A stretch of DNA of 44,620 nucleotides. Origin: Tidjanibacter sp. (GTDB lineage: Bacteria; Bacteroidota; Bacteroidia; Bacteroidales; Rikenellaceae). The position numbers were made by a program, and so were the translations under genes. Numbering within the stretch: the first letter of the stretch is position 1; the number at the start of each line of letters is the position of its first letter. This document shows, one piece after another, positions 1-44,620 of this stretch. Below the pieces are notes generated by a model. The model was given only the letters and a program-made list of their open reading frames with translations. It did not search any database and was not told where the DNA came from. The DNA lies in the NCBI GenBank assembly GCA_045597245.1, contig JAZODY010000111.1, forward strand, positions 1 to 44,620. Reading direction: 5' to 3'.

Positions 1-19
1 CATTCTCGGAGTAATTGAG
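1..19. repeat. Terminal direct repeat (1-19 = 44602-44620); circular assembly overlap
   Basis: CATTCTCGGAGTAATTGAG at both ends; the ORF starting at 44249 continues through the junction to GTT TAA at 20-25. Confidence 0.95.
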
Positions 20-47
20 GTTTAACGCAAGAAAGGAGGAATAGAAT

Positions 48-332
48 ATGGCAAAAAAGATTTCAAGAGCCGAAAGATATGATGTAATCTGCCGAGACAA
101 AGGACTGACTTTGCGAGAGTGTAAAGTGCTGTCTTTTGAGCGTGGCGAAAAGGCCGTATCGATTGGGACATTCCATTATACTCTCATGTGGGCCAATGTG
201 CCAATAATTATTTTCGATGGTATCGAAAGAGGAGCGAATGTAATTGTAAAAATTAATGATGATATTATAAAAGTTATTCGTTCCATTGCGAAAGATTGCG
301 GGCTTGTCGAAGTCACGACCAATCTTGCCTGA
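48..332 (+). CDS. Hypothetical protein, last gene of an early accessory cluster
   Basis: 94 aa ORF, AGGAGG upstream, followed by a hairpin at 341-371. Confidence 0.75.
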   Translation: MAKKISRAERYDVICRDKGLTLRECKVLSFERGEKAVSIGTFHYTLMWANVPIIIFDGIERGANVIVKINDDIIKVIRSIAKDCGLVEVTTNLA

Positions 333-340
333 AAAGTAGC

Positions 341-408
341 AAAAACCCCGCTCGAATGAATCCGGGCGGGGCGGTCTAATACCATTGTGAGCGATACGAT
401 GGGAAGAC
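341..408 (-). ncRNA. Putative antisense sRNA-1, complementary to the start region of gene 2002
   Basis: Minus-strand TATTTTTG -7 box at 413-420; GC hairpin + U5 terminator at 341-371; 381-411 resembles 1983-2015. Confidence 0.65.
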
Positions 409-451
409 AGAGCAAAAATAGGAAAATAGCGGGAATTTTCAGCGGTTCTCG

Positions 452-595
452 CTATTTCTTTTTGCTTTGCGTGGTCTTTTCGCGGTATCCTGATGCATAG
501 ATGGCGCGAGCTTGGGCTTCAGCTTGTGCACGAGTGGGATAAACTTTGCCGGATTGGCCCCAACGCCAGCCTCCGGGGACTTTCATAATAGGCAT
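452..595 (-). CDS. Small basic phage protein, 47 aa (MPIMKVPGGWRWGQSGKVYPTRAQAEAQARAIYASGYREKTTQSKKK); not in ORF track
   Basis: Manual translation; A-rich leader, minus-strand TAAATTTG promoter at 622-629, hairpin at 424-457 overlapping the stop. Confidence 0.8.
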   Translation of the reverse strand: MPIMKVPGGWRWGQSGKVYPTRAQAEAQARAIYASGYREKTTQSKKK

Positions 596-621
596 ACTGA
601 TATTTTTTTAAGGTTTCCTGA

Positions 622-648
622 CAAATTTAGGAAAAATTTCTATCTTTG
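622..648. promoter_or_regulatory. Divergent pair of Bacteroidota sigma-A -7 boxes
   Basis: TAAATTTG on minus strand (622-629) and TATCTTTG on plus strand (641-648). Confidence 0.7.
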
Positions 649-652
649 TATG

Positions 653-711
653 GTCATTTTTGACAGTCATATCAAAGTTCTGTTGCCCCGTTCGTCGAAA
701 CGGGGCTTTTT
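653..711 (+). ncRNA. Putative sRNA-2
   Basis: Promoter at 641-648, ~32 nt single-stranded region, then GCCCCGTT/AACGGGGC hairpin + T5; no credible ORF. Confidence 0.55.
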
Positions 712-774
712 CGTTACGTTGGAAACATAGGAAATTGTTGGAAATCGTTAAAAACTCAAAAAAAATAAAAAAAA

Positions 775-806
775 TGGTACAATGTTAAAAAAAAGTTGTA
801 TATTTG
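775..806 (+). promoter_or_regulatory. Early promoter repeat, copy 1
   Basis: TGGTACAATGTTAAAAAAAAGTTGTATATTTG ending in a TAnnTTTG box; also at 7030, 13307, 40878. Confidence 0.85.
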
Positions 807-869
807 TACCCAGAAAACATAACAACAACGGTCCGGGCCGGTTCCCGGTAAAACAAAAAAACAAAAGAT

Positions 870-1100
870 ATGGCAAACACAATTACACTTCGCTTCACAG
901 AACAAGAGCTCGACATCCTTTATTTTGCGCTGAATCATTACGCGCTGGAAAACATGAAAGAGTCCAAAACTTGGGCGAATGCGGCGGCGGCGATGGAACG
1001 CGGCGGTGATGACATCTGGGCCGCTACTGCAAGGCAGGCGGGCACGATTCAGGACCGCGTATATGACGCACAGAAGAAATTAGAAAAGAAAAACAAGTAA
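870..1100 (+). CDS. Hypothetical early protein
   Basis: 76 aa ORF with A-rich leader after early promoter 1. Confidence 0.75.
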   Translation: MANTITLRFTEQELDILYFALNHYALENMKESKTWANAAAAMERGGDDIWAATARQAGTIQDRVYDAQKKLEKKNK

Positions 1101-1104
1101 AGCC

Positions 1105-1590
1105 ATGTACTTCAAAATAGACAATAACCTGCGCAAGATTGCGGACTTCACAAATTGCATAACTTTCGAAGCCCTTTCGCGCCATCTGTGCGATGAATTT
1201 ATCGCAGCTGGTCTCATAGAAGATGAGCCGTATAACTACGGAAATTCGGTAATGAATGCGACGTGCGGCGCATTTGTAAGCGATGTCGCTGAAACGCTTT
1301 GTCACGCTCTTAGTGTGAAACGCGTGTCTGCGGATGTCTTCGGAGCATTTTGTGCCCTTACGCTCATGGGCGAAGGCAACTGCCCTGAATGCGGGGGAAC
1401 GATGGAACTCTATGAAGACGATGGCAAATGGCAGCCGAGCGGGGACAGGGATTGCCCGCCCTCATACGAATCCCATCATCGTGAATATCACTGCAACTGC
1501 TGCGGCTGTAAAGCCTTTGCAACCGGCCTTTCGGATGTTCAGGATTTCGACGCAGAAGACGAAAACAATATAACCTACGAAAATGATTAG
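1105..1590 (+). CDS. Zn-ribbon-containing hypothetical protein
   Basis: CPECGG ... CNCCGC motifs. Confidence 0.7.
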   Translation: MYFKIDNNLRKIADFTNCITFEALSRHLCDEFIAAGLIEDEPYNYGNSVMNATCGAFVSDVAETLCHALSVKRVSADVFGAFCALTLMGEGNCPECGGTMELYEDDGKWQPSGDRDCPPSYESHHREYHCNCCGCKAFATGLSDVQDFDAEDENNITYEND

Positions 1591-1813
1591 AATTGATGCA
1601 GCCATTGCCCGGGCGAAAGAACAGGGCATCAAGGTACGAAAGCTCGACCTCGCCGCGGAGATGTGGCCCGCTGCCACTCCGCAGGCACGGAGGGCTAACA
1701 TGACAAACCTCTGTTCCGGCAGGACTACCCGCGTGGAGCCGGAATGGGTTGAAAAGATTTGCAGGCGCTGCGGCTGCACCGCAGACTTCCTGCTGGGCCT
1801 GTCGAACGAATGA
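1583..1813 (+). CDS. XRE/Cro-like helix-turn-helix regulator
   Basis: 76 aa; DLAAEM...MTNLCSGRT...VEKICRRCGCTADFLLG pattern typical of HTH_XRE. Confidence 0.75.
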   Translation: MIRIDAAIARAKEQGIKVRKLDLAAEMWPAATPQARRANMTNLCSGRTTRVEPEWVEKICRRCGCTADFLLGLSNE

Positions 1814-1983
1814 AATACGACAATCATATAAATCTCATTTGGGTCGTGGTCTGGGGATTAGTTCTCGCGGGTGCTATCCTCGGTATGTTCTGGAAGCCGG
1901 CCCTGTGGATAATCGTCGGCGTGTCAGCCTTTATGCTGGCTGTGTTTGCCGCTGAATTTATCCGCATCCTACGGATGAAATAA
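1810..1983 (+). CDS. Small two-TM membrane protein
   Basis: Two hydrophobic stretches; ATGA overlap with the upstream gene. Confidence 0.65.
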   Translation: MKYDNHINLIWVVVWGLVLAGAILGMFWKPALWIIVGVSAFMLAVFAAEFIRILRMK

Positions 1984-2001
1984 CCATTTAAGCGATACGA
2001 T

Positions 2002-2988
2002 ATGGAACAGACAGAAAAGACAACAATCGAGTTCGTGCCCGGCCTATCGGCCGAGGAGATGCGAGCACTCTTTTTCGACGCAACAGCCCTGACCGAGCCG
2101 CCTTACAAGGTGTATCAGCTCAATTCGGAAGGGTGGCGTTATTACTACCGATTCAACGAGCTGGGAGAGCCGGAGTTCTATCCCTCCGTCACGACGCTGC
2201 TGCACCGAGTTATGCCGACCAGCCCTTTCCTGATTGATTGGATTGTGGCTAATGGCAAGGAAGGCGCAGCCGAGAAGCGCGACCTTGCGGCCGCATACGG
2301 GACATTCATGCACGCGCAGTTCGAAGCCCTGCTGATTATGGGGCAATACGATTTCGATACCGTGCCACTTACATTGCAGGCATATATAGAACGCGAGAAT
2401 CTGCCTGACAAGGTATTCAATGAGTGGGCCGTCAAAATCCGCAAAGACATCCTCGCATTCGTACAGTTCGTGCGTGACTACAAGGTACGTCCGCTGGCGA
2501 TAGAGATTGCGCTGGTGCATCCTGACAAGCGCTATGCCGGTTGTATCGACTTGCCGTGCATCCTGACCGACCCCAAGACCGGGGAGGAGTTCTCCGCAAT
2601 CGTGGACTTCAAGAGCGGACGAAAAGGGTTCTGGGAAGAACACGAGCTGCAACTGCACATGTATAAAGATATGTGGAATGTGACCTTCCCGCAGAAGCCT
2701 ATCGAAAGGGTGTTCAACTTTGCTCCGAAGGATTGGCGCACAAAGCCGACATATACCTTCAAGGAACAAACGGGCTCCGTCAACGCGGCCAAATTGCCAG
2801 CACTGCTTGCGCTGGCCGCTATCGAGGACGACAAACGCGATAACACGCTGACGGTCGTGACCGGGCGCGTGGAACTCTTTGACGGTTCTCTCGAAGACAA
2901 CATCCAGACGCTCTCTCTTGCCGAGCTGGTGAAATCCAAACCGGCAGAGGCCGTGCCGGAACAGAGTGATAACGAAATCGGATTGTGA
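2002..2988 (+). CDS. PD-(D/E)XK exonuclease (phage recombination nuclease)
   Basis: YPSVTT, GTFMH, YAGCID, IVDFKSG, QLHMY motifs. Confidence 0.85.
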   Translation: MEQTEKTTIEFVPGLSAEEMRALFFDATALTEPPYKVYQLNSEGWRYYYRFNELGEPEFYPSVTTLLHRVMPTSPFLIDWIVANGKEGAAEKRDLAAAYGTFMHAQFEALLIMGQYDFDTVPLTLQAYIERENLPDKVFNEWAVKIRKDILAFVQFVRDYKVRPLAIEIALVHPDKRYAGCIDLPCILTDPKTGEEFSAIVDFKSGRKGFWEEHELQLHMYKDMWNVTFPQKPIERVFNFAPKDWRTKPTYTFKEQTGSVNAAKLPALLALAAIEDDKRDNTLTVVTGRVELFDGSLEDNIQTLSLAELVKSKPAEAVPEQSDNEIGL

Positions 2989-2989
2989 T

Positions 2990-3703
2990 ATGGGCGGAAG
3001 GATTATAAGGCCCGAACAGGGCGCGGCAATGCTTGAATTGCCCGAAATCGGCCGCTTGCATATCGGCATGAAAAACGAGCGCGGCCTTCCGACTTCAATA
3101 GATTGGTTCCGCCCCACGGGAAAGTATGCAGCCCTTTTCACGGCTGCACTTGGAGAACGGCCCCAGACAATACAGGTGATTTTCCCTGACGACGACCCGA
3201 CAAAGGTCTGCAATGAACGCTACGAATATCGGGACGATAAGGGGGCGCTCGTCGCTCGCGGTGACGGCAGAACCTTCGAAGTCTGGAACGGGAAGAAATA
3301 TGCGCCGTTCTCCGTCAATGAGCATCCCGACCTCATGAAGCGTCTTGCGGAGCGTTATCCGACGCGGCGCGGGCTGGAGAATTGGGATATTGCCCTGACG
3401 CTGCGTTTCATCGTGCCGGCGGTGCGCGGAGTTGTGGGAGTGTGGCAGTTCTCAACGAAAGGAGCGGCATCTTCCGTGAAGAATATCCGCAACTCTTTCG
3501 ACGGGGTGCAGCTCATGCGCGGCACGGTCACGCAGACCGTCTTCGACCTATCAGTGCAGTTTGCCAAGAGCAACAAGCCGGGCGTCAATTCGCGTTACCC
3601 GGTCGTGTCGCTGGTGGCGAATGACACGCGCATCGACGAAATCCGCAAAGCGATAGCCCCGACAGAAAATTTGTCATTATTGTTGCCGGAAGAAAGAAAA
3701 TAA
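2990..3703 (+). CDS. Recombination protein, Gp3-like/RDF-like family (putative annealase partner)
   Basis: LPEIGRLHIG..G.P...DWF...GERP..I..IFP pattern recalled from that family; adjacent to the exonuclease. Confidence 0.55.
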   Translation: MGGRIIRPEQGAAMLELPEIGRLHIGMKNERGLPTSIDWFRPTGKYAALFTAALGERPQTIQVIFPDDDPTKVCNERYEYRDDKGALVARGDGRTFEVWNGKKYAPFSVNEHPDLMKRLAERYPTRRGLENWDIALTLRFIVPAVRGVVGVWQFSTKGAASSVKNIRNSFDGVQLMRGTVTQTVFDLSVQFAKSNKPGVNSRYPVVSLVANDTRIDEIRKAIAPTENLSLLLPEERK

Positions 3704-3704
3704 T

Positions 3705-3800
3705 TATATTTGCAACGTCGATGCTGCCGACACGAAGACTTTTAAGTTATCCCGAAGAGTAACTATATGGCAGCATCATATAGTGAAATTCGGGATAATC
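3705..3800 (+). promoter_or_regulatory. Promoter plus pseudoknotted 5' leader of the replication operon
   Basis: TATATTTG at 3705-3712; GATGCTGCC (3720-3728) complementary to loop GGCAGCATC (3769-3777) of a long hairpin at 3746-3799. Confidence 0.75.
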
Positions 3801-3808
3801 TTTTTAAG

Positions 3809-4279
3809 ATGCAAGACAAAAAAACAATTAGAATTTATCATCAGCCGGGAAATTTTATCTTTACGGTCTGGGATAAGAACGGCTTCCCACTGTATGTCGG
3901 GGGAACAAAAGACATTAATGCAAAATCTTTCAAATTTGCTTTTCCCTTCGCTGACATAACAGGTTATTATTACCCTGAAAGTTGGCCGGATTTTGAAGAT
4001 GAAATAGATAGACAGATAGCGGAAATCAAGCCTATCTATAACACTTGCCTACATTCTTCTTTCACTCAAAAGATGCTACTCAAATATCTTAAAGGTCTTT
4101 TCAAAAAGTCTGGAATACCTTACAATAAGAGCATCGAGCAACGGGCTATTCAGCTATTCGACGAATCAGATAAATTAATTTTCAGAGGGCAATTTTATAT
4201 CGGAAAATTTGATAGAGATTTACTTGCTGAAAGTCTTATTAATGAACTTGGATTTGAAATTGTATGGAACAGACAATAA
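3809..4279 (+). CDS. GIY-YIG-like domain protein (start probably 3809, not 3767)
   Basis: FIFTVWDKNGFPLYVGGT ... E ... IAEIKPIYN; the upstream ATG is buried in the leader hairpin. Confidence 0.55.
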   Translation: MQDKKTIRIYHQPGNFIFTVWDKNGFPLYVGGTKDINAKSFKFAFPFADITGYYYPESWPDFEDEIDRQIAEIKPIYNTCLHSSFTQKMLLKYLKGLFKKSGIPYNKSIEQRAIQLFDESDKLIFRGQFYIGKFDRDLLAESLINELGFEIVWNRQ

Positions 4280-5022
4280 TCAATCACCCCTGTAATGGGA
4301 ATTTCACTATAATACCGAATGACTTATTGCAAAACCCAGAACTTTCAATTTTTGCGAGGGGCTTGCTTGTTTTCATTCTTTCGCTGCCCTCTAATTGGGA
4401 GATTCACGTGGCGCAAATAGCGGCAAAATTTGACGAAAGCGAGCACAAAATCTTAAAGGCCCTCCGGGAACTTATAGAGCTGGGATATTGCAAGCGTGAG
4501 CCGTTGCGAAAGGACGGAAGACTTCACGGACAGCAATACATCATAACAGACACACCGAACTGTTTTTCAGCCCCCGTCAAAAACAGGGGGGCAGAGTTCG
4601 GAGCAGCCCCCGCCGAAATCCAGCCCACTGAAAATTCAGCCCCACAGAAAAATGAGGGGGCAATAAAAGAATATAATCTATTTGACAAAGAAAATATAGA
4701 TGAGATAGAAAAAGAAAGAACTCGCGCAAAAGGCACGAGTGAGAAGAAGGATATTCTCTTTGTTGATAGTAGATATTTCGAAATGGATAAATTCTTGGCT
4801 GCATTCCCGCAGAAAGAATTCGCCGGCATCGATTTGGTATATTATTACCATGCTGTTGCAGATTGGAGCGCGAGCAAAGGCGCGAAACGAAGGGATTGGA
4901 TAGCATGTGCCCGAAATATAATCCGCAGCGACATTGAGAAGAACAAATTGCATCGGCTGGCGGTCGGGGGCGCGGCCCTTTCGCCGGATGCAATCAAGTA
5001 TTTACAAGACATGGCCGACTAA
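4264..5022 (+). CDS. Phage replication initiator (N-terminal winged HTH)
   Basis: NFTIIPNDLL..PELS..ARGLL..ILS...W; internal iterons; C-terminal DW.ACARN. Confidence 0.8.
   Translation: MEQTIINHPCNGNFTIIPNDLLQNPELSIFARGLLVFILSLPSNWEIHVAQIAAKFDESEHKILKALRELIELGYCKREPLRKDGRLHGQQYIITDTPNCFSAPVKNRGAEFGAAPAEIQPTENSAPQKNEGAIKEYNLFDKENIDEIEKERTRAKGTSEKKDILFVDSRYFEMDKFLAAFPQKEFAGIDLVYYYHAVADWSASKGAKRRDWIACARNIIRSDIEKNKLHRLAVGGAALSPDAIKYLQDMAD
4566..4720. repeat. Putative replication origin: iterons plus AT-rich tract
   Basis: CAGCCC(C/A) at 4568, 4604, 4621, 4637; inverted GGGGGC at ~4587 and 4656; A/T-rich 4662-4720, all inside the initiator gene as in lambda O. Confidence 0.7.
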
Positions 5023-5858
5023 TGGAACAGAATACACAAATAGCCCTACGGCCCGTCACGAACACGGCCGTTGCGCAGCGCCGCGAGATGGCAAAGAATA
5101 CGGCATTGTTGAATGCGCTCGAAACCATTGACAGAGCCCTGTTCATCGCATCCACTGAAAAGACCGTTGCGGAATATAGCGCCGGAGAACTCTCTGCTGA
5201 ATTGGCAGTGGCCTTGAAATGGATTTGCAAAGATGTGGGGTATAGGGTCGCCGATGAAGGAGACCGGCAATATCTGATAATCCGCACGGCAGAAATCCTC
5301 AAGCGCTACTATGCGACCTTTACCTTGAAGGATTTCAAGATGGCTTTTGAAATGGCAATAACGGGTGAGCTCGACGATTATCTGCCGAAAGGCCGGGATG
5401 GTCAGCCAGACCGCAATCATTACCAGCAATTCAATGCAGAGTACATTTGCAAAATTCTCAATGCCTACAAGGTCCGGCGGAACAGGGCTTTGAAAAAGGC
5501 CGCAGAACTGATGCCGCCTGCCCCGAAAGAAAGGGACTATGAACAGGAAAAGGTCTATCGCAACGCTTGTCGTCGTACTCTTATCGAGGCATTCGAATAC
5601 TTCCGCGAGTATTGGTCTTTGCCGGTTATGTTCAACACGACTGAAATGCTTTGTTACCGCTATCTATCTGAAGCTGGGCTTGTGGAGCCGCGGGAAATCA
5701 CCGGCGAGGAGCAGCAGCGCATTATTACAGGCGATATGTATATGCTTGCAGGCAGTGGGCAGAGTTTTATGACAGAACGCCACAAGGAACTGGAACGCAT
5801 TTTCGCGCAGATGGTTAATGATGGCGTCGATATTAATGACTACATAACTTTTGAATGA
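5022..5858 (+). CDS. Replication-associated protein (possible helicase loader)
   Basis: 278 aa ORF coupled to the initiator; function inferred from position only. Confidence 0.45.
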   Translation: MEQNTQIALRPVTNTAVAQRREMAKNTALLNALETIDRALFIASTEKTVAEYSAGELSAELAVALKWICKDVGYRVADEGDRQYLIIRTAEILKRYYATFTLKDFKMAFEMAITGELDDYLPKGRDGQPDRNHYQQFNAEYICKILNAYKVRRNRALKKAAELMPPAPKERDYEQEKVYRNACRRTLIEAFEYFREYWSLPVMFNTTEMLCYRYLSEAGLVEPREITGEEQQRIITGDMYMLAGSGQSFMTERHKELERIFAQMVNDGVDINDYITFE

Positions 5859-6406
5859 TAGAAATAAATTGCATAATCGGGATTGACCCGGGTTCTTCCG
5901 GTGCGTTATGCGTGTTTATCCCGGGCGAATTTGTCAAAGTCGCCAAGATGCCAAAGGACATCACAGAACTGCGGGACTTCTTTGCGTATTATCGCGAAAA
6001 TTACAGGCCGCTCGTATTCCTTGAAAAACTCTCTGTCCGCCCGGACGACATAACCTCCGACGACAAGGGGACGAACATGGGCAAGCTCTACCGCATCCAA
6101 AAGATGATGGCGAATTTCGAGCATTTGAAAGCCATGATGGAAGCCGAGGGAGTCCCGTATGTTATGGTACATCCCATGACATGGCAAACGAAGCTCAAAT
6201 TGCGCGAGCGAGGCGAGAAAGAAGACAAAGCCGTCAGGAAGCGCCGTTATTGCGCAGTTGCGGCGAAGTTCTACCCTTCCGCAAAGGTGACGCTCTGGAA
6301 TGCGGATGCGCTACTAATTATGCACTTCGGTCGCTGGGCGGTTGTGAATGATGCGCAGTGGGTGCGGGCGAATCTTCCGGCAGACGAACGACAGAGACTA
6401 TTTTAA
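5855..6406 (+). CDS. RuvC-like Holliday junction resolvase
   Basis: IIGIDPGSSGA, VFLEK, P.TWQ, ADALLI motifs. Confidence 0.85.
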   Translation: MIEINCIIGIDPGSSGALCVFIPGEFVKVAKMPKDITELRDFFAYYRENYRPLVFLEKLSVRPDDITSDDKGTNMGKLYRIQKMMANFEHLKAMMEAEGVPYVMVHPMTWQTKLKLRERGEKEDKAVRKRRYCAVAAKFYPSAKVTLWNADALLIMHFGRWAVVNDAQWVRANLPADERQRLF

Positions 6407-6407
6407 T

Positions 6408-6566
6408 ATGCTGACATTCAAAGAATGGTTGTCCCGATATGGGAACGAGTCTTGCGACGGGTGTCTCTATAATATCCCGCACCGCGCAAAATGCACTTTC
6501 AAAAAGGGCTGCATCCGTTACGAAGACTATAAAAAGACATATTCCCTCCAAAAACGCCATTTTTAG
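6408..6566 (+). CDS. Small Cys-rich hypothetical protein
   Basis: CDGC...C...C, 52 aa. Confidence 0.5.
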   Translation: MLTFKEWLSRYGNESCDGCLYNIPHRAKCTFKKGCIRYEDYKKTYSLQKRHF

Positions 6567-6610
6567 CCCATTTAAGAGCCGCGAAACGAAAAAACAATAA
6601 AACCCTTATG
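6561..6610. repeat. Dispersed TTTAAGAG element, copy 1
   Basis: TTTAAGAGCCGCGAA at 6571-6585 identical to 20181-20195. Confidence 0.7.
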
Positions 6611-6823
6611 GAAGACATTAAGATTCCTCTAATCGCAAATCTTGACGAAATAACTCCCGAACAGGCGCGGGAGTATGTCGAGTTCGTTGCAACGCTGCGC
6701 CTTAATCAGCGCCGGTGGTTCAGTACGCATAACCCGCAGGCACTGGAAACCAGCAAATGGATGGAGCATGCCCTTGACAAACTCAACGGCGCTCTGTTAG
6801 ACCCTAACCCAAAACTATTCTAA
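6608..6823 (+). CDS. Hypothetical protein
   Basis: 71 aa ORF with A-rich leader. Confidence 0.7.
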   Translation: MEDIKIPLIANLDEITPEQAREYVEFVATLRLNQRRWFSTHNPQALETSKWMEHALDKLNGALLDPNPKLF

Positions 6824-6824
6824 T

Positions 6825-7013
6825 ATGAAGACGCGCATAATCTGTCAGAATGATTCCCTGACAATCGAAATCCAGCGGGCGAAGTTCAAACATTGGTTCC
6901 GGTACGGGCAGCACCGCGAAACTGATGCGGCCTTTACGCAAGCGCTGGCAGAGGGCGCAGTCGAATGGCCGCGAAAAATCATCAATCGGGGACAACTTTT
7001 TCCAGAAAAGTGA
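6825..7013 (+). CDS. Hypothetical protein
   Basis: 62 aa ORF abutting the previous gene. Confidence 0.55.
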   Translation: MKTRIICQNDSLTIEIQRAKFKHWFRYGQHRETDAAFTQALAEGAVEWPRKIINRGQLFPEK

Positions 7014-7029
7014 AAAAAGTTAAATTTTT

Positions 7030-7061
7030 TGGTACAATGTTAAAAAAAAGTTGTATATTTG
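7030..7061 (+). promoter_or_regulatory. Early promoter repeat, copy 2
   Basis: Identical 32-mer to 775-806; downstream leader also nearly identical to ~7105. Confidence 0.85.
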
Positions 7062-7118
7062 CCTTCGAAAACATAACAACAACGGCCCGGGCCGGTTCCC
7101 GGTAAAAAGAGAAAAACA

Positions 7119-7355
7119 ATGAATAACGAACTTAACAACATCAAATCCCTTGCCGCGAAATTCTTGGAAATCGCAGACGAACTCAATGAGAAGGTTTCCG
7201 CATATCTTAATGGCTCTACTGCAAAAGAAGCCGAGGAAGCCTACGAGAAGGTCATCGCAACAGAAGTGGAATTCACAAAGGCCGCAAATGCTTATTACGG
7301 AGAGAGCTGGAAACCCTGCCTCAATTACGAACTCGCTGAAAGTTTCCTTTATTAA
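7119..7355 (+). CDS. Hypothetical early protein
   Basis: 78 aa ORF after promoter 2. Confidence 0.75.
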   Translation: MNNELNNIKSLAAKFLEIADELNEKVSAYLNGSTAKEAEEAYEKVIATEVEFTKAANAYYGESWKPCLNYELAESFLY

Positions 7356-7365
7356 TCATACATCT

Positions 7366-7605
7366 ATGAAAAAAGATATTTTGAAACAGATGATGAACAC
7401 CAAGATTGGTGCGATTGCGGGAACGACCGTTGACGTTACGGTTTTATCCGGACGTAAGGTTGGGGGAATTTACCTTACCGTTGAAATTGAGGGCAACGCG
7501 ACTGCTGCTGTTTCCAAGATTCAAAATTTCTTCGGTGCAAAATTCGATGGTTCTGAATATGATAAGGAATTGAACTATACGTATTGCGGAATCGAACTTG
7601 AATAA
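7366..7605 (+). CDS. Hypothetical early protein
   Basis: 79 aa from ATG 7366 (MKKDILKQ...). Confidence 0.7.
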   Translation: MKKDILKQMMNTKIGAIAGTTVDVTVLSGRKVGGIYLTVEIEGNATAAVSKIQNFFGAKFDGSEYDKELNYTYCGIELE

Positions 7606-7612
7606 CAGACAT

Positions 7613-7683
7613 TGCGCCGTGGTGTAATGGTAACACCCGAGTTTTTGGCACTCGTATTCCTCGTTCGAATCGGGGCGGCGCAG
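7613..7683 (+). tRNA. tRNA-Gln (UUG)
   Basis: Acceptor TGCGCCG/CGGCGCA, D stem GTGT/ACAC, anticodon stem CGAGT/ACTCG with TTG at 7645-7647, T arm CCTCG-TTCGAAT-CGGGG, discriminator G, no encoded CCA. Confidence 0.92.
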
Positions 7684-7726
7684 CAAGACTGACCGGGCAG
7701 ATTTCCCGGATTAAAAAACTATTTTT

Positions 7727-8164
7727 ATGAACGACAAAACCATTATCAAAAGAAGCCCAAAGGGTGAAGACTATGTATTCATCCGATTAAGCAATTTCAA
7801 AGTATGCGTCACTCGCGACGAGTATTTCGATAGCGATGACGAGCGCTACGAATCCGGGAACTATTTCCACTCCACCGAAACTGCAAAGAAATGCGTCGGC
7901 ACGCTGCGCGAGCTGTATGGCGAACGCCTTGAATCGTTTGCGTACAACAAGACGCTGAACGAGCATTCTTTTATCAAGAGCATCGGGGATATAATCAAGA
8001 CCCACAAGCTCGGTGCGGAAGGTGCCAAAAAAGCCAAGGCCGCAGATGCCATGCTGGCAGCCTTTAAGGACTACGCTTCCAATAGAGACCGAATCAATAA
8101 AGATTTGGCTACTACCCGCGAATGCGTCATCGAAACCATAAAAGAATTCAATCATGAAGACTAA
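7727..8164 (+). CDS. Hypothetical protein
   Basis: 145 aa ORF; D..RYESGNYF motif. Confidence 0.7.
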   Translation: MNDKTIIKRSPKGEDYVFIRLSNFKVCVTRDEYFDSDDERYESGNYFHSTETAKKCVGTLRELYGERLESFAYNKTLNEHSFIKSIGDIIKTHKLGAEGAKKAKAADAMLAAFKDYASNRDRINKDLATTRECVIETIKEFNHED

Positions 8165-8336
8165 AACTATCATAGCATACGACCGTGGCTACGGGAGGTG
8201 GCCGTGGCGTGTTCTGGTCGACGGGAAGAAAGACCCGCGCAACCGCGATTTCGAATCATTCGAAGATGTCCAAAGCACATACCGCATCTTACAGGCTGCG
8301 GGTTTCTATCATGGTTATACCATCGTAGCAGAATGA
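8154..8336 (+). CDS. Hypothetical protein
   Basis: 60 aa ORF overlapping its neighbours. Confidence 0.6.
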   Translation: MKTKTIIAYDRGYGRWPWRVLVDGKKDPRNRDFESFEDVQSTYRILQAAGFYHGYTIVAE

Positions 8337-8485
8337 GCGCAATAAAATTCATCATCCTCACGGTTATAATCGTGGCGGCATACGTCCTTGGCTATCTCGA
8401 TGGACGGATAAAAGAAATAAAGAAAATGATTGACTTCATAGAATCTATACGCGATGAAAAAAGCAGTTCTCGAAAAGATGCGTAA
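8333..8485 (+). CDS. Small membrane-anchored protein
   Basis: MSAIKFIILTVIIVAAYVLGYLDG..., ATGA overlap. Confidence 0.55.
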   Translation: MSAIKFIILTVIIVAAYVLGYLDGRIKEIKKMIDFIESIRDEKSSSRKDA

Positions 8486-8867
8486 TTGCAAAGCGTTGCA
8501 GGGCATGACCGTGGAGGAATTCGTCGACTCCGACCGATTCCTTGAAAACCTCACGAAATACATGGAGGCCCAGAAGGCTGACCGCGAGGCTGTGCGGCGC
8601 TCATACGAAGCGATGCGCAAGCTCGGCGGGGTGAAAGGGTATAAACTCCCGGCACATCCAATAGATAAAGTAATCGGCTTGTCTCCGAAAGAGTTCGCGG
8701 CAGAGTATAAAGCTATAATCGCAAAGCGGTCAACACGCCCCTTTGCAGAACGGCAATACATCAAGCAACTCGCAACGCAGGCATACGCGGTAACGGCCGA
8801 GCAGATTGTCTGCGAGGAATTTCCAGAACTGCGCAAAGAATTCGAAAAACCAACCCAAAAGAACTAA
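8454..8867 (+). CDS. Hypothetical protein
   Basis: 137 aa ORF with phage-like codon use. Confidence 0.7.
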   Translation: MKKAVLEKMRNCKALQGMTVEEFVDSDRFLENLTKYMEAQKADREAVRRSYEAMRKLGGVKGYKLPAHPIDKVIGLSPKEFAAEYKAIIAKRSTRPFAERQYIKQLATQAYAVTAEQIVCEEFPELRKEFEKPTQKN

Positions 8868-8871
8868 CGAT

Positions 8872-9129
8872 ATGGGACTTTTTACCAAGAAAAACACCGC
8901 ACCCCGTCAGACGGGCATTCGCGGAGTAATCGAGGCTCTGATGCAGGGCCGCACGCTGTCCATCTATGACAGCAAGGAATTCAAAGAGGGCGAAATGCAC
9001 ACGGTCTTTTGCAAGATTCGTCGCAAGATTTCGCGCGGACTCATTCAGGGCTATGTCCTCCGGGACGAATGGCACACGAACGAGAACGGCGTGCGTTATA
9101 AATGCTATTGGTTTGATGCGACTGAGTAG
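8872..9129 (+). CDS. Winged-HTH-like hypothetical protein
   Basis: ALMQGRTLSIYD...IRRKI...W...NGVRYKCYW. Confidence 0.55.
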   Translation: MGLFTKKNTAPRQTGIRGVIEALMQGRTLSIYDSKEFKEGEMHTVFCKIRRKISRGLIQGYVLRDEWHTNENGVRYKCYWFDATE

Positions 9130-9535
9130 TATCAGCGAAGCGGGTGCAATCGGTCATGATGGCCGGTTGCGCCTTCCGATGGACCGACTGAGCGCGGCCT
9201 TTGCAGAGCATGCCGGGGAGCGTGTGGTCATTCGTTTCTACTTCGATGTCCCCGGCTCGACCGCCTCGCAAAGAACGTACTACTACAAATACATCATTCC
9301 GACTATCAAAGACAAGCTCCATGAAATAGGCGAGCGGAGGTCTGACGGGGCGATAGACAAATGGCTGGTCGCGCAATTCCCGGGGGACAAAGAAGAAACC
9401 CAGCTTGGAACCGGCGAAGTGGTGACTGAAGCCCGCTCCCTGAATAGGCTCCAAATGTCCGAATTCCTTGAATGGCTGCAACAATTTGCGGCCGAGAACC
9501 TACAAGTTTATATCGAAGACCCAAAAGTATTATGA
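9116..9535 (+). CDS. NinB/Orf-like recombination protein
   Basis: ST.SQRTYYY ... RSL...QMSEFLEWLQQFAAE.L.V pattern. Confidence 0.6.
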   Translation: MRLSSISEAGAIGHDGRLRLPMDRLSAAFAEHAGERVVIRFYFDVPGSTASQRTYYYKYIIPTIKDKLHEIGERRSDGAIDKWLVAQFPGDKEETQLGTGEVVTEARSLNRLQMSEFLEWLQQFAAENLQVYIEDPKVL

Positions 9536-9702
9536 GACAAGTTAACCCAGACGAATTTTCCTCGTACACTATTCGCGGTGCTGGATGGGCAGCGACCTTT
9601 GCGAATTGGCGCGAAGCGAACGCCCAATGGCAGGAAATGAATAGCGGAACTCTTATCGGCAACCGTCCGAACGGCTCGGTTGCTATCCTCGACACGAAAT
9701 AA
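9532..9702 (+). CDS. Hypothetical protein
   Basis: 56 aa, ATGA-type coupling. Confidence 0.6.
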   Translation: MRQVNPDEFSSYTIRGAGWAATFANWREANAQWQEMNSGTLIGNRPNGSVAILDTK

Positions 9703-9704
9703 AG

Positions 9705-9775
9705 CCCTCTGGCGAGCGCGAAAGAAAAATATGAGTAATCATATACCTTTTGCGTTCACGGGCCTTAAAATCAAT
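9705..9775. repeat. Dispersed TTTAAGAG element, copy 2 (reverse, degenerate)
   Basis: GCGTTCACGGGCCTTAAAA resembles GCGTTCATCGCTCTTAAAA at 15020; AT-rich core upstream. Confidence 0.55.
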
Positions 9776-9791
9776 TTTTCAAGAAAATAAC

Positions 9792-9998
9792 ATGAAAGAC
9801 CAGAAGCCGAAAACCGTTATCCTGCACAATACCCCGCAATTCTATGTGGAGTATTGCAAGGGATGGCTCGCGCGAAAGCGCAAAGAAAAGACAAATCCGG
9901 TGGAAATCGTAATTGTGGAAGACATCCTCAAACTCGTACAGATTTCCGCCGACCAAATGGAACCTAAAAACTCAAAAGAAAATGGAACAAAACAATGA
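9792..9998 (+). CDS. Hypothetical protein
   Basis: 68 aa from ATG 9792. Confidence 0.6.
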   Translation: MKDQKPKTVILHNTPQFYVEYCKGWLARKRKEKTNPVEIVIVEDILKLVQISADQMEPKNSKENGTKQ

Positions 9999-10527
9999 CG
10001 GACAGAAATTCGTTCTGTCGAAAATCAAGCTCTTGCCGGGCGGCGGTGTCCGTGCAGATTATCAAACCTCTATTGTCATCGGGGAAGAAGTGAGTGTCCG
10101 GGATTATACTGTCTGTTCGGACAATATCGCGCACCCAGACCTTACGAGCCTATTCGATGCGCTTCGTCCGATAGTGCTGAAAACTTTCGGGCTGGGTGCT
10201 CTGATGGATATGGGCAAGGAAGGCGATGAACTCTACACAGACCTGTTGGGCAGGCTCAACGTCCACGGGCTTTCGTGGTCGGGAAATGGCGATACATCCG
10301 GCATCGTGGTCTCTGCGGTGTTCGAAACCGTCAGCGGCTCGAAATCCGCGCTCAATACTCCGCATATCAAGTTCGCCCGTGCGTCTTATGGCTTTGAGGA
10401 GGAACTGGAAGCCATCACGAACGAAATCAAGGACGAGGCATACAAGTATCTTTTCGAAGGCAAGCAGGCACAACTCTCCCTTTTTGGGGAGGAACCGAAA
10501 GAAGCCGAAGGACTTTACGCGGAATGA
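9982..10527 (+). CDS. Phage hypothetical protein
   Basis: 181 aa; ends EAYKYLFEGKQAQLSLF (QLSLF resembles a beta-clamp binding motif). Confidence 0.7.
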   Translation: MEQNNDGQKFVLSKIKLLPGGGVRADYQTSIVIGEEVSVRDYTVCSDNIAHPDLTSLFDALRPIVLKTFGLGALMDMGKEGDELYTDLLGRLNVHGLSWSGNGDTSGIVVSAVFETVSGSKSALNTPHIKFARASYGFEEELEAITNEIKDEAYKYLFEGKQAQLSLFGEEPKEAEGLYAE

Positions 10528-10528
10528 C

Positions 10529-10951
10529 ATGGAAGCCGTCAAGATAGCGACACGCGAAGAATATGACTATGCCCGAAGCCTTGGCTTTGAACCGCTCAAG
10601 GACAGGCGCTTCGCAATGGATATTCGGTTGCGTGTCACTATTCAAAGAGAACTGTTCGGCAGGGGACACACCCCGGCAGAGAATGAGCGCTTTTACCGCT
10701 GGTGCTGGGAGCATTACCCGCATTTTTGTCAGGAAACGATGCGCCCCCTGCCCGAGTTCTCGGCTGTCTATGTCTCGCATATCCTTACGCGCGGCGCACA
10801 TCCCGAAATGGCCCACGACCCCCGCAACGTGAATATCCTTTGTTTCGCGGCACATAACCGCTGGGAGAATGGCGACCGGGAGAATATGCGTATCTTTGCA
10901 AGGAATCAACTAACAATCGCAAAACTTAAAAACGAATATCAACAATTATGA
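10529..10951 (+). CDS. HNH/NinG-like nuclease
   Basis: SHILTRGAHP....DPRNVNILC..AHNRWE. Confidence 0.7.
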   Translation: MEAVKIATREEYDYARSLGFEPLKDRRFAMDIRLRVTIQRELFGRGHTPAENERFYRWCWEHYPHFCQETMRPLPEFSAVYVSHILTRGAHPEMAHDPRNVNILCFAAHNRWENGDRENMRIFARNQLTIAKLKNEYQQL

Positions 10952-11370
10952 ACATCGTAATACTGAAAGGCAATGTCGGCCAAGACCCGAAAATTACGAC
11001 CTTCGACAACGGGGGCAAAGTGGCACAATTCACGCTCGCGACGACCGAGCGCGGCTACAAGAAACAAGATGGCAGTGAAGTGCCAGACAAAACCGATTGG
11101 CACAATATCGTCGTGCGCCGTTCTGGGCTCGCGGGTATCTGCGAGCAGTATGTCAAGAAAGGCACGCCGCTTCTCCTGACAGGAAAGATTCGCACTCGTG
11201 AATATCAGGACGGCGAAGGGAAGTCCCGTTATATTACGGAAATCCTCGTGGACGAAATGGAACTCCTCGGCGGCCAGAAGCGCGAGCAGGCACCGGCTCC
11301 CGACCAAGACCCGAAACCTGCCGGGCCGATGAAAGATGTTACGCCCACAAACGATGACCTACCATGGTAA
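10948..11370 (+). CDS. ssb: Single-stranded DNA-binding protein
   Basis: MNIVILKGNVGQDP...TDWHNIV...KG....GKIRTREY; acidic tail DDLPW. Confidence 0.95.
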   Translation: MNIVILKGNVGQDPKITTFDNGGKVAQFTLATTERGYKKQDGSEVPDKTDWHNIVVRRSGLAGICEQYVKKGTPLLLTGKIRTREYQDGEGKSRYITEILVDEMELLGGQKREQAPAPDQDPKPAGPMKDVTPTNDDLPW

Positions 11371-11376
11371 TAAGCT

Positions 11377-11883
11377 ATGCAGATAGAACGTAAAGACTAC
11401 AACCCCCAGCGGCATGACATCACGAAGGCCCTGACCGTCAAGCAGCCCTATGCGGATTTGCTGACACGAGTGGTCTATCGTGATGCGGATGGGGACTATC
11501 ATGCGGCAAAGACTATCGAGGTGCGCACGCGGGACACGAAGTTCCGCGGCGACCTCCTTATCTGTTCCAGTGCCAAGCTGACCGATGAATGGGGGCTGCA
11601 CCCCGCCGGAGTGACTTGCGGATATGTCGAACTCTACGACACCAAGCCTGTCGAGCAGTTCACGGAGGAAGACTGGGCTGCAACCTGCATTCCAGAGAAG
11701 GACCGGCCCCGCAAGGGCTGGGGCTGGTTCATGCGCAACCCGCGCCGGGTCGTGGAAATGCCCGTCAAGGGACAGCTCGGTATCTTTAATCTAATCACTC
11801 CAAAAGACGAGATTACGGAATACCCGCGAGCGATGGTTCTCGGGGCGGATGGATGGCTGAAAATACAACAAAAAATCAAGTGA
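11377..11883 (+). CDS. ASCH-domain protein
   Basis: KALTVKQPYA...KTIEVR...RGDLLICSS...PVKGQLGIF. Confidence 0.85.
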   Translation: MQIERKDYNPQRHDITKALTVKQPYADLLTRVVYRDADGDYHAAKTIEVRTRDTKFRGDLLICSSAKLTDEWGLHPAGVTCGYVELYDTKPVEQFTEEDWAATCIPEKDRPRKGWGWFMRNPRRVVEMPVKGQLGIFNLITPKDEITEYPRAMVLGADGWLKIQQKIK

Positions 11884-11884
11884 C

Positions 11885-12463
11885 ATGGAAGAATTCTGGA
11901 AAAGAAAGCTGACGCCCTTCGACATGGAGTTATGCGTCATGATTGAATCCCTTACGGGTGTTCCGTGTGAGCCCTGTAACGGAGACGACCACTTCTATAT
12001 CATTGCTGACTATAATCAGCACGCGAACGACCCCGATTATATTGCCGCGATTATAGCGGCGATTGAGGGCCGCGTAGGTGCTCGGCTGATAGATTTATCG
12101 GACGACGCGGAATACGGGCTTCTAATCGTCAGAATCAAGTTCGCGGAAGAAAACTATCCCGCTCTTGTGAGAGATAACGGCATCGGCAAAGAAGACCCTG
12201 AAAAGGGCCGTTGCTATTGCAGGTCTTTGGGCGAGGTGCGGGCGCTGGAAGTCATACCCGCGAATGCCGAACAGCTCATTGCTTTCATCGGCAACGGACA
12301 AATGGAAATTCCTGCCGATGGGCCGGCATCGTTCCATTTCCTGAATGCCGGCGGCAGCGTATGGGCGCACGCGCCGGAGGGCTCCTACATTGTGTATATC
12401 GGGCCGGGACAATTCGAAGTTCGGGCTCGTGAAGACTTCCTTAAAGAGTTTGAATCGAAATGA
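11885..12463 (+). CDS. Hypothetical protein
   Basis: 192 aa ORF. Confidence 0.7.
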   Translation: MEEFWKRKLTPFDMELCVMIESLTGVPCEPCNGDDHFYIIADYNQHANDPDYIAAIIAAIEGRVGARLIDLSDDAEYGLLIVRIKFAEENYPALVRDNGIGKEDPEKGRCYCRSLGEVRALEVIPANAEQLIAFIGNGQMEIPADGPASFHFLNAGGSVWAHAPEGSYIVYIGPGQFEVRAREDFLKEFESK

Positions 12464-12779
12464 GCGAAGCACTTAAATGCCGGGATTGCGCACATTGCCA
12501 TCCCGCCGGATGGTGGGAGGAACTTTGTTGCGATTTCTGGGCCTTCCGATTGACCCTGATGGCCCGGCTTGTATTTCAATAAAACCAAGAAACCCCGAAA
12601 AATTATGTTCAAAACGAATAAAGAACAAATAATTTTCATCCCAACAATCGGGCTTACAGTGGGGAATGGGCGCGTTTGGCTGGCGTTAGCATTTCTGTAT
12701 TGGACTGTTGGAATTGCTATTTTAACCCGGGAAGAAGATTAATATCCCGGGATGTTTAACAAAATAAATCTAAATCATC

Positions 12780-13103
12780 ATGGAAATCATTGAAGGAATC
12801 TTTTCGGAGGCGTTCTGGTATATCGCCCCGCTGCTTATGACGCTGACCGTGGCCGTTACGGGCTTCATCAACGGAGCGTTCAAGATTACGAAGGGTATGT
12901 GGCCGCAGGTCGTATCGTGGGCTGTCGGTGCAGCCCTGTCCGCAGCCGCATGGGCTTTGAAGCTCATTGAATTCGGAGACCCTATATGGCTGGGTGTCGT
13001 GTGTCTGGCGGTTGTCGTGGGCCTGTCAAGTAATGGCATATACGATATTCCGACCATCAAGGCGTTCATCGACAAGTGGTTCCCAGCCCGCTGGGGCAAG
13101 TAA
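12780..13103 (+). CDS. Three-TM holin-like membrane protein
   Basis: Three hydrophobic helices; GLSSNGIYD motif typical of phage holins. Confidence 0.6.
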   Translation: MEIIEGIFSEAFWYIAPLLMTLTVAVTGFINGAFKITKGMWPQVVSWAVGAALSAAAWALKLIEFGDPIWLGVVCLAVVVGLSSNGIYDIPTIKAFIDKWFPARWGK

Positions 13104-13109
13104 ACTCAT

Positions 13110-13182
13110 ACCGGGAGGGTAGGGCAACCCGATAAATCTATCGTAAGTTGCAAGCGATTCGGTAATACCCACCGTTCCCGGT
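13110..13182 (+). ncRNA. Unclassified structured RNA with predicted pseudoknot
   Basis: Nested stems ACCGGGA/TCCCGGT, GGGTA/TACCC, CCGA/TCGG, ATCGT/GCGAT, plus GCAAC/GTTGC loop pairing. Confidence 0.5.
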
Positions 13183-13188
13183 TCTCTT

Positions 13189-13281
13189 GGTTGTATGGTG
13201 TAATAGGCAGCACGTCGCTTTACCTTTTTTGAGTGGTTTTGGGATAGAGCGAAGATGCAGGTTCGAGCCCGGCTTCAACCA
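13189..13281 (+). ncRNA. tRNA-like element with a 31-nt region in place of the anticodon loop
   Basis: Acceptor GGTTGTA/TTCAACC+A, TGGTGTAATAGGCAGCAC D arm, TCGCT/AGCGA stem, GCAGG-TTCGAGC-CCGGC T arm. Confidence 0.7.
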
Positions 13282-13306
13282 CAAGATGAAAAAAAATTAA
13301 AAAAAG

Positions 13307-13338
13307 TGGTACAATGTTAAAAAAAAGTTGTATATTTG
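13307..13338 (+). promoter_or_regulatory. Early promoter repeat, copy 3
   Basis: Identical 32-mer to 775-806. Confidence 0.85.
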
Positions 13339-13399
13339 TACCCAGAAACACAACAGCAACCGACCCGGCGGGTTCCGGGAACTAAAAACAAAAAGAGTT

Positions 13400-13597
13400 A
13401 TGACAACAATTGAAACCGCCAACCGCACGAAAACAACGTATTTCGTTGAATACATTTGCGACGACATCGACAACACGTATTGGCAATTAGTTCGTTCCCG
13501 CGACGCAGCGATACTTGCGGCCCACAAAGATTTGAACGACATTTACGCTCATTGCTTCATTTGCGAGATTAACAAACAGGATGTAACTATTTGGTAA
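13400..13597 (+). CDS. Hypothetical early protein
   Basis: 65 aa from ATG 13400. Confidence 0.7.
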   Translation: MTTIETANRTKTTYFVEYICDDIDNTYWQLVRSRDAAILAAHKDLNDIYAHCFICEINKQDVTIW

Positions 13598-13640
13598 ATA
13601 ACTCGGCCCGGGTTTCCCCGGGCCACAAATCCAAAACATT

Positions 13641-13910
13641 ATGGCATACATAATCAACACCAAATACGAAATGAAGGCAAAAGTACAAACCATTATCGGT
13701 GGAAAGGTTCGCAACCATCGCGGATTCGTGGACGCGGCAAAATGGATTGACGAACGCATTAACTTTTTGTTAACCATCTACAAATTCGATGATTACAAAG
13801 TGGCCGTAACCGGCAACGTATATCGTTTGGTCGCTTGGCGCAAGGCCGGAAAGCCCGGAACAAACGGAAAGGCAATGGATGTAACTCACGTTGTTACCGT
13901 CGTTGAATAA
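13641..13910 (+). CDS. Hypothetical early protein
   Basis: 89 aa ORF (alternative start 13671). Confidence 0.65.
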   Translation: MAYIINTKYEMKAKVQTIIGGKVRNHRGFVDAAKWIDERINFLLTIYKFDDYKVAVTGNVYRLVAWRKAGKPGTNGKAMDVTHVVTVVE

Positions 13911-13952
13911 GAACCATTAAGACCCCGACAGGGCGGTTTCCCTGAAAAAATT

Positions 13953-14843
13953 ATGGCACACAACAATTCAATCAATGTTTATCAAATGGTAACAGACCGC
14001 ATCGTCAAGATGATGCAAAACGGCATTATTCCTTGGAAGAAACCGTGGAAAGGTCTGAAAGGTGCAGGAACGGAGGATATGGCAATATCATACGTCACGC
14101 GCCGCGCATATTCTCTACTCAATCAGTGGCTCCTCGGTGAGCCGGGTGAATATCTCACCTACAACCAGATTAAGGAACTCGGCGGCAAAATCAAGAAAGG
14201 CGCGAAAGCTCGTTTCGTTGTGTTCTATACGAAGGTTGAATTCGTAAAAAAGAACGAAGAAACCGGCGAAGATGAAAAGCACTCCTATCCGCTGCTCAAA
14301 TACTATAATGTCTTCCATCTCAACGACACCGAAGGCATCCCCACCAAGATAGGCACAGAACCCCACAACGATAATATCGAAATGGACGTGACTGCGGATG
14401 CTGTCATAATGGATTACGTAGCAAGAGAAGTGGGGCTGCGCTTCGTTAACGACCAGCCCAGCAATCGCGCATATTATTCCCCGTCGGAAGATAAGGTCGT
14501 TGTTCCCATGCCGGGACAATTCGAGAATATATCCGAATACTATTCCACGGCATTCCACGAGCTTACCCACTCGACCATGAAGGCATCCCGCTGCAATAGG
14601 GAATCCGACAATGCAAATTCTTTCTTCGGGAACGAATCCTACTCCCGCGAGGAACTTGTTGCGGAAATGGGCGCGGCAATGCTCTGTGACATTACGGGTA
14701 TCAAGGACGAAAGGGCATTCAGCAATTCCGTTGCATATCTGCAAAGTTGGATTGCGGCCTTGAAAAAGGATATTAAGATGCTTGTCTGGGCCGCGGCCCG
14801 CGCCGAGAAAGCGGCAAAATACATCCTGAATATAGCAGCATAA
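13953..14843 (+). CDS. ardC: ArdC antirestriction protein (ssDNA-binding N domain + zincin-like domain)
   Basis: YQMVTDRI...GIIPWKKPW...YSLLN; AYYSPSEDKV.VP....F....YYSTAFHELTHST; YSREELVAE; YLQSW. Confidence 0.92.
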   Translation: MAHNNSINVYQMVTDRIVKMMQNGIIPWKKPWKGLKGAGTEDMAISYVTRRAYSLLNQWLLGEPGEYLTYNQIKELGGKIKKGAKARFVVFYTKVEFVKKNEETGEDEKHSYPLLKYYNVFHLNDTEGIPTKIGTEPHNDNIEMDVTADAVIMDYVAREVGLRFVNDQPSNRAYYSPSEDKVVVPMPGQFENISEYYSTAFHELTHSTMKASRCNRESDNANSFFGNESYSREELVAEMGAAMLCDITGIKDERAFSNSVAYLQSWIAALKKDIKMLVWAAARAEKAAKYILNIAA

Positions 14844-14922
14844 ATGGAATACCCGAAACAAATCCCGATGGCTGATACGCGGGGTCGCTACGACTAAATG
14901 TTCAAATAATAAAAATTTTTGT

Positions 14923-14962
14923 TACCTTTGCCTCTGTCTTAACGGTTGCAAGGGTAACGACC
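14923..14962 (+). promoter_or_regulatory. Promoter and AAGGG-loop leader hairpin of the modification/packaging operon
   Basis: TACCTTTG at 14923-14930; GGTTG-CAAGGGTAA-CGACC at 14944-14962. Confidence 0.65.
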
Positions 14963-14964
14963 AT

Positions 14965-15045
14965 TTTTAGGCGATTTCCTGCCCGTTAAGGGGCAAAGCA
15001 ATAAAGTATATCACTAAGAGCGTTCATCGCTCTTAAAACGGAAAA
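14965..15045. repeat. Dispersed TTTAAGAG element, copy 3 (reverse)
   Basis: CGTTCATCGCTCTTAAA at 15021-15037 identical to 27038-27054. Confidence 0.7.
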
Positions 15046-15064
15046 CTAATAAAAATAACTGCTT

Positions 15065-15664
15065 ATGTTGGAAATCGTCTATCGTAAACTCGCGGACTTA
15101 AAACCGAATCCGAAGAACCCCCGTGACCCAAATCCCGAAGAAACCACTAATCTCGCCGAAAGCATCAAAAAGAACGGGATGTTTTTTGAAGCCCGTCCAA
15201 TTCTTCTATCTGACAGAACGGGCGAACTCGTCATCATCGCTGGTGAAAGGCGTTCCGAAGCGGCCCGTCTCCTCGGTTTAGAGCAAGTTCCTACAATTCT
15301 GCTGACAGGGCTTACCGAGGAGCAAGAGGATGAAATAATGGTGCGCGATAACACCCATTCCGGGGAATGGAGTCCGAAAAAACTCGCAGCAATAGCAGCC
15401 CAATGGGGGGGGGAGATTGTTAAATCTTGGGGAACCGGGGTGACATGGGACGCCGAAGAATTCGTCAAGACAACAATCCCAGAATTAGCGGGATTGGGGG
15501 AGGAAAAAGAACTTGCAGAAATCTTGAACGAGGAAGGGTCATTGGCCCGGGAAAGAATTATCATAACTTTCGCGTCGGAAGACAAGCAAAAAATTGCAGA
15601 ATTCCTTCATCTGGATGCTGTTAAAAAAGTATTATACCGATTCGAAGAAATATGCGAATCCTAA
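15065..15664 (+). CDS. ParB/Sulfiredoxin N-terminal domain protein
   Basis: LKPNPKNPR...LAESIKKNG....PILL.....IIAGERRSEAARLLGLEQVP...DN. Confidence 0.9.
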   Translation: MLEIVYRKLADLKPNPKNPRDPNPEETTNLAESIKKNGMFFEARPILLSDRTGELVIIAGERRSEAARLLGLEQVPTILLTGLTEEQEDEIMVRDNTHSGEWSPKKLAAIAAQWGGEIVKSWGTGVTWDAEEFVKTTIPELAGLGEEKELAEILNEEGSLARERIIITFASEDKQKIAEFLHLDAVKKVLYRFEEICES

Positions 15665-16389
15665 TTCCATCATATCATCGTGCGGATAGAATGAAGACCG
15701 TGCATTATTTGTGCGGTATTTGTGGCATATCCGCAACTGACATCACTATCTCTCTGCAAGATGACGCAGATATTGAAAGTTATAAGAAATTTGGTTGCGA
15801 TTTACATTATGCGCCCGCCACAAATGTTGCTGGCAATCGCAATAATGGATTGCGTTATCTGCGGGCCAAATATCCCGGGGAAGACATCGTGATGTTTGAC
15901 GACGATATTGATTATCTTTTACTTTTGACAAAAGAGGGGGATAGAAAACATGCCATCACACGGAAATTAAAGGGGGAAGAATTGATAACTATTTTATCGT
16001 CTCTCTTTGAATACGCCTCGAAAAAAGAAGCGAGTCTTTGGGGCATAAACGCCCTTGACAATCCTCTTTTCATGAAGACAAAAGTTTTGCAAAATATAAT
16101 CCTTGCTGGTTGCGTTATGGGTTTCGTCGGTGGTGGTAAAGAACTCTATTTTGATGAAGAATTTGCCCTGAAAGAAGACTACGAATTGTCGCTTCGTGCA
16201 ATGCAACAGGGTGAGCGGATATTAAAATTTTGTATGTTAGCGCCACGAACAAATTTTCGTGCTCCCGGAGGGTGTACCGAAGTGCGAAAAAAACAAAGCG
16301 AAAGCAAATTTGCAAATAGGCTTTTGGAAGAATATGCCGGCATTATAAAGGCCGACCCTCAAAGACCGGGTGAAATAAAAATGATTTAA
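15652..16389 (+). CDS. GT-A fold glycosyltransferase (TET-associated GT-like)
   Basis: ILIPSYHR, RN, VMFDDD (DxD), KEDYELSL, PGGC motifs. Confidence 0.8.
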   Translation: MRILIPSYHRADRMKTVHYLCGICGISATDITISLQDDADIESYKKFGCDLHYAPATNVAGNRNNGLRYLRAKYPGEDIVMFDDDIDYLLLLTKEGDRKHAITRKLKGEELITILSSLFEYASKKEASLWGINALDNPLFMKTKVLQNIILAGCVMGFVGGGKELYFDEEFALKEDYELSLRAMQQGERILKFCMLAPRTNFRAPGGCTEVRKKQSESKFANRLLEEYAGIIKADPQRPGEIKMI

Positions 16390-16392
16390 TAT

Positions 16393-17634
16393 ATGACAGA
16401 TTACGGAAGTCCACGATGGACGACAGAACTTGTTGATTGCAGTATGCCGATGACATTCGACACTTATTCGAATTGTGCGTTCGGCTGCCTTTATTGTTTC
16501 AGTCAATATCAGCGTGCCCTTGGAGGGGCAAAGGACGCCTATCTCAATAAAGAAGTAAAGGCCGTCAATGTGGAAAGAATAAAGAAGATGTTCCTCAATC
16601 CAGACGAGCACGCAGGTCAATTTGCCGACTATATCAAGCAGCGCCGCGTCATGCAGTGGGGCGGCCTTTCGGATGAATTCGATGGCTTTGAGCAGAAACA
16701 TGGCCGGACACTTGAGCTTCTTCGATTCTTCAAGGAAATTGATTACCCGCTCTGTTTCAGTACGAAGGGTACATTCTTCACGCTCGACCCGAAATACATG
16801 GAACTCATACAAGGACAAAAGAATTGGAATTTCAAATTTTCAATCATTACTGCCGACGAAAAGAAAGCTCGTATAATTGAAAGGGGGGTGCCAAGTCCGA
16901 AAGAAAGGCTCAAAGCAATTGAGCGGATAGCCAAAGCCGATGCCGGTGGTGCGACACTTCGATTAAGACCTTTTATCCTTGGAATCAGCACCCCGACATA
17001 TCTGGACCTTATAAAAGATGCCGCTGATGCGGGGGCTACTGCTGTCAGCACGGAATTCCTCTGTATTGAGCGCCGCAGCCTTACGCTTCGTCAGGCAATG
17101 CCGACTATCAATCAATTATGTGGTTTCGACCTGTATGACTTCTATATCAAACATAGTCCGGGAACGGGTTATTTGCGATTGAGTGAGCAAGTCAAGAAGC
17201 CTTTTTATGCAAATATGGATGCTTTATGCAAGCAATTGGGCTTGCGGTTCTATGTTTCCGATGCACACTGGAAAGAACTTTGCTGTAACGGGTCGTGTTG
17301 TGGATTAAGCAAAGATTGGAATTATGCCAAAGGACAATTCTGTCAAGCGCTGCAAATCGCCAAAGAAAAAGGTACAGTGCGCTGGAGCGATATAGAAGAA
17401 GATAACCGGGCAATATTCAGCAAAGTGCCTTATGCAAGAGCACAAGGCTTCAATTGTGGTTCGTCGGAGAATCGTGCAAAATTTGACGGCATGTCACTAA
17501 CCGATTATATGCACTATCTCTGGAACACACCAAAATCAGGGAACAGTCCTTATAAACTTTTCTTTGGTGTTATTGTTCCCGATGGCCACGATGACAATGG
17601 GGATATAATATATCGTTTCAAAGGGAGGAAATAA
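16393..17634 (+). CDS. Radical SAM enzyme (spore-photoproduct-lyase-like)
   Basis: DTYSNCAFGCLYCFS (CxxxCxxC); GGLSDEF, STKG, IERGVPSPKERL, LRLRPFI; extra C-terminal CCNGSCCG. Confidence 0.88.
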   Translation: MTDYGSPRWTTELVDCSMPMTFDTYSNCAFGCLYCFSQYQRALGGAKDAYLNKEVKAVNVERIKKMFLNPDEHAGQFADYIKQRRVMQWGGLSDEFDGFEQKHGRTLELLRFFKEIDYPLCFSTKGTFFTLDPKYMELIQGQKNWNFKFSIITADEKKARIIERGVPSPKERLKAIERIAKADAGGATLRLRPFILGISTPTYLDLIKDAADAGATAVSTEFLCIERRSLTLRQAMPTINQLCGFDLYDFYIKHSPGTGYLRLSEQVKKPFYANMDALCKQLGLRFYVSDAHWKELCCNGSCCGLSKDWNYAKGQFCQALQIAKEKGTVRWSDIEEDNRAIFSKVPYARAQGFNCGSSENRAKFDGMSLTDYMHYLWNTPKSGNSPYKLFFGVIVPDGHDDNGDIIYRFKGRK

Positions 17635-17635
17635 T

Positions 17636-18157
17636 ATGGCACGACCAACGAAATACACCCCGGAAACAACTGCTAAAATTTTCGATGCGCTGCGCTCCGG
17701 CGATACGAACGACATGGCGGCTGCAAAAGCCGGCATAAATATCGACACCTTCTATGAATGGCTGAAATCAAAGCCGGAGTTTTCCGAAGGTGTTAAAAGG
17801 TCTCGGGCCGAATATCAGGAATGGGAATTGAACGGCATTCTATCCGATGCAAAGAAATCCCTGAAAACACTGATAGTCGGTTGTGAATATGAGGAGGTCA
17901 AGACGGAGTATGAGCAAGACCCCCACGACCCAACAGCACCGCGCATAAAGAAGCAAACTCGCACCACGAAGAAGGTGCTGCCGAATGCCACGGCGGTAAT
18001 CTTTGCCCTCTGTAACCGTGACCCGGAGCATTGGCAGAACCGAGTGAGCAACGAGCTGTCCGGAAAGATTGAAACCGAAGCAAAGACTGACGTATCGCTG
18101 GCACGAGTGCCGGACGAATTGTTGGCACAGGTTATAGATTCGATAAACGGCAAATAA
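17636..18157 (+). CDS. terS: Terminase small subunit
   Basis: MARPTKYTPE, HTH (AAAKAGINIDTFYEW), PNATAVIFALCNRDPEHW; upstream of terL. Confidence 0.85.
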   Translation: MARPTKYTPETTAKIFDALRSGDTNDMAAAKAGINIDTFYEWLKSKPEFSEGVKRSRAEYQEWELNGILSDAKKSLKTLIVGCEYEEVKTEYEQDPHDPTAPRIKKQTRTTKKVLPNATAVIFALCNRDPEHWQNRVSNELSGKIETEAKTDVSLARVPDELLAQVIDSINGK

Positions 18158-18158
18158 C

Positions 18159-18272
18159 ATGGAAAAGAAAGAAGATTATAATGATTTTGCTTTGGGATTT
18201 TTTATAGGTCTTATCTGTGCTGTTTTCGTAGTGATAGCGTTTATTTACTTGAAGCCGGTAATTTCTTTGTGA
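18159..18272 (+). CDS. Small single-TM protein (37 aa); not in ORF track
   Basis: Manual translation MEKKEDYNDFALGFFIGLICAVFVVIAFIYLKPVISL fills the terS-GNAT gap exactly. Confidence 0.55.
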   Translation: MEKKEDYNDFALGFFIGLICAVFVVIAFIYLKPVISL

Positions 18273-18273
18273 T

Positions 18274-18630
18274 ATGGGATATATTTTGCATCAAAACAAA
18301 TGGTCTTGGGGCCGGGCCGAAACTATTGTAGTAGCAGAGGGGTTCGGCTTGTGCCGTGTATCAGTTGAAGACGAAGACAAATCCGTGGCTTGGCTAACCA
18401 ACCTAATTGTATTTGATGCAATGCGCCAGCAGGGACTGGGGAATCGCCTGTTAGATATAGCCATAATGAGAGCGGTGAAGATGGGCGCAAAGATACTGCG
18501 GCTCTGGGTAGAGGAAAAGAACAGCTGGCAACGCGAATGGTATGAGAGGCGCGGCTTTGTGCAGACCGATAAAGATTATGATGAAGTCGTGCTGGAAATG
18601 GACTTAAAGAAGCATTTCAATGGACATTGA
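18274..18630 (+). CDS. GNAT-family acetyltransferase
   Basis: LTNLIV....RQQGLGNRLL (motif A) ... L.V...N....WYERRGF. Confidence 0.88.
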   Translation: MGYILHQNKWSWGRAETIVVAEGFGLCRVSVEDEDKSVAWLTNLIVFDAMRQQGLGNRLLDIAIMRAVKMGAKILRLWVEEKNSWQREWYERRGFVQTDKDYDEVVLEMDLKKHFNGH

Positions 18631-20164
18631 CACCATGCACATAACGCGAGCACTCGCCGAGCATCCTGAATTGTTCTTGCAGGAGGGAGCCCGGCGAAAA
18701 CTCATTTGGTTCGCGCAGTATATGGATAGCAAGTTCCAGCCGACGCCCTTTCATATCGCCTATTACAAGGTGCTGGACATCTTCGCACAGGGGAAAGTTA
18801 AGAACTTAATCATACAAGCCCCTCCCCAGCACGGAAAGTCACAAGGAAGTAGCCGCTTCCTGCCGGCGATGATGTTGGGACTAAACCCAGACCTCAAAGT
18901 GGCAATCTGTTCCTATGCCGCCACGATTGCAAAGGACTTCAACCGCGATGTGCAGCGGCTCATCGACACAGAAGCCTATCGCGCCCTTTTTCCCGACACG
19001 CAACTCAACGGGTCAAATGTCGTCACGATTGCGAACAACTATCTTCGCAATAGCGATGTATTTGAAATCCTCGGGCACACGGGTTCGCTTCGTGTTGTGG
19101 GTCGTGGTGGCTCCCTGACTTCCAAGACCGTGGACGTGATGATATTCGACGACCTGTATAAGGACGCGCAGGAGGCAAACTCACCGCAGATTCGCACCGG
19201 GTCGTGGGATTGGTACACGAAGGTCGCCCGTACTCGTTTGCACAACGATAGTCAGCAACTGATAGTCTTCACCCGCTGGCACTCGGAGGATATAATCGGC
19301 AAGCTCATTGAAACCGAAGACGTACGGATTGCGCAGAGCTGGGCGGATTTTGAAAACGTGCCGGATTCGGCATGGGTGCTCGTGAACTTCGAAGCCATCA
19401 AAACAGGGCCGCCGAATGAGATAGATGGACGCGAGCCGGGCGCAGCCCTTTGGCCGGAGCGGCATTCGCTTGAAAGGCTCCTCGCCCAGAAGGCCCTTGA
19501 CCCAGTGGGCTTCCAATGCCTGCACCAAGGTGACCCCGGCAATGCGGATAACAAACTATATCAGCCGTTCAAGACTTGGGTGGAAAAATCCGAATGGGGG
19601 CAATACGTTCGCTCGGGGTGTTATGTGGACGTTGCAGACGAAGGCGATGACTTCCTGTTCACCGCATCGTACGACATTTACAGGAGCGACAATCAAATTT
19701 GGAATGAGCACATGAAGCGATTTGAGCCTCTGCTGTTCGCGCTGATTACAGACATAGAATTCACGGATGAATCCACCGAGGTGACGACCGTAACCGTGCC
19801 GCGCCTCATAAATACGAACAACGTACAGAAAGCATGGGTCGAGAGCAATAACGGTGGCAGTCAGTTTGAGAAGATAATCCGCAAGAAAGTCCGGGCGCTT
19901 ACTGTGCCGTTCTATCAGGGCGCTAATAAGGAGAGCCGTATCATTACGAATGCCCCGTTTGTCAATCAGCATATTATTATGCCCTTTGGCTGGGAGACAC
20001 GTTACGCCAAATTCCATGCACATATCACGAGCTTCCTGCGGAAGTTTGACGCGAACGCCCACGACGATGATGCCGACGGCTTGACAGGAATTTATGAAAA
20101 GGAGATTGCGGACGGCAACACCCGCCCGTATGCAGCCGCGAACCGTGGCGTGGTTGTCCATTAA
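18620..20164 (+). CDS. terL: Terminase large subunit
   Basis: Walker A APPQHGKS, Walker B VMIFDD, TRWH, nuclease YVDVADEGDD, HDDDADG. Confidence 0.95.
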   Translation: MDIDTMHITRALAEHPELFLQEGARRKLIWFAQYMDSKFQPTPFHIAYYKVLDIFAQGKVKNLIIQAPPQHGKSQGSSRFLPAMMLGLNPDLKVAICSYAATIAKDFNRDVQRLIDTEAYRALFPDTQLNGSNVVTIANNYLRNSDVFEILGHTGSLRVVGRGGSLTSKTVDVMIFDDLYKDAQEANSPQIRTGSWDWYTKVARTRLHNDSQQLIVFTRWHSEDIIGKLIETEDVRIAQSWADFENVPDSAWVLVNFEAIKTGPPNEIDGREPGAALWPERHSLERLLAQKALDPVGFQCLHQGDPGNADNKLYQPFKTWVEKSEWGQYVRSGCYVDVADEGDDFLFTASYDIYRSDNQIWNEHMKRFEPLLFALITDIEFTDESTEVTTVTVPRLINTNNVQKAWVESNNGGSQFEKIIRKKVRALTVPFYQGANKESRIITNAPFVNQHIIMPFGWETRYAKFHAHITSFLRKFDANAHDDDADGLTGIYEKEIADGNTRPYAAANRGVVVH

Positions 20165-20170
20165 GGCCAT

Positions 20171-20250
20171 TCTCGTGCGTTTTAAGAGCCGCGAAGGATT
20201 TCTGTGGTAAATTATACGTTTTTCGTCTTTGTGTGCGAAAGATGCGATTT
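20171..20250. repeat. Dispersed TTTAAGAG element, copy 4
   Basis: TCGTGCGTTTTAAGAGCC at 20173-20190 identical to 40749-40766. Confidence 0.7.
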
Positions 20251-20264
20251 CTCAAAAAAATAAC

Positions 20265-20299
20265 TACATTTGCACAGTAAAGCGGCAAAGGGTCAGCCG
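20265..20299 (+). promoter_or_regulatory. Late promoter and AAGGG-loop hairpin
   Basis: TACATTTG at 20265-20272; CGGC-AAAGGGTCA-GCCG at 20283-20299. Confidence 0.7.
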
Positions 20300-20334
20300 T
20301 TCGATAATCATTAACAACTAAATTCTAAACGTTT

Positions 20335-21000
20335 ATGTCTTTACTTTGTCAATGCCCGGCCGCCGCTGCAATTCCCACTATCCCGAATGTGACTTGCCCG
20401 GAAAATTTCGGCCAAATCCAGAAAGTCGCCTTCCAGCGCCTGCGCCAAGCAGACGGAACAAGAAACGCAATGGTAGGAACTGGAACTCCTCTTGCTCCCA
20501 CCATCACGAAACTCGCGACTTGGACCGCCCTTCTCGCTGCCGCTAACGGCACAAAGATTGTGGTATCCCCTTACATCAATGCTCCTGCTGATTCCGGCGG
20601 CGACGCACGCCGCTCCAGCGGTGGCAACGATGACCTCGGCGGTATCGCACAGGTGCTCGGTGGCAATCCCGTCCAATTCGACGGCTCGCTCCGTTCCGTT
20701 CCTCAAAGCGTCATCAAGACCATGAAGGAACTCGAATGCGAGGCACAAGCCGGCAACCTCGGCGTATTCCTTTTCGACGAAAACGGAAAGATTGAGGCCA
20801 TTCAGGACCAAGACGTCCCGACCACCTATTATCCCATTCCCATCCGTTCCCTGTTCATCGGTTCGAAGATACACGGGAACTTCGACGCGAAGGACTCCAA
20901 TGCCATCTCTTGGCTGTATCCCGACAACTATTCCGACGACCTCGCAATCATCACGCCGGACGATTTCAACCCGCTCACCGACCTTATTCCCGCAGAGTAA
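20335..21000 (+). CDS. Major virion protein (probable tail tube; resembles a B40-8-type major structural protein from memory)
   Basis: CPENFGQIQKVAFQR; strongly biased codons; own promoter. Confidence 0.65.
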   Translation: MSLLCQCPAAAAIPTIPNVTCPENFGQIQKVAFQRLRQADGTRNAMVGTGTPLAPTITKLATWTALLAAANGTKIVVSPYINAPADSGGDARRSSGGNDDLGGIAQVLGGNPVQFDGSLRSVPQSVIKTMKELECEAQAGNLGVFLFDENGKIEAIQDQDVPTTYYPIPIRSLFIGSKIHGNFDAKDSNAISWLYPDNYSDDLAIITPDDFNPLTDLIPAE

Positions 21001-21192
21001 ATGAACGCCAAGACAACCACGGTGACGTTGGTTGCTAACGGCGTCACTCGGGACTTTGAGCTGTCCCACGCAGAACGATTGCTGAAAATGCCCAGAAACG
21101 GCGGCTGGAAACTGCCGGAAGGTTCTAAATTCGAATTTGTGGATTATGCCATACGACGTCGACAGGATAAGAAGGGAGATAGAAAAGAATAA
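21001..21192 (+). CDS. Small hypothetical protein
   Basis: 63 aa; HAERLLKM..NGGWKLP. Confidence 0.65.
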   Translation: MNAKTTTVTLVANGVTRDFELSHAERLLKMPRNGGWKLPEGSKFEFVDYAIRRRQDKKGDRKE

Positions 21193-22888
21193 ACGTTCCG
21201 CTACCTTGACCCGTGCGAAACTGCATCAAATGCGTATAAAGTTTCACACGGTCAAGCGCGTAACGACATTCAATTCCCCTTATATCTCGATACCATTGAC
21301 ACAATTTCTGGCAATGGTAGAGAATATCTTGCCGCACGACAAATTCGTACTGTTCAAGGCGCTTTTCCGTTATCCCATCAAAACAAATGAGATAACGGAA
21401 ACGTGCTTTGACAAGTTGAGCCGCATCTTCGACGGGCGCAATCCTGTTTACAACTACCAATTCGTTAATTCCGCGCAGCGCGATGACTGGGAAGATTATC
21501 GCCTGAATAAACTCGATGAGCCGAATGTCTGGGCGACCAAAGGCTGGGAGTTCTTCAAGAGCGAAATCAATTCTGTCCTGATAGTCGATATTGCCCGCGA
21601 GCAGCGCACCCCGCTGCCGGAACCGTATTTCTATTGGCTTCCGATAGATGACGTCATTACTTACAAGGCCGACGCAACGACGGGGCAGATGGATTTCATC
21701 GTGTTCCGCCGCCGTGATAAGATTGTAGTCTTGGACGACACCTATTACCGCGTCTGGGACGACAAGAAACACACGGGCCGCATCGACGGAGCGCCGGAAC
21801 TTGAAACGGAGCATGACCTCGGCTATTGCCCGGCCCGCTTCTTCTGGAATGAGCCCATATCGCTGGACGAGCCGGATGTAAAGGCTTCCCCCCTGTCGGC
21901 AGAGTTGGAGTCGCTGGATTGGTTCGAATTCTTCCACATCTCCAAGCGCCAGCTCGACCTCATGGGCGCATATCCTATCCTTTCGGGTTATGAGCAGAAA
22001 TGCGATTTCAGCAATGCGGAGAATGGCGACTACTGCGACGGTGGTTTCCTGCGTGACAAGCAAGGCCGCTACCGTCTGGATATGGCCGGACTTCTCATGC
22101 GCTGCCCGAAGTGCGGGAATAAACGCATCATCGGCGCGGGGTCATTCGTAGAAATCCCCGTCCCCTCCGCAGAGGAGGGTCAGCCCGACCTTCGTAATCC
22201 GGTGCAGTTGCTGACCGTTGACCGCGAGGCCCTTGACTATAATGTCGATGAGGAGAAGCGGCTGCGTGAAGACATCATCACATCGGTAGTTGGTCAGGAC
22301 GAAATCGTCACTGACCGCGATGCTTTCAATGAGCAGCAGGTGCGTGCGAACTTCGAAAGCGTGACGACCGTGCTGAACCGTGTGAAGCGGGGCTTTGAAG
22401 CCGCGCAGGAATGGGTCGATGCGACGGTGTGCCGTCTGCGTTACGGGAAATCTTTCCTGACCGCAAAAATCAATTACGGGACGGAATTCTTCCTTTACAC
22501 CGCCGACGAGCTGCGCCAGCAGTACAAGGCCGCGAAGGAAGCCGGTGCCCCGGAAGCCGAACTGGATGTGATGCTGAACCGCATCCTTGAAACGGAATAT
22601 CGCAATGACCCGATGCAGTTGCGCCGCATGCTCATTCTGTCCGAGCTTGAACCGCTGCGGCATCTGACCCGCGATGAAGTGATAACCCTGTATAAGGACG
22701 GAATCATTTCCGAGCAGCAGATGCGAATTAAGTTAAATTTTCCTAACTTTGTGCGTCGTTTCGAGCGCGAAAACATGAATATCGTTGACTTTGGCAAGGA
22801 CATTCCCTACCAGCGCAAGATAGATACTATTACAGCCGAGTTCGGACGTTATGCCGAGGAGCAGAAGCCGCAACCGGCGAATGTTTAA
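21146..22888 (+). CDS. Portal protein (with Cys4 Zn-finger insertion)
   Basis: ~580 aa between terL and head genes; HDLGYCPARF; C..C..CPKC insert. Confidence 0.75.
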   Translation: MPYDVDRIRREIEKNKRSATLTRAKLHQMRIKFHTVKRVTTFNSPYISIPLTQFLAMVENILPHDKFVLFKALFRYPIKTNEITETCFDKLSRIFDGRNPVYNYQFVNSAQRDDWEDYRLNKLDEPNVWATKGWEFFKSEINSVLIVDIAREQRTPLPEPYFYWLPIDDVITYKADATTGQMDFIVFRRRDKIVVLDDTYYRVWDDKKHTGRIDGAPELETEHDLGYCPARFFWNEPISLDEPDVKASPLSAELESLDWFEFFHISKRQLDLMGAYPILSGYEQKCDFSNAENGDYCDGGFLRDKQGRYRLDMAGLLMRCPKCGNKRIIGAGSFVEIPVPSAEEGQPDLRNPVQLLTVDREALDYNVDEEKRLREDIITSVVGQDEIVTDRDAFNEQQVRANFESVTTVLNRVKRGFEAAQEWVDATVCRLRYGKSFLTAKINYGTEFFLYTADELRQQYKAAKEAGAPEAELDVMLNRILETEYRNDPMQLRRMLILSELEPLRHLTRDEVITLYKDGIISEQQMRIKLNFPNFVRRFERENMNIVDFGKDIPYQRKIDTITAEFGRYAEEQKPQPANV

Positions 22889-22905
22889 TTTAATACCGAA
22901 AGAGT

Positions 22906-23361
22906 ATGATTACAAAAGATGGGCGAGACACCGCAATCGAAAATCTGACCGCAGAGAACTACATCGTTCCCGCAGGGGAGGAGCGTTACTACCACGCCGT
23001 TATCGAGGTGAAGCAATTCGACGCCAAGACCGGCAAGCGCCTTTCCCAGCCGCGTGTGCAGAAGTTCGAAAAGAAAATCTTCGAAGCGCACGTCCTGTCA
23101 AGCCTCCGCAAGCAGGGTTATACGGTCACAATCCTCCATGACCCGAATGCTTGGATAAAGGAGCATCAGGCCGCAGCCGAGAAGGCAGCAAAGGCCAAGG
23201 CCGAGGAGAAGGCCGCAGCCGACCAAAAACGTTTCGACGATGCCGTCGCAGCCGCAGTAGCGAAAGCACTTGCAGAGCGTGACGCAGCCAAGACCGAGAA
23301 GGACAAAGGAAACGCCGAAACGGGCAAAGGAAACGCCGAAACGGGCAAAGGGAAGAAATAA
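22906..23361 (+). CDS. Hypothetical head-module protein with Ala/Lys-rich tail
   Basis: 151 aa ORF. Confidence 0.7.
   Translation: MITKDGRDTAIENLTAENYIVPAGEERYYHAVIEVKQFDAKTGKRLSQPRVQKFEKKIFEAHVLSSLRKQGYTVTILHDPNAWIKEHQAAAEKAAKAKAEEKAAADQKRFDDAVAAAVAKALAERDAAKTEKDKGNAETGKGNAETGKGKK
23304..23351 (+). repeat. 21-bp tandem repeat x2.3 (KGNAETG)
   Basis: CAAAGGAAACGCCGAAACGGG twice, plus CAAAGG. Confidence 0.9.
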
Positions 23362-23413
23362 CACCTTTGCGATACGGAAAGACAATTAACCAAAAATTCA
23401 AAGGGAAAGAATT

Positions 23414-24361
23414 ATGGCACTTACAACCGAACTATTGAGAGCGAACGCCGGATTGGCGGGCCTCACAGACGAGCAGGTCAATGCAATCGTAGAGATGTCC
23501 CAGAACGACGAAACCGCCGTTATCGGGCAGAAGACGGGTGAAATCTATGGCGGACTGGACGCAGACATTCTTGCCGCGTCCGGTATCGCGAAGAACGGTA
23601 CCGAGAAGACCTACGACTATGCCAAACGAGTGATTGGCGAAATCAAGGGGCAAGCCGGCAATGCTGCCGAGCTGCAAAATCAGGTGGCCGAACTGACAAA
23701 GGAGAAAACCCGTCTGGAAGGTATCATCGCAAAGGGTGGCGCTGATGCTGAAACTCGCAGGGCACTTGACGCGGCGAAAGCCGACCTCGCGAATGTCACC
23801 CGTGAATATGGCGAACTGAAACAGAGGTTCGACACCGAGAAGGCAGCGCACGAGAAAGCGCTGTTCGATGCAAAAATCAGCAGTGAGTTCTCGAACATCG
23901 CAGGAGGCATCAAGTTCAAGCCCGAACTGCCCGCCAGCGCAACGGCTGTCCTTCTGTCACAAGCTGTCGGAAAGGTAAAGGGAATGAATCCCCAATACAT
24001 CGACGACGGTGCGAACGGCAAGATTCTCGCTTTCACGGAAAACGGTACAATCATGCGCAACCCGGAAAACAACCTCCGTCCTTACACCGCATCGGAACTT
24101 GTTGCCCGCGAGCTGAAAGCAATGGGCGTCCTTGATGAAGGCCGTCAGCAGACAGGCGCAGGCACGCAAGGCGGCAACGGTGGCGGAACAGGTACGGGAG
24201 TGGATATTTCCGGCGCACGCACCCAAGAGGAAGCTCATGAAATCATCGCCAAGGGGCTGATGGCACAGGGCAAGGTCAACGGCTCGAAAGAATTCGAAGA
24301 AGCGATGGCCGCCGCTTGGAAGGAGAATGCGGAACTCCTGAAGAAACTCCCAGTCCGCTAA
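23414..24361 (+). CDS. Capsid scaffolding protein
   Basis: Coiled coil and Gly-rich linker near the C terminus; immediately upstream of MCP. Confidence 0.7.
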   Translation: MALTTELLRANAGLAGLTDEQVNAIVEMSQNDETAVIGQKTGEIYGGLDADILAASGIAKNGTEKTYDYAKRVIGEIKGQAGNAAELQNQVAELTKEKTRLEGIIAKGGADAETRRALDAAKADLANVTREYGELKQRFDTEKAAHEKALFDAKISSEFSNIAGGIKFKPELPASATAVLLSQAVGKVKGMNPQYIDDGANGKILAFTENGTIMRNPENNLRPYTASELVARELKAMGVLDEGRQQTGAGTQGGNGGGTGTGVDISGARTQEEAHEIIAKGLMAQGKVNGSKEFEEAMAAAWKENAELLKKLPVR

Positions 24362-24428
24362 ACAAAGAACAATTCCACCGGGGCAAAGGGTCAGCCCGGT
24401 CAATAGTAACAATTAAACACTTTTCATT

Positions 24429-25544
24429 ATGTCACTTGTAGCAACCCGTTTGCAAAATTGGCGTGTCGAAAATCCGGAACTTGACCGTAATATGGCCCGC
24501 CCGTTGGAATACGGTGCACTGGACTTCTTCATCGAGCAGACCAATGCCGCAAATTCCATCATCAACCCCAACCTGCGCGACCGCGCTTTCGAGAGCATCG
24601 GCAACACCGTGCAGGTGCCTGTCATCAACTACGATGGCGACGTAACCGTGTCCAACGTCCGTTCCTGCGTCATCGCAGACGACGAGAACACCTCCGCCCT
24701 TTATACCATCAACTGGGTCACTCTCGCAGTCGGCTTCACGATGGTTCCCCAGCTCTATCGCAACAACGAGATTTCGTACGAGCATGACTTCGCCCGCAAG
24801 ATGGAGAAGATTTGCCGCGCTCTCGCAACCGCGATGGATGTGCAGGCTATCGCAGCCCTCGAAGCCAACAAGTCGCAGGTCTTCAAGGACCAGCTCTATT
24901 ACACCGTGACCGCGAACACCGTGCAGATTCCGTGGGAAGCCCGCATGGAGTTCCTTGCAGACATGAACGCGATGATGCGTGCCAACGCATATCCCGAAAT
25001 GCTGCACGTCATCGGTGGCGCAGGTTTCGATTCCCTCGTCCGCAAGATGGCCGAGCACGACATCTACAACGATGTCAACAAGCGCCTCGAATACGATAAT
25101 AAGGTGTTCCACTACACCAACAATATCGTAAACGGCAGCGGCGTCTTCGCAACCGGTTATATCGTCGCCGACGGCAATGTGGGCGTCCTTACCCGCGTCG
25201 ACCGTGAGGCCCGCAACCGCACCCGTGCGAACTTCCACGAGTGGGATGTAGTGCGTCTGCCCTACATTGACCTGCCCGTAGGTTCCCACTACTACACTGC
25301 GGTAGGCGACCAGAGCAGCATCGCCGGTGACGCTTCCGCCGATATGGTCTGCAACGTGAAGGAATACTTCGGGTTCTCCGTCGACATCGCCTTCCTCGTA
25401 GCGTACAACAGCGCTCCCGCAACCGTTGCGAATCCTATCTTCAAGGTGGAGGTCGCCAGCCCGACCGCAACACCGTTCGCAAAGCCCGTCGTCGTGATGA
25501 ACACCGAGGACAACCCGGTGCCCACGCAGGCCGTGACCGAGTAG
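24429..25544 (+). CDS. Major capsid protein
   Basis: 371 aa, strongest codon bias in the genome, GNTVQVPV, follows scaffold, followed by a terminator. Confidence 0.85.
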   Translation: MSLVATRLQNWRVENPELDRNMARPLEYGALDFFIEQTNAANSIINPNLRDRAFESIGNTVQVPVINYDGDVTVSNVRSCVIADDENTSALYTINWVTLAVGFTMVPQLYRNNEISYEHDFARKMEKICRALATAMDVQAIAALEANKSQVFKDQLYYTVTANTVQIPWEARMEFLADMNAMMRANAYPEMLHVIGGAGFDSLVRKMAEHDIYNDVNKRLEYDNKVFHYTNNIVNGSGVFATGYIVADGNVGVLTRVDREARNRTRANFHEWDVVRLPYIDLPVGSHYYTAVGDQSSIAGDASADMVCNVKEYFGFSVDIAFLVAYNSAPATVANPIFKVEVASPTATPFAKPVVVMNTEDNPVPTQAVTE

Positions 25545-25566
25545 TCGAAAGGCACATCCTTAATCA

Positions 25567-25603
25567 GCGGGGACGGGACGATAAAAACCCCGTCCTCGTT
25601 TTT
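25567..25603 (+). terminator. Intrinsic terminator after MCP
   Basis: GCGGGGACGGG/CCCGTCCTCGT stem followed by a T run. Confidence 0.75.
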
Positions 25604-25621
25604 CATTAAAGAGAAAGAGAC

Positions 25622-26974
25622 ATGGTACGATTGCATGAAATTCAAAAAGCCCTGTTGCCCGTCGTGGGGTGGCAGCAGGAATACAACCCAGAACACAGGA
25701 TTGACAAAGTGCTCTGCGAGTCCGAGAGTGGTCTGACTTTTCAAGGGGCGCATCCGCTCGTGACGCTTGCAAACATCCGTGCAATCATGCCGGATGATTA
25801 TCTTTTTCAATACCCCGCGTGGAACGAGATACTGCAATATAAGGTTGGTTTCAAGGTGCGCCATGAGGGGCGTGTCTGGATTGCGAACCGCGATAACGTC
25901 GGGCAGGAGCCGAAGCCGTCGGACTTCAATATGGATTTCAATAACGACTTCGGGGGCGAAAGTCCTTGGGTCGTATGGAATATGGAGAGCGACTTCGTGC
26001 GTCAGCTCACGGTCAACGGCATCAATACCACGATACAGAATTTCCTGACCGACAAGCAACTCCGGCAGGAAACCCGCGACCTCGTGGAGCGCAGGACATT
26101 CTTTGACGGTGCGGCACGGTTACAGGCGACCATCGACCCGACAGGGAAGATTGTAGGCTTTGAGATTGTGCCTGTGCGCTCAATGGGCGTAACGACGAAG
26201 ATTGAACGCATCGGCTTGCAGATGGTCGGGGCAACGGGCAAGATAACCCTCTATCTGTTCCACTCCTCGCAGGTTGCGCCAATGCGCACTATCGAACTGA
26301 ATTTCACGAACGAAAAAGGCGGTTTCCAATGGTTCACTCCGGCGGAGCCGATTTATCTGCCTTATATCGCCAGCAAGGACGGCGCAGGCAATGATTCCGG
26401 CGGCGCGTGGTTCCTTTGCTACAATCAGAACGACCTGCCCTTCGGGATGCAGGCCCTGAACGTATCGAAGGACTGGTCGAAGGAACCGTGCCAGACCTGT
26501 CTGGGCGGAAGCATCGAATCGTGGCGCGAGATAACGAAATATCTGCAAGTGTCACCGTTCTGCATCCATGCCCCGGCAGACTTCGCGCAGTATCCCGAAA
26601 TGTTCGACATCGGTGAGCTGGGTTATACCAATACGATGAACTACGGGCTGAACGTGGAAATTTCCGTCGGGTGCGACCTCACGGATTTCATCATTGCGCA
26701 GCGCAGTATCTTCGCGACGGTCATTCAGAAGCAGGTGGCGGTGGATGTGCTGCGGACGATAGCGATGAATCCCGATGTGCGCGTGAACCGCAATCAGGTC
26801 AATGTCACCCGCGACCAAATCCTCTACGAGCTGGACGGCAACCCGCAGGGACGCGCCTCCGGGCTTGGGCTTGCGCTGAAAGAAGCATACAAGGCCCTTT
26901 CGCTTGACACGCGCGGGCTCGACCGTATCTGTCTGCAATGCAACAATCACGGGGTGAGCTATCGAACAGTGTAA
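25622..26974 (+). CDS. Virion structural protein (head completion/neck) with DFNMDFNNDF motif
   Basis: 450 aa after MCP; short CBM-like segment WNEILQYKVGFKVRHEGRVW. Confidence 0.65.
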   Translation: MVRLHEIQKALLPVVGWQQEYNPEHRIDKVLCESESGLTFQGAHPLVTLANIRAIMPDDYLFQYPAWNEILQYKVGFKVRHEGRVWIANRDNVGQEPKPSDFNMDFNNDFGGESPWVVWNMESDFVRQLTVNGINTTIQNFLTDKQLRQETRDLVERRTFFDGAARLQATIDPTGKIVGFEIVPVRSMGVTTKIERIGLQMVGATGKITLYLFHSSQVAPMRTIELNFTNEKGGFQWFTPAEPIYLPYIASKDGAGNDSGGAWFLCYNQNDLPFGMQALNVSKDWSKEPCQTCLGGSIESWREITKYLQVSPFCIHAPADFAQYPEMFDIGELGYTNTMNYGLNVEISVGCDLTDFIIAQRSIFATVIQKQVAVDVLRTIAMNPDVRVNRNQVNVTRDQILYELDGNPQGRASGLGLALKEAYKALSLDTRGLDRICLQCNNHGVSYRTV

Positions 26975-26984
26975 TTTTCGCGAT

Positions 26985-27070
26985 AAATCGCACGAGAGAG
27001 CCGCGAAGACAAAAGACAATAAATCATATATAAATTCCGTTCATCGCTCTTAAATCGCACGAAAACGGCC
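26985..27070. repeat. Dispersed TTTAAGAG element, copy 5
   Basis: GAGAGCCGCGAA left arm, AT-rich core, CGTTCATCGCTCTTAAATCGCACGA right arm. Confidence 0.75.
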
Positions 27071-27082
27071 AAATTTGAGAAA

Positions 27083-27601
27083 ATGGGAATACTTGACGAC
27101 TTACTCTCCCGCGTGGAGGCAGTGAATGCCGGTCTGCAATCCGGGGCGCTGGTTCGCGATGTCATTGTCCGGCACCGCGAAGACATCCTCGAATTGCAGC
27201 GCATCCAACTGTTACAGGGCCTGTCGTCCAGCGGGGAAGATATTCGCCCCTACTATTCCGAAGACCTCAAGCCGAAGGGCCGTTTCTATTCCGTTGAATC
27301 CGCCGGGCGTTATGCGGCTTGGAAACGTGACGCAATAGCTTATCCGTACTCGGTTGAACGAAACCCCGATGCCCCGAACCTGTATGTTGACGGCACGTTC
27401 CATTCCGAACTCGGGGTGGAATTCGGCTTTGACGCGCTGTCCGTCAGGGGAACGACACCGTATTCGCGCGAGATTGTGGCGAAATACGGGCTGGGGACAT
27501 TCGGGCTGATGGCGGATAAGTGGAATGAACTCTTTGCCGAGCGCGGTGCTCTGGCGGAACTCATGCAAGAAATAAAATCTCAACTCTATGTCACAAACTA
27601 A
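27083..27601 (+). CDS. Neck/tail completion protein (putative)
   Basis: PNLYVDGTFHS...KYG...FGL; position in the gene order. Confidence 0.55.
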   Translation: MGILDDLLSRVEAVNAGLQSGALVRDVIVRHREDILELQRIQLLQGLSSSGEDIRPYYSEDLKPKGRFYSVESAGRYAAWKRDAIAYPYSVERNPDAPNLYVDGTFHSELGVEFGFDALSVRGTTPYSREIVAKYGLGTFGLMADKWNELFAERGALAELMQEIKSQLYVTN

Positions 27602-28181
27602 TGCACCCGTAATTCCTAACCCCGTCATGCTCGATGAGGTTATTGCGCAGATACAGACCGGGCTCGTGGACGGGCTCCCGTGGCTCGACGCGGCTTTCGG
27701 CCGGGCGCAGCGCCTGACGAAAGAAATCAGCGGCAAACGAATCATCGTGCCGAATGTCTTCTGCGGCGGCTGGCGTGGACATGGCCCGAACGATTATATC
27801 GAAGTATCCCCGGACGCGAAGATTGGGAACTTCTCATTCTTTGAGATTGACGACCCGCAGACCATCGACGCAGGGCCGTGGGCGCGGGAAGTCCGGGCAC
27901 CATTCAGCCTTATTGTCTGGTTCGACCTTACGCGGGTATACGACACCGCAAGCAATCGTAACACCGAGAGGATAAAAGCCGACATCCTGCGGCTTCTCTC
28001 CGGGCGCACCGGCTGGCACTTGCGGCAGGGGCGCGTGGCTGTGAATCGCATCTATGAGCGGGCTGAGAATATCTATCGGGGTTACACCCTGTCTGAAATC
28101 GACAATCAGTTCCTTATGCACCCGTTCGCGGGTTTCCGTTTTGAAGGAACGCTTGAATACGAAGAATTATGCGTGGAATAA
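27588..28181 (+). CDS. Tail terminator-like structural protein (putative)
   Basis: 197 aa; position in the gene order. Confidence 0.5.
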   Translation: MSQTNAPVIPNPVMLDEVIAQIQTGLVDGLPWLDAAFGRAQRLTKEISGKRIIVPNVFCGGWRGHGPNDYIEVSPDAKIGNFSFFEIDDPQTIDAGPWAREVRAPFSLIVWFDLTRVYDTASNRNTERIKADILRLLSGRTGWHLRQGRVAVNRIYERAENIYRGYTLSEIDNQFLMHPFAGFRFEGTLEYEELCVE

Positions 28182-28183
28182 CA

Positions 28184-28477
28184 ATGCCGAACTATAATCT
28201 CGGGCCGGATTGCCTGACGATTTACAACTCTTATAGGGTACGTAAGAAGAATATGCGCCCGGTTCTGGAGCAGATAAAGCGTGAGAACAAGCGCGATACT
28301 AAAGTATTCGAACGGTCATTCTTTTCTATGAAAATGGAATGGCTCTGCCACAATGCTCTGTATTTCGCAGGCATCGAAAGGGACAGGACGCGGGACGTCG
28401 ACCTCGATAACCCGACCGACCGCCCGGAATGGCAATATATTGTTTGTGGACTTTTAGTGTGGATTCTGGTATGGTAA
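28184..28477 (+). CDS. Hypothetical protein
   Basis: 97 aa; EWLCHNALY. Confidence 0.6.
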   Translation: MPNYNLGPDCLTIYNSYRVRKKNMRPVLEQIKRENKRDTKVFERSFFSMKMEWLCHNALYFAGIERDRTRDVDLDNPTDRPEWQYIVCGLLVWILVW

Positions 28478-28743
28478 CAAAACTCGCTGTCTTTGTCCTT
28501 TGGGCTCTTATCGTGTCATTCGCTGCGGCCTTTTGCCTGTCGCTTGCCGTCAAATGGGGCTGGATGGAGTGGTTGCAGGTCCACGCACCGAATGAATTCT
28601 TCGAAAAACTATTTAACTGCAAGTTTTGTTGCTCGTGGTGGGTTTCCGTGATTATTTCATTAATTTTGTCCATAGCGACGGGCGAGTGGGTTTTGCTCCT
28701 CGTGCCGGTTTGCTCAACACTAATCTGTCGGGAATTATGGTAA
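28471..28743 (+). CDS. Membrane protein with CxxC
   Basis: Hydrophobic helices, LFNCKFCCSWW. Confidence 0.65.
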   Translation: MVTKLAVFVLWALIVSFAAAFCLSLAVKWGWMEWLQVHAPNEFFEKLFNCKFCCSWWVSVIISLILSIATGEWVLLLVPVCSTLICRELW

Positions 28744-29522
28744 AAATTAAATTAGGCAAACACACAGTGGAAATGTACGACACAATCGACGAACTGCCGA
28801 TTGTGCGTTTCCATAAATATCAGAAATTGCTCCTCGTCGATGCCGGGGTGGGGGCGGATATAACAGCCTTTGACCGGCGCATCGAGAAGACGAAGCGCTT
28901 CCTGTCCTTGGGCAAGACCGAACAGGCCGCGCAAGAGCTGGAAAACCTGCGGCAAAGTGTCTATCTGATACAGAACGGACTGTCCCCGAAGATGCGTGCC
29001 TTCGCCGCATTGATTACGCGCCTTGACGGGAAGCCCTGTGACGAAATCACGGACGACGCACTGGAAAAGATTTCCGCTGCTCTTGCGGATGTTCCCGCGA
29101 ATGAGTTTGCCGCACAGCTGGATGCGGTCAAAAAAAAAATCGAGCAAGACCTGACGCTGTATTTCCCTGCGCTCTTTGACGATTCGGTGGTGAAGGAATA
29201 CTACGACCTCCTGCGGAAACGCTCTTTAGCAATGTTGGACGCAATCATTGCGGGCAAGAGTTCCCCGGCCGAGGTGCCGGAAGTGGAGAAACTGACCACC
29301 GCACTGATTACCTACTCCAATCCCCAGACCTTTACAGGTTCGGCAGGTGTGGAGGTGCAGTTCGACAAGCAATTCGAAAATCTTTGTCTTGCCCTGTCGG
29401 AGCAGTTGCACATCGACCCGAAGAAATACACGGTCTTGGAGTTCTACAACGCATTCGAATTTGCGAAGGAACGGGCGAAGAAGGCCGAGAACGCGCAAAA
29501 GAGGCGATTTAAGAACGATTAA
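28737..29522 (+). CDS. Tail assembly chaperone (putative)
   Basis: Directly upstream of the tape measure gene; internal A10 run at 29130-29139; C-terminal YTVLEFY. Confidence 0.6.
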   Translation: MVKIKLGKHTVEMYDTIDELPIVRFHKYQKLLLVDAGVGADITAFDRRIEKTKRFLSLGKTEQAAQELENLRQSVYLIQNGLSPKMRAFAALITRLDGKPCDEITDDALEKISAALADVPANEFAAQLDAVKKKIEQDLTLYFPALFDDSVVKEYYDLLRKRSLAMLDAIIAGKSSPAEVPEVEKLTTALITYSNPQTFTGSAGVEVQFDKQFENLCLALSEQLHIDPKKYTVLEFYNAFEFAKERAKKAENAQKRRFKND

Positions 29523-29582
29523 AGCACCGAGCAGTATAATTTATCATCGAACTATTATAACGCCGCCAGACGGCAATTTTAA
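29500..29582. repeat. Dispersed TTTAAGAG element, copy 6
   Basis: GCGATTTAAGAACGAT at 29504-29519 is the reverse complement of 27043-27058 with 1 mismatch; GTATAATTTATC core. Confidence 0.6.
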
Positions 29583-29593
29583 GGAAAATAAGT

Positions 29594-32500
29594 ATGGACA
29601 ATCCGAATCCCATAAAATACTCCGACCTTGTTGCCCCGGATAATGCGATAATTAACCTCATTGCGCAGCTCAATGACCTTATCAGCACATACGACGCCGC
29701 CAAAGCAAAAATCCAGAGCGCTGCGGCAGATGCGGCCAAGAGCATGCAGAGCCTTTCAGGCGCAACAGACGAGCAGCGGCAACGTATTGCGGCGCTCGCC
29801 ACCGAGAGCGAAAAGCTCGCACGCGCATACGAGAAGACCGATGTAGCGGAGCGTGAAGTGTACCGCCGCAGGCAGGAGGTCATTCAAGCTGTTAAAGAGG
29901 AGCAGCGCATAGATAAGCTCGTTGTTGAATTGAACAACGCTAAAGAGGGGTCATATAATCGTCTTTCGGCACAATACCGCCTGAACAAAATCCGTCTTAA
30001 TGAGATGTCCGCAGCAGAGCGGCAGGGGACGGAGGCCGGGCGCAAGCTCGAACAGGAAACGCGGCAGATTTATGAGGAGATGTCTCGCCTGCAAAAAGCG
30101 ACCGGGAAATATACCCTTGAAGTAGGCCACTACGAAAATGCGCTGAAAGGTCTGCCCGGTCCGATAGGGCGTATCGTCAGCGGCCTTTCCCGGACGCAGG
30201 AGCAACTCAAAGGCATAGCGCAATCATCGGCCCCCGGCGCAGCCAAGGCGTTGCAGGGGCTTGCCGTTGTGGGGCTGGGTGTCGTGGCGATGTTGCTTGC
30301 ACTCGCAAAGGCGTTCACTTCAATTGTGAAGAAGAATGCCGAATTCGAACAGGCGAACGCGAACCTGTCCACCATCTTGGGTGTGACGCGGAATGAAATG
30401 AAAGCCCTTACGGATTCCGCTTTGCAACTTGGCCGCACGACTGAATACACCGCAAGTCAGGTAACGGATTTGCAAACGGCCCTTGCAAAACTTGGTTTCG
30501 GGCAGGGGTCTATAATCGCTATGCAGAAATACGTATTGCAATTTGCGACGGCTGTTGGGGCGAACCTTGGTGATGCAGCCGAGGTGGCTGGCTCCGCTTT
30601 GCGGGCTTTCGGATTAACCAGCGCAGACACCGAAGACGTGCTTGCGACATTAGCCGTGGCGACAAATAATTCAGCATTGAATTTTGACCGTATCAAACAA
30701 TCAATCGGTACAGTGTTCCCGGTTGCAAATGCATTTGGGCTTACGATTAAAGATGCAACGGCCCTTCTGGGCGCTCTTGCGAATGCAGGTTTCGACGCGT
30801 CGACGGCTGCGACCGCCGCGAGAAATATCTTGCTGAACCTCGCCAATGCGAACGGCAAATTGGCCAAATCCCTTGGGGGACCGGCAAAGTCTTTCGAAGA
30901 GATTATCGATGGCCTTATCAAACTGCGTGATGCCGGCACGAACCTGAATGAAGCGCTGGAACTGACGGACAAACGCAGTGTTGCGGCATTTTCGGCCCTT
31001 TTGTCGGGGGCGGAATCTGCACGGGAACTCCGTGGAAACCTTGAAGACGTAAGCGGCGAATTGGAACGCATCCAATCCGAACGTTTGAATACCGTGGAAG
31101 GTTCGACGAAATTGTTGAAATCCGCGTGGGAAGGTCTTACATTGGCGTTTCAGAATTCCAATGGCGCAATAAAGTCCACTATTGATTGGTTGACGAAATT
31201 AGTGCAAGCGACACAAGGAGTTTTATTCCCCGAAGCCACATTCATATCGGAATCGGCGGATAAATACACCAAAAAATTCCAAGAATACTACGCCAAGAAT
31301 GGCGCAGAAGCGGCGAAGGAATTCATTAAGAATTATCAAGATTACTTTACACAAAAGGCCAGCGAAACGGCCAAAGAAGCCAAATTTGATGGTTTCTTGA
31401 ATAAATGGTTGGGGATTGGCAGTAAACAATTGGTGGCGAAAACCGCAGGAGAAACACTTGCCGGTGTTCAACAGGCCGCAACATCTGTGCTTATGCAGAT
31501 TGAAAATGATGCAGCCGAAGCGGCGGCACAAGCGGAGCGCAATACACAAGCGGCGGCAGAGAAAGCCGAAAACGCAAGGAAGGAGGCCAACAAGCAGCGC
31601 ATCGCAGACCTTCGTGCCGTGGTCGAATCCATCAATCTTGAAATCGCCGTGACGGAAGCCGGCACAGACCAGATGCTGCAAAAGCGCCTCGACAAAGTTG
31701 AAGCCGAAAGACAGCTGGAACTTGAACAGAACCGTCAGAAGGTTGAGAGCGAGCGGCAGGATGAAGCCGCTATCAATGCCAAGTACGACCAGCAGGCAAT
31801 CAAGACGCGCGAGCAGTTCAACGCCGAGGTGTCAAAGCTCGCGGTTCAACGCTTGCAGGCCGAGCAGCAGGCCATTCAGCTCGAAATAGCCATTACGGAC
31901 GAAGGGACGCAGGAGATGCTTGCCCTGCGGCTGGCGAATATCCAAAAGCAGCGCGAAATTGAAATTGAGCAAAACAAACAAAAGGCCGAAGACGTCCGCC
32001 AGAGTGAAGCCGCGATAAACGCGAAATATGACACGATGGTGCTGCGCGAAACGGCGAAGTTCAACACCCAGCTCGCGCAGCGTAACCTGAAAGCGTCGCA
32101 AGACCTCGCGCAAGCGGAATTCGACCTGTTAGATAGGAACGAGCGGCAAAAGACCCTGTTCCGTTTGCAGCAGGAAAAAGTGCGCCTTGAAACTATCTTG
32201 AAGATAAATGAAACCGCCGCCGAGAAGATGACGGAAGACGAAATAAATGCTATCAAGAAGACTATCGAGGGCATCAAGAAGGAAGCCGACCGGCTGGGTT
32301 ATGATAACCTCTATGAGCTTCTGGGAATCAGCCTCGATGCAGACCAGCAGAGCGCACTCAATACCGCTATCGACTCTGTGAAGGATTCCATCGGGTCGCT
32401 GGTGGATTCGTGGAAGTCTGTCGCCGATGCGGCAAAGGAAGCCGCGGACGAGCAGGTCGACGCGGCGCAGAAGGCTCTCGATGCTGAAATAGAGGCTCGC

Positions 32501-33184
32501 AATGCAGGTTATGCCCATAGCGTTGAATTAGCGCAAAAAGAGCTGGATTTGGCAAAGAAGAATGCCGCCAAGGCGGAACGCGAGCAAGTCAAGGCGCAGA
32601 AGGCCCAGCTCGCTATTGATACCGTCACACAGACGTCCAGTCTTGTGACAGCATCGGCAAATATCTGGAAATCCCTGTCCGGCATACCGGAAGTTGGGCC
32701 TGCGCTCGCAGTTGCAGCCCTTGCGACAATGTGGGGCAGTTTCGCGGCTGCGAAAATCAAGGCCGCAGAAGTGGCAGGGATTAAGACCGAGAAATATGGC
32801 GAAGGTGTTGTGGAACTCTTGCAGGGCGGCAGCCATGCGAGCGGTCACGACATTGACCTTGGACGCAAGAGTGACGGCACACGTCGCCGGGCAGAGGGCG
32901 GGGAATTCTTCGCAGTTATCAACAAACGCAATTCGCATCGCTATCGCCATATCATTCCCGATGTCATCAATTCGTTCAATAACGGTACATTCGCAGACCG
33001 CTATCAACGTGCCAATGCCGCGATGGCGGGGATTGCCCTTTCGATGGCGGCAGGCGTGGATGTGACGGGCATCGAACGTGACGTGCACGAAATCCGCCGA
33101 CAGGGCGAAGAAAGCCGAAGTGTTGATACCGCGGGCAATATCATCATTCGATATAAGAATTTAACTCGGAAGATTAAAAGTTAG
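29594..33184 (+). CDS. Tail tape measure protein
   Basis: 1196 aa, Ala/Glu/Lys-rich coiled coil; TP901-like core (LGRTTEYTASQV...LAKLGF...LANAGFDASTAATA). Confidence 0.93.
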   Translation: MDNPNPIKYSDLVAPDNAIINLIAQLNDLISTYDAAKAKIQSAAADAAKSMQSLSGATDEQRQRIAALATESEKLARAYEKTDVAEREVYRRRQEVIQAVKEEQRIDKLVVELNNAKEGSYNRLSAQYRLNKIRLNEMSAAERQGTEAGRKLEQETRQIYEEMSRLQKATGKYTLEVGHYENALKGLPGPIGRIVSGLSRTQEQLKGIAQSSAPGAAKALQGLAVVGLGVVAMLLALAKAFTSIVKKNAEFEQANANLSTILGVTRNEMKALTDSALQLGRTTEYTASQVTDLQTALAKLGFGQGSIIAMQKYVLQFATAVGANLGDAAEVAGSALRAFGLTSADTEDVLATLAVATNNSALNFDRIKQSIGTVFPVANAFGLTIKDATALLGALANAGFDASTAATAARNILLNLANANGKLAKSLGGPAKSFEEIIDGLIKLRDAGTNLNEALELTDKRSVAAFSALLSGAESARELRGNLEDVSGELERIQSERLNTVEGSTKLLKSAWEGLTLAFQNSNGAIKSTIDWLTKLVQATQGVLFPEATFISESADKYTKKFQEYYAKNGAEAAKEFIKNYQDYFTQKASETAKEAKFDGFLNKWLGIGSKQLVAKTAGETLAGVQQAATSVLMQIENDAAEAAAQAERNTQAAAEKAENARKEANKQRIADLRAVVESINLEIAVTEAGTDQMLQKRLDKVEAERQLELEQNRQKVESERQDEAAINAKYDQQAIKTREQFNAEVSKLAVQRLQAEQQAIQLEIAITDEGTQEMLALRLANIQKQREIEIEQNKQKAEDVRQSEAAINAKYDTMVLRETAKFNTQLAQRNLKASQDLAQAEFDLLDRNERQKTLFRLQQEKVRLETILKINETAAEKMTEDEINAIKKTIEGIKKEADRLGYDNLYELLGISLDADQQSALNTAIDSVKDSIGSLVDSWKSVADAAKEAADEQVDAAQKALDAEIEARNAGYAHSVELAQKELDLAKKNAAKAEREQVKAQKAQLAIDTVTQTSSLVTASANIWKSLSGIPEVGPALAVAALATMWGSFAAAKIKAAEVAGIKTEKYGEGVVELLQGGSHASGHDIDLGRKSDGTRRRAEGGEFFAVINKRNSHRYRHIIPDVINSFNNGTFADRYQRANAAMAGIALSMAAGVDVTGIERDVHEIRRQGEESRSVDTAGNIIIRYKNLTRKIKS

Positions 33185-33189
33185 GTGCT

Positions 33190-35706
33190 ATGTTTCCAAT
33201 CTATAAATTCAAAATCCGTGTTCCCGGGACTACATCTAATCTTTTGAATCCAACGGGGTGGCAAAGTGGCTATTATGACAATGATGGGGAGGTGGTGCAA
33301 AGTAATAATTATATCCGCAGCCCGCGCCTCGCCATTTCTGGTGGATTAGCATATAAAATGATTGACAATACGAACGCTCCCTATGAGTGGTTCGTACTTG
33401 CCTTTTATGACGCGGACGGGGAATTCATTTCTATTGAATGGGCCGCAAGCACCGTCGCCCCTCCAGCTTCTGCCCGCACAGTATCCGTCTGCCTTTATTA
33501 CACAGCGAAAATACATACCGAAGGCATGTCGTGGTTATCTTTTACACGTTCGTTTAATTCCTTCGAATACTACGGCTATCTTACCATAAAAGAAATTCAT
33601 CCTATTTTTGGCAATAGCCTTGTTAAGACTTGGGCGCGAGAGCAGGGTGAAATGTTCTATCGTGCCGGATTGGAGGGGAAATTGCAGCTCGAAAGGGACG
33701 ATTACGCGCTTGTGATGGCACAGGCATTCGATGCAAAATTCCTCCTTGATATTACCATTTCCAATGATGCCGGACAGACATGGGCGGACTATTGGAACGG
33801 GTATTTCTACAAGACGGATTGCATCTTTGATGAAGATGCGCAGACCATAACCGTGCAGCCACATGCGGAAGACGTCTATACAAAAGTCCTTTCAGGGCTG
33901 GACAACGAATTTGACCTTATCAAACTCGCTCCGGCGGTGCAACAGATAAAGGCCGATAAGCGGCCGGTCGTTCAGTCATATATTGCAGGGGCGAAAATCG
34001 TGGGGTGTTATCTCGGTTCTATGTATTGGGAGGAAGATTGCGAACAGGTTACCAATCCCACCACGTTGGAGCAGACCTACTATTTTGCGAAGGCGGCAGA
34101 ACGAACCGTGGTCAAAATTACGCAACAGGGCTCGCTCACAATTCCTGATAGATATATCGGCGCGGTGCTGGATGTGGGAACGCCCGGAACGACTGATTAT
34201 GTAAACGGCGATTACAAATTCCGTTATATCGTAGACAGACCGACTTCGGGAATTCGTCGTATAAGGTGGCAAATACTGCGGGCCGCAGACAATACTATCT
34301 TATGGGCGGAGGCTATAACGCAACAAAGCACAACCCCGCCGCCTCCGATACCTTATAGTCAAACATTGACGCCGGTCTCCGCGGAAGTGTCAGGGAATGT
34401 CATTATTTATCTTCAAAATATCGCAGTGTGGGCTCGTATTGTTTGTGACGCAGCATCTATTGACGGCACGCCGACCGTAGCATTACCCGATACTGATATG
34501 GTGCAGAACAATCGAAATTATACCCGTTGTTTGCCATTTAATATATCCAGTGCTTTCCAATTCTCGTTGGAGTATTCTTCGACGCCGACAGAATGGGGAC
34601 GTTATAAGGAGCAGTATTATGTTCGCCCGCCAGCTTCTGGAGGTGTTGTCCCGCAACCCGCTGGGCGAACAAATTGGGATGGGGTGTCCATCTGGTATGC
34701 TTATGGAAATCAAACCATATTAGATTATCAGGGCCGGGCGGAATTTACCATTGAAACAGCCTATCCGCTCGCATCGGTTATTGCGGTCTTGCTCGGCCAG
34801 ATTGCACCTGAATTGGAGCATTTCGGCACAAGCATTTTCAGCCAATTTCTTTATGGGACGAACCCGATAACGGAGAATGCCCAAAAGATTTTCATAACCC
34901 CGAAATCGAACATCCTGAACACACGATATACACAACCTGCGCAAAGTGCCCCTATAACGTTGCGTTCGGTGCTGGATATGCTGCGCGATTGCTATCGTTG
35001 CTATTGGTGGATTGACGGCAACAGGTTCAGGCTCGAGCACGTGGAATACTTCCGCCGTGGCGGGAGTTATGCCCAAGACCCTGCTATCGGCATAGACTTG
35101 ACCGCGCAGACGGTTTCACGCAACGGGAAGCCTTGGGCCTTTGCTCGCAATCAATATCAATTCGAGAAGCCAGAGATGCCCGAAAGATACCAATTCGGTT
35201 GGATGGATGAGGTATCGGAATTCTTCAAGGGTTTCCCGATTGAGATGGTTTCTGGGTATGTCGAGCCGGGACGCATCGAGGAAATCAGCATCACGGATTT
35301 CACGAGTGACCTCGATATGATGCTACTTAACCCTCCGGCCATATCGCAGGACGGCTTTGCGCTGTTGAGCGCGAAGTATGAAAATGGAGAATATAAGATT
35401 GCCTATTCCTATGTCGCTACCCAAGAATATCTATTCGAAATGCAGAATGGATGGGCTTCATTCTATTACCTGCAACAATACTATGCTTATGATATGCCGG
35501 GGAAGCACTATCGTATCGGCGGCACAGATTACACCGCACAGGGCGTTAAGCGATTGAAGATGCAAAACCTTAAATTCCCCGTTCACTCTGACCCTGATTT
35601 AACAAAATTGGTAAAAACCGGGGTGGGGAACGGAAATATTGAAAAATTATCCATAAATTTGTCCAGCAGGATAGCAGATGCAACGTTAGAATATGATACC
35701 GAATAA
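33190..35706 (+). CDS. Tail tip/baseplate protein
   Basis: 838 aa, beta-rich, directly after the tape measure gene. Confidence 0.7.
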   Translation: MFPIYKFKIRVPGTTSNLLNPTGWQSGYYDNDGEVVQSNNYIRSPRLAISGGLAYKMIDNTNAPYEWFVLAFYDADGEFISIEWAASTVAPPASARTVSVCLYYTAKIHTEGMSWLSFTRSFNSFEYYGYLTIKEIHPIFGNSLVKTWAREQGEMFYRAGLEGKLQLERDDYALVMAQAFDAKFLLDITISNDAGQTWADYWNGYFYKTDCIFDEDAQTITVQPHAEDVYTKVLSGLDNEFDLIKLAPAVQQIKADKRPVVQSYIAGAKIVGCYLGSMYWEEDCEQVTNPTTLEQTYYFAKAAERTVVKITQQGSLTIPDRYIGAVLDVGTPGTTDYVNGDYKFRYIVDRPTSGIRRIRWQILRAADNTILWAEAITQQSTTPPPPIPYSQTLTPVSAEVSGNVIIYLQNIAVWARIVCDAASIDGTPTVALPDTDMVQNNRNYTRCLPFNISSAFQFSLEYSSTPTEWGRYKEQYYVRPPASGGVVPQPAGRTNWDGVSIWYAYGNQTILDYQGRAEFTIETAYPLASVIAVLLGQIAPELEHFGTSIFSQFLYGTNPITENAQKIFITPKSNILNTRYTQPAQSAPITLRSVLDMLRDCYRCYWWIDGNRFRLEHVEYFRRGGSYAQDPAIGIDLTAQTVSRNGKPWAFARNQYQFEKPEMPERYQFGWMDEVSEFFKGFPIEMVSGYVEPGRIEEISITDFTSDLDMMLLNPPAISQDGFALLSAKYENGEYKIAYSYVATQEYLFEMQNGWASFYYLQQYYAYDMPGKHYRIGGTDYTAQGVKRLKMQNLKFPVHSDPDLTKLVKTGVGNGNIEKLSINLSSRIADATLEYDTE

Positions 35707-36901
35707 CAATTTAAGCGTACTGCCTTGGTATGCGTCTATCGAGGAGCAGAATGCCCGCCGTTGGTGGGTATATAAACGTGTGTATCCGTTATTCACTCCG
35801 GCAGGTTATCTGCCGCCATTCCAATTGCTGCGTGAACATTTGATTTCATACACCAAAGGCAATGAAATTTCATCGGATGACTACGATAATGGCGTTTTAA
35901 CACCCGATGGACATTGGGATTCCACAGGCTCTCAATTCGGTATTCATTCCTTTGAATCCCTTTCAGGCGTGGATGCGGTATATTTTGAGGGCATCCCAGA
36001 AACTGCGCCGCTAATGGTTACGGCCGTGGCTTTGAATGACAATAACGATGTATTGGGAACATTCACGGCCCAATTTGATGAAAGTGGGTTATTTTCCGGC
36101 GGTTGGGTTTTACCCACAGGAACAACAAAACTTTGGGTACAAGATTACAACGCCGATTATCCCGATGCTTCACCAAAATTATATGCGGCTACAACATCCA
36201 CGGCCGGGATTGAATCATTTGCGATTTACACAAAGGAAGGCGAATTGGTTGGCAATTATGACCCATCCGAAATGGGCTTTTCCATTGTGCCGTTCCTAAA
36301 TTTGGGTTATGACGTAATCGTATTCCCCGGGCAACTGCCGGTGTTAGGCAATTTTGAAAATGGGCAATATTATGCCGTAATGTCCGATGGAACGAACACG
36401 TGGTATTCGGAAATCTTTACCGTGGTAAATGATATTTCGCCATACCTTAAATTGGAGTGGTGGGATGCGGAGAATTTCGTAATGGATGCCGGCACGATTG
36501 TGTATAAAAATCCTTCCTTCAAAAACGTCTTGTATCTGGATGCAACCATTGCGAAGCCGGAATATCGTTTTGAGGAAGAAGGCGAGGAAAGAGATGGGTA
36601 TTTCTTCCCGACAAAACAGATTTCGGAGAAACGGTATAGATTTGCGTTCTTTGCAAGCGAATATCTTCTGGACGTGTTGCGCTTTGTCCGCATGGCGGAT
36701 TTCGCGCAAATTACTAAAAACGGGCAGGTCTATTCGTTAGACACCTTCCTTATCACTCCCGAATGGGAGAGCAATGGCGATGTCGCAGGTGTAACGGCAG
36801 AATTCGACACGGCGACTGTTGCGAAGAAGATTGGCACGGGTTATATCAAAGCCCTTCGCGGCGATTTCAATGACGACTTTAATAACGATTTTGATATATG
36901 A
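35693..36901 (+). CDS. Tail/baseplate protein ending in DFNDDFNNDFDI
   Basis: 402 aa; position in the tail module. Confidence 0.7.
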   Translation: MIPNNNLSVLPWYASIEEQNARRWWVYKRVYPLFTPAGYLPPFQLLREHLISYTKGNEISSDDYDNGVLTPDGHWDSTGSQFGIHSFESLSGVDAVYFEGIPETAPLMVTAVALNDNNDVLGTFTAQFDESGLFSGGWVLPTGTTKLWVQDYNADYPDASPKLYAATTSTAGIESFAIYTKEGELVGNYDPSEMGFSIVPFLNLGYDVIVFPGQLPVLGNFENGQYYAVMSDGTNTWYSEIFTVVNDISPYLKLEWWDAENFVMDAGTIVYKNPSFKNVLYLDATIAKPEYRFEEEGEERDGYFFPTKQISEKRYRFAFFASEYLLDVLRFVRMADFAQITKNGQVYSLDTFLITPEWESNGDVAGVTAEFDTATVAKKIGTGYIKALRGDFNDDFNNDFDI

Positions 36902-38985
36902 ATTACGAGAACTTAAAAGACGCCATTGTTGCGGTAATTAAGCAAAATGGCAACGAAGAAATAACCGGCAACCTCTTGCAACAAGTGCTGGTCGCAATGG
37001 TCAATTCCCTTGGAAGCGGGTATCAATTCATGGGTGTTGCAAGGGCATCCACGAATCCGGGGACATTAGACCAAAAAGTTTTTTACCTGTCCGGGGCCGT
37101 TGGCGAATTGGTTTTGCCCAATTTTGGCATAACGGTTGAAGATGAAATTTGTGCCTTAATTTATGACACGTCGTGGACAAAACTTAACATCATGTCCATT
37201 GATGATGTTCCGGTTGAGGATAGCCCTAATTTGATTTCAAGCATGGCCGTTGCATCGGCCATTGAAAATGCCTTGAACGCGATTGAAAATGAGTATGCAA
37301 AGAAAGTTGGTATCTACCCGAATTTGGTTGCCGGAAGCGCGAAAAGTGTTGTGAATCCTGTTGCGCTTGCGGGTTCGTTCCTATTCCGTCCGACCGGGGA
37401 CGGGGCCGCAATCGGTAGGGGCAATGCCATCTTTTCGGAATTGCGCGGTAAATCGCTTGTTTGGAACCAGATGGTGGCAGATGCAAATATTTCTTTCTCC
37501 GTCAACTATACAGGGGGGGGACAGGCACAAAGTGTTCCGGGCTATTATTCTGTCATAAGTGGGCGAAAATATCTTGTAAGGATTTCAAACCCTGTAAACC
37601 ATCTACAAGCCCGTTTTAGGGATGTGACTGCGGGTATAAATCCATCATGGGAAAGGACAACCGCTTTCATTTATACGCCATCGGTTTCATCCACTAATAC
37701 AACCTTTATTCAAGTTATTGGAGTAGAAGAAGGGATTGTTTCGGGGGATATAAATATTGTTGACCTTACATTGATGTTTGGGGCCGGCAACGAACCCGCT
37801 ACCGTTGCGGATTTTGAAAAAATGTTCCCATTGCCTTACTATGCCTATAACGCGGGCAAAGTAATACCATTTGCGGCGCAAGATTATGAAACCACGGGGC
37901 TAAATCAGTGGGACGAAGAATGGGAGTTGGGGTATATTGACACCACAACGGGGGCTAATGTCCCCGATTCCACCAGAATACGGAGTAAAAACTATATCCC
38001 CGTAATAGGCGGGCGTTCTTACTATTATAAGCAGTCGGCTGGCACGGTTGGCCCGCGTGTGTGCTTTTATGATGCAAATAAGGAATTTATACCCGATGGG
38101 GCAACTACTAACCTTGGCGTGAACATCGTTTTTAATATTCCGAATGGTGCAAGTTTTATGCGTTTTTCCCCGCACTCCTCCTACGGCGCAACCTACAACC
38201 ATGACATTTGCATCAACCTTTCCGGCCCCAGAAACGGCGAATACGAACCTTATAAGAAAACCACATTGCATTTGAATCCGGCGGGTTGGGTTGACACATA
38301 CGACAATTACATTTATCCGTATGGCGGTACGCACGGGGTTGGTTCGGCTTATGATTTCGCGAAGGTGGGTGCAGATGGATATATAAGGAAGGCAACACGC
38401 ACGTTTGTAAGGGTGAATATGGGGGATTTGAGTTGGTCTTATAATGGCACATATTCTTGCTTTATAGCATCGCCCGCAGGTTGTGCCATTGGTGTTTCGG
38501 AGAAAATGCAGGTTGTTTGTGGTAAATACGCCGCCCATCCCACTACCGGGCTATCGTCTTTGGGAACATTAGACAAGGCGGTTTTATTAAGAACCAACTA
38601 CGCATCTATTATTATAAGAGATTCGGCCTATACTGATGCCGCCGCGTTTAGAACCGCGATGGATGGCGTTTACATTATTTTCCAACTTGCCACCCCGGTT
38701 GAATCGACATTGGATGAACCCGTTAAGGCATACACCGATGTTGACGGAAGCGGCACCGAAGCATGGAAGCCGGATAACACTACCGACCCGTACACCACGC
38801 CTTGTGATGTAAGTATATTCTATCCGTTAGACATTGCGGGCGGTGTTATCAGTGCGCAATCCTTCGCCAATTTCTGCACCGAACTTTCCACAAAGTTGGG
38901 CGCGGCCTTGAATAAGACAATTTCCATTGCGGCAACCTATAATGCCGCCACGGAACAATATGGTTACACTATAACAATTTCGTAA
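36898..38985 (+). CDS. Tail fibre/receptor-binding protein
   Basis: N-terminal YENLKDAIVAVIKQNGNEEITGNLLQQVL; modular beta-rich body (DLTLMFGAGNEP; CFYDANKEFI). Confidence 0.75.
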   Translation: MNYENLKDAIVAVIKQNGNEEITGNLLQQVLVAMVNSLGSGYQFMGVARASTNPGTLDQKVFYLSGAVGELVLPNFGITVEDEICALIYDTSWTKLNIMSIDDVPVEDSPNLISSMAVASAIENALNAIENEYAKKVGIYPNLVAGSAKSVVNPVALAGSFLFRPTGDGAAIGRGNAIFSELRGKSLVWNQMVADANISFSVNYTGGGQAQSVPGYYSVISGRKYLVRISNPVNHLQARFRDVTAGINPSWERTTAFIYTPSVSSTNTTFIQVIGVEEGIVSGDINIVDLTLMFGAGNEPATVADFEKMFPLPYYAYNAGKVIPFAAQDYETTGLNQWDEEWELGYIDTTTGANVPDSTRIRSKNYIPVIGGRSYYYKQSAGTVGPRVCFYDANKEFIPDGATTNLGVNIVFNIPNGASFMRFSPHSSYGATYNHDICINLSGPRNGEYEPYKKTTLHLNPAGWVDTYDNYIYPYGGTHGVGSAYDFAKVGADGYIRKATRTFVRVNMGDLSWSYNGTYSCFIASPAGCAIGVSEKMQVVCGKYAAHPTTGLSSLGTLDKAVLLRTNYASIIIRDSAYTDAAAFRTAMDGVYIIFQLATPVESTLDEPVKAYTDVDGSGTEAWKPDNTTDPYTTPCDVSIFYPLDIAGGVISAQSFANFCTELSTKLGAALNKTISIAATYNAATEQYGYTITIS

Positions 38986-38986
38986 A

Positions 38987-39244
38987 ATGGGAACCGAAAA
39001 GCCATTAAAAGAAAAATGCCGCGAATGCGCGATTGTGTTTTGCATTTGCTTGTTGGTGTCCATCGGCCTATTGTTGGGTGGATTCTTCATGCCGCCACAA
39101 GGCAAAATTGATGGCAGTGTATTAAAGGCCGTCGGGGAATTGTTCGGATTCGCCGCACTTGCCGTGGGTGCGCATGCCATCGAATTGGGCTACGATTTGA
39201 AGGTTAGCAACGGAAACACAAGTGTAGAAATTCATAACGAATAG
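38987..39244 (+). CDS. Holin-like two-TM protein
   Basis: Two TM helices; PPQGKIDGSVL; immediately upstream of the endolysin. Confidence 0.65.
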   Translation: MGTEKPLKEKCRECAIVFCICLLVSIGLLLGGFFMPPQGKIDGSVLKAVGELFGFAALAVGAHAIELGYDLKVSNGNTSVEIHNE

Positions 39245-39246
39245 CA

Positions 39247-39609
39247 ATGGCAAAGTATTTTAACGAATCGGAATTTAAGGCATGCACGCCGCCATGTTCA
39301 TTGCAGGACATGAAGCAAAGCACCATGGACAAATTGGATGCGGCCCGTGAAATGGCCGGTATTCCGTTTGTACTTAATTCCGCATATCGTTCCCCGGCAT
39401 GGGAAAAGAAACATGGCCGTTCCGGGGATGGTCCGCACACGCATCATTGCGCCGTGGACATACGTTGCAACACAAGCCAAAATCGCATGAAGATTGTTGC
39501 GGCCCTGTTGGCCGTTGGATTCGTTCGAATCGGTATAGGCAAAACATACATCCATGCTGACGACGACCCGACAAAAGCGCAGAACGTCATTTGGCACTAT
39601 TACGAATAA
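39247..39609 (+). CDS. Endolysin, peptidase M15 family
   Basis: YFNESEF.C...NSAYRS...H....AVDI...RIGI..TYIHAD. Confidence 0.9.
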   Translation: MAKYFNESEFKACTPPCSLQDMKQSTMDKLDAAREMAGIPFVLNSAYRSPAWEKKHGRSGDGPHTHHCAVDIRCNTSQNRMKIVAALLAVGFVRIGIGKTYIHADDDPTKAQNVIWHYYE

Positions 39610-39656
39610 CATGTTACTAACATGGTTAACATTTTAACAACAAAAAATTAACAGTC

Positions 39657-40022
39657 ATGACAAAAGAACAAATCCTTGCGTTGATTGACGCAAAAATTGC
39701 CGGCCAAGGAACAAACGTTGACGCCGGCGGCGCATTGGCCGAAGTCCTTTCCGCCATTGCAGGCGCAGCCGCGCCCATTGAAGTTTCCGACATTACCGCA
39801 TTGACGGCCGCACAACTTGACGCGCTGAACGTCGGGGATAAGGTCGTGAAGGTGACCAGCACGCAGAAACATCTGTATGTGGTTACCTATAAGGCGACCA
39901 CAGGTGGTGGCCTTTGCCTTTCCTATTTCGACGCCGTGAATACGGAAACCGTATCTTACGACCGTACCGCAAGCGGATGGGCATACAATTCCACCGATAA
40001 GGGTGCAATTCCGTCGGCATAA
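39657..40022 (+). CDS. Small virion fibre/decoration protein (putative)
   Basis: N terminus resembles that of the 36898 protein; A-rich leader. Confidence 0.55.
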   Translation: MTKEQILALIDAKIAGQGTNVDAGGALAEVLSAIAGAAAPIEVSDITALTAAQLDALNVGDKVVKVTSTQKHLYVVTYKATTGGGLCLSYFDAVNTETVSYDRTASGWAYNSTDKGAIPSA

Positions 40023-40639
40023 TGGACATTCGCACTAAAATCGAAATCGGGGTTGCGGTCGTAGTGGCCGCAATCCTTTTCATTTGCGGGGCGCAATGTC
40101 GGAGCGTCCGGGAACTGACCGGCGAAAGGGATAAATATCGCAACAACTCTGTTGCACTTTTGGGCGATGTGCAACAATATCGTGTGCGTGATTCCTTGAA
40201 TGCGGCCCGCGTGCAATCAATGGAACTAACCATAAAGGAGTTCCAAAGGTTCCGCGCTGACGATGCGCAACTGATTCGGGAATTGACCGCCCGCAACCGG
40301 GATTTGGCCGCAGTCAACAAAACGCAGTCGCAGACCATTATTGATTTGAAGGCCATGCCACGGGACACGACCATTATTCGGGACACGATACCCATTCCGG
40401 CCGTGGCCGTTCATTGCGGCGATGCTTGGTTTGATTTTACGGGGGTGTTGACTGAAAAAGAATTTACCGGCACATTGACTAACCGGGATTCGCTTGTGGT
40501 GGCCGAATCCGTGCAATATAAACGATTCTTGGGTTTCCTCTGGAAGACCCGCACGGTTAAGAACCGCCGCGTTGATGTGGTTAGCAAAAACCCCCATACG
40601 ACAATTTTAGGCGTCGAACATGTCGTGATTGAAAGATAA
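40022..40639 (+). CDS. Spanin/Rz-like membrane-anchored coiled-coil protein
   Basis: N-terminal TM, coiled coil, KRFLGFLW...SKNPHT; located in the lysis module. Confidence 0.6.
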   Translation: MDIRTKIEIGVAVVVAAILFICGAQCRSVRELTGERDKYRNNSVALLGDVQQYRVRDSLNAARVQSMELTIKEFQRFRADDAQLIRELTARNRDLAAVNKTQSQTIIDLKAMPRDTTIIRDTIPIPAVAVHCGDAWFDFTGVLTEKEFTGTLTNRDSLVVAESVQYKRFLGFLWKTRTVKNRRVDVVSKNPHTTILGVEHVVIER

Positions 40640-40656
40640 ATCATTATCTTTGTGCC

Positions 40657-40723
40657 ATTGGTATTTGCATAGGTTTTTCATTCTCACTATTCCCACCCCG
40701 TTGTGAAACGCGGTGGGTTTTTT
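40657..40723 (+). ncRNA. Putative sRNA-3; its terminator also ends the late operon
   Basis: TATCTTTG at 40645-40652, ~35 nt U-rich region, CCCACCCCGTT/AACGCGGTGGG hairpin + T6. Confidence 0.55.
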
Positions 40724-40740
40724 CATACGATTGCCGTTTT

Positions 40741-40826
40741 TCGCGTTTTCGTGCGTTTTAAGAGCCTTATAGCACCCAAGCAATATAATTCCCATTTTCG
40801 TGCTATAAGTGTCTTAAACGCGATTT
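40741..40826. repeat. Dispersed TTTAAGAG element, copy 7 (best-formed inverted repeat)
   Basis: GCGTTTTAAGA-GC-CTTATAGCAC ... GTGCTATAAG-TG-TCTTAAACGC. Confidence 0.8.
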
Positions 40827-40877
40827 AATCAAAATTTAACTCAAAAAAGGGCAAAAACTCAAAAAAGTTAATTTTTT

Positions 40878-40908
40878 TGGTACAATGTTAAAAAAAGTTG
40901 TATATTTG
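40878..40908 (+). promoter_or_regulatory. Early promoter repeat, copy 4
   Basis: Same motif with A7 instead of A8. Confidence 0.85.
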
Positions 40909-40965
40909 CCTTCGAAAACATACCGCACCGGGGCGATACTCGGAAACAAAATAATGAACAGAACA

Positions 40966-41199
40966 ATGGCAAAGCTCAAATACACCAGCAAGGAAATCAA
41001 TAACAATTACAAGATTAAGGTTTCCGGCATCTTCGAAGGCAAAAAGATAAACACTCTTGTTGGAGTGGCCGGCCTTCTGAATATCGTTAATGACATCGAC
41101 CTTACAAACCGCCTCCTTGACAGGGCTTTCTCCTGCATGGAAGATGTTTGCGTTTGCAAGCTCCGTCGTGGCATCAAGATTTCATTTTACGTTGCTTAA
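40966..41199 (+). CDS. Hypothetical early protein
   Basis: 77 aa (alternative start 40954); CKLRRGIKISFY. Confidence 0.7.
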   Translation: MAKLKYTSKEINNNYKIKVSGIFEGKKINTLVGVAGLLNIVNDIDLTNRLLDRAFSCMEDVCVCKLRRGIKISFYVA

Positions 41200-41211
41200 T
41201 TCCCCGCCATT

Positions 41212-41955
41212 ATGTACACGATTGGGTTTACAACCAAGTTTTACACGCTTTGGGACGTGAGCGTTGAACACATTACGAACGCATACGGCCGCAAGGGCGA
41301 ACGCGTGACCGCCAATTACATCAAGAATATTTCGATGGACGAACAGTCCGCCCGGGCCAAATACCCAGACGCCCCGGTTGACTTGGGGTTGCGCGGCCAT
41401 TCGTCTTTTTGCCGGACCAATTGGGAACCGTTGCCGTCCGACGTTTTCCCGTGCGGCAAGTATATGGGCCAACCCATTGCCGATTGCACCGATTTCGGAT
41501 ACCTGTATTGGGCCATTGATACCAATATGTTGTGTGGCGAATCCCGGGACATTGCCGTTGCTGTTCTGTTGGGTTCTGAGCAATACGGCCAATATGACGA
41601 TATGATTTTACCGATGGGCCGCGTTAATGACTTGTTGGCCCAAGATGCGGCCCGGGATGAAATCGCGGCGGCCATTGACATTAACGGTTGCGTTGAACTG
41701 TTGAACGTGTCCAACATCAAAGATTGGGACGAAAACGGGTTTGGTTCGGAAACAGGTGTTGACCGCGTGAATTTGATTTGGGTTCGCGCCGCCATCGAAC
41801 GTTTCGAATACAACGGTTGGGAATACTTTTTACCCGTCAAGGGCGGAAAGGCAAAGCGTATTAAAGGAAAGAAATTGCGCATTGTCGCAGACCATTACAC
41901 GAACGACCGCCGTTATTTGGACGTGTATGTAAAGGATTTTGAAATAGTCAAGTAA
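41212..41955 (+). CDS. Hypothetical protein with DUF3820-like motif
   Basis: VFPCGKYMGQPIAD....YLYW. Confidence 0.65.
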   Translation: MYTIGFTTKFYTLWDVSVEHITNAYGRKGERVTANYIKNISMDEQSARAKYPDAPVDLGLRGHSSFCRTNWEPLPSDVFPCGKYMGQPIADCTDFGYLYWAIDTNMLCGESRDIAVAVLLGSEQYGQYDDMILPMGRVNDLLAQDAARDEIAAAIDINGCVELLNVSNIKDWDENGFGSETGVDRVNLIWVRAAIERFEYNGWEYFLPVKGGKAKRIKGKKLRIVADHYTNDRRYLDVYVKDFEIVK

Positions 41956-41995
41956 TTAACCGGGCCGGGCAACCGCCCAACGTAAATAACGAAAT

Positions 41996-42235
41996 ATGGA
42001 CAAAGTATATTCTATTTGGGGAATAAAGCAAAACGGAAACCGGGAAATCCATTATCATGTTTGCGATGGTTTCGCAAAAGATGAAAATGAAATAAAAACA
42101 ATCGCCGAAAATGTAAAAAACAAAGGTTTTTTCTATAAGAAGGTTCTTATTTTTCCGGAAGCCGTAGCGGTTGTTATTTATTGGCAACGAACATATCCCG
42201 CCACACCAATTATTGAAAAAAAATTTATTGTATAG
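41996..42235 (+). CDS. Hypothetical protein
   Basis: 79 aa, AT-rich. Confidence 0.6.
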   Translation: MDKVYSIWGIKQNGNREIHYHVCDGFAKDENEIKTIAENVKNKGFFYKKVLIFPEAVAVVIYWQRTYPATPIIEKKFIV

Positions 42236-42237
42236 CG

Positions 42238-42420
42238 ATGAAAATTATTTACACAGACCGGTACACATTCGGCGGATTTAATTGCGACGGAAACCGATTG
42301 TTTTTCGTTATTCCCTGTTTGCGAATTTCATTTATGCCATTTCGAGATTCGTTCGAATTGGTGTTTGGGTTCGGAATCCTATTTTGGGAATTTGTATGGA
42401 CTATTGAAATAGAAAAGTAA
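42238..42420 (+). CDS. Hypothetical hydrophobic protein
   Basis: 60 aa. Confidence 0.55.
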   Translation: MKIIYTDRYTFGGFNCDGNRLFFVIPCLRISFMPFRDSFELVFGFGILFWEFVWTIEIEK

Positions 42421-42513
42421 TATGAAACAGATTTGGCAAGAAATTAAAGACCGTTGGCCGCTTGCAGTTCTGGGCGCGGTCGCTGGATTATTAACCGCAA
42501 TTCTTTGGTAGCC

Positions 42514-42789
42514 ATGAATGAAAGACTTGAAATTGAGATTGCAAGGTATTCCGGGCAAATTAGTCCAGATAAAGCGAAGAATCAACCTTTTGCGACATTG
42601 GATAAATGCGCTCGCTATTTCTACAAACTTGCGCTTGAAGATGTTCGGGAAAAGGTCGAAGAATTTGACGAGAAATATAGAACTATGAGGGTAGATAAGG
42701 ATGTATCGGTTCAGGTGGCTAAAGAGGCAGATTTAGTTGTTCATGTGTTGCAAGAACTTGGTGTTTCCATTGACAGTCTAACAAAATAA
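42514..42789 (+). CDS. Hypothetical protein
   Basis: 91 aa; ARYFYKLALEDV. Confidence 0.65.
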   Translation: MNERLEIEIARYSGQISPDKAKNQPFATLDKCARYFYKLALEDVREKVEEFDEKYRTMRVDKDVSVQVAKEADLVVHVLQELGVSIDSLTK

Positions 42790-42793
42790 TACT

Positions 42794-43150
42794 ATGACAC
42801 GGGAAGAAATAAAAAAGAAAGCATTTGAGGCTTACCCTCAAAATTGGCTAATTGATGGCCCACTCCAATATGATTTGAATATAAAGTATCGTGAAGGCTA
42901 TATTAAAGCCCTCGCCGAAATAAACAAACTCCCGAAAATTCACGGATGGGTAGCAAGGGATGAAGACGCCGAATTGCATTTCTTTGGCTCCGAACTTGGG
43001 GATGGAAAGCCCTGTTATGACGAAGACTATGGTGCATGGGGAAATGCCACATGTAACATGATAAATATATCAAGGGAAGCTGGCCCATTTGGCGACTTGA
43101 AATATACAGACGTTCCCATCGAAGTTGAACTGTTGATTCGAAAGAAATGA
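42794..43150 (+). CDS. Hypothetical protein
   Basis: 118 aa; GWVARDED..LHFF...P.EVEL. Confidence 0.7.
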   Translation: MTREEIKKKAFEAYPQNWLIDGPLQYDLNIKYREGYIKALAEINKLPKIHGWVARDEDAELHFFGSELGDGKPCYDEDYGAWGNATCNMINISREAGPFGDLKYTDVPIEVELLIRKK

Positions 43151-43935
43151 ATATGGAAAACAGATACGAATGTGAAATCCCGGAGGGATACGAAGCCCGA
43201 ATCGAGGAAAACAAGGTTGTCCTTATACCGAAGGAGAGCGAGGACGAGAAGATAAGGGAGGAAATAATTACATATTTGCGTTCCTGTCACGAGCCTTATA
43301 TGAAAGAATGGATTTCCTACCTTGAACGGCAGAAAGAGCAGAAACCCGCGTTCAACGACTACCTTAAAGCAACCCCAACTGAAAGGAGAAAGATGAGTAT
43401 GACGGAGATTCTCGAAAAAGAACAGAAGCCCAAAATGATTCAATGGACAGGAAAAAACCTAAAAGAAGTCATCGACTTTACAGGTAAATCTCCAAGATTT
43501 GATGAGTGGTTTAAGTCGTGGGACGATTTCGAGAACTATGTGCATACTCACAATGACATACTGAAACTTTTCTGTGAGGACGGAAGTTACTACGAAGTTC
43601 CCATAGGTGCATGGATAGTCAAGACCCCGGACGGTTATAATACCCCCTCCTGTTTTAGATTCATCCAGAAGTCCGCAGAGTGGAGCGAGGAGGATGAAGA
43701 TATGAGATACAAGGCTTCCGCTGTATTAAACAAACTTTGTGCTTCCAATGAAGAATTTGTTTGGGCGCATAGTACACTCGTCAAGGTATTTTACTGGCTC
43801 AAATCTCTCCGCCCCCAACCTCATTGGAAGCCCAGCGAGGAACAGATGGATGCACTTAAATATGCTCTTGGCGAAGGCGGCAAATTCAACAAGGCCGCTC
43901 TTGAATCTCTTTACGAACAACTCAAAAAGTTATAG
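43147..43935 (+). CDS. Mosaic hypothetical protein (WSEEDE / WKPSEEQM motifs)
   Basis: 262 aa; short motifs I associate with Bacteroidales phage accessory proteins. Confidence 0.7.
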   Translation: MNMENRYECEIPEGYEARIEENKVVLIPKESEDEKIREEIITYLRSCHEPYMKEWISYLERQKEQKPAFNDYLKATPTERRKMSMTEILEKEQKPKMIQWTGKNLKEVIDFTGKSPRFDEWFKSWDDFENYVHTHNDILKLFCEDGSYYEVPIGAWIVKTPDGYNTPSCFRFIQKSAEWSEEDEDMRYKASAVLNKLCASNEEFVWAHSTLVKVFYWLKSLRPQPHWKPSEEQMDALKYALGEGGKFNKAALESLYEQLKKL

Positions 43936-43937
43936 CC

Positions 43938-44252
43938 ATGAGCAAATACATCGACGCAGACAAACTGATGGCCGAGATAGAACGGCTGAAAGAAGAAACG
44001 CCCATAGGGATATGCGAATATGATAAGGGCGAAGAGAATGGAAGAATGGAGGTTCTAACATCTTTGCGTTCAACTATCATCTCCCTCCAGCAGGTTCCGC
44101 CGGAAGGGGTTCAGGGGACTGTACACCACTATGGTGGGTTCGTCCCTTATGTAGTTACTAACCAGGAACAACTCAACGCTCGCCTAAGACAATTCCCAAA
44201 CGATGCCGAGGTGGAGATATTCATAGAAGCAAGAAAGGAGGATACGAAATGA
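43938..44252 (+). CDS. Hypothetical protein
   Basis: 104 aa; KYIDADKL.AEIERL. Confidence 0.7.
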   Translation: MSKYIDADKLMAEIERLKEETPIGICEYDKGEENGRMEVLTSLRSTIISLQQVPPEGVQGTVHHYGGFVPYVVTNQEQLNARLRQFPNDAEVEIFIEARKEDTK

Positions 44253-44620
44253 ACGAAGTAATCACAGAATATACGCGCATCTTGCAGTGCATCGCAATCA
44301 GCAAAGGAGGCGACATTTATGCTCCGACGCTGCCGAGTTTTAATGCGCGAAGAATGGATATACATCAGCGACTCTTTGAAGAACTGATGTCAAGATTATC
44401 TCTCGTTGATGGATTCACGGAAGACGATGCTTTCCAGAGGTCAAAGGAGATATTTAGTCGGTTAGATAAAATATTTCGTCTATATAACGATTTTGAACTC
44501 AATCTTGAAGATACAGAACACATCATAATTCTTTCTAAAGATTTGGAAAGGTTCTTATCTTCCACGGAAGTGAAGTATTATTTGGAGGGGCGTACATCTG
44601 GCATTCTCGGAGTAATTGAG
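44249..44620 (+). CDS. Hypothetical protein spanning the circular junction (ends at 25); not in ORF track
   Basis: Open frame MNEVITEYTRILQC...GILGVIE, continuing V-stop at 20-25. Confidence 0.75.
   Translation, partial: MNEVITEYTRILQCIAISKGGDIYAPTLPSFNARRMDIHQRLFEELMSRLSLVDGFTEDDAFQRSKEIFSRLDKIFRLYNDFELNLEDTEHIIILSKDLERFLSSTEVKYYLEGRTSGILGVIE

What the first reader, a model, noticed from the sequence alone, without database searches (positions are those of the whole stretch)
341..420. Trans-encoded antisense sRNA matching the start codon region of the phage's own recombination nuclease
Seen: a ~68-nt minus-strand unit with its own TAnnTTTG promoter and intrinsic terminator. Its plus-strand image ACCATTgtgAGCGATACGATgggaAGACAGA (381-411) aligns in three ordered blocks (6, 11 and 7 nt) with ACCATTtaAGCGATACGATatggaacAGACAGA (1983-2015), which spans ATG 2002. 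Inference: the RNA pairs over the initiation site of the first recombination/replication gene and acts as a translational off switch. In a phage with no integrase this could control a carrier state or superinfection immunity.
Basis: partly seen in the sequence, partly recalled or inferred. Interest (0 to 1): 0.78.

Follow-up and report, generated by a model that had tools for sequence, protein, structure and literature searches.

The report
Phage small RNA silencing recombination genes
This phage and its relatives, from gut Bacteroidales to a marine flavobacterial phage, keep a promoter-to-terminator unit for a predicted ~70-base RNA whose loop is complementary to the start of the phage's own nuclease gene and changes whenever that start changes, so it likely acts as a translation brake on recombination genes, although the RNA has not yet been observed.

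Summary
The minus-strand unit (promoter 420-413, RNA about 408-341, terminator) is real. Its 11-nt core matches 1991-2001, directly before the exonuclease ATG; that start ranks 1 of 66. A unit was found in 23 of 24 related genomes examined. Seed and target change together: the PDS1 clade uses a different seed whose site lies in codons 1-4; one genome has an unrelated 16-nt seed matching its own nuclease start; in Croceibacter phage P2559S the unit is inverted yet still antisense, and 9 of 9 complementary sites sit at annotated starts. An SMC/SbcC-like ATPase, absent from this window, is a second conserved target (17 of 18). No expression data were obtained. Base-pairing repression is likely (about 0.85). 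Its purpose is open: a lytic dosage/timing brake fits best; the carrier-state or immunity idea is unsupported but not excluded. No Rfam match; no description found in my searches, but a large viral RNA catalogue's alignments were unreadable. The scan noted similar sRNA-to-start units in other phages; I did not test whether they are this family.

The parts
413..420 (-). Bacteroidota -7 promoter element TATTTTTG (TAnnTTTG type; motif name from my own knowledge)
   Evidence: equivalent element 3-7 nt before the RNA stem in all 21 units found by pattern (one reads TATCTTCG)
341..408 (-). predicted sRNA, about 68 nt; ends inferred, not mapped
372..408 (-). 5' domain: weak two-helix stem (GUC/GAC outer, CCA/UGG inner) with a large loop carrying the seed
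   Evidence: outer helix is GCA/UGC in the PDS1 clade; folding energy only -6 kcal/mol
390..400 (-). seed, perfect 11-nt complement of 1991-2001
341..371 (-). intrinsic terminator: hairpin 371-346 and U tract 345-341
1983..2015 (+). target region on the nuclease mRNA: core -11..-1 (1991-2001), co-varying block +8..+14 (2009-2015), non-conserved block 1983-1988
2002..2988 (+). target gene, PD-(D/E)XK exonuclease (328 aa), followed by a Gp3-like gene, replication initiator and Holliday junction resolvase
   Evidence: Pfam PF12705 and PF18897; phrog_298 exonuclease, phrog_270, phrog_1770
40933..40939 (+). possible secondary site (7 nt) just before the small early gene ending at 41199
   Evidence: this family has a >=8-nt site in 6 of 20 genomes; weak here
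23369..23384 (+). possible secondary site (seed plus second block) 45 nt upstream of the capsid-associated gene at 23414
   Evidence: GCGAT at a similar position in 6 of 11 genomes of this clade; role unresolved

Best explanation
The unit likely makes a ~68-nt non-coding RNA from a host-type promoter, and its loop is predicted to pair over the start codon region of the phage's exonuclease mRNA and block ribosome loading, as a likely brake on recombination/replication genes during lytic growth. Shown: the promoter-stem-loop-terminator layout, its conservation, the complementarity, and parallel change of seed and target. Inferred: transcription, pairing in vivo, repression rather than activation (the duplex covers -11 to +14, including the AUG and the -3 position). 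Most likely purpose (about 0.55 given the mechanism): the RNA and its early targets use the same promoter class, so the RNA would accumulate with time and genome copy number and cap or shut off the exonuclease, and in relatives the SMC/SbcC-like ATPase and other early genes.
For: Unit found in 23 of 24 genomes examined (21 by pattern; G010 and G011), often between the same two gene families in both clades. T run after the hairpin on the antisense strand in 19 of 21 versus 4 of 21 on the coding strand; G-U pairs 18 versus 7. Nuclease family has a >=8-nt seed site in 18 of 21 genomes; 25 of 42 families present in >=10 genomes have none. ATPase start has a >=8-nt complement in 17 of 18 genomes holding both (first two ATGs examined). 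Cognate pairs beat cross pairs: p=5e-5 for 20 genomes, p=0.009 within the window's clade of 12. Seeds replaced in parallel: 16-nt (G011), 13-nt (L284), 11-nt (L274), 9-nt (L275, L282, L285, L287) perfect complements to each phage's own nuclease start. Motif-blind screen: 32 of 36 representative loci had a unit, 23 of those 32 matched their nuclease start at p<=0.05. P2559S: unit on the coding strand, still antisense; 9 of 9 complementary 7-mers lie -16..+8 of annotated starts, such windows being 5.4% of the genome. PDS1: 12 coding-strand sites, 0 on the other strand; one is the unit's own image, 10 of the other 11 have an ATG within 14 nt, all ten in the first 21.5 kb.
Against: No transcript was observed. 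No -33 element flagged here. The 5' stem is weak and often folds as well or better on the opposite strand; the window's own terminator hairpin is slightly more stable on the plus strand (-17.7 vs -15.1). RNAalifold on the MAFFT alignment recovered only 5 terminator pairs. TCUEAP2 has the unit but its nuclease start ranks 34 of 61. G021, L013, L273 and PD482P1 show no unit; L278's unit does not match. Covariation is absent within the PDS1 clade (p=0.99, little variation). Genomes are related, so counts are not independent, and I chose nuclease starts in the window's clade knowing the motif. Nothing tests the timing function.
Confidence: 0.6

Rival explanations
1. Same base-pairing repression, but its job is immunity: a resident, non-integrated phage genome keeps early genes off (carrier state) and silences superinfecting phages with the same seed, as c4 does for P1.
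For: No integrase among 53 ORFs scanned; the contig is circular (19-nt terminal overlap); all 11 hits in bacterial genome assemblies lie on contigs of at most 44.6 kb, none inside a long chromosomal contig; multi-target regulon; seeds diversify between lineages; PDS1 coexists with its host for days (PMC10773633, passages).
Against: PDS1 formed no stable lysogens (PMC10773633, passages); coexistence is ascribed mainly to host capsule phase variation (PMC12118408, abstract passage); the seed is nearly uniform across the PDS1 clade and shared with P2559S, which is less diversity than immunity groups would predict.
Confidence: 0.2
2. The RNA binds the start regions but stimulates or stabilises them (opening structure or recruiting ribosomes in a host lacking Shine-Dalgarno recognition).
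For: Sites float from -16 to +14 and mark many genes; Bacteroidetes mRNAs lack SD sequences (PMC6847099, abstract).
Against: In the window the predicted duplex covers the AUG itself. Blocking the site before the capsid-associated gene did not open its start region in the window (0.52 to 0.52) and changed it by more than 0.1 in only one genome.
Confidence: 0.08
3. The shared motif is a protein-binding site (DNA operator or RNA-protein site) and the locus is a sense-strand decoy in the 3' end of the upstream early transcript.
For: An HTH gene lies at 1583-1813 (weak Pfam hits); the plus strand has a terminator at 424-457, so the upstream transcript may cross the locus.
Against: When the unit is inverted (P2559S, L267-L276, L284) the transcribed strand still carries the complement, not the motif; the motif is replaced wholesale between relatives; promoter and T run are on the antisense strand.
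Confidence: 0.07
4. A decayed duplicate of the nuclease gene start, or chance similarity.
For: The plus-strand image holds an ATG in register in several genomes and opens short ORFs (33 aa here; 62-66 aa in G007, G012, G015).
Against: No ATG in register in G001, G002, G003, G005 and G006; ORF lengths vary; conserved promoter, stem and terminator; inversion; parallel seed replacement.
Confidence: 0.03

Closest known systems
c4 antisense RNA of phages P1/P7 (PMC8198154, passages; Rfam holds a C4 family by my recall)
   Same: Phage RNA that base-pairs with the phage's own mRNA at a repeated site to block expression.
   Different: c4 lies in the same operon as its targets icd-ant and maintains lysogeny through an antirepressor (passages read). 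This RNA has its own promoter and terminator 0.5-3.5 kb from its target, aims at an exonuclease, an ATPase and other starts, and occurs in phages without integrase. No Rfam match.
Cis-antisense phage RNAs: P22 sar, lambda OOP and aQ, BTP1 STnc6030 (review PMC12197685, parts 1-2 of 6 read)
   Same: Short phage RNAs that cut expression of a phage gene; sar blocks translation initiation; STnc6030 gives superinfection exclusion.
   Different: Those overlap their targets and match fully; this one is encoded elsewhere, pairs through an 8-16-nt seed plus a second block, and has several targets.
Trans-acting phage sRNAs PreS (lambda), VpdS (VP882), 24B_1 (same review)
   Same: Trans-encoded, short imperfect pairing.
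   Different: Hfq-associated and aimed mainly at host genes or an antirepressor; Bacteroidota lack Hfq by my recall (one search did not show that statement).
Candidate structured RNAs of Fremin et al. 2023 (PMC10690425), e.g. DNAVirus_6565
   Same: DNAVirus_6565 is 74-76 nt, 321 sequences, from Alistipes-infecting tailed phages, and highly expressed in faecal small-RNA-seq (section 7, supplement rows); similar size and host group to the PDS1-clade unit.
   Different: Identity cannot be told: alignment files were unreadable, motif searches of the readable files found nothing, and it is listed without a terminator. 'Antisense' occurs once in the main text and no passage shown assigns a target.

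Membership tests
trans-encoded base-pairing sRNA | own promoter and intrinsic terminator, no conserved ORF | tested here: met
   (sequence signals only)
trans-encoded base-pairing sRNA | short seed complementary to a distant mRNA, conserved or co-varying | tested here: met
trans-encoded base-pairing sRNA | RNA is expressed | not testable with these tools
   no RNA holder listed; only contigs available
trans-encoded base-pairing sRNA | changes target expression through pairing | not testable with these tools
   needs reporter and compensatory mutations
P1/P7 c4 antisense RNA | sequence/structure match to an Rfam model | tested here: not met
   only two tRNAs in the window at gathering score; no hit at the unit up to E=10 in L081, L200; weak unrelated hits near it in L201
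P1/P7 c4 antisense RNA | encoded in one operon with icd-ant targets | tested here: not met
   no antirepressor hit among 53 ORFs; target is an exonuclease 1.6 kb away
cis-antisense RNA (sar, OOP, type I antitoxins) | overlaps its target gene on the opposite strand | tested here: not met
   unit lies between ORFs 48-332 and 870-1100
candidate family Paboviridae (host phage) | genome-wide relatedness to PDS1/PD491P1/AS73P1 by VIRIDIC/VICTOR | tested here: inconclusive
   28 of 66 called genes have PDS1 homologues at 28-70% identity in similar order; the formal tools were not run

The most novel reading that the evidence does not exclude
A family of integrase-less Bacteroidota phages uses one small RNA with an exchangeable seed as a master repressor of an early-gene regulon, giving protein-free superinfection immunity or a carrier state, with seed swaps defining immunity groups.
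Probability: 0.2. Interest if true: 0.88.

Novelty: new variant of a known kind. Interest (0 to 1): 0.72.

Why it matters
Regulation in Bacteroidota phages is poorly known, and PDS1-like phages are common gut phages that coexist with their hosts without integrating. This gives a concrete, conserved regulator with predicted targets in cultured phage-host pairs (PDS1, AS73P1, C1_85S2P, P2559S), so how such phages time or restrain replication becomes directly testable. It is also a clean natural case of an sRNA scaffold whose seed is rewritten together with its targets, in hosts whose ribosomes do not read Shine-Dalgarno sequences.

Tried and rejected
Expression: no RNA holder listed; laying four contig sets gave no cover of the unit in the three possible RNA runs and a 76-nt DNA-like piece over 362-437 in X1; neither is evidence on expression. 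blastn of 1-3000 against cultured phages: no match. First pattern over 81 loci was too strict (2 matches). Pattern scan of viral contigs: 118 loci, only 8 near a nuclease homologue, the rest treated as chance. One search picked wrong start codons for many loci and was superseded. RNAalifold on MAFFT alignment missed the 5' stem, so model R1 is mainly a sequence model and scored PDS1-clade units weakly. Host targets: the motif is not a general start signal in the assembly holding the window (22 hits among 2451 ORFs, mostly GCGAT+ATG), and that assembly may not be the host, since relatives are binned with unrelated taxa. Activation of the late capsid-associated gene by hairpin opening: not supported. 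The combined Fisher p is not used because loci are related. G019:45310 pattern hit was dropped as unrelated; G016 was dropped from the permutation as having the same RNA as G004; G009, G014 and G023 were not fetched. Literature searches showed no description of this RNA in listings.

Full report
Context. The window is a complete circular phage contig (19-nt terminal overlap) held as contig C111 of a 1.79-Mb assembly. Its proteins resemble those of PDS1-like phages: the 328-aa ORF at 2002 is a PD-(D/E)XK exonuclease, 56-57% identical to those of PDS1, PD491P1, AS73P1, BKO1-3 and C1_85S2P and 47% to Croceibacter phage P2559S; 28 of 66 called genes have PDS1 homologues. No integrase was found among 53 ORFs scanned. 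PDS1 is placed in the candidate family Paboviridae, lacks lysogeny genes, formed no stable lysogens and coexists with its host (PMC10773633, passages).

Observation. The coordinates are right. AGCGATACGAT occurs only at 390 and 1991. On the minus strand, TATTTTTG at 420-413 is followed after 4 nt by a weak stem-loop and a strong hairpin with a T run (fold z -2.4, 6 of 200 shuffles as good). The nuclease start is the best partner of the RNA core among 66 called starts, and 0 of 200 shuffles match it. With the full RNA the lead over the next start is only 1 kcal/mol.

Conservation. A nuclease search gave 80 loci. I fetched 20 of the 23 virus records given handles plus PDS1, TCUEAP2 and AS73P1, 24 genomes with the window. 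Patterns found the unit in 21, a looser scan added G010 and G011, and G021 has none. The T run lies on the antisense strand in 19 of 21 against 4 of 21 on the coding strand, and terminator G-U pairs favour that strand 18 to 7. The outer helix reads GUC/GAC in most of the window's clade and GCA/UGC in the PDS1 clade (my positional comparison). The 5' domain is weak (-1 to -8 kcal/mol) and does not by itself tell the strand. About 390 stored viral stretches hold the PDS1-clade core (estimate), and 6 cultured phages match the PDS1 unit.

Seed and target change together. In the window's clade the loop complements GCGATA(C/T)(G/A) just before the nuclease ATG; G004 and G016 change one base in both and share 14 nt. 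In the PDS1 clade the loop complements GAGAGCGA and the site has moved into codons 1-4. Each clade's 7-mer is enriched at its own starts: the window-clade 7-mer reaches p<0.05 in 11 of 13 window-clade genomes with the patterned unit (not in the window itself, one site, nor G002) and in 0 of 8 PDS1-clade genomes; the PDS1-clade 7-mer in 6 of 8 and in 1 of 13. Cognate RNA-nuclease pairs beat cross pairs (p=5e-5, 20 genomes; p=0.009 within 12 window-clade genomes; p=0.99 within the PDS1 clade). G011 has an unrelated seed with a 16-nt perfect match to its own nuclease start, and G010's loop matches a site after its ATG. More distant loci show further seeds. In a motif-blind screen of 36 loci under 90% nuclease identity (40 before de-duplication), 32 had a promoter-hairpin-T unit and 23 of these matched their nuclease start at p<=0.05; 4 had none, 9 were not significant. 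These loci are related and I curated the starts, so this is supportive, not a clean probability.

Orientation test. In P2559S and in L267, L269, L270, L271, L274, L275, L276 and L284 the unit lies on the coding strand, yet its transcribed strand still carries the complement of the target. In P2559S all 9 coding-strand copies of the complementary 7-mer lie within -16..+8 of annotated starts (including exonuclease, HTH replication gene, resolvase and one virion protein) and the only opposite copy is the unit. This argues against a DNA operator, a sense decoy or a gene relic.

Regulon. The nuclease family carries a >=8-nt site in 18 of 21 genomes; next come the ATPase-containing family (10 of 18 with automatic starts), a small early gene (6 of 20) and a DnaQ-like exonuclease (4 of 17); no other family exceeds 2. 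With the first two ATGs examined, the SMC/SbcC-like ATPase (AAA_23/SMC_N hits) has a site in 17 of 18 genomes. The window lacks that gene, so here the nuclease is the one strong target. TCUEAP2 keeps the ATPase site but not the nuclease site.

Mechanism. Shown: layout, conservation, complementarity, co-change. Inferred: an RNA of about 68 nt starts pairing through its loop, extends into codons 3-5, and occludes -11..+14. Bacteroidetes initiation depends on mRNA structure and upstream bases such as A-3 rather than SD pairing (PMC6847099, abstract), so occlusion should repress. The RNA and early genes share the same promoter class, which would give a delayed negative feedback on DNA-processing enzymes. 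I give about 0.85 to base-pairing repression and, within it, favour a lytic dosage/timing brake over immunity, because PDS1 shows no lysogeny and its persistence is ascribed mainly to host phase variation (PMC12118408, abstract passage). No result here separates the two directly.

Known systems. No Rfam family matches. It works like P1 c4 (PMC8198154, passages) and other phage antisense RNAs (PMC12197685, parts 1-2 of 6) but fails their defining features. My searches (listings only unless named) showed no description. The structure may already be catalogued without a target in PMC10690425 (section 7, passages, supplement rows seen; alignment archives and PDFs unreadable). Earlier scan notes describe similar sRNA-to-start units in other phages; they are unchecked and were not used as support.

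Verdict. Real, conserved, and probably a multi-target trans-acting sRNA; a new variant of a known kind; interest 0.72, limited by the absence of expression or functional data.

Noticed in passing
window 641-712 (+) and 40645-40724 (+): Two more promoter-short RNA-terminator units. Best complements to the phage's own starts are only 8 nt and weak; they may be sRNAs with host targets.
   Followed up: partly
L284 and L285, about 4.0-4.5 kb upstream of the nuclease; also L011, L013: Two to three tandem promoter-short RNA-terminator units on the coding strand, some with similar terminators: a possible sRNA array.
   Followed up: no
L002:1650-1735 (+): Second unit in the opposite orientation whose loop complements AAACGATACG, matching this phage's altered target sites better than the orthologous RNA does.
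   Followed up: partly
L019:6215-6285 and several similar loci: Another antisense-strand hairpin unit with a GCGATAAG image about 1.25-1.6 kb downstream of the nuclease match.
   Followed up: no
window about 776-806, 7031-7061, 13308-13338, 40878-40908: Four near-identical early promoter cassettes ending in TATATTTG; an earlier scan note describes such cassettes in a related genome.
   Followed up: no
window 424-457 (+): Plus-strand terminator directly adjoining the sRNA promoter; the upstream transcript may cross the sRNA locus and form a perfect counter-strand.
   Followed up: no
L260:4430-5050 (PDS1_11): The annotated start overlaps the sRNA unit; orthologues suggest the real start is the ATG at 4616.
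   Followed up: partly
L280-L290: Relatives sit on short stand-alone contigs binned with unrelated taxa, so assembly taxonomy does not give the host.
   Followed up: no
window 7613-7683, 13189-13281; 13953-17634: Two tRNA genes; ArdC-like anti-restriction gene and a ParB-N/glycosyltransferase/radical-SAM cluster suggesting DNA modification.
   Followed up: no

Follow-up and report, generated by a model that had tools for sequence, protein, structure and literature searches.

A ParB, glycosyltransferase and radical SAM cassette ahead of phage terminase genes, with a proposed oxygen-free route to glycosylated thymine

Gene content of the locus

The window, by which is meant the whole stretch of DNA analysed (44,620 nt, Tidjanibacter sp.), is the entire contig C111 and carries a 19-nt repeat at its termini. 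The following features were considered.

14923..14931, + strand: promoter-like site of the Bacteroidetes type (-7, TAnnTTTG), TACCTTTGC, intergenic, upstream of parB
15065..15664, + strand: ParB-like protein, 199 aa (PF02195, 38.7 bits)
15652..16389, + strand: TAGT-like GT-A glycosyltransferase (GT), 245 aa, occupant of the variable slot (PF20691, 24.1 bits; phrog_842)
16393..17634, + strand: radical SAM protein resembling spore photoproduct lyase (SPL), 413 aa (PF04055, 35.2 bits; cut-off 29.5)
17636..18157, + strand: terS, terminase small subunit, in the same operon (phrog_309, E 1.4e-26)
18159..18272, + strand: hydrophobic peptide of 37 aa (from translation)
18274..18630, + strand: GNAT acetyltransferase, a lineage passenger of another family than the GNAT of the slot
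18620..20164, + strand: terL, terminase large subunit (phrog_38, E 1.1e-79; PF03237)

The ORFs from parB to terL are consecutive on the + strand and lie 1-3 nt apart or slightly overlap, in the places and with the tight packing originally predicted, and the labels ParB-N, glycosyltransferase, radical SAM and terminase were each backed by Pfam or PHROG matches. The promoter proposed at 14923 is plausible and no more: TACCTTTGC is present there and fits TAnnTTTG, which we take to be the Bacteroidetes -7 consensus, but the count of this pattern in the window (12 matches against 8.2 +/- 3.0 by chance; not significant) lies within the chance range. A sigma-70 scan was at chance level, and no tyrosine integrase was found on the contig. 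The window contains neither GATC nor CTAG; this is uninformative, and restriction-site avoidance was rejected as a read-out of modification, because sister loci without the cassette avoid both sites too (observed/expected 0.29 and 0.03).

The GNAT and the transmembrane peptide, counted with the cassette in the original prediction, are lineage passengers. Members of this GNAT's family occur in 15 of 70 loci anchored on terL, and 14 of these 15 lack ParB, TAGT and radical SAM alike; on this ground a role as sugar acetylase of the cassette was rejected. Among the loci compared for exchanges (see below) no convincing homologue was found (best E 0.01). The 37-aa peptide stretch is absent in one related contig.

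Properties of the cassette proteins

The CxxxCxxC motif of the radical SAM protein is formed by C28, C32 and C35, conserved in 80/80, 79/81 and 81/81 rows, respectively. Within CCNGSCCG, which had also been pointed out, the second cysteine pair is conserved (C302 and C303, 81/83 rows each) and the first is not (29/86 and 20/86). Further conserved cysteines of the family are Cys16, 224, 302 and 303, and these may form a second metal site. The protein was modelled (pLDDT 96.5) as a partial TIM-barrel, for which the top matches listed were all radical SAM enzymes. SPL is the closest solved fold (Z 20.0, rmsd 3.0, 258 aligned, 16% identity; Foldseek E 2e-9), with the next family at Z 16.2 and RlmN at 14.3.

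By sequence, PF04055 alone was found in Pfam (no SPL match at E 0.05), no SPL chain in the PDB was matched by phmmer at E 1, and no SPL model was among the NCBIfam matches, in which the scores for PA0069/Rv2578c (50.9 against a cut-off of 360 and 38.4 against 430) were far too low for membership. A PDB sequence search gave no useful match, the ESM Atlas gave unnamed or generic radical SAM clusters only, the best match in the viral fold library carries no name, and tblastn against 50,697 GenBank phages at E 1e-5 gave no match. One source calls a homologue 'DNA repair photolyase'. Radical SAM-TAGT fusions, in both orders and once with an added P-loop kinase3, were seen in 9 of 30 family members scanned (mostly long proteins, 28 of them from 150 listed representatives). 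A short 280-aa relative occurs in 7-deazaguanine cassettes, so the wider family is not bound to hydroxymethyl chemistry.

The GT scored 24.1 bits (E 4e-5) against PF20691 (TAGT), under the gathering score of 27.5, which is exceeded by clade mates such as that of locus L019 (77.6 bits). The IPSYHR, DDD and EDY motifs noticed originally are present as R10, D83-85 and E175-D176-Y177, the R..DDD..EDY/F active-site pattern. Its model (pLDDT 91.5) gave GT-A fold matches including TarP (E about 1e-6 to 1e-7); TarS, protein O-mannose GlcNAc transferase and AvpGT with Ara-A (an adenine nucleoside) were also matched. In the GT tree it is one of 18 radical SAM-linked GTs that form a clade with 99% support, and TET-linked and radical SAM-linked GTs are intermixed in two supported clades. 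A single-sequence search of viral contigs gave no match. A profile search gave 31 loci, all with radical SAM, and was left uncounted because the profile had been made from radical SAM neighbours and was circular by construction. GT-A enzymes act on 5hmC and 5-hydroxymethyluracil (5hmU) (10.1101/2023.12.21.572611).

In the alignment the ParB-like protein consists of a ParB-N domain, an acidic linker and a short conserved C-terminal motif, a layout that appears to fit a nucleotide-binding domain, linker and C-terminal domain. Its C-terminal motif gave no cross-hit with TET-linked ParBs at E 0.01. Prediction of a ParB-radical SAM complex gave weak support (0.52 against 0.00 for the best control), with at least 65% of contacts in agreement between runs and a partner pLDDT of at least 69. 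The score mark used was attained by 116 of 157 solved pairs and 2 of 215 mismatched pairs, and at 0.60 or below by only 18 of the solved pairs and both of the mismatched ones; these counts hold roughly here, because the complex was run on its own alignments. ParB is likely to be an activator of the radical SAM enzyme; in published systems, ParBs of this kind activate the thymine oxidase (PMC13229309). Coupling of modification to packaging, the role first suggested for ParB, was abandoned: TerL is near in 106/126 radical SAM loci, no test spoke for a coupler, and most sister phages package their DNA with no ParB in the slot.

Constant frame and exchangeable slot in related loci

The comparison covered 126 radical SAM-anchored loci, 80 of them viral (the best 80 matches of a narrow query) and 46 from genomes. 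Across these relatives the frame of ParB and radical SAM gene stays constant, and the genes in between are exchanged: TAGT, P-loop kinase, amino acid:DNA transferase (ADDT) and GNAT. ParB lies within 5 kb of the radical SAM gene in 111 loci and a partner enzyme in 122. The slot holds ADDT, kinase and GNAT (50 loci), kinase only (20), ADDT and kinase (19), TAGT with HAD/kinase and cytidylyltransferase (12), TAGT only (11) or GNAT only (8), the remaining 6 being other or cut; TAGT and ADDT never occur in one locus. In the window itself no kinase or ADDT profile match was obtained.

Exchanges were seen between closely related flanks: L084 (ADDT, kinase, GNAT) and L129 (HAD/kinase, cytidylyltransferase, TAGT) with flanks at 92-93% nucleotide identity, L110 (kinase) and L147 (TAGT set) at 94-95%, L320 (TAGT) and L321 (kinase) at 90-94%, and L302 (GNAT) and L303 (kinase) at 95-98%. 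In the prophages of Segatella copri HDE04 (L108) and H-2632 (L110), two ParB genes, a kinase and the radical SAM gene are present. Radical SAM proteins 97.6-99.8% identical stand next to chemically unlike partners. On a quick radical SAM tree (82 rows from 220 classed loci, collapsed at 88% within class; cut or unclassed loci excluded) the partner class switches 33 times, the minimum possible being 4 and the shuffled value 40. Hydroxymethyl-pyrimidines are known substrates of the kinase, ADDT and TAGT families, and the first two of these work on 5hmU-DNA (PMC8989533). The eight GNAT-only loci, one of which (L309) is cut upstream and unreliable, are accounted for by no known 5hmU reaction. By record title, 41 of the 46 genome hits belong to lineages that we take to be anaerobic, 5 being ambiguous; many are MAG bins, in which phage contigs may be mis-assigned.

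As originally stated, TET/JBP, C5-methyltransferase, thymidylate synthase, PolA and PolB had no match on the contig; the matches to thymidylate synthase (PF00303) and PolA all lay elsewhere in the bin, on different contigs, and PolB was found nowhere in it. The exclusivity that had been put forward as a check was borne out in the sampled loci: TET/JBP was found in 0/206 radical SAM loci (duplicates and close kin included) and a member of this radical SAM family in 0/80 TET/JBP loci (the best 80 matches of a narrow query), an exclusion that is partly one of lineage and habitat because of the way these sets are composed. The TET/JBP search detected its positive controls (3/3 and 3/3). The 80 TET/JBP loci hold the same partner families (ParB 46, ADDT 50, kinase 57, TAGT 13, TerL 22). 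Among 50 whole related records, 28 of them at least 90% complete, TET/JBP and PF00303 were each found in none and C5-methyltransferase in 8. One profile comparison was discarded as uninformative, the profiles having members in common.

Among 51 scorable sister-phage loci, ParB and TAGT without a member of this radical SAM family were found in 8. In four such records, 92-100% complete, searches for TET/JBP, thymidylate synthase and radical SAM were all negative, so TAGT-like enzymes may need no known handle-maker. The GTs of these sister phages belong to other clades than the radical SAM-linked GT of the contig.

Proposed reaction, its alternatives and known systems

Described routes to a hydroxymethyl handle are two, nucleotide hydroxymethylases and O2-dependent TET/JBP dioxygenases, and to our knowledge small phages of anaerobes have neither. 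We consider it fairly probable that the radical SAM enzyme, aided by ParB, would make 5hmU in replicated DNA without oxygen and that the GT would then glycosylate it; the radical SAM enzyme likely replaces the O2-requiring thymine oxidase of related phages. The coupled parB-GT-radical SAM cassette of this gut phage sits ahead of the terminase genes, and the ParB-activated enzyme would convert part of the thymines. A 5'-deoxyadenosyl radical would abstract hydrogen from the thymine 5-methyl group, the second metal site would accept one electron, and the exocyclic carbon would gain water as the proposed oxygen source, at a cost of one SAM per base. The GT would cap the product with a sugar, presumably from a host NDP-sugar, to give a base-J-like nucleoside of which base and sugar are both proposals, and the purpose may be the shielding of phage DNA from host nucleases.

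A wider claim is given slightly better than an even chance, namely that this widespread phage family is a ParB-switched, O2-free thymine hydroxylase acting in duplex DNA, an anaerobic counterpart of TET/JBP and a third 5hmU route, feeding a swappable slot from which sugar, phosphate, amino-acid, acyl and CDP-donor-derived thymine modifications of gut phages would arise. Base hydroxylation in DNA is not known for any radical SAM enzyme. Should the proposal hold, the handle would have a third route, free of O2, and radical SAM enzymes would gain a further kind of reaction on DNA. The idea of ParB as an activator would then reach an unrelated class of enzymes, modified bases yet to be described would be expected in phages common in gut and rumen, and there would be consequences for restriction resistance and for how well such DNA is sequenced.

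Among the roles first suggested for the radical SAM enzyme, O2-free making of the sugar acceptor is favoured by neighbourhood, exchanges, exclusion and fusions; direct C-linkage and sugar remodelling are disfavoured because near-identical radical SAM proteins sit with kinase, ADDT or GNAT and no GT.

The common handle might instead come from different chemistry or be formed on a base other than thymine, as in the transfer of a SAM-derived one-carbon unit onto cytosine C5, which is unlikely but carries a real chance. The four extra conserved cysteines could serve methyl transfer, a chemistry for which RlmN employs cysteines, and SAM synthetase is a frequent neighbour (62/206 radical SAM loci against 0/80 TET loci); against this, the fold search placed SPL well ahead of RlmN. 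TAGT-like GTs act on 5hmC too (10.1101/2023.12.21.572611), whereas the kinase and ADDT partners were characterised on 5hmU (PMC8989533) and thymine is the substrate of ParB-dependent dioxygenases (PMC13229309).

It is quite unlikely that GT and ParB act on a plain base, or on the handle of an unrecognised enzyme, with the radical SAM protein as a late tailoring enzyme like M6 gp53. The ParB and TAGT cassettes of complete sister genomes, the SPL-like nature of the tailoring isomerase gp53 (PMC8989533) and the AvpGT/Ara-A fold match fit such an arrangement. Against it, a single tailoring enzyme would hardly serve the unlike partners found beside near-identical radical SAM proteins, kinase-only cassettes would be left without a substrate, and the tblastn search of GenBank phages gave no match.

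An SPL-like repair or de-modifying enzyme merely co-transcribed with modification genes, as the top fold match and the 'photolyase' name could suggest, is very improbable given the negative SPL searches in Pfam and the PDB, the fusions to TAGT and kinase, the proximity of partner enzymes, and the whole related records in which neither TET/JBP nor thymidylate synthase offers an alternative handle-maker. Direct linkage of a thymine radical or cation to sugar, which would yield a C-linked glycoside and bypass the free hydroxymethyl stage, could be channelled through the radical SAM-TAGT fusions but is very improbable, since the GT retains an ordinary R..DDD..EDY site and kinases of the same slot require a hydroxyl (PMC8989533). 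That the GT targets virion proteins or host surface polymers, and not DNA, is very improbable: its TarP, TarS and O-mannose transferase matches and its co-transcription with packaging genes are outweighed by its exchange with DNA kinases and ADDT, by N6/N4 DNA methyltransferases (7/51) or queuosine-pathway genes (2/51) in the same slot of sister phages, and by TarP being the top PDB match also for proven phage DNA GTs (10.1101/2023.12.21.572611).

No description of the cassette was found in the literature searched, the coverage of which did not extend to Iyer et al. 2013. The O2-free hydroxylation proposed here comes closest to the ParB-dependent 5mYOX clusters (TET/JBP clade C1; O'Toole et al. 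2026, PMC13229309), which have a seemingly similar ParB layout (nucleotide-binding domain, linker, short C-terminal domain) and share the neighbours GT, P-loop kinase, ADDT, terminase, APH, HAD and GNAT, and a post-replicative logic with C5-methyltransferase usually absent. In contrast to these, an SPL-like radical SAM protein takes the place of the Fe/2OG dioxygenase, the C-terminal motif of ParB belongs to another sequence family, and the hosts, judged by record title, are mostly anaerobes. The base J pathway (JBP and JGT) and phage 5mYOX with GT-A (Burke 2021, PMC8256090; Pyle, 10.1101/2023.12.21.572611) share the R..DDD..EDY GT-A and the predicted glycosylation of a hydroxymethyl-pyrimidine, but their handle comes from an O2-dependent dioxygenase. 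Of the phage GT contigs that have been mined, about 65% had neither a hydroxymethylase nor TET/JBP as a neighbour (10.1101/2023.12.21.572611).

Phages M6, ViI and PaMx11 (5-HMUDK and AADT; Lee 2022, PMC8989533) use the kinase, ADDT and GNAT families that occupy the slot in relatives of the cassette. Their 5hmU is made before replication by a dUMP hydroxymethylase, for which this contig gave no match, and gp53 tailors a glycine adduct late, after kinase and AADT. T4/M6/ViI-type pathways also rely on a thymidylate-synthase-like hydroxymethylase and their own DNA polymerase, neither of which was matched on this contig. SPL acts on thymine in DNA (PMC8989533), and CxxxCxxC is common to the present protein and to the SplB and PA0069/Rv2578c families; unlike SplB, it has about 120 extra C-terminal residues beyond the SPL alignment, extra conserved cysteines and a phage modification context.

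The cassette and its proteins

The window was one entire 44.6-kb phage contig (C111), with a 19-nt repeat at its termini; the bin containing it was 83% complete. As had been predicted, the genes from parB to terL followed one another closely on the + strand, with spacings of 1–3 nt or short overlaps.

Features of the cassette region (window positions)
14923: promoter-like site, upstream of parB
15065–15664, +: parB
15652–16389, +: GT (TAGT-like GT-A glycosyltransferase)
16393–17634, +: radical SAM gene (413-aa protein)
+: terS, directly after the radical SAM gene
+: 37-aa hydrophobic peptide gene, between terS and GNAT
+: GNAT, between the 37-aa peptide gene and terL
+: terL, after GNAT

The proposed promoter at 14923 was present as a promoter-like site, but the pattern count in the window was not above chance. 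The expected absences held on the contig, where profiles for TET/JBP, C5-methyltransferase, thymidylate synthase, PolA and PolB gave no match. The arrangement was no assembly artefact, because a 6-kb contig from a gut run spanned window 15489–21500, differing at 246 places, and parB to terS was covered piecewise in a run from bovine gut.

An ArdC-like anti-restriction gene (13953–14843) lay immediately upstream of the cassette promoter. The window (1–44620) contained zero GATC, CTAG, GATATC, CTGCAG, GGCGCC, GCGCGC, TTTAAA and CATATG sites and almost no CCWGG; sister loci that lack the cassette were likewise depleted of GATC and CTAG. The bin held a further terL homologue, 44% identical, on a different contig (C279:2296–3630, record G000), which likely belongs to another phage.

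The radical SAM protein was modelled at pLDDT 96.5. Its predicted likeness to spore photoproduct lyase (SPL) was recovered, SPL being the best fold match over residues 1–290 only (Foldseek E 2e-9; Z 20.0 against 16.2 for the next family, with 258 residues aligned at rmsd 3.0). By sequence it is no member of the SPL, PA0069 or Rv2578c families. It belongs instead to a separate, large family, to which 2,415 of 7,716 candidate proteins were assigned at E 0.001 (226 clusters at E 1e-30), with no match among 50,697 GenBank phage records. Beyond CxxxCxxC, four cysteines were kept in an 86-row alignment (C16, 72/74; C224, 71/86; C302 and C303, 81/83 each). TAGT fusions were found in 9 of 30 members scanned, mostly long ones, with the domains in either order and once also with a kinase. 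Member P0126 was fused to an FkbM methyltransferase; many members (P0124, P0133, P0137, P0149, P0169, P0217, P0223, P0229 and P0233) carried intein or homing-endonuclease domains.

The GT showed the anticipated GT-A fold (predicted structure and fold matches) and carried the R..DDD..EDY site that the Pyle preprint (10.1101/2023.12.21.572611) reports for phage glycosyltransferases acting on DNA; its TAGT profile score was below threshold. It sat in a clade of 18 radical SAM-linked GTs (99% support), and two further supported clades contained TET-linked and radical SAM-linked GTs together.

In ParB, an acidic linker joined the ParB-N domain to a short C-terminal motif, which was common to other radical SAM-linked ParBs and absent from TET-linked ones. 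A ParB–radical SAM complex is weakly suggested by structure prediction (0.52; best control 0.00), with 65% or more of contacts agreeing and a partner pLDDT of 69 or higher. At scores of 0.60 or below, the mark was reached by 18/157 solved pairs and by both of the mismatched pairs that passed (2/215). By likeness to the ParB-dependent system of O'Toole 2026 (PMC13229309), a paper in which the word 'radical' occurs neither in the main text nor in 12 supplement files, ParB may be read as an activator of the radical SAM enzyme.

A fixed frame with a swappable slot

The radical SAM gene served as anchor for 126 loci; within 5 kb of it lay ParB in 111, TerL in 106 and a partner enzyme in 122. TAGT and ADDT (amino acid:DNA transferase) shared a cassette in none of the 126.

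Partner classes at 126 radical SAM loci
ADDT+kinase+GNAT: 50
Kinase only: 20
ADDT+kinase: 19
TAGT with HAD/kinase and cytidylyltransferase: 12
TAGT only: 11
GNAT only: 8
Others or cut: 6

Phage pairs with 90–98% identical flanks differed nowhere but in the genes that ParB and radical SAM enclose, and different partners stood beside radical SAM proteins 97.6–99.8% identical. On an 82-row quick tree, partner class changed 33 times, against a minimum of 4 and a mean of 40 after shuffling. One near-constant enzyme therefore works with transferases of sugars, phosphate, amino acids and acyl groups. Such a range of partners agrees with an enzyme that makes a precursor common to them all and agrees poorly with one that tailors a single product.

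GNAT-only or kinase-only slots were seen at L302:6900–9239 versus L303:6765–9239 and at L022, L032, L046, L050, L062, L075 and L117; in a GNAT-only cassette, the handle (the predicted hydroxymethyl group on the base) would have to be acylated directly. Two Segatella copri isolate genomes (L108, NZ_CP152346.1; L110, NZ_JAVSCC010000002.1) carried a ParB-ParB-kinase-radical SAM cassette and offer a practical source of virion DNA. One TAGT clade (L025:3741–6014, L005:2032–4329, L129:8496–10765, L147:8525–10768) had S-D-K or A-D-K replacing DDD and was accompanied by a HAD/kinase fusion and a cytidylyltransferase, which suggests a CDP-activated donor made by the phage and an undescribed base modification.

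Exchange with TET/JBP and proposed chemistry

TET/JBP adjoined the nearest cultured-phage GT/ADDT homologues examined (Rich, Klevey and MO526; 3 of 36 records listed). Eighty viral loci anchored on these TET/JBPs contained ParB (46), ADDT (50), kinase (57), TAGT (13) and TerL (22). The mutual exclusion raised in the original prediction was found: cassette-type radical SAM occurred at 0/80 TET/JBP loci and TET/JBP at 0/206 radical SAM loci, a pattern in best-hit samples with duplicates and not a corrected statistic. Among 50 whole radical SAM-bearing records (longer contigs selected, 28 of them with completeness of 90% or more), 0 contained TET/JBP, 0 contained thymidylate synthase and 8 contained C5-methyltransferase; the TET/JBP search detected 6/6 positive controls. 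As to phages of anaerobes, 41 of 46 genome hits were titled as anaerobic lineages and 5 were ambiguous.

Lee 2022 (PMC8989533) reports that some contigs with kinase and AADT genes encode radical SAM enzymes and that TET/JBP can take the place of the hydroxymethylase. The literature searched, which covered few subscription journals, contained no account of a DNA-modifying role for this family.

Direct observations are the gene composition, the folds, the constant frame with its swappable slot, the exclusion and the fusions; the cassette is read as a variant of post-replicative pyrimidine hypermodification in which the radical SAM enzyme likely replaces the oxidase. After replication by the host polymerase, this enzyme would remove a hydrogen from the methyl group of thymine, the thymine radical would be oxidised by a second metal site, water would then yield 5-hydroxymethyluracil (5hmU), and the GT would add a sugar. 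One SAM would be spent per base modified, which fits the SAM synthetase genes at 62/206 radical SAM versus 0/80 TET loci, although lineage may confound this comparison. The predicted creation of a sugar acceptor without O2 is supported by the slot swaps, the TET/JBP exclusion and the TAGT fusions; its 5hmU chemistry we infer. It seems quite probable that the radical SAM enzyme is the source of the shared handle, whatever the route; that it produces it by turning thymine into 5hmU is moderately favoured.

Sister loci anchored on terL

Several findings from related loci tell against the proposed reading. Seventy loci were anchored on the terL of the window phage, of which 51 were scorable. The slot before terS is a DNA-modification hot spot, and the 413-aa radical SAM protein was found at 0/51.

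Contents of the slot before terS at 51 scorable sister loci
Nothing recognised: 32
ParB+TAGT without cassette-type radical SAM: 8
Methyltransferase: 7
Queuosine-pathway genes: 2
ParB or MetK only: 2

Four ParB+TAGT records, 92–100% complete (G053, G054, G056, G061; loci L391, L398, L425, L354), gave no match to TET/JBP, thymidylate synthase or radical SAM, and TAGT-like enzymes are therefore not always paired with a known handle-maker. Further such cassettes preceded terS at L376, L388, L417 and L421. The GTs of these loci formed separate clades, and the cassettes may either glycosylate the base directly or use an unrecognised handle-maker.

On one rumen contig (run X5, 85% likeness setting) window 15100–17635, the whole cassette, was swapped for 2,510 other letters. 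The GNAT had been counted as part of the system and was rejected, its family occurring in 15/70 terL-anchored loci, 14 of them without cassette genes.

A short radical SAM relative of 280 aa, which keeps the C-terminal CC and is without the last domain, lay between terS and terL, either in queuosine-type cassettes with QueC, QueD and FolE or beside TAGT and another radical SAM protein (L412:6135–7001, L392:6153–6992, L396:5948–6796). Second copies were present at L003, L069, L071 and L122.
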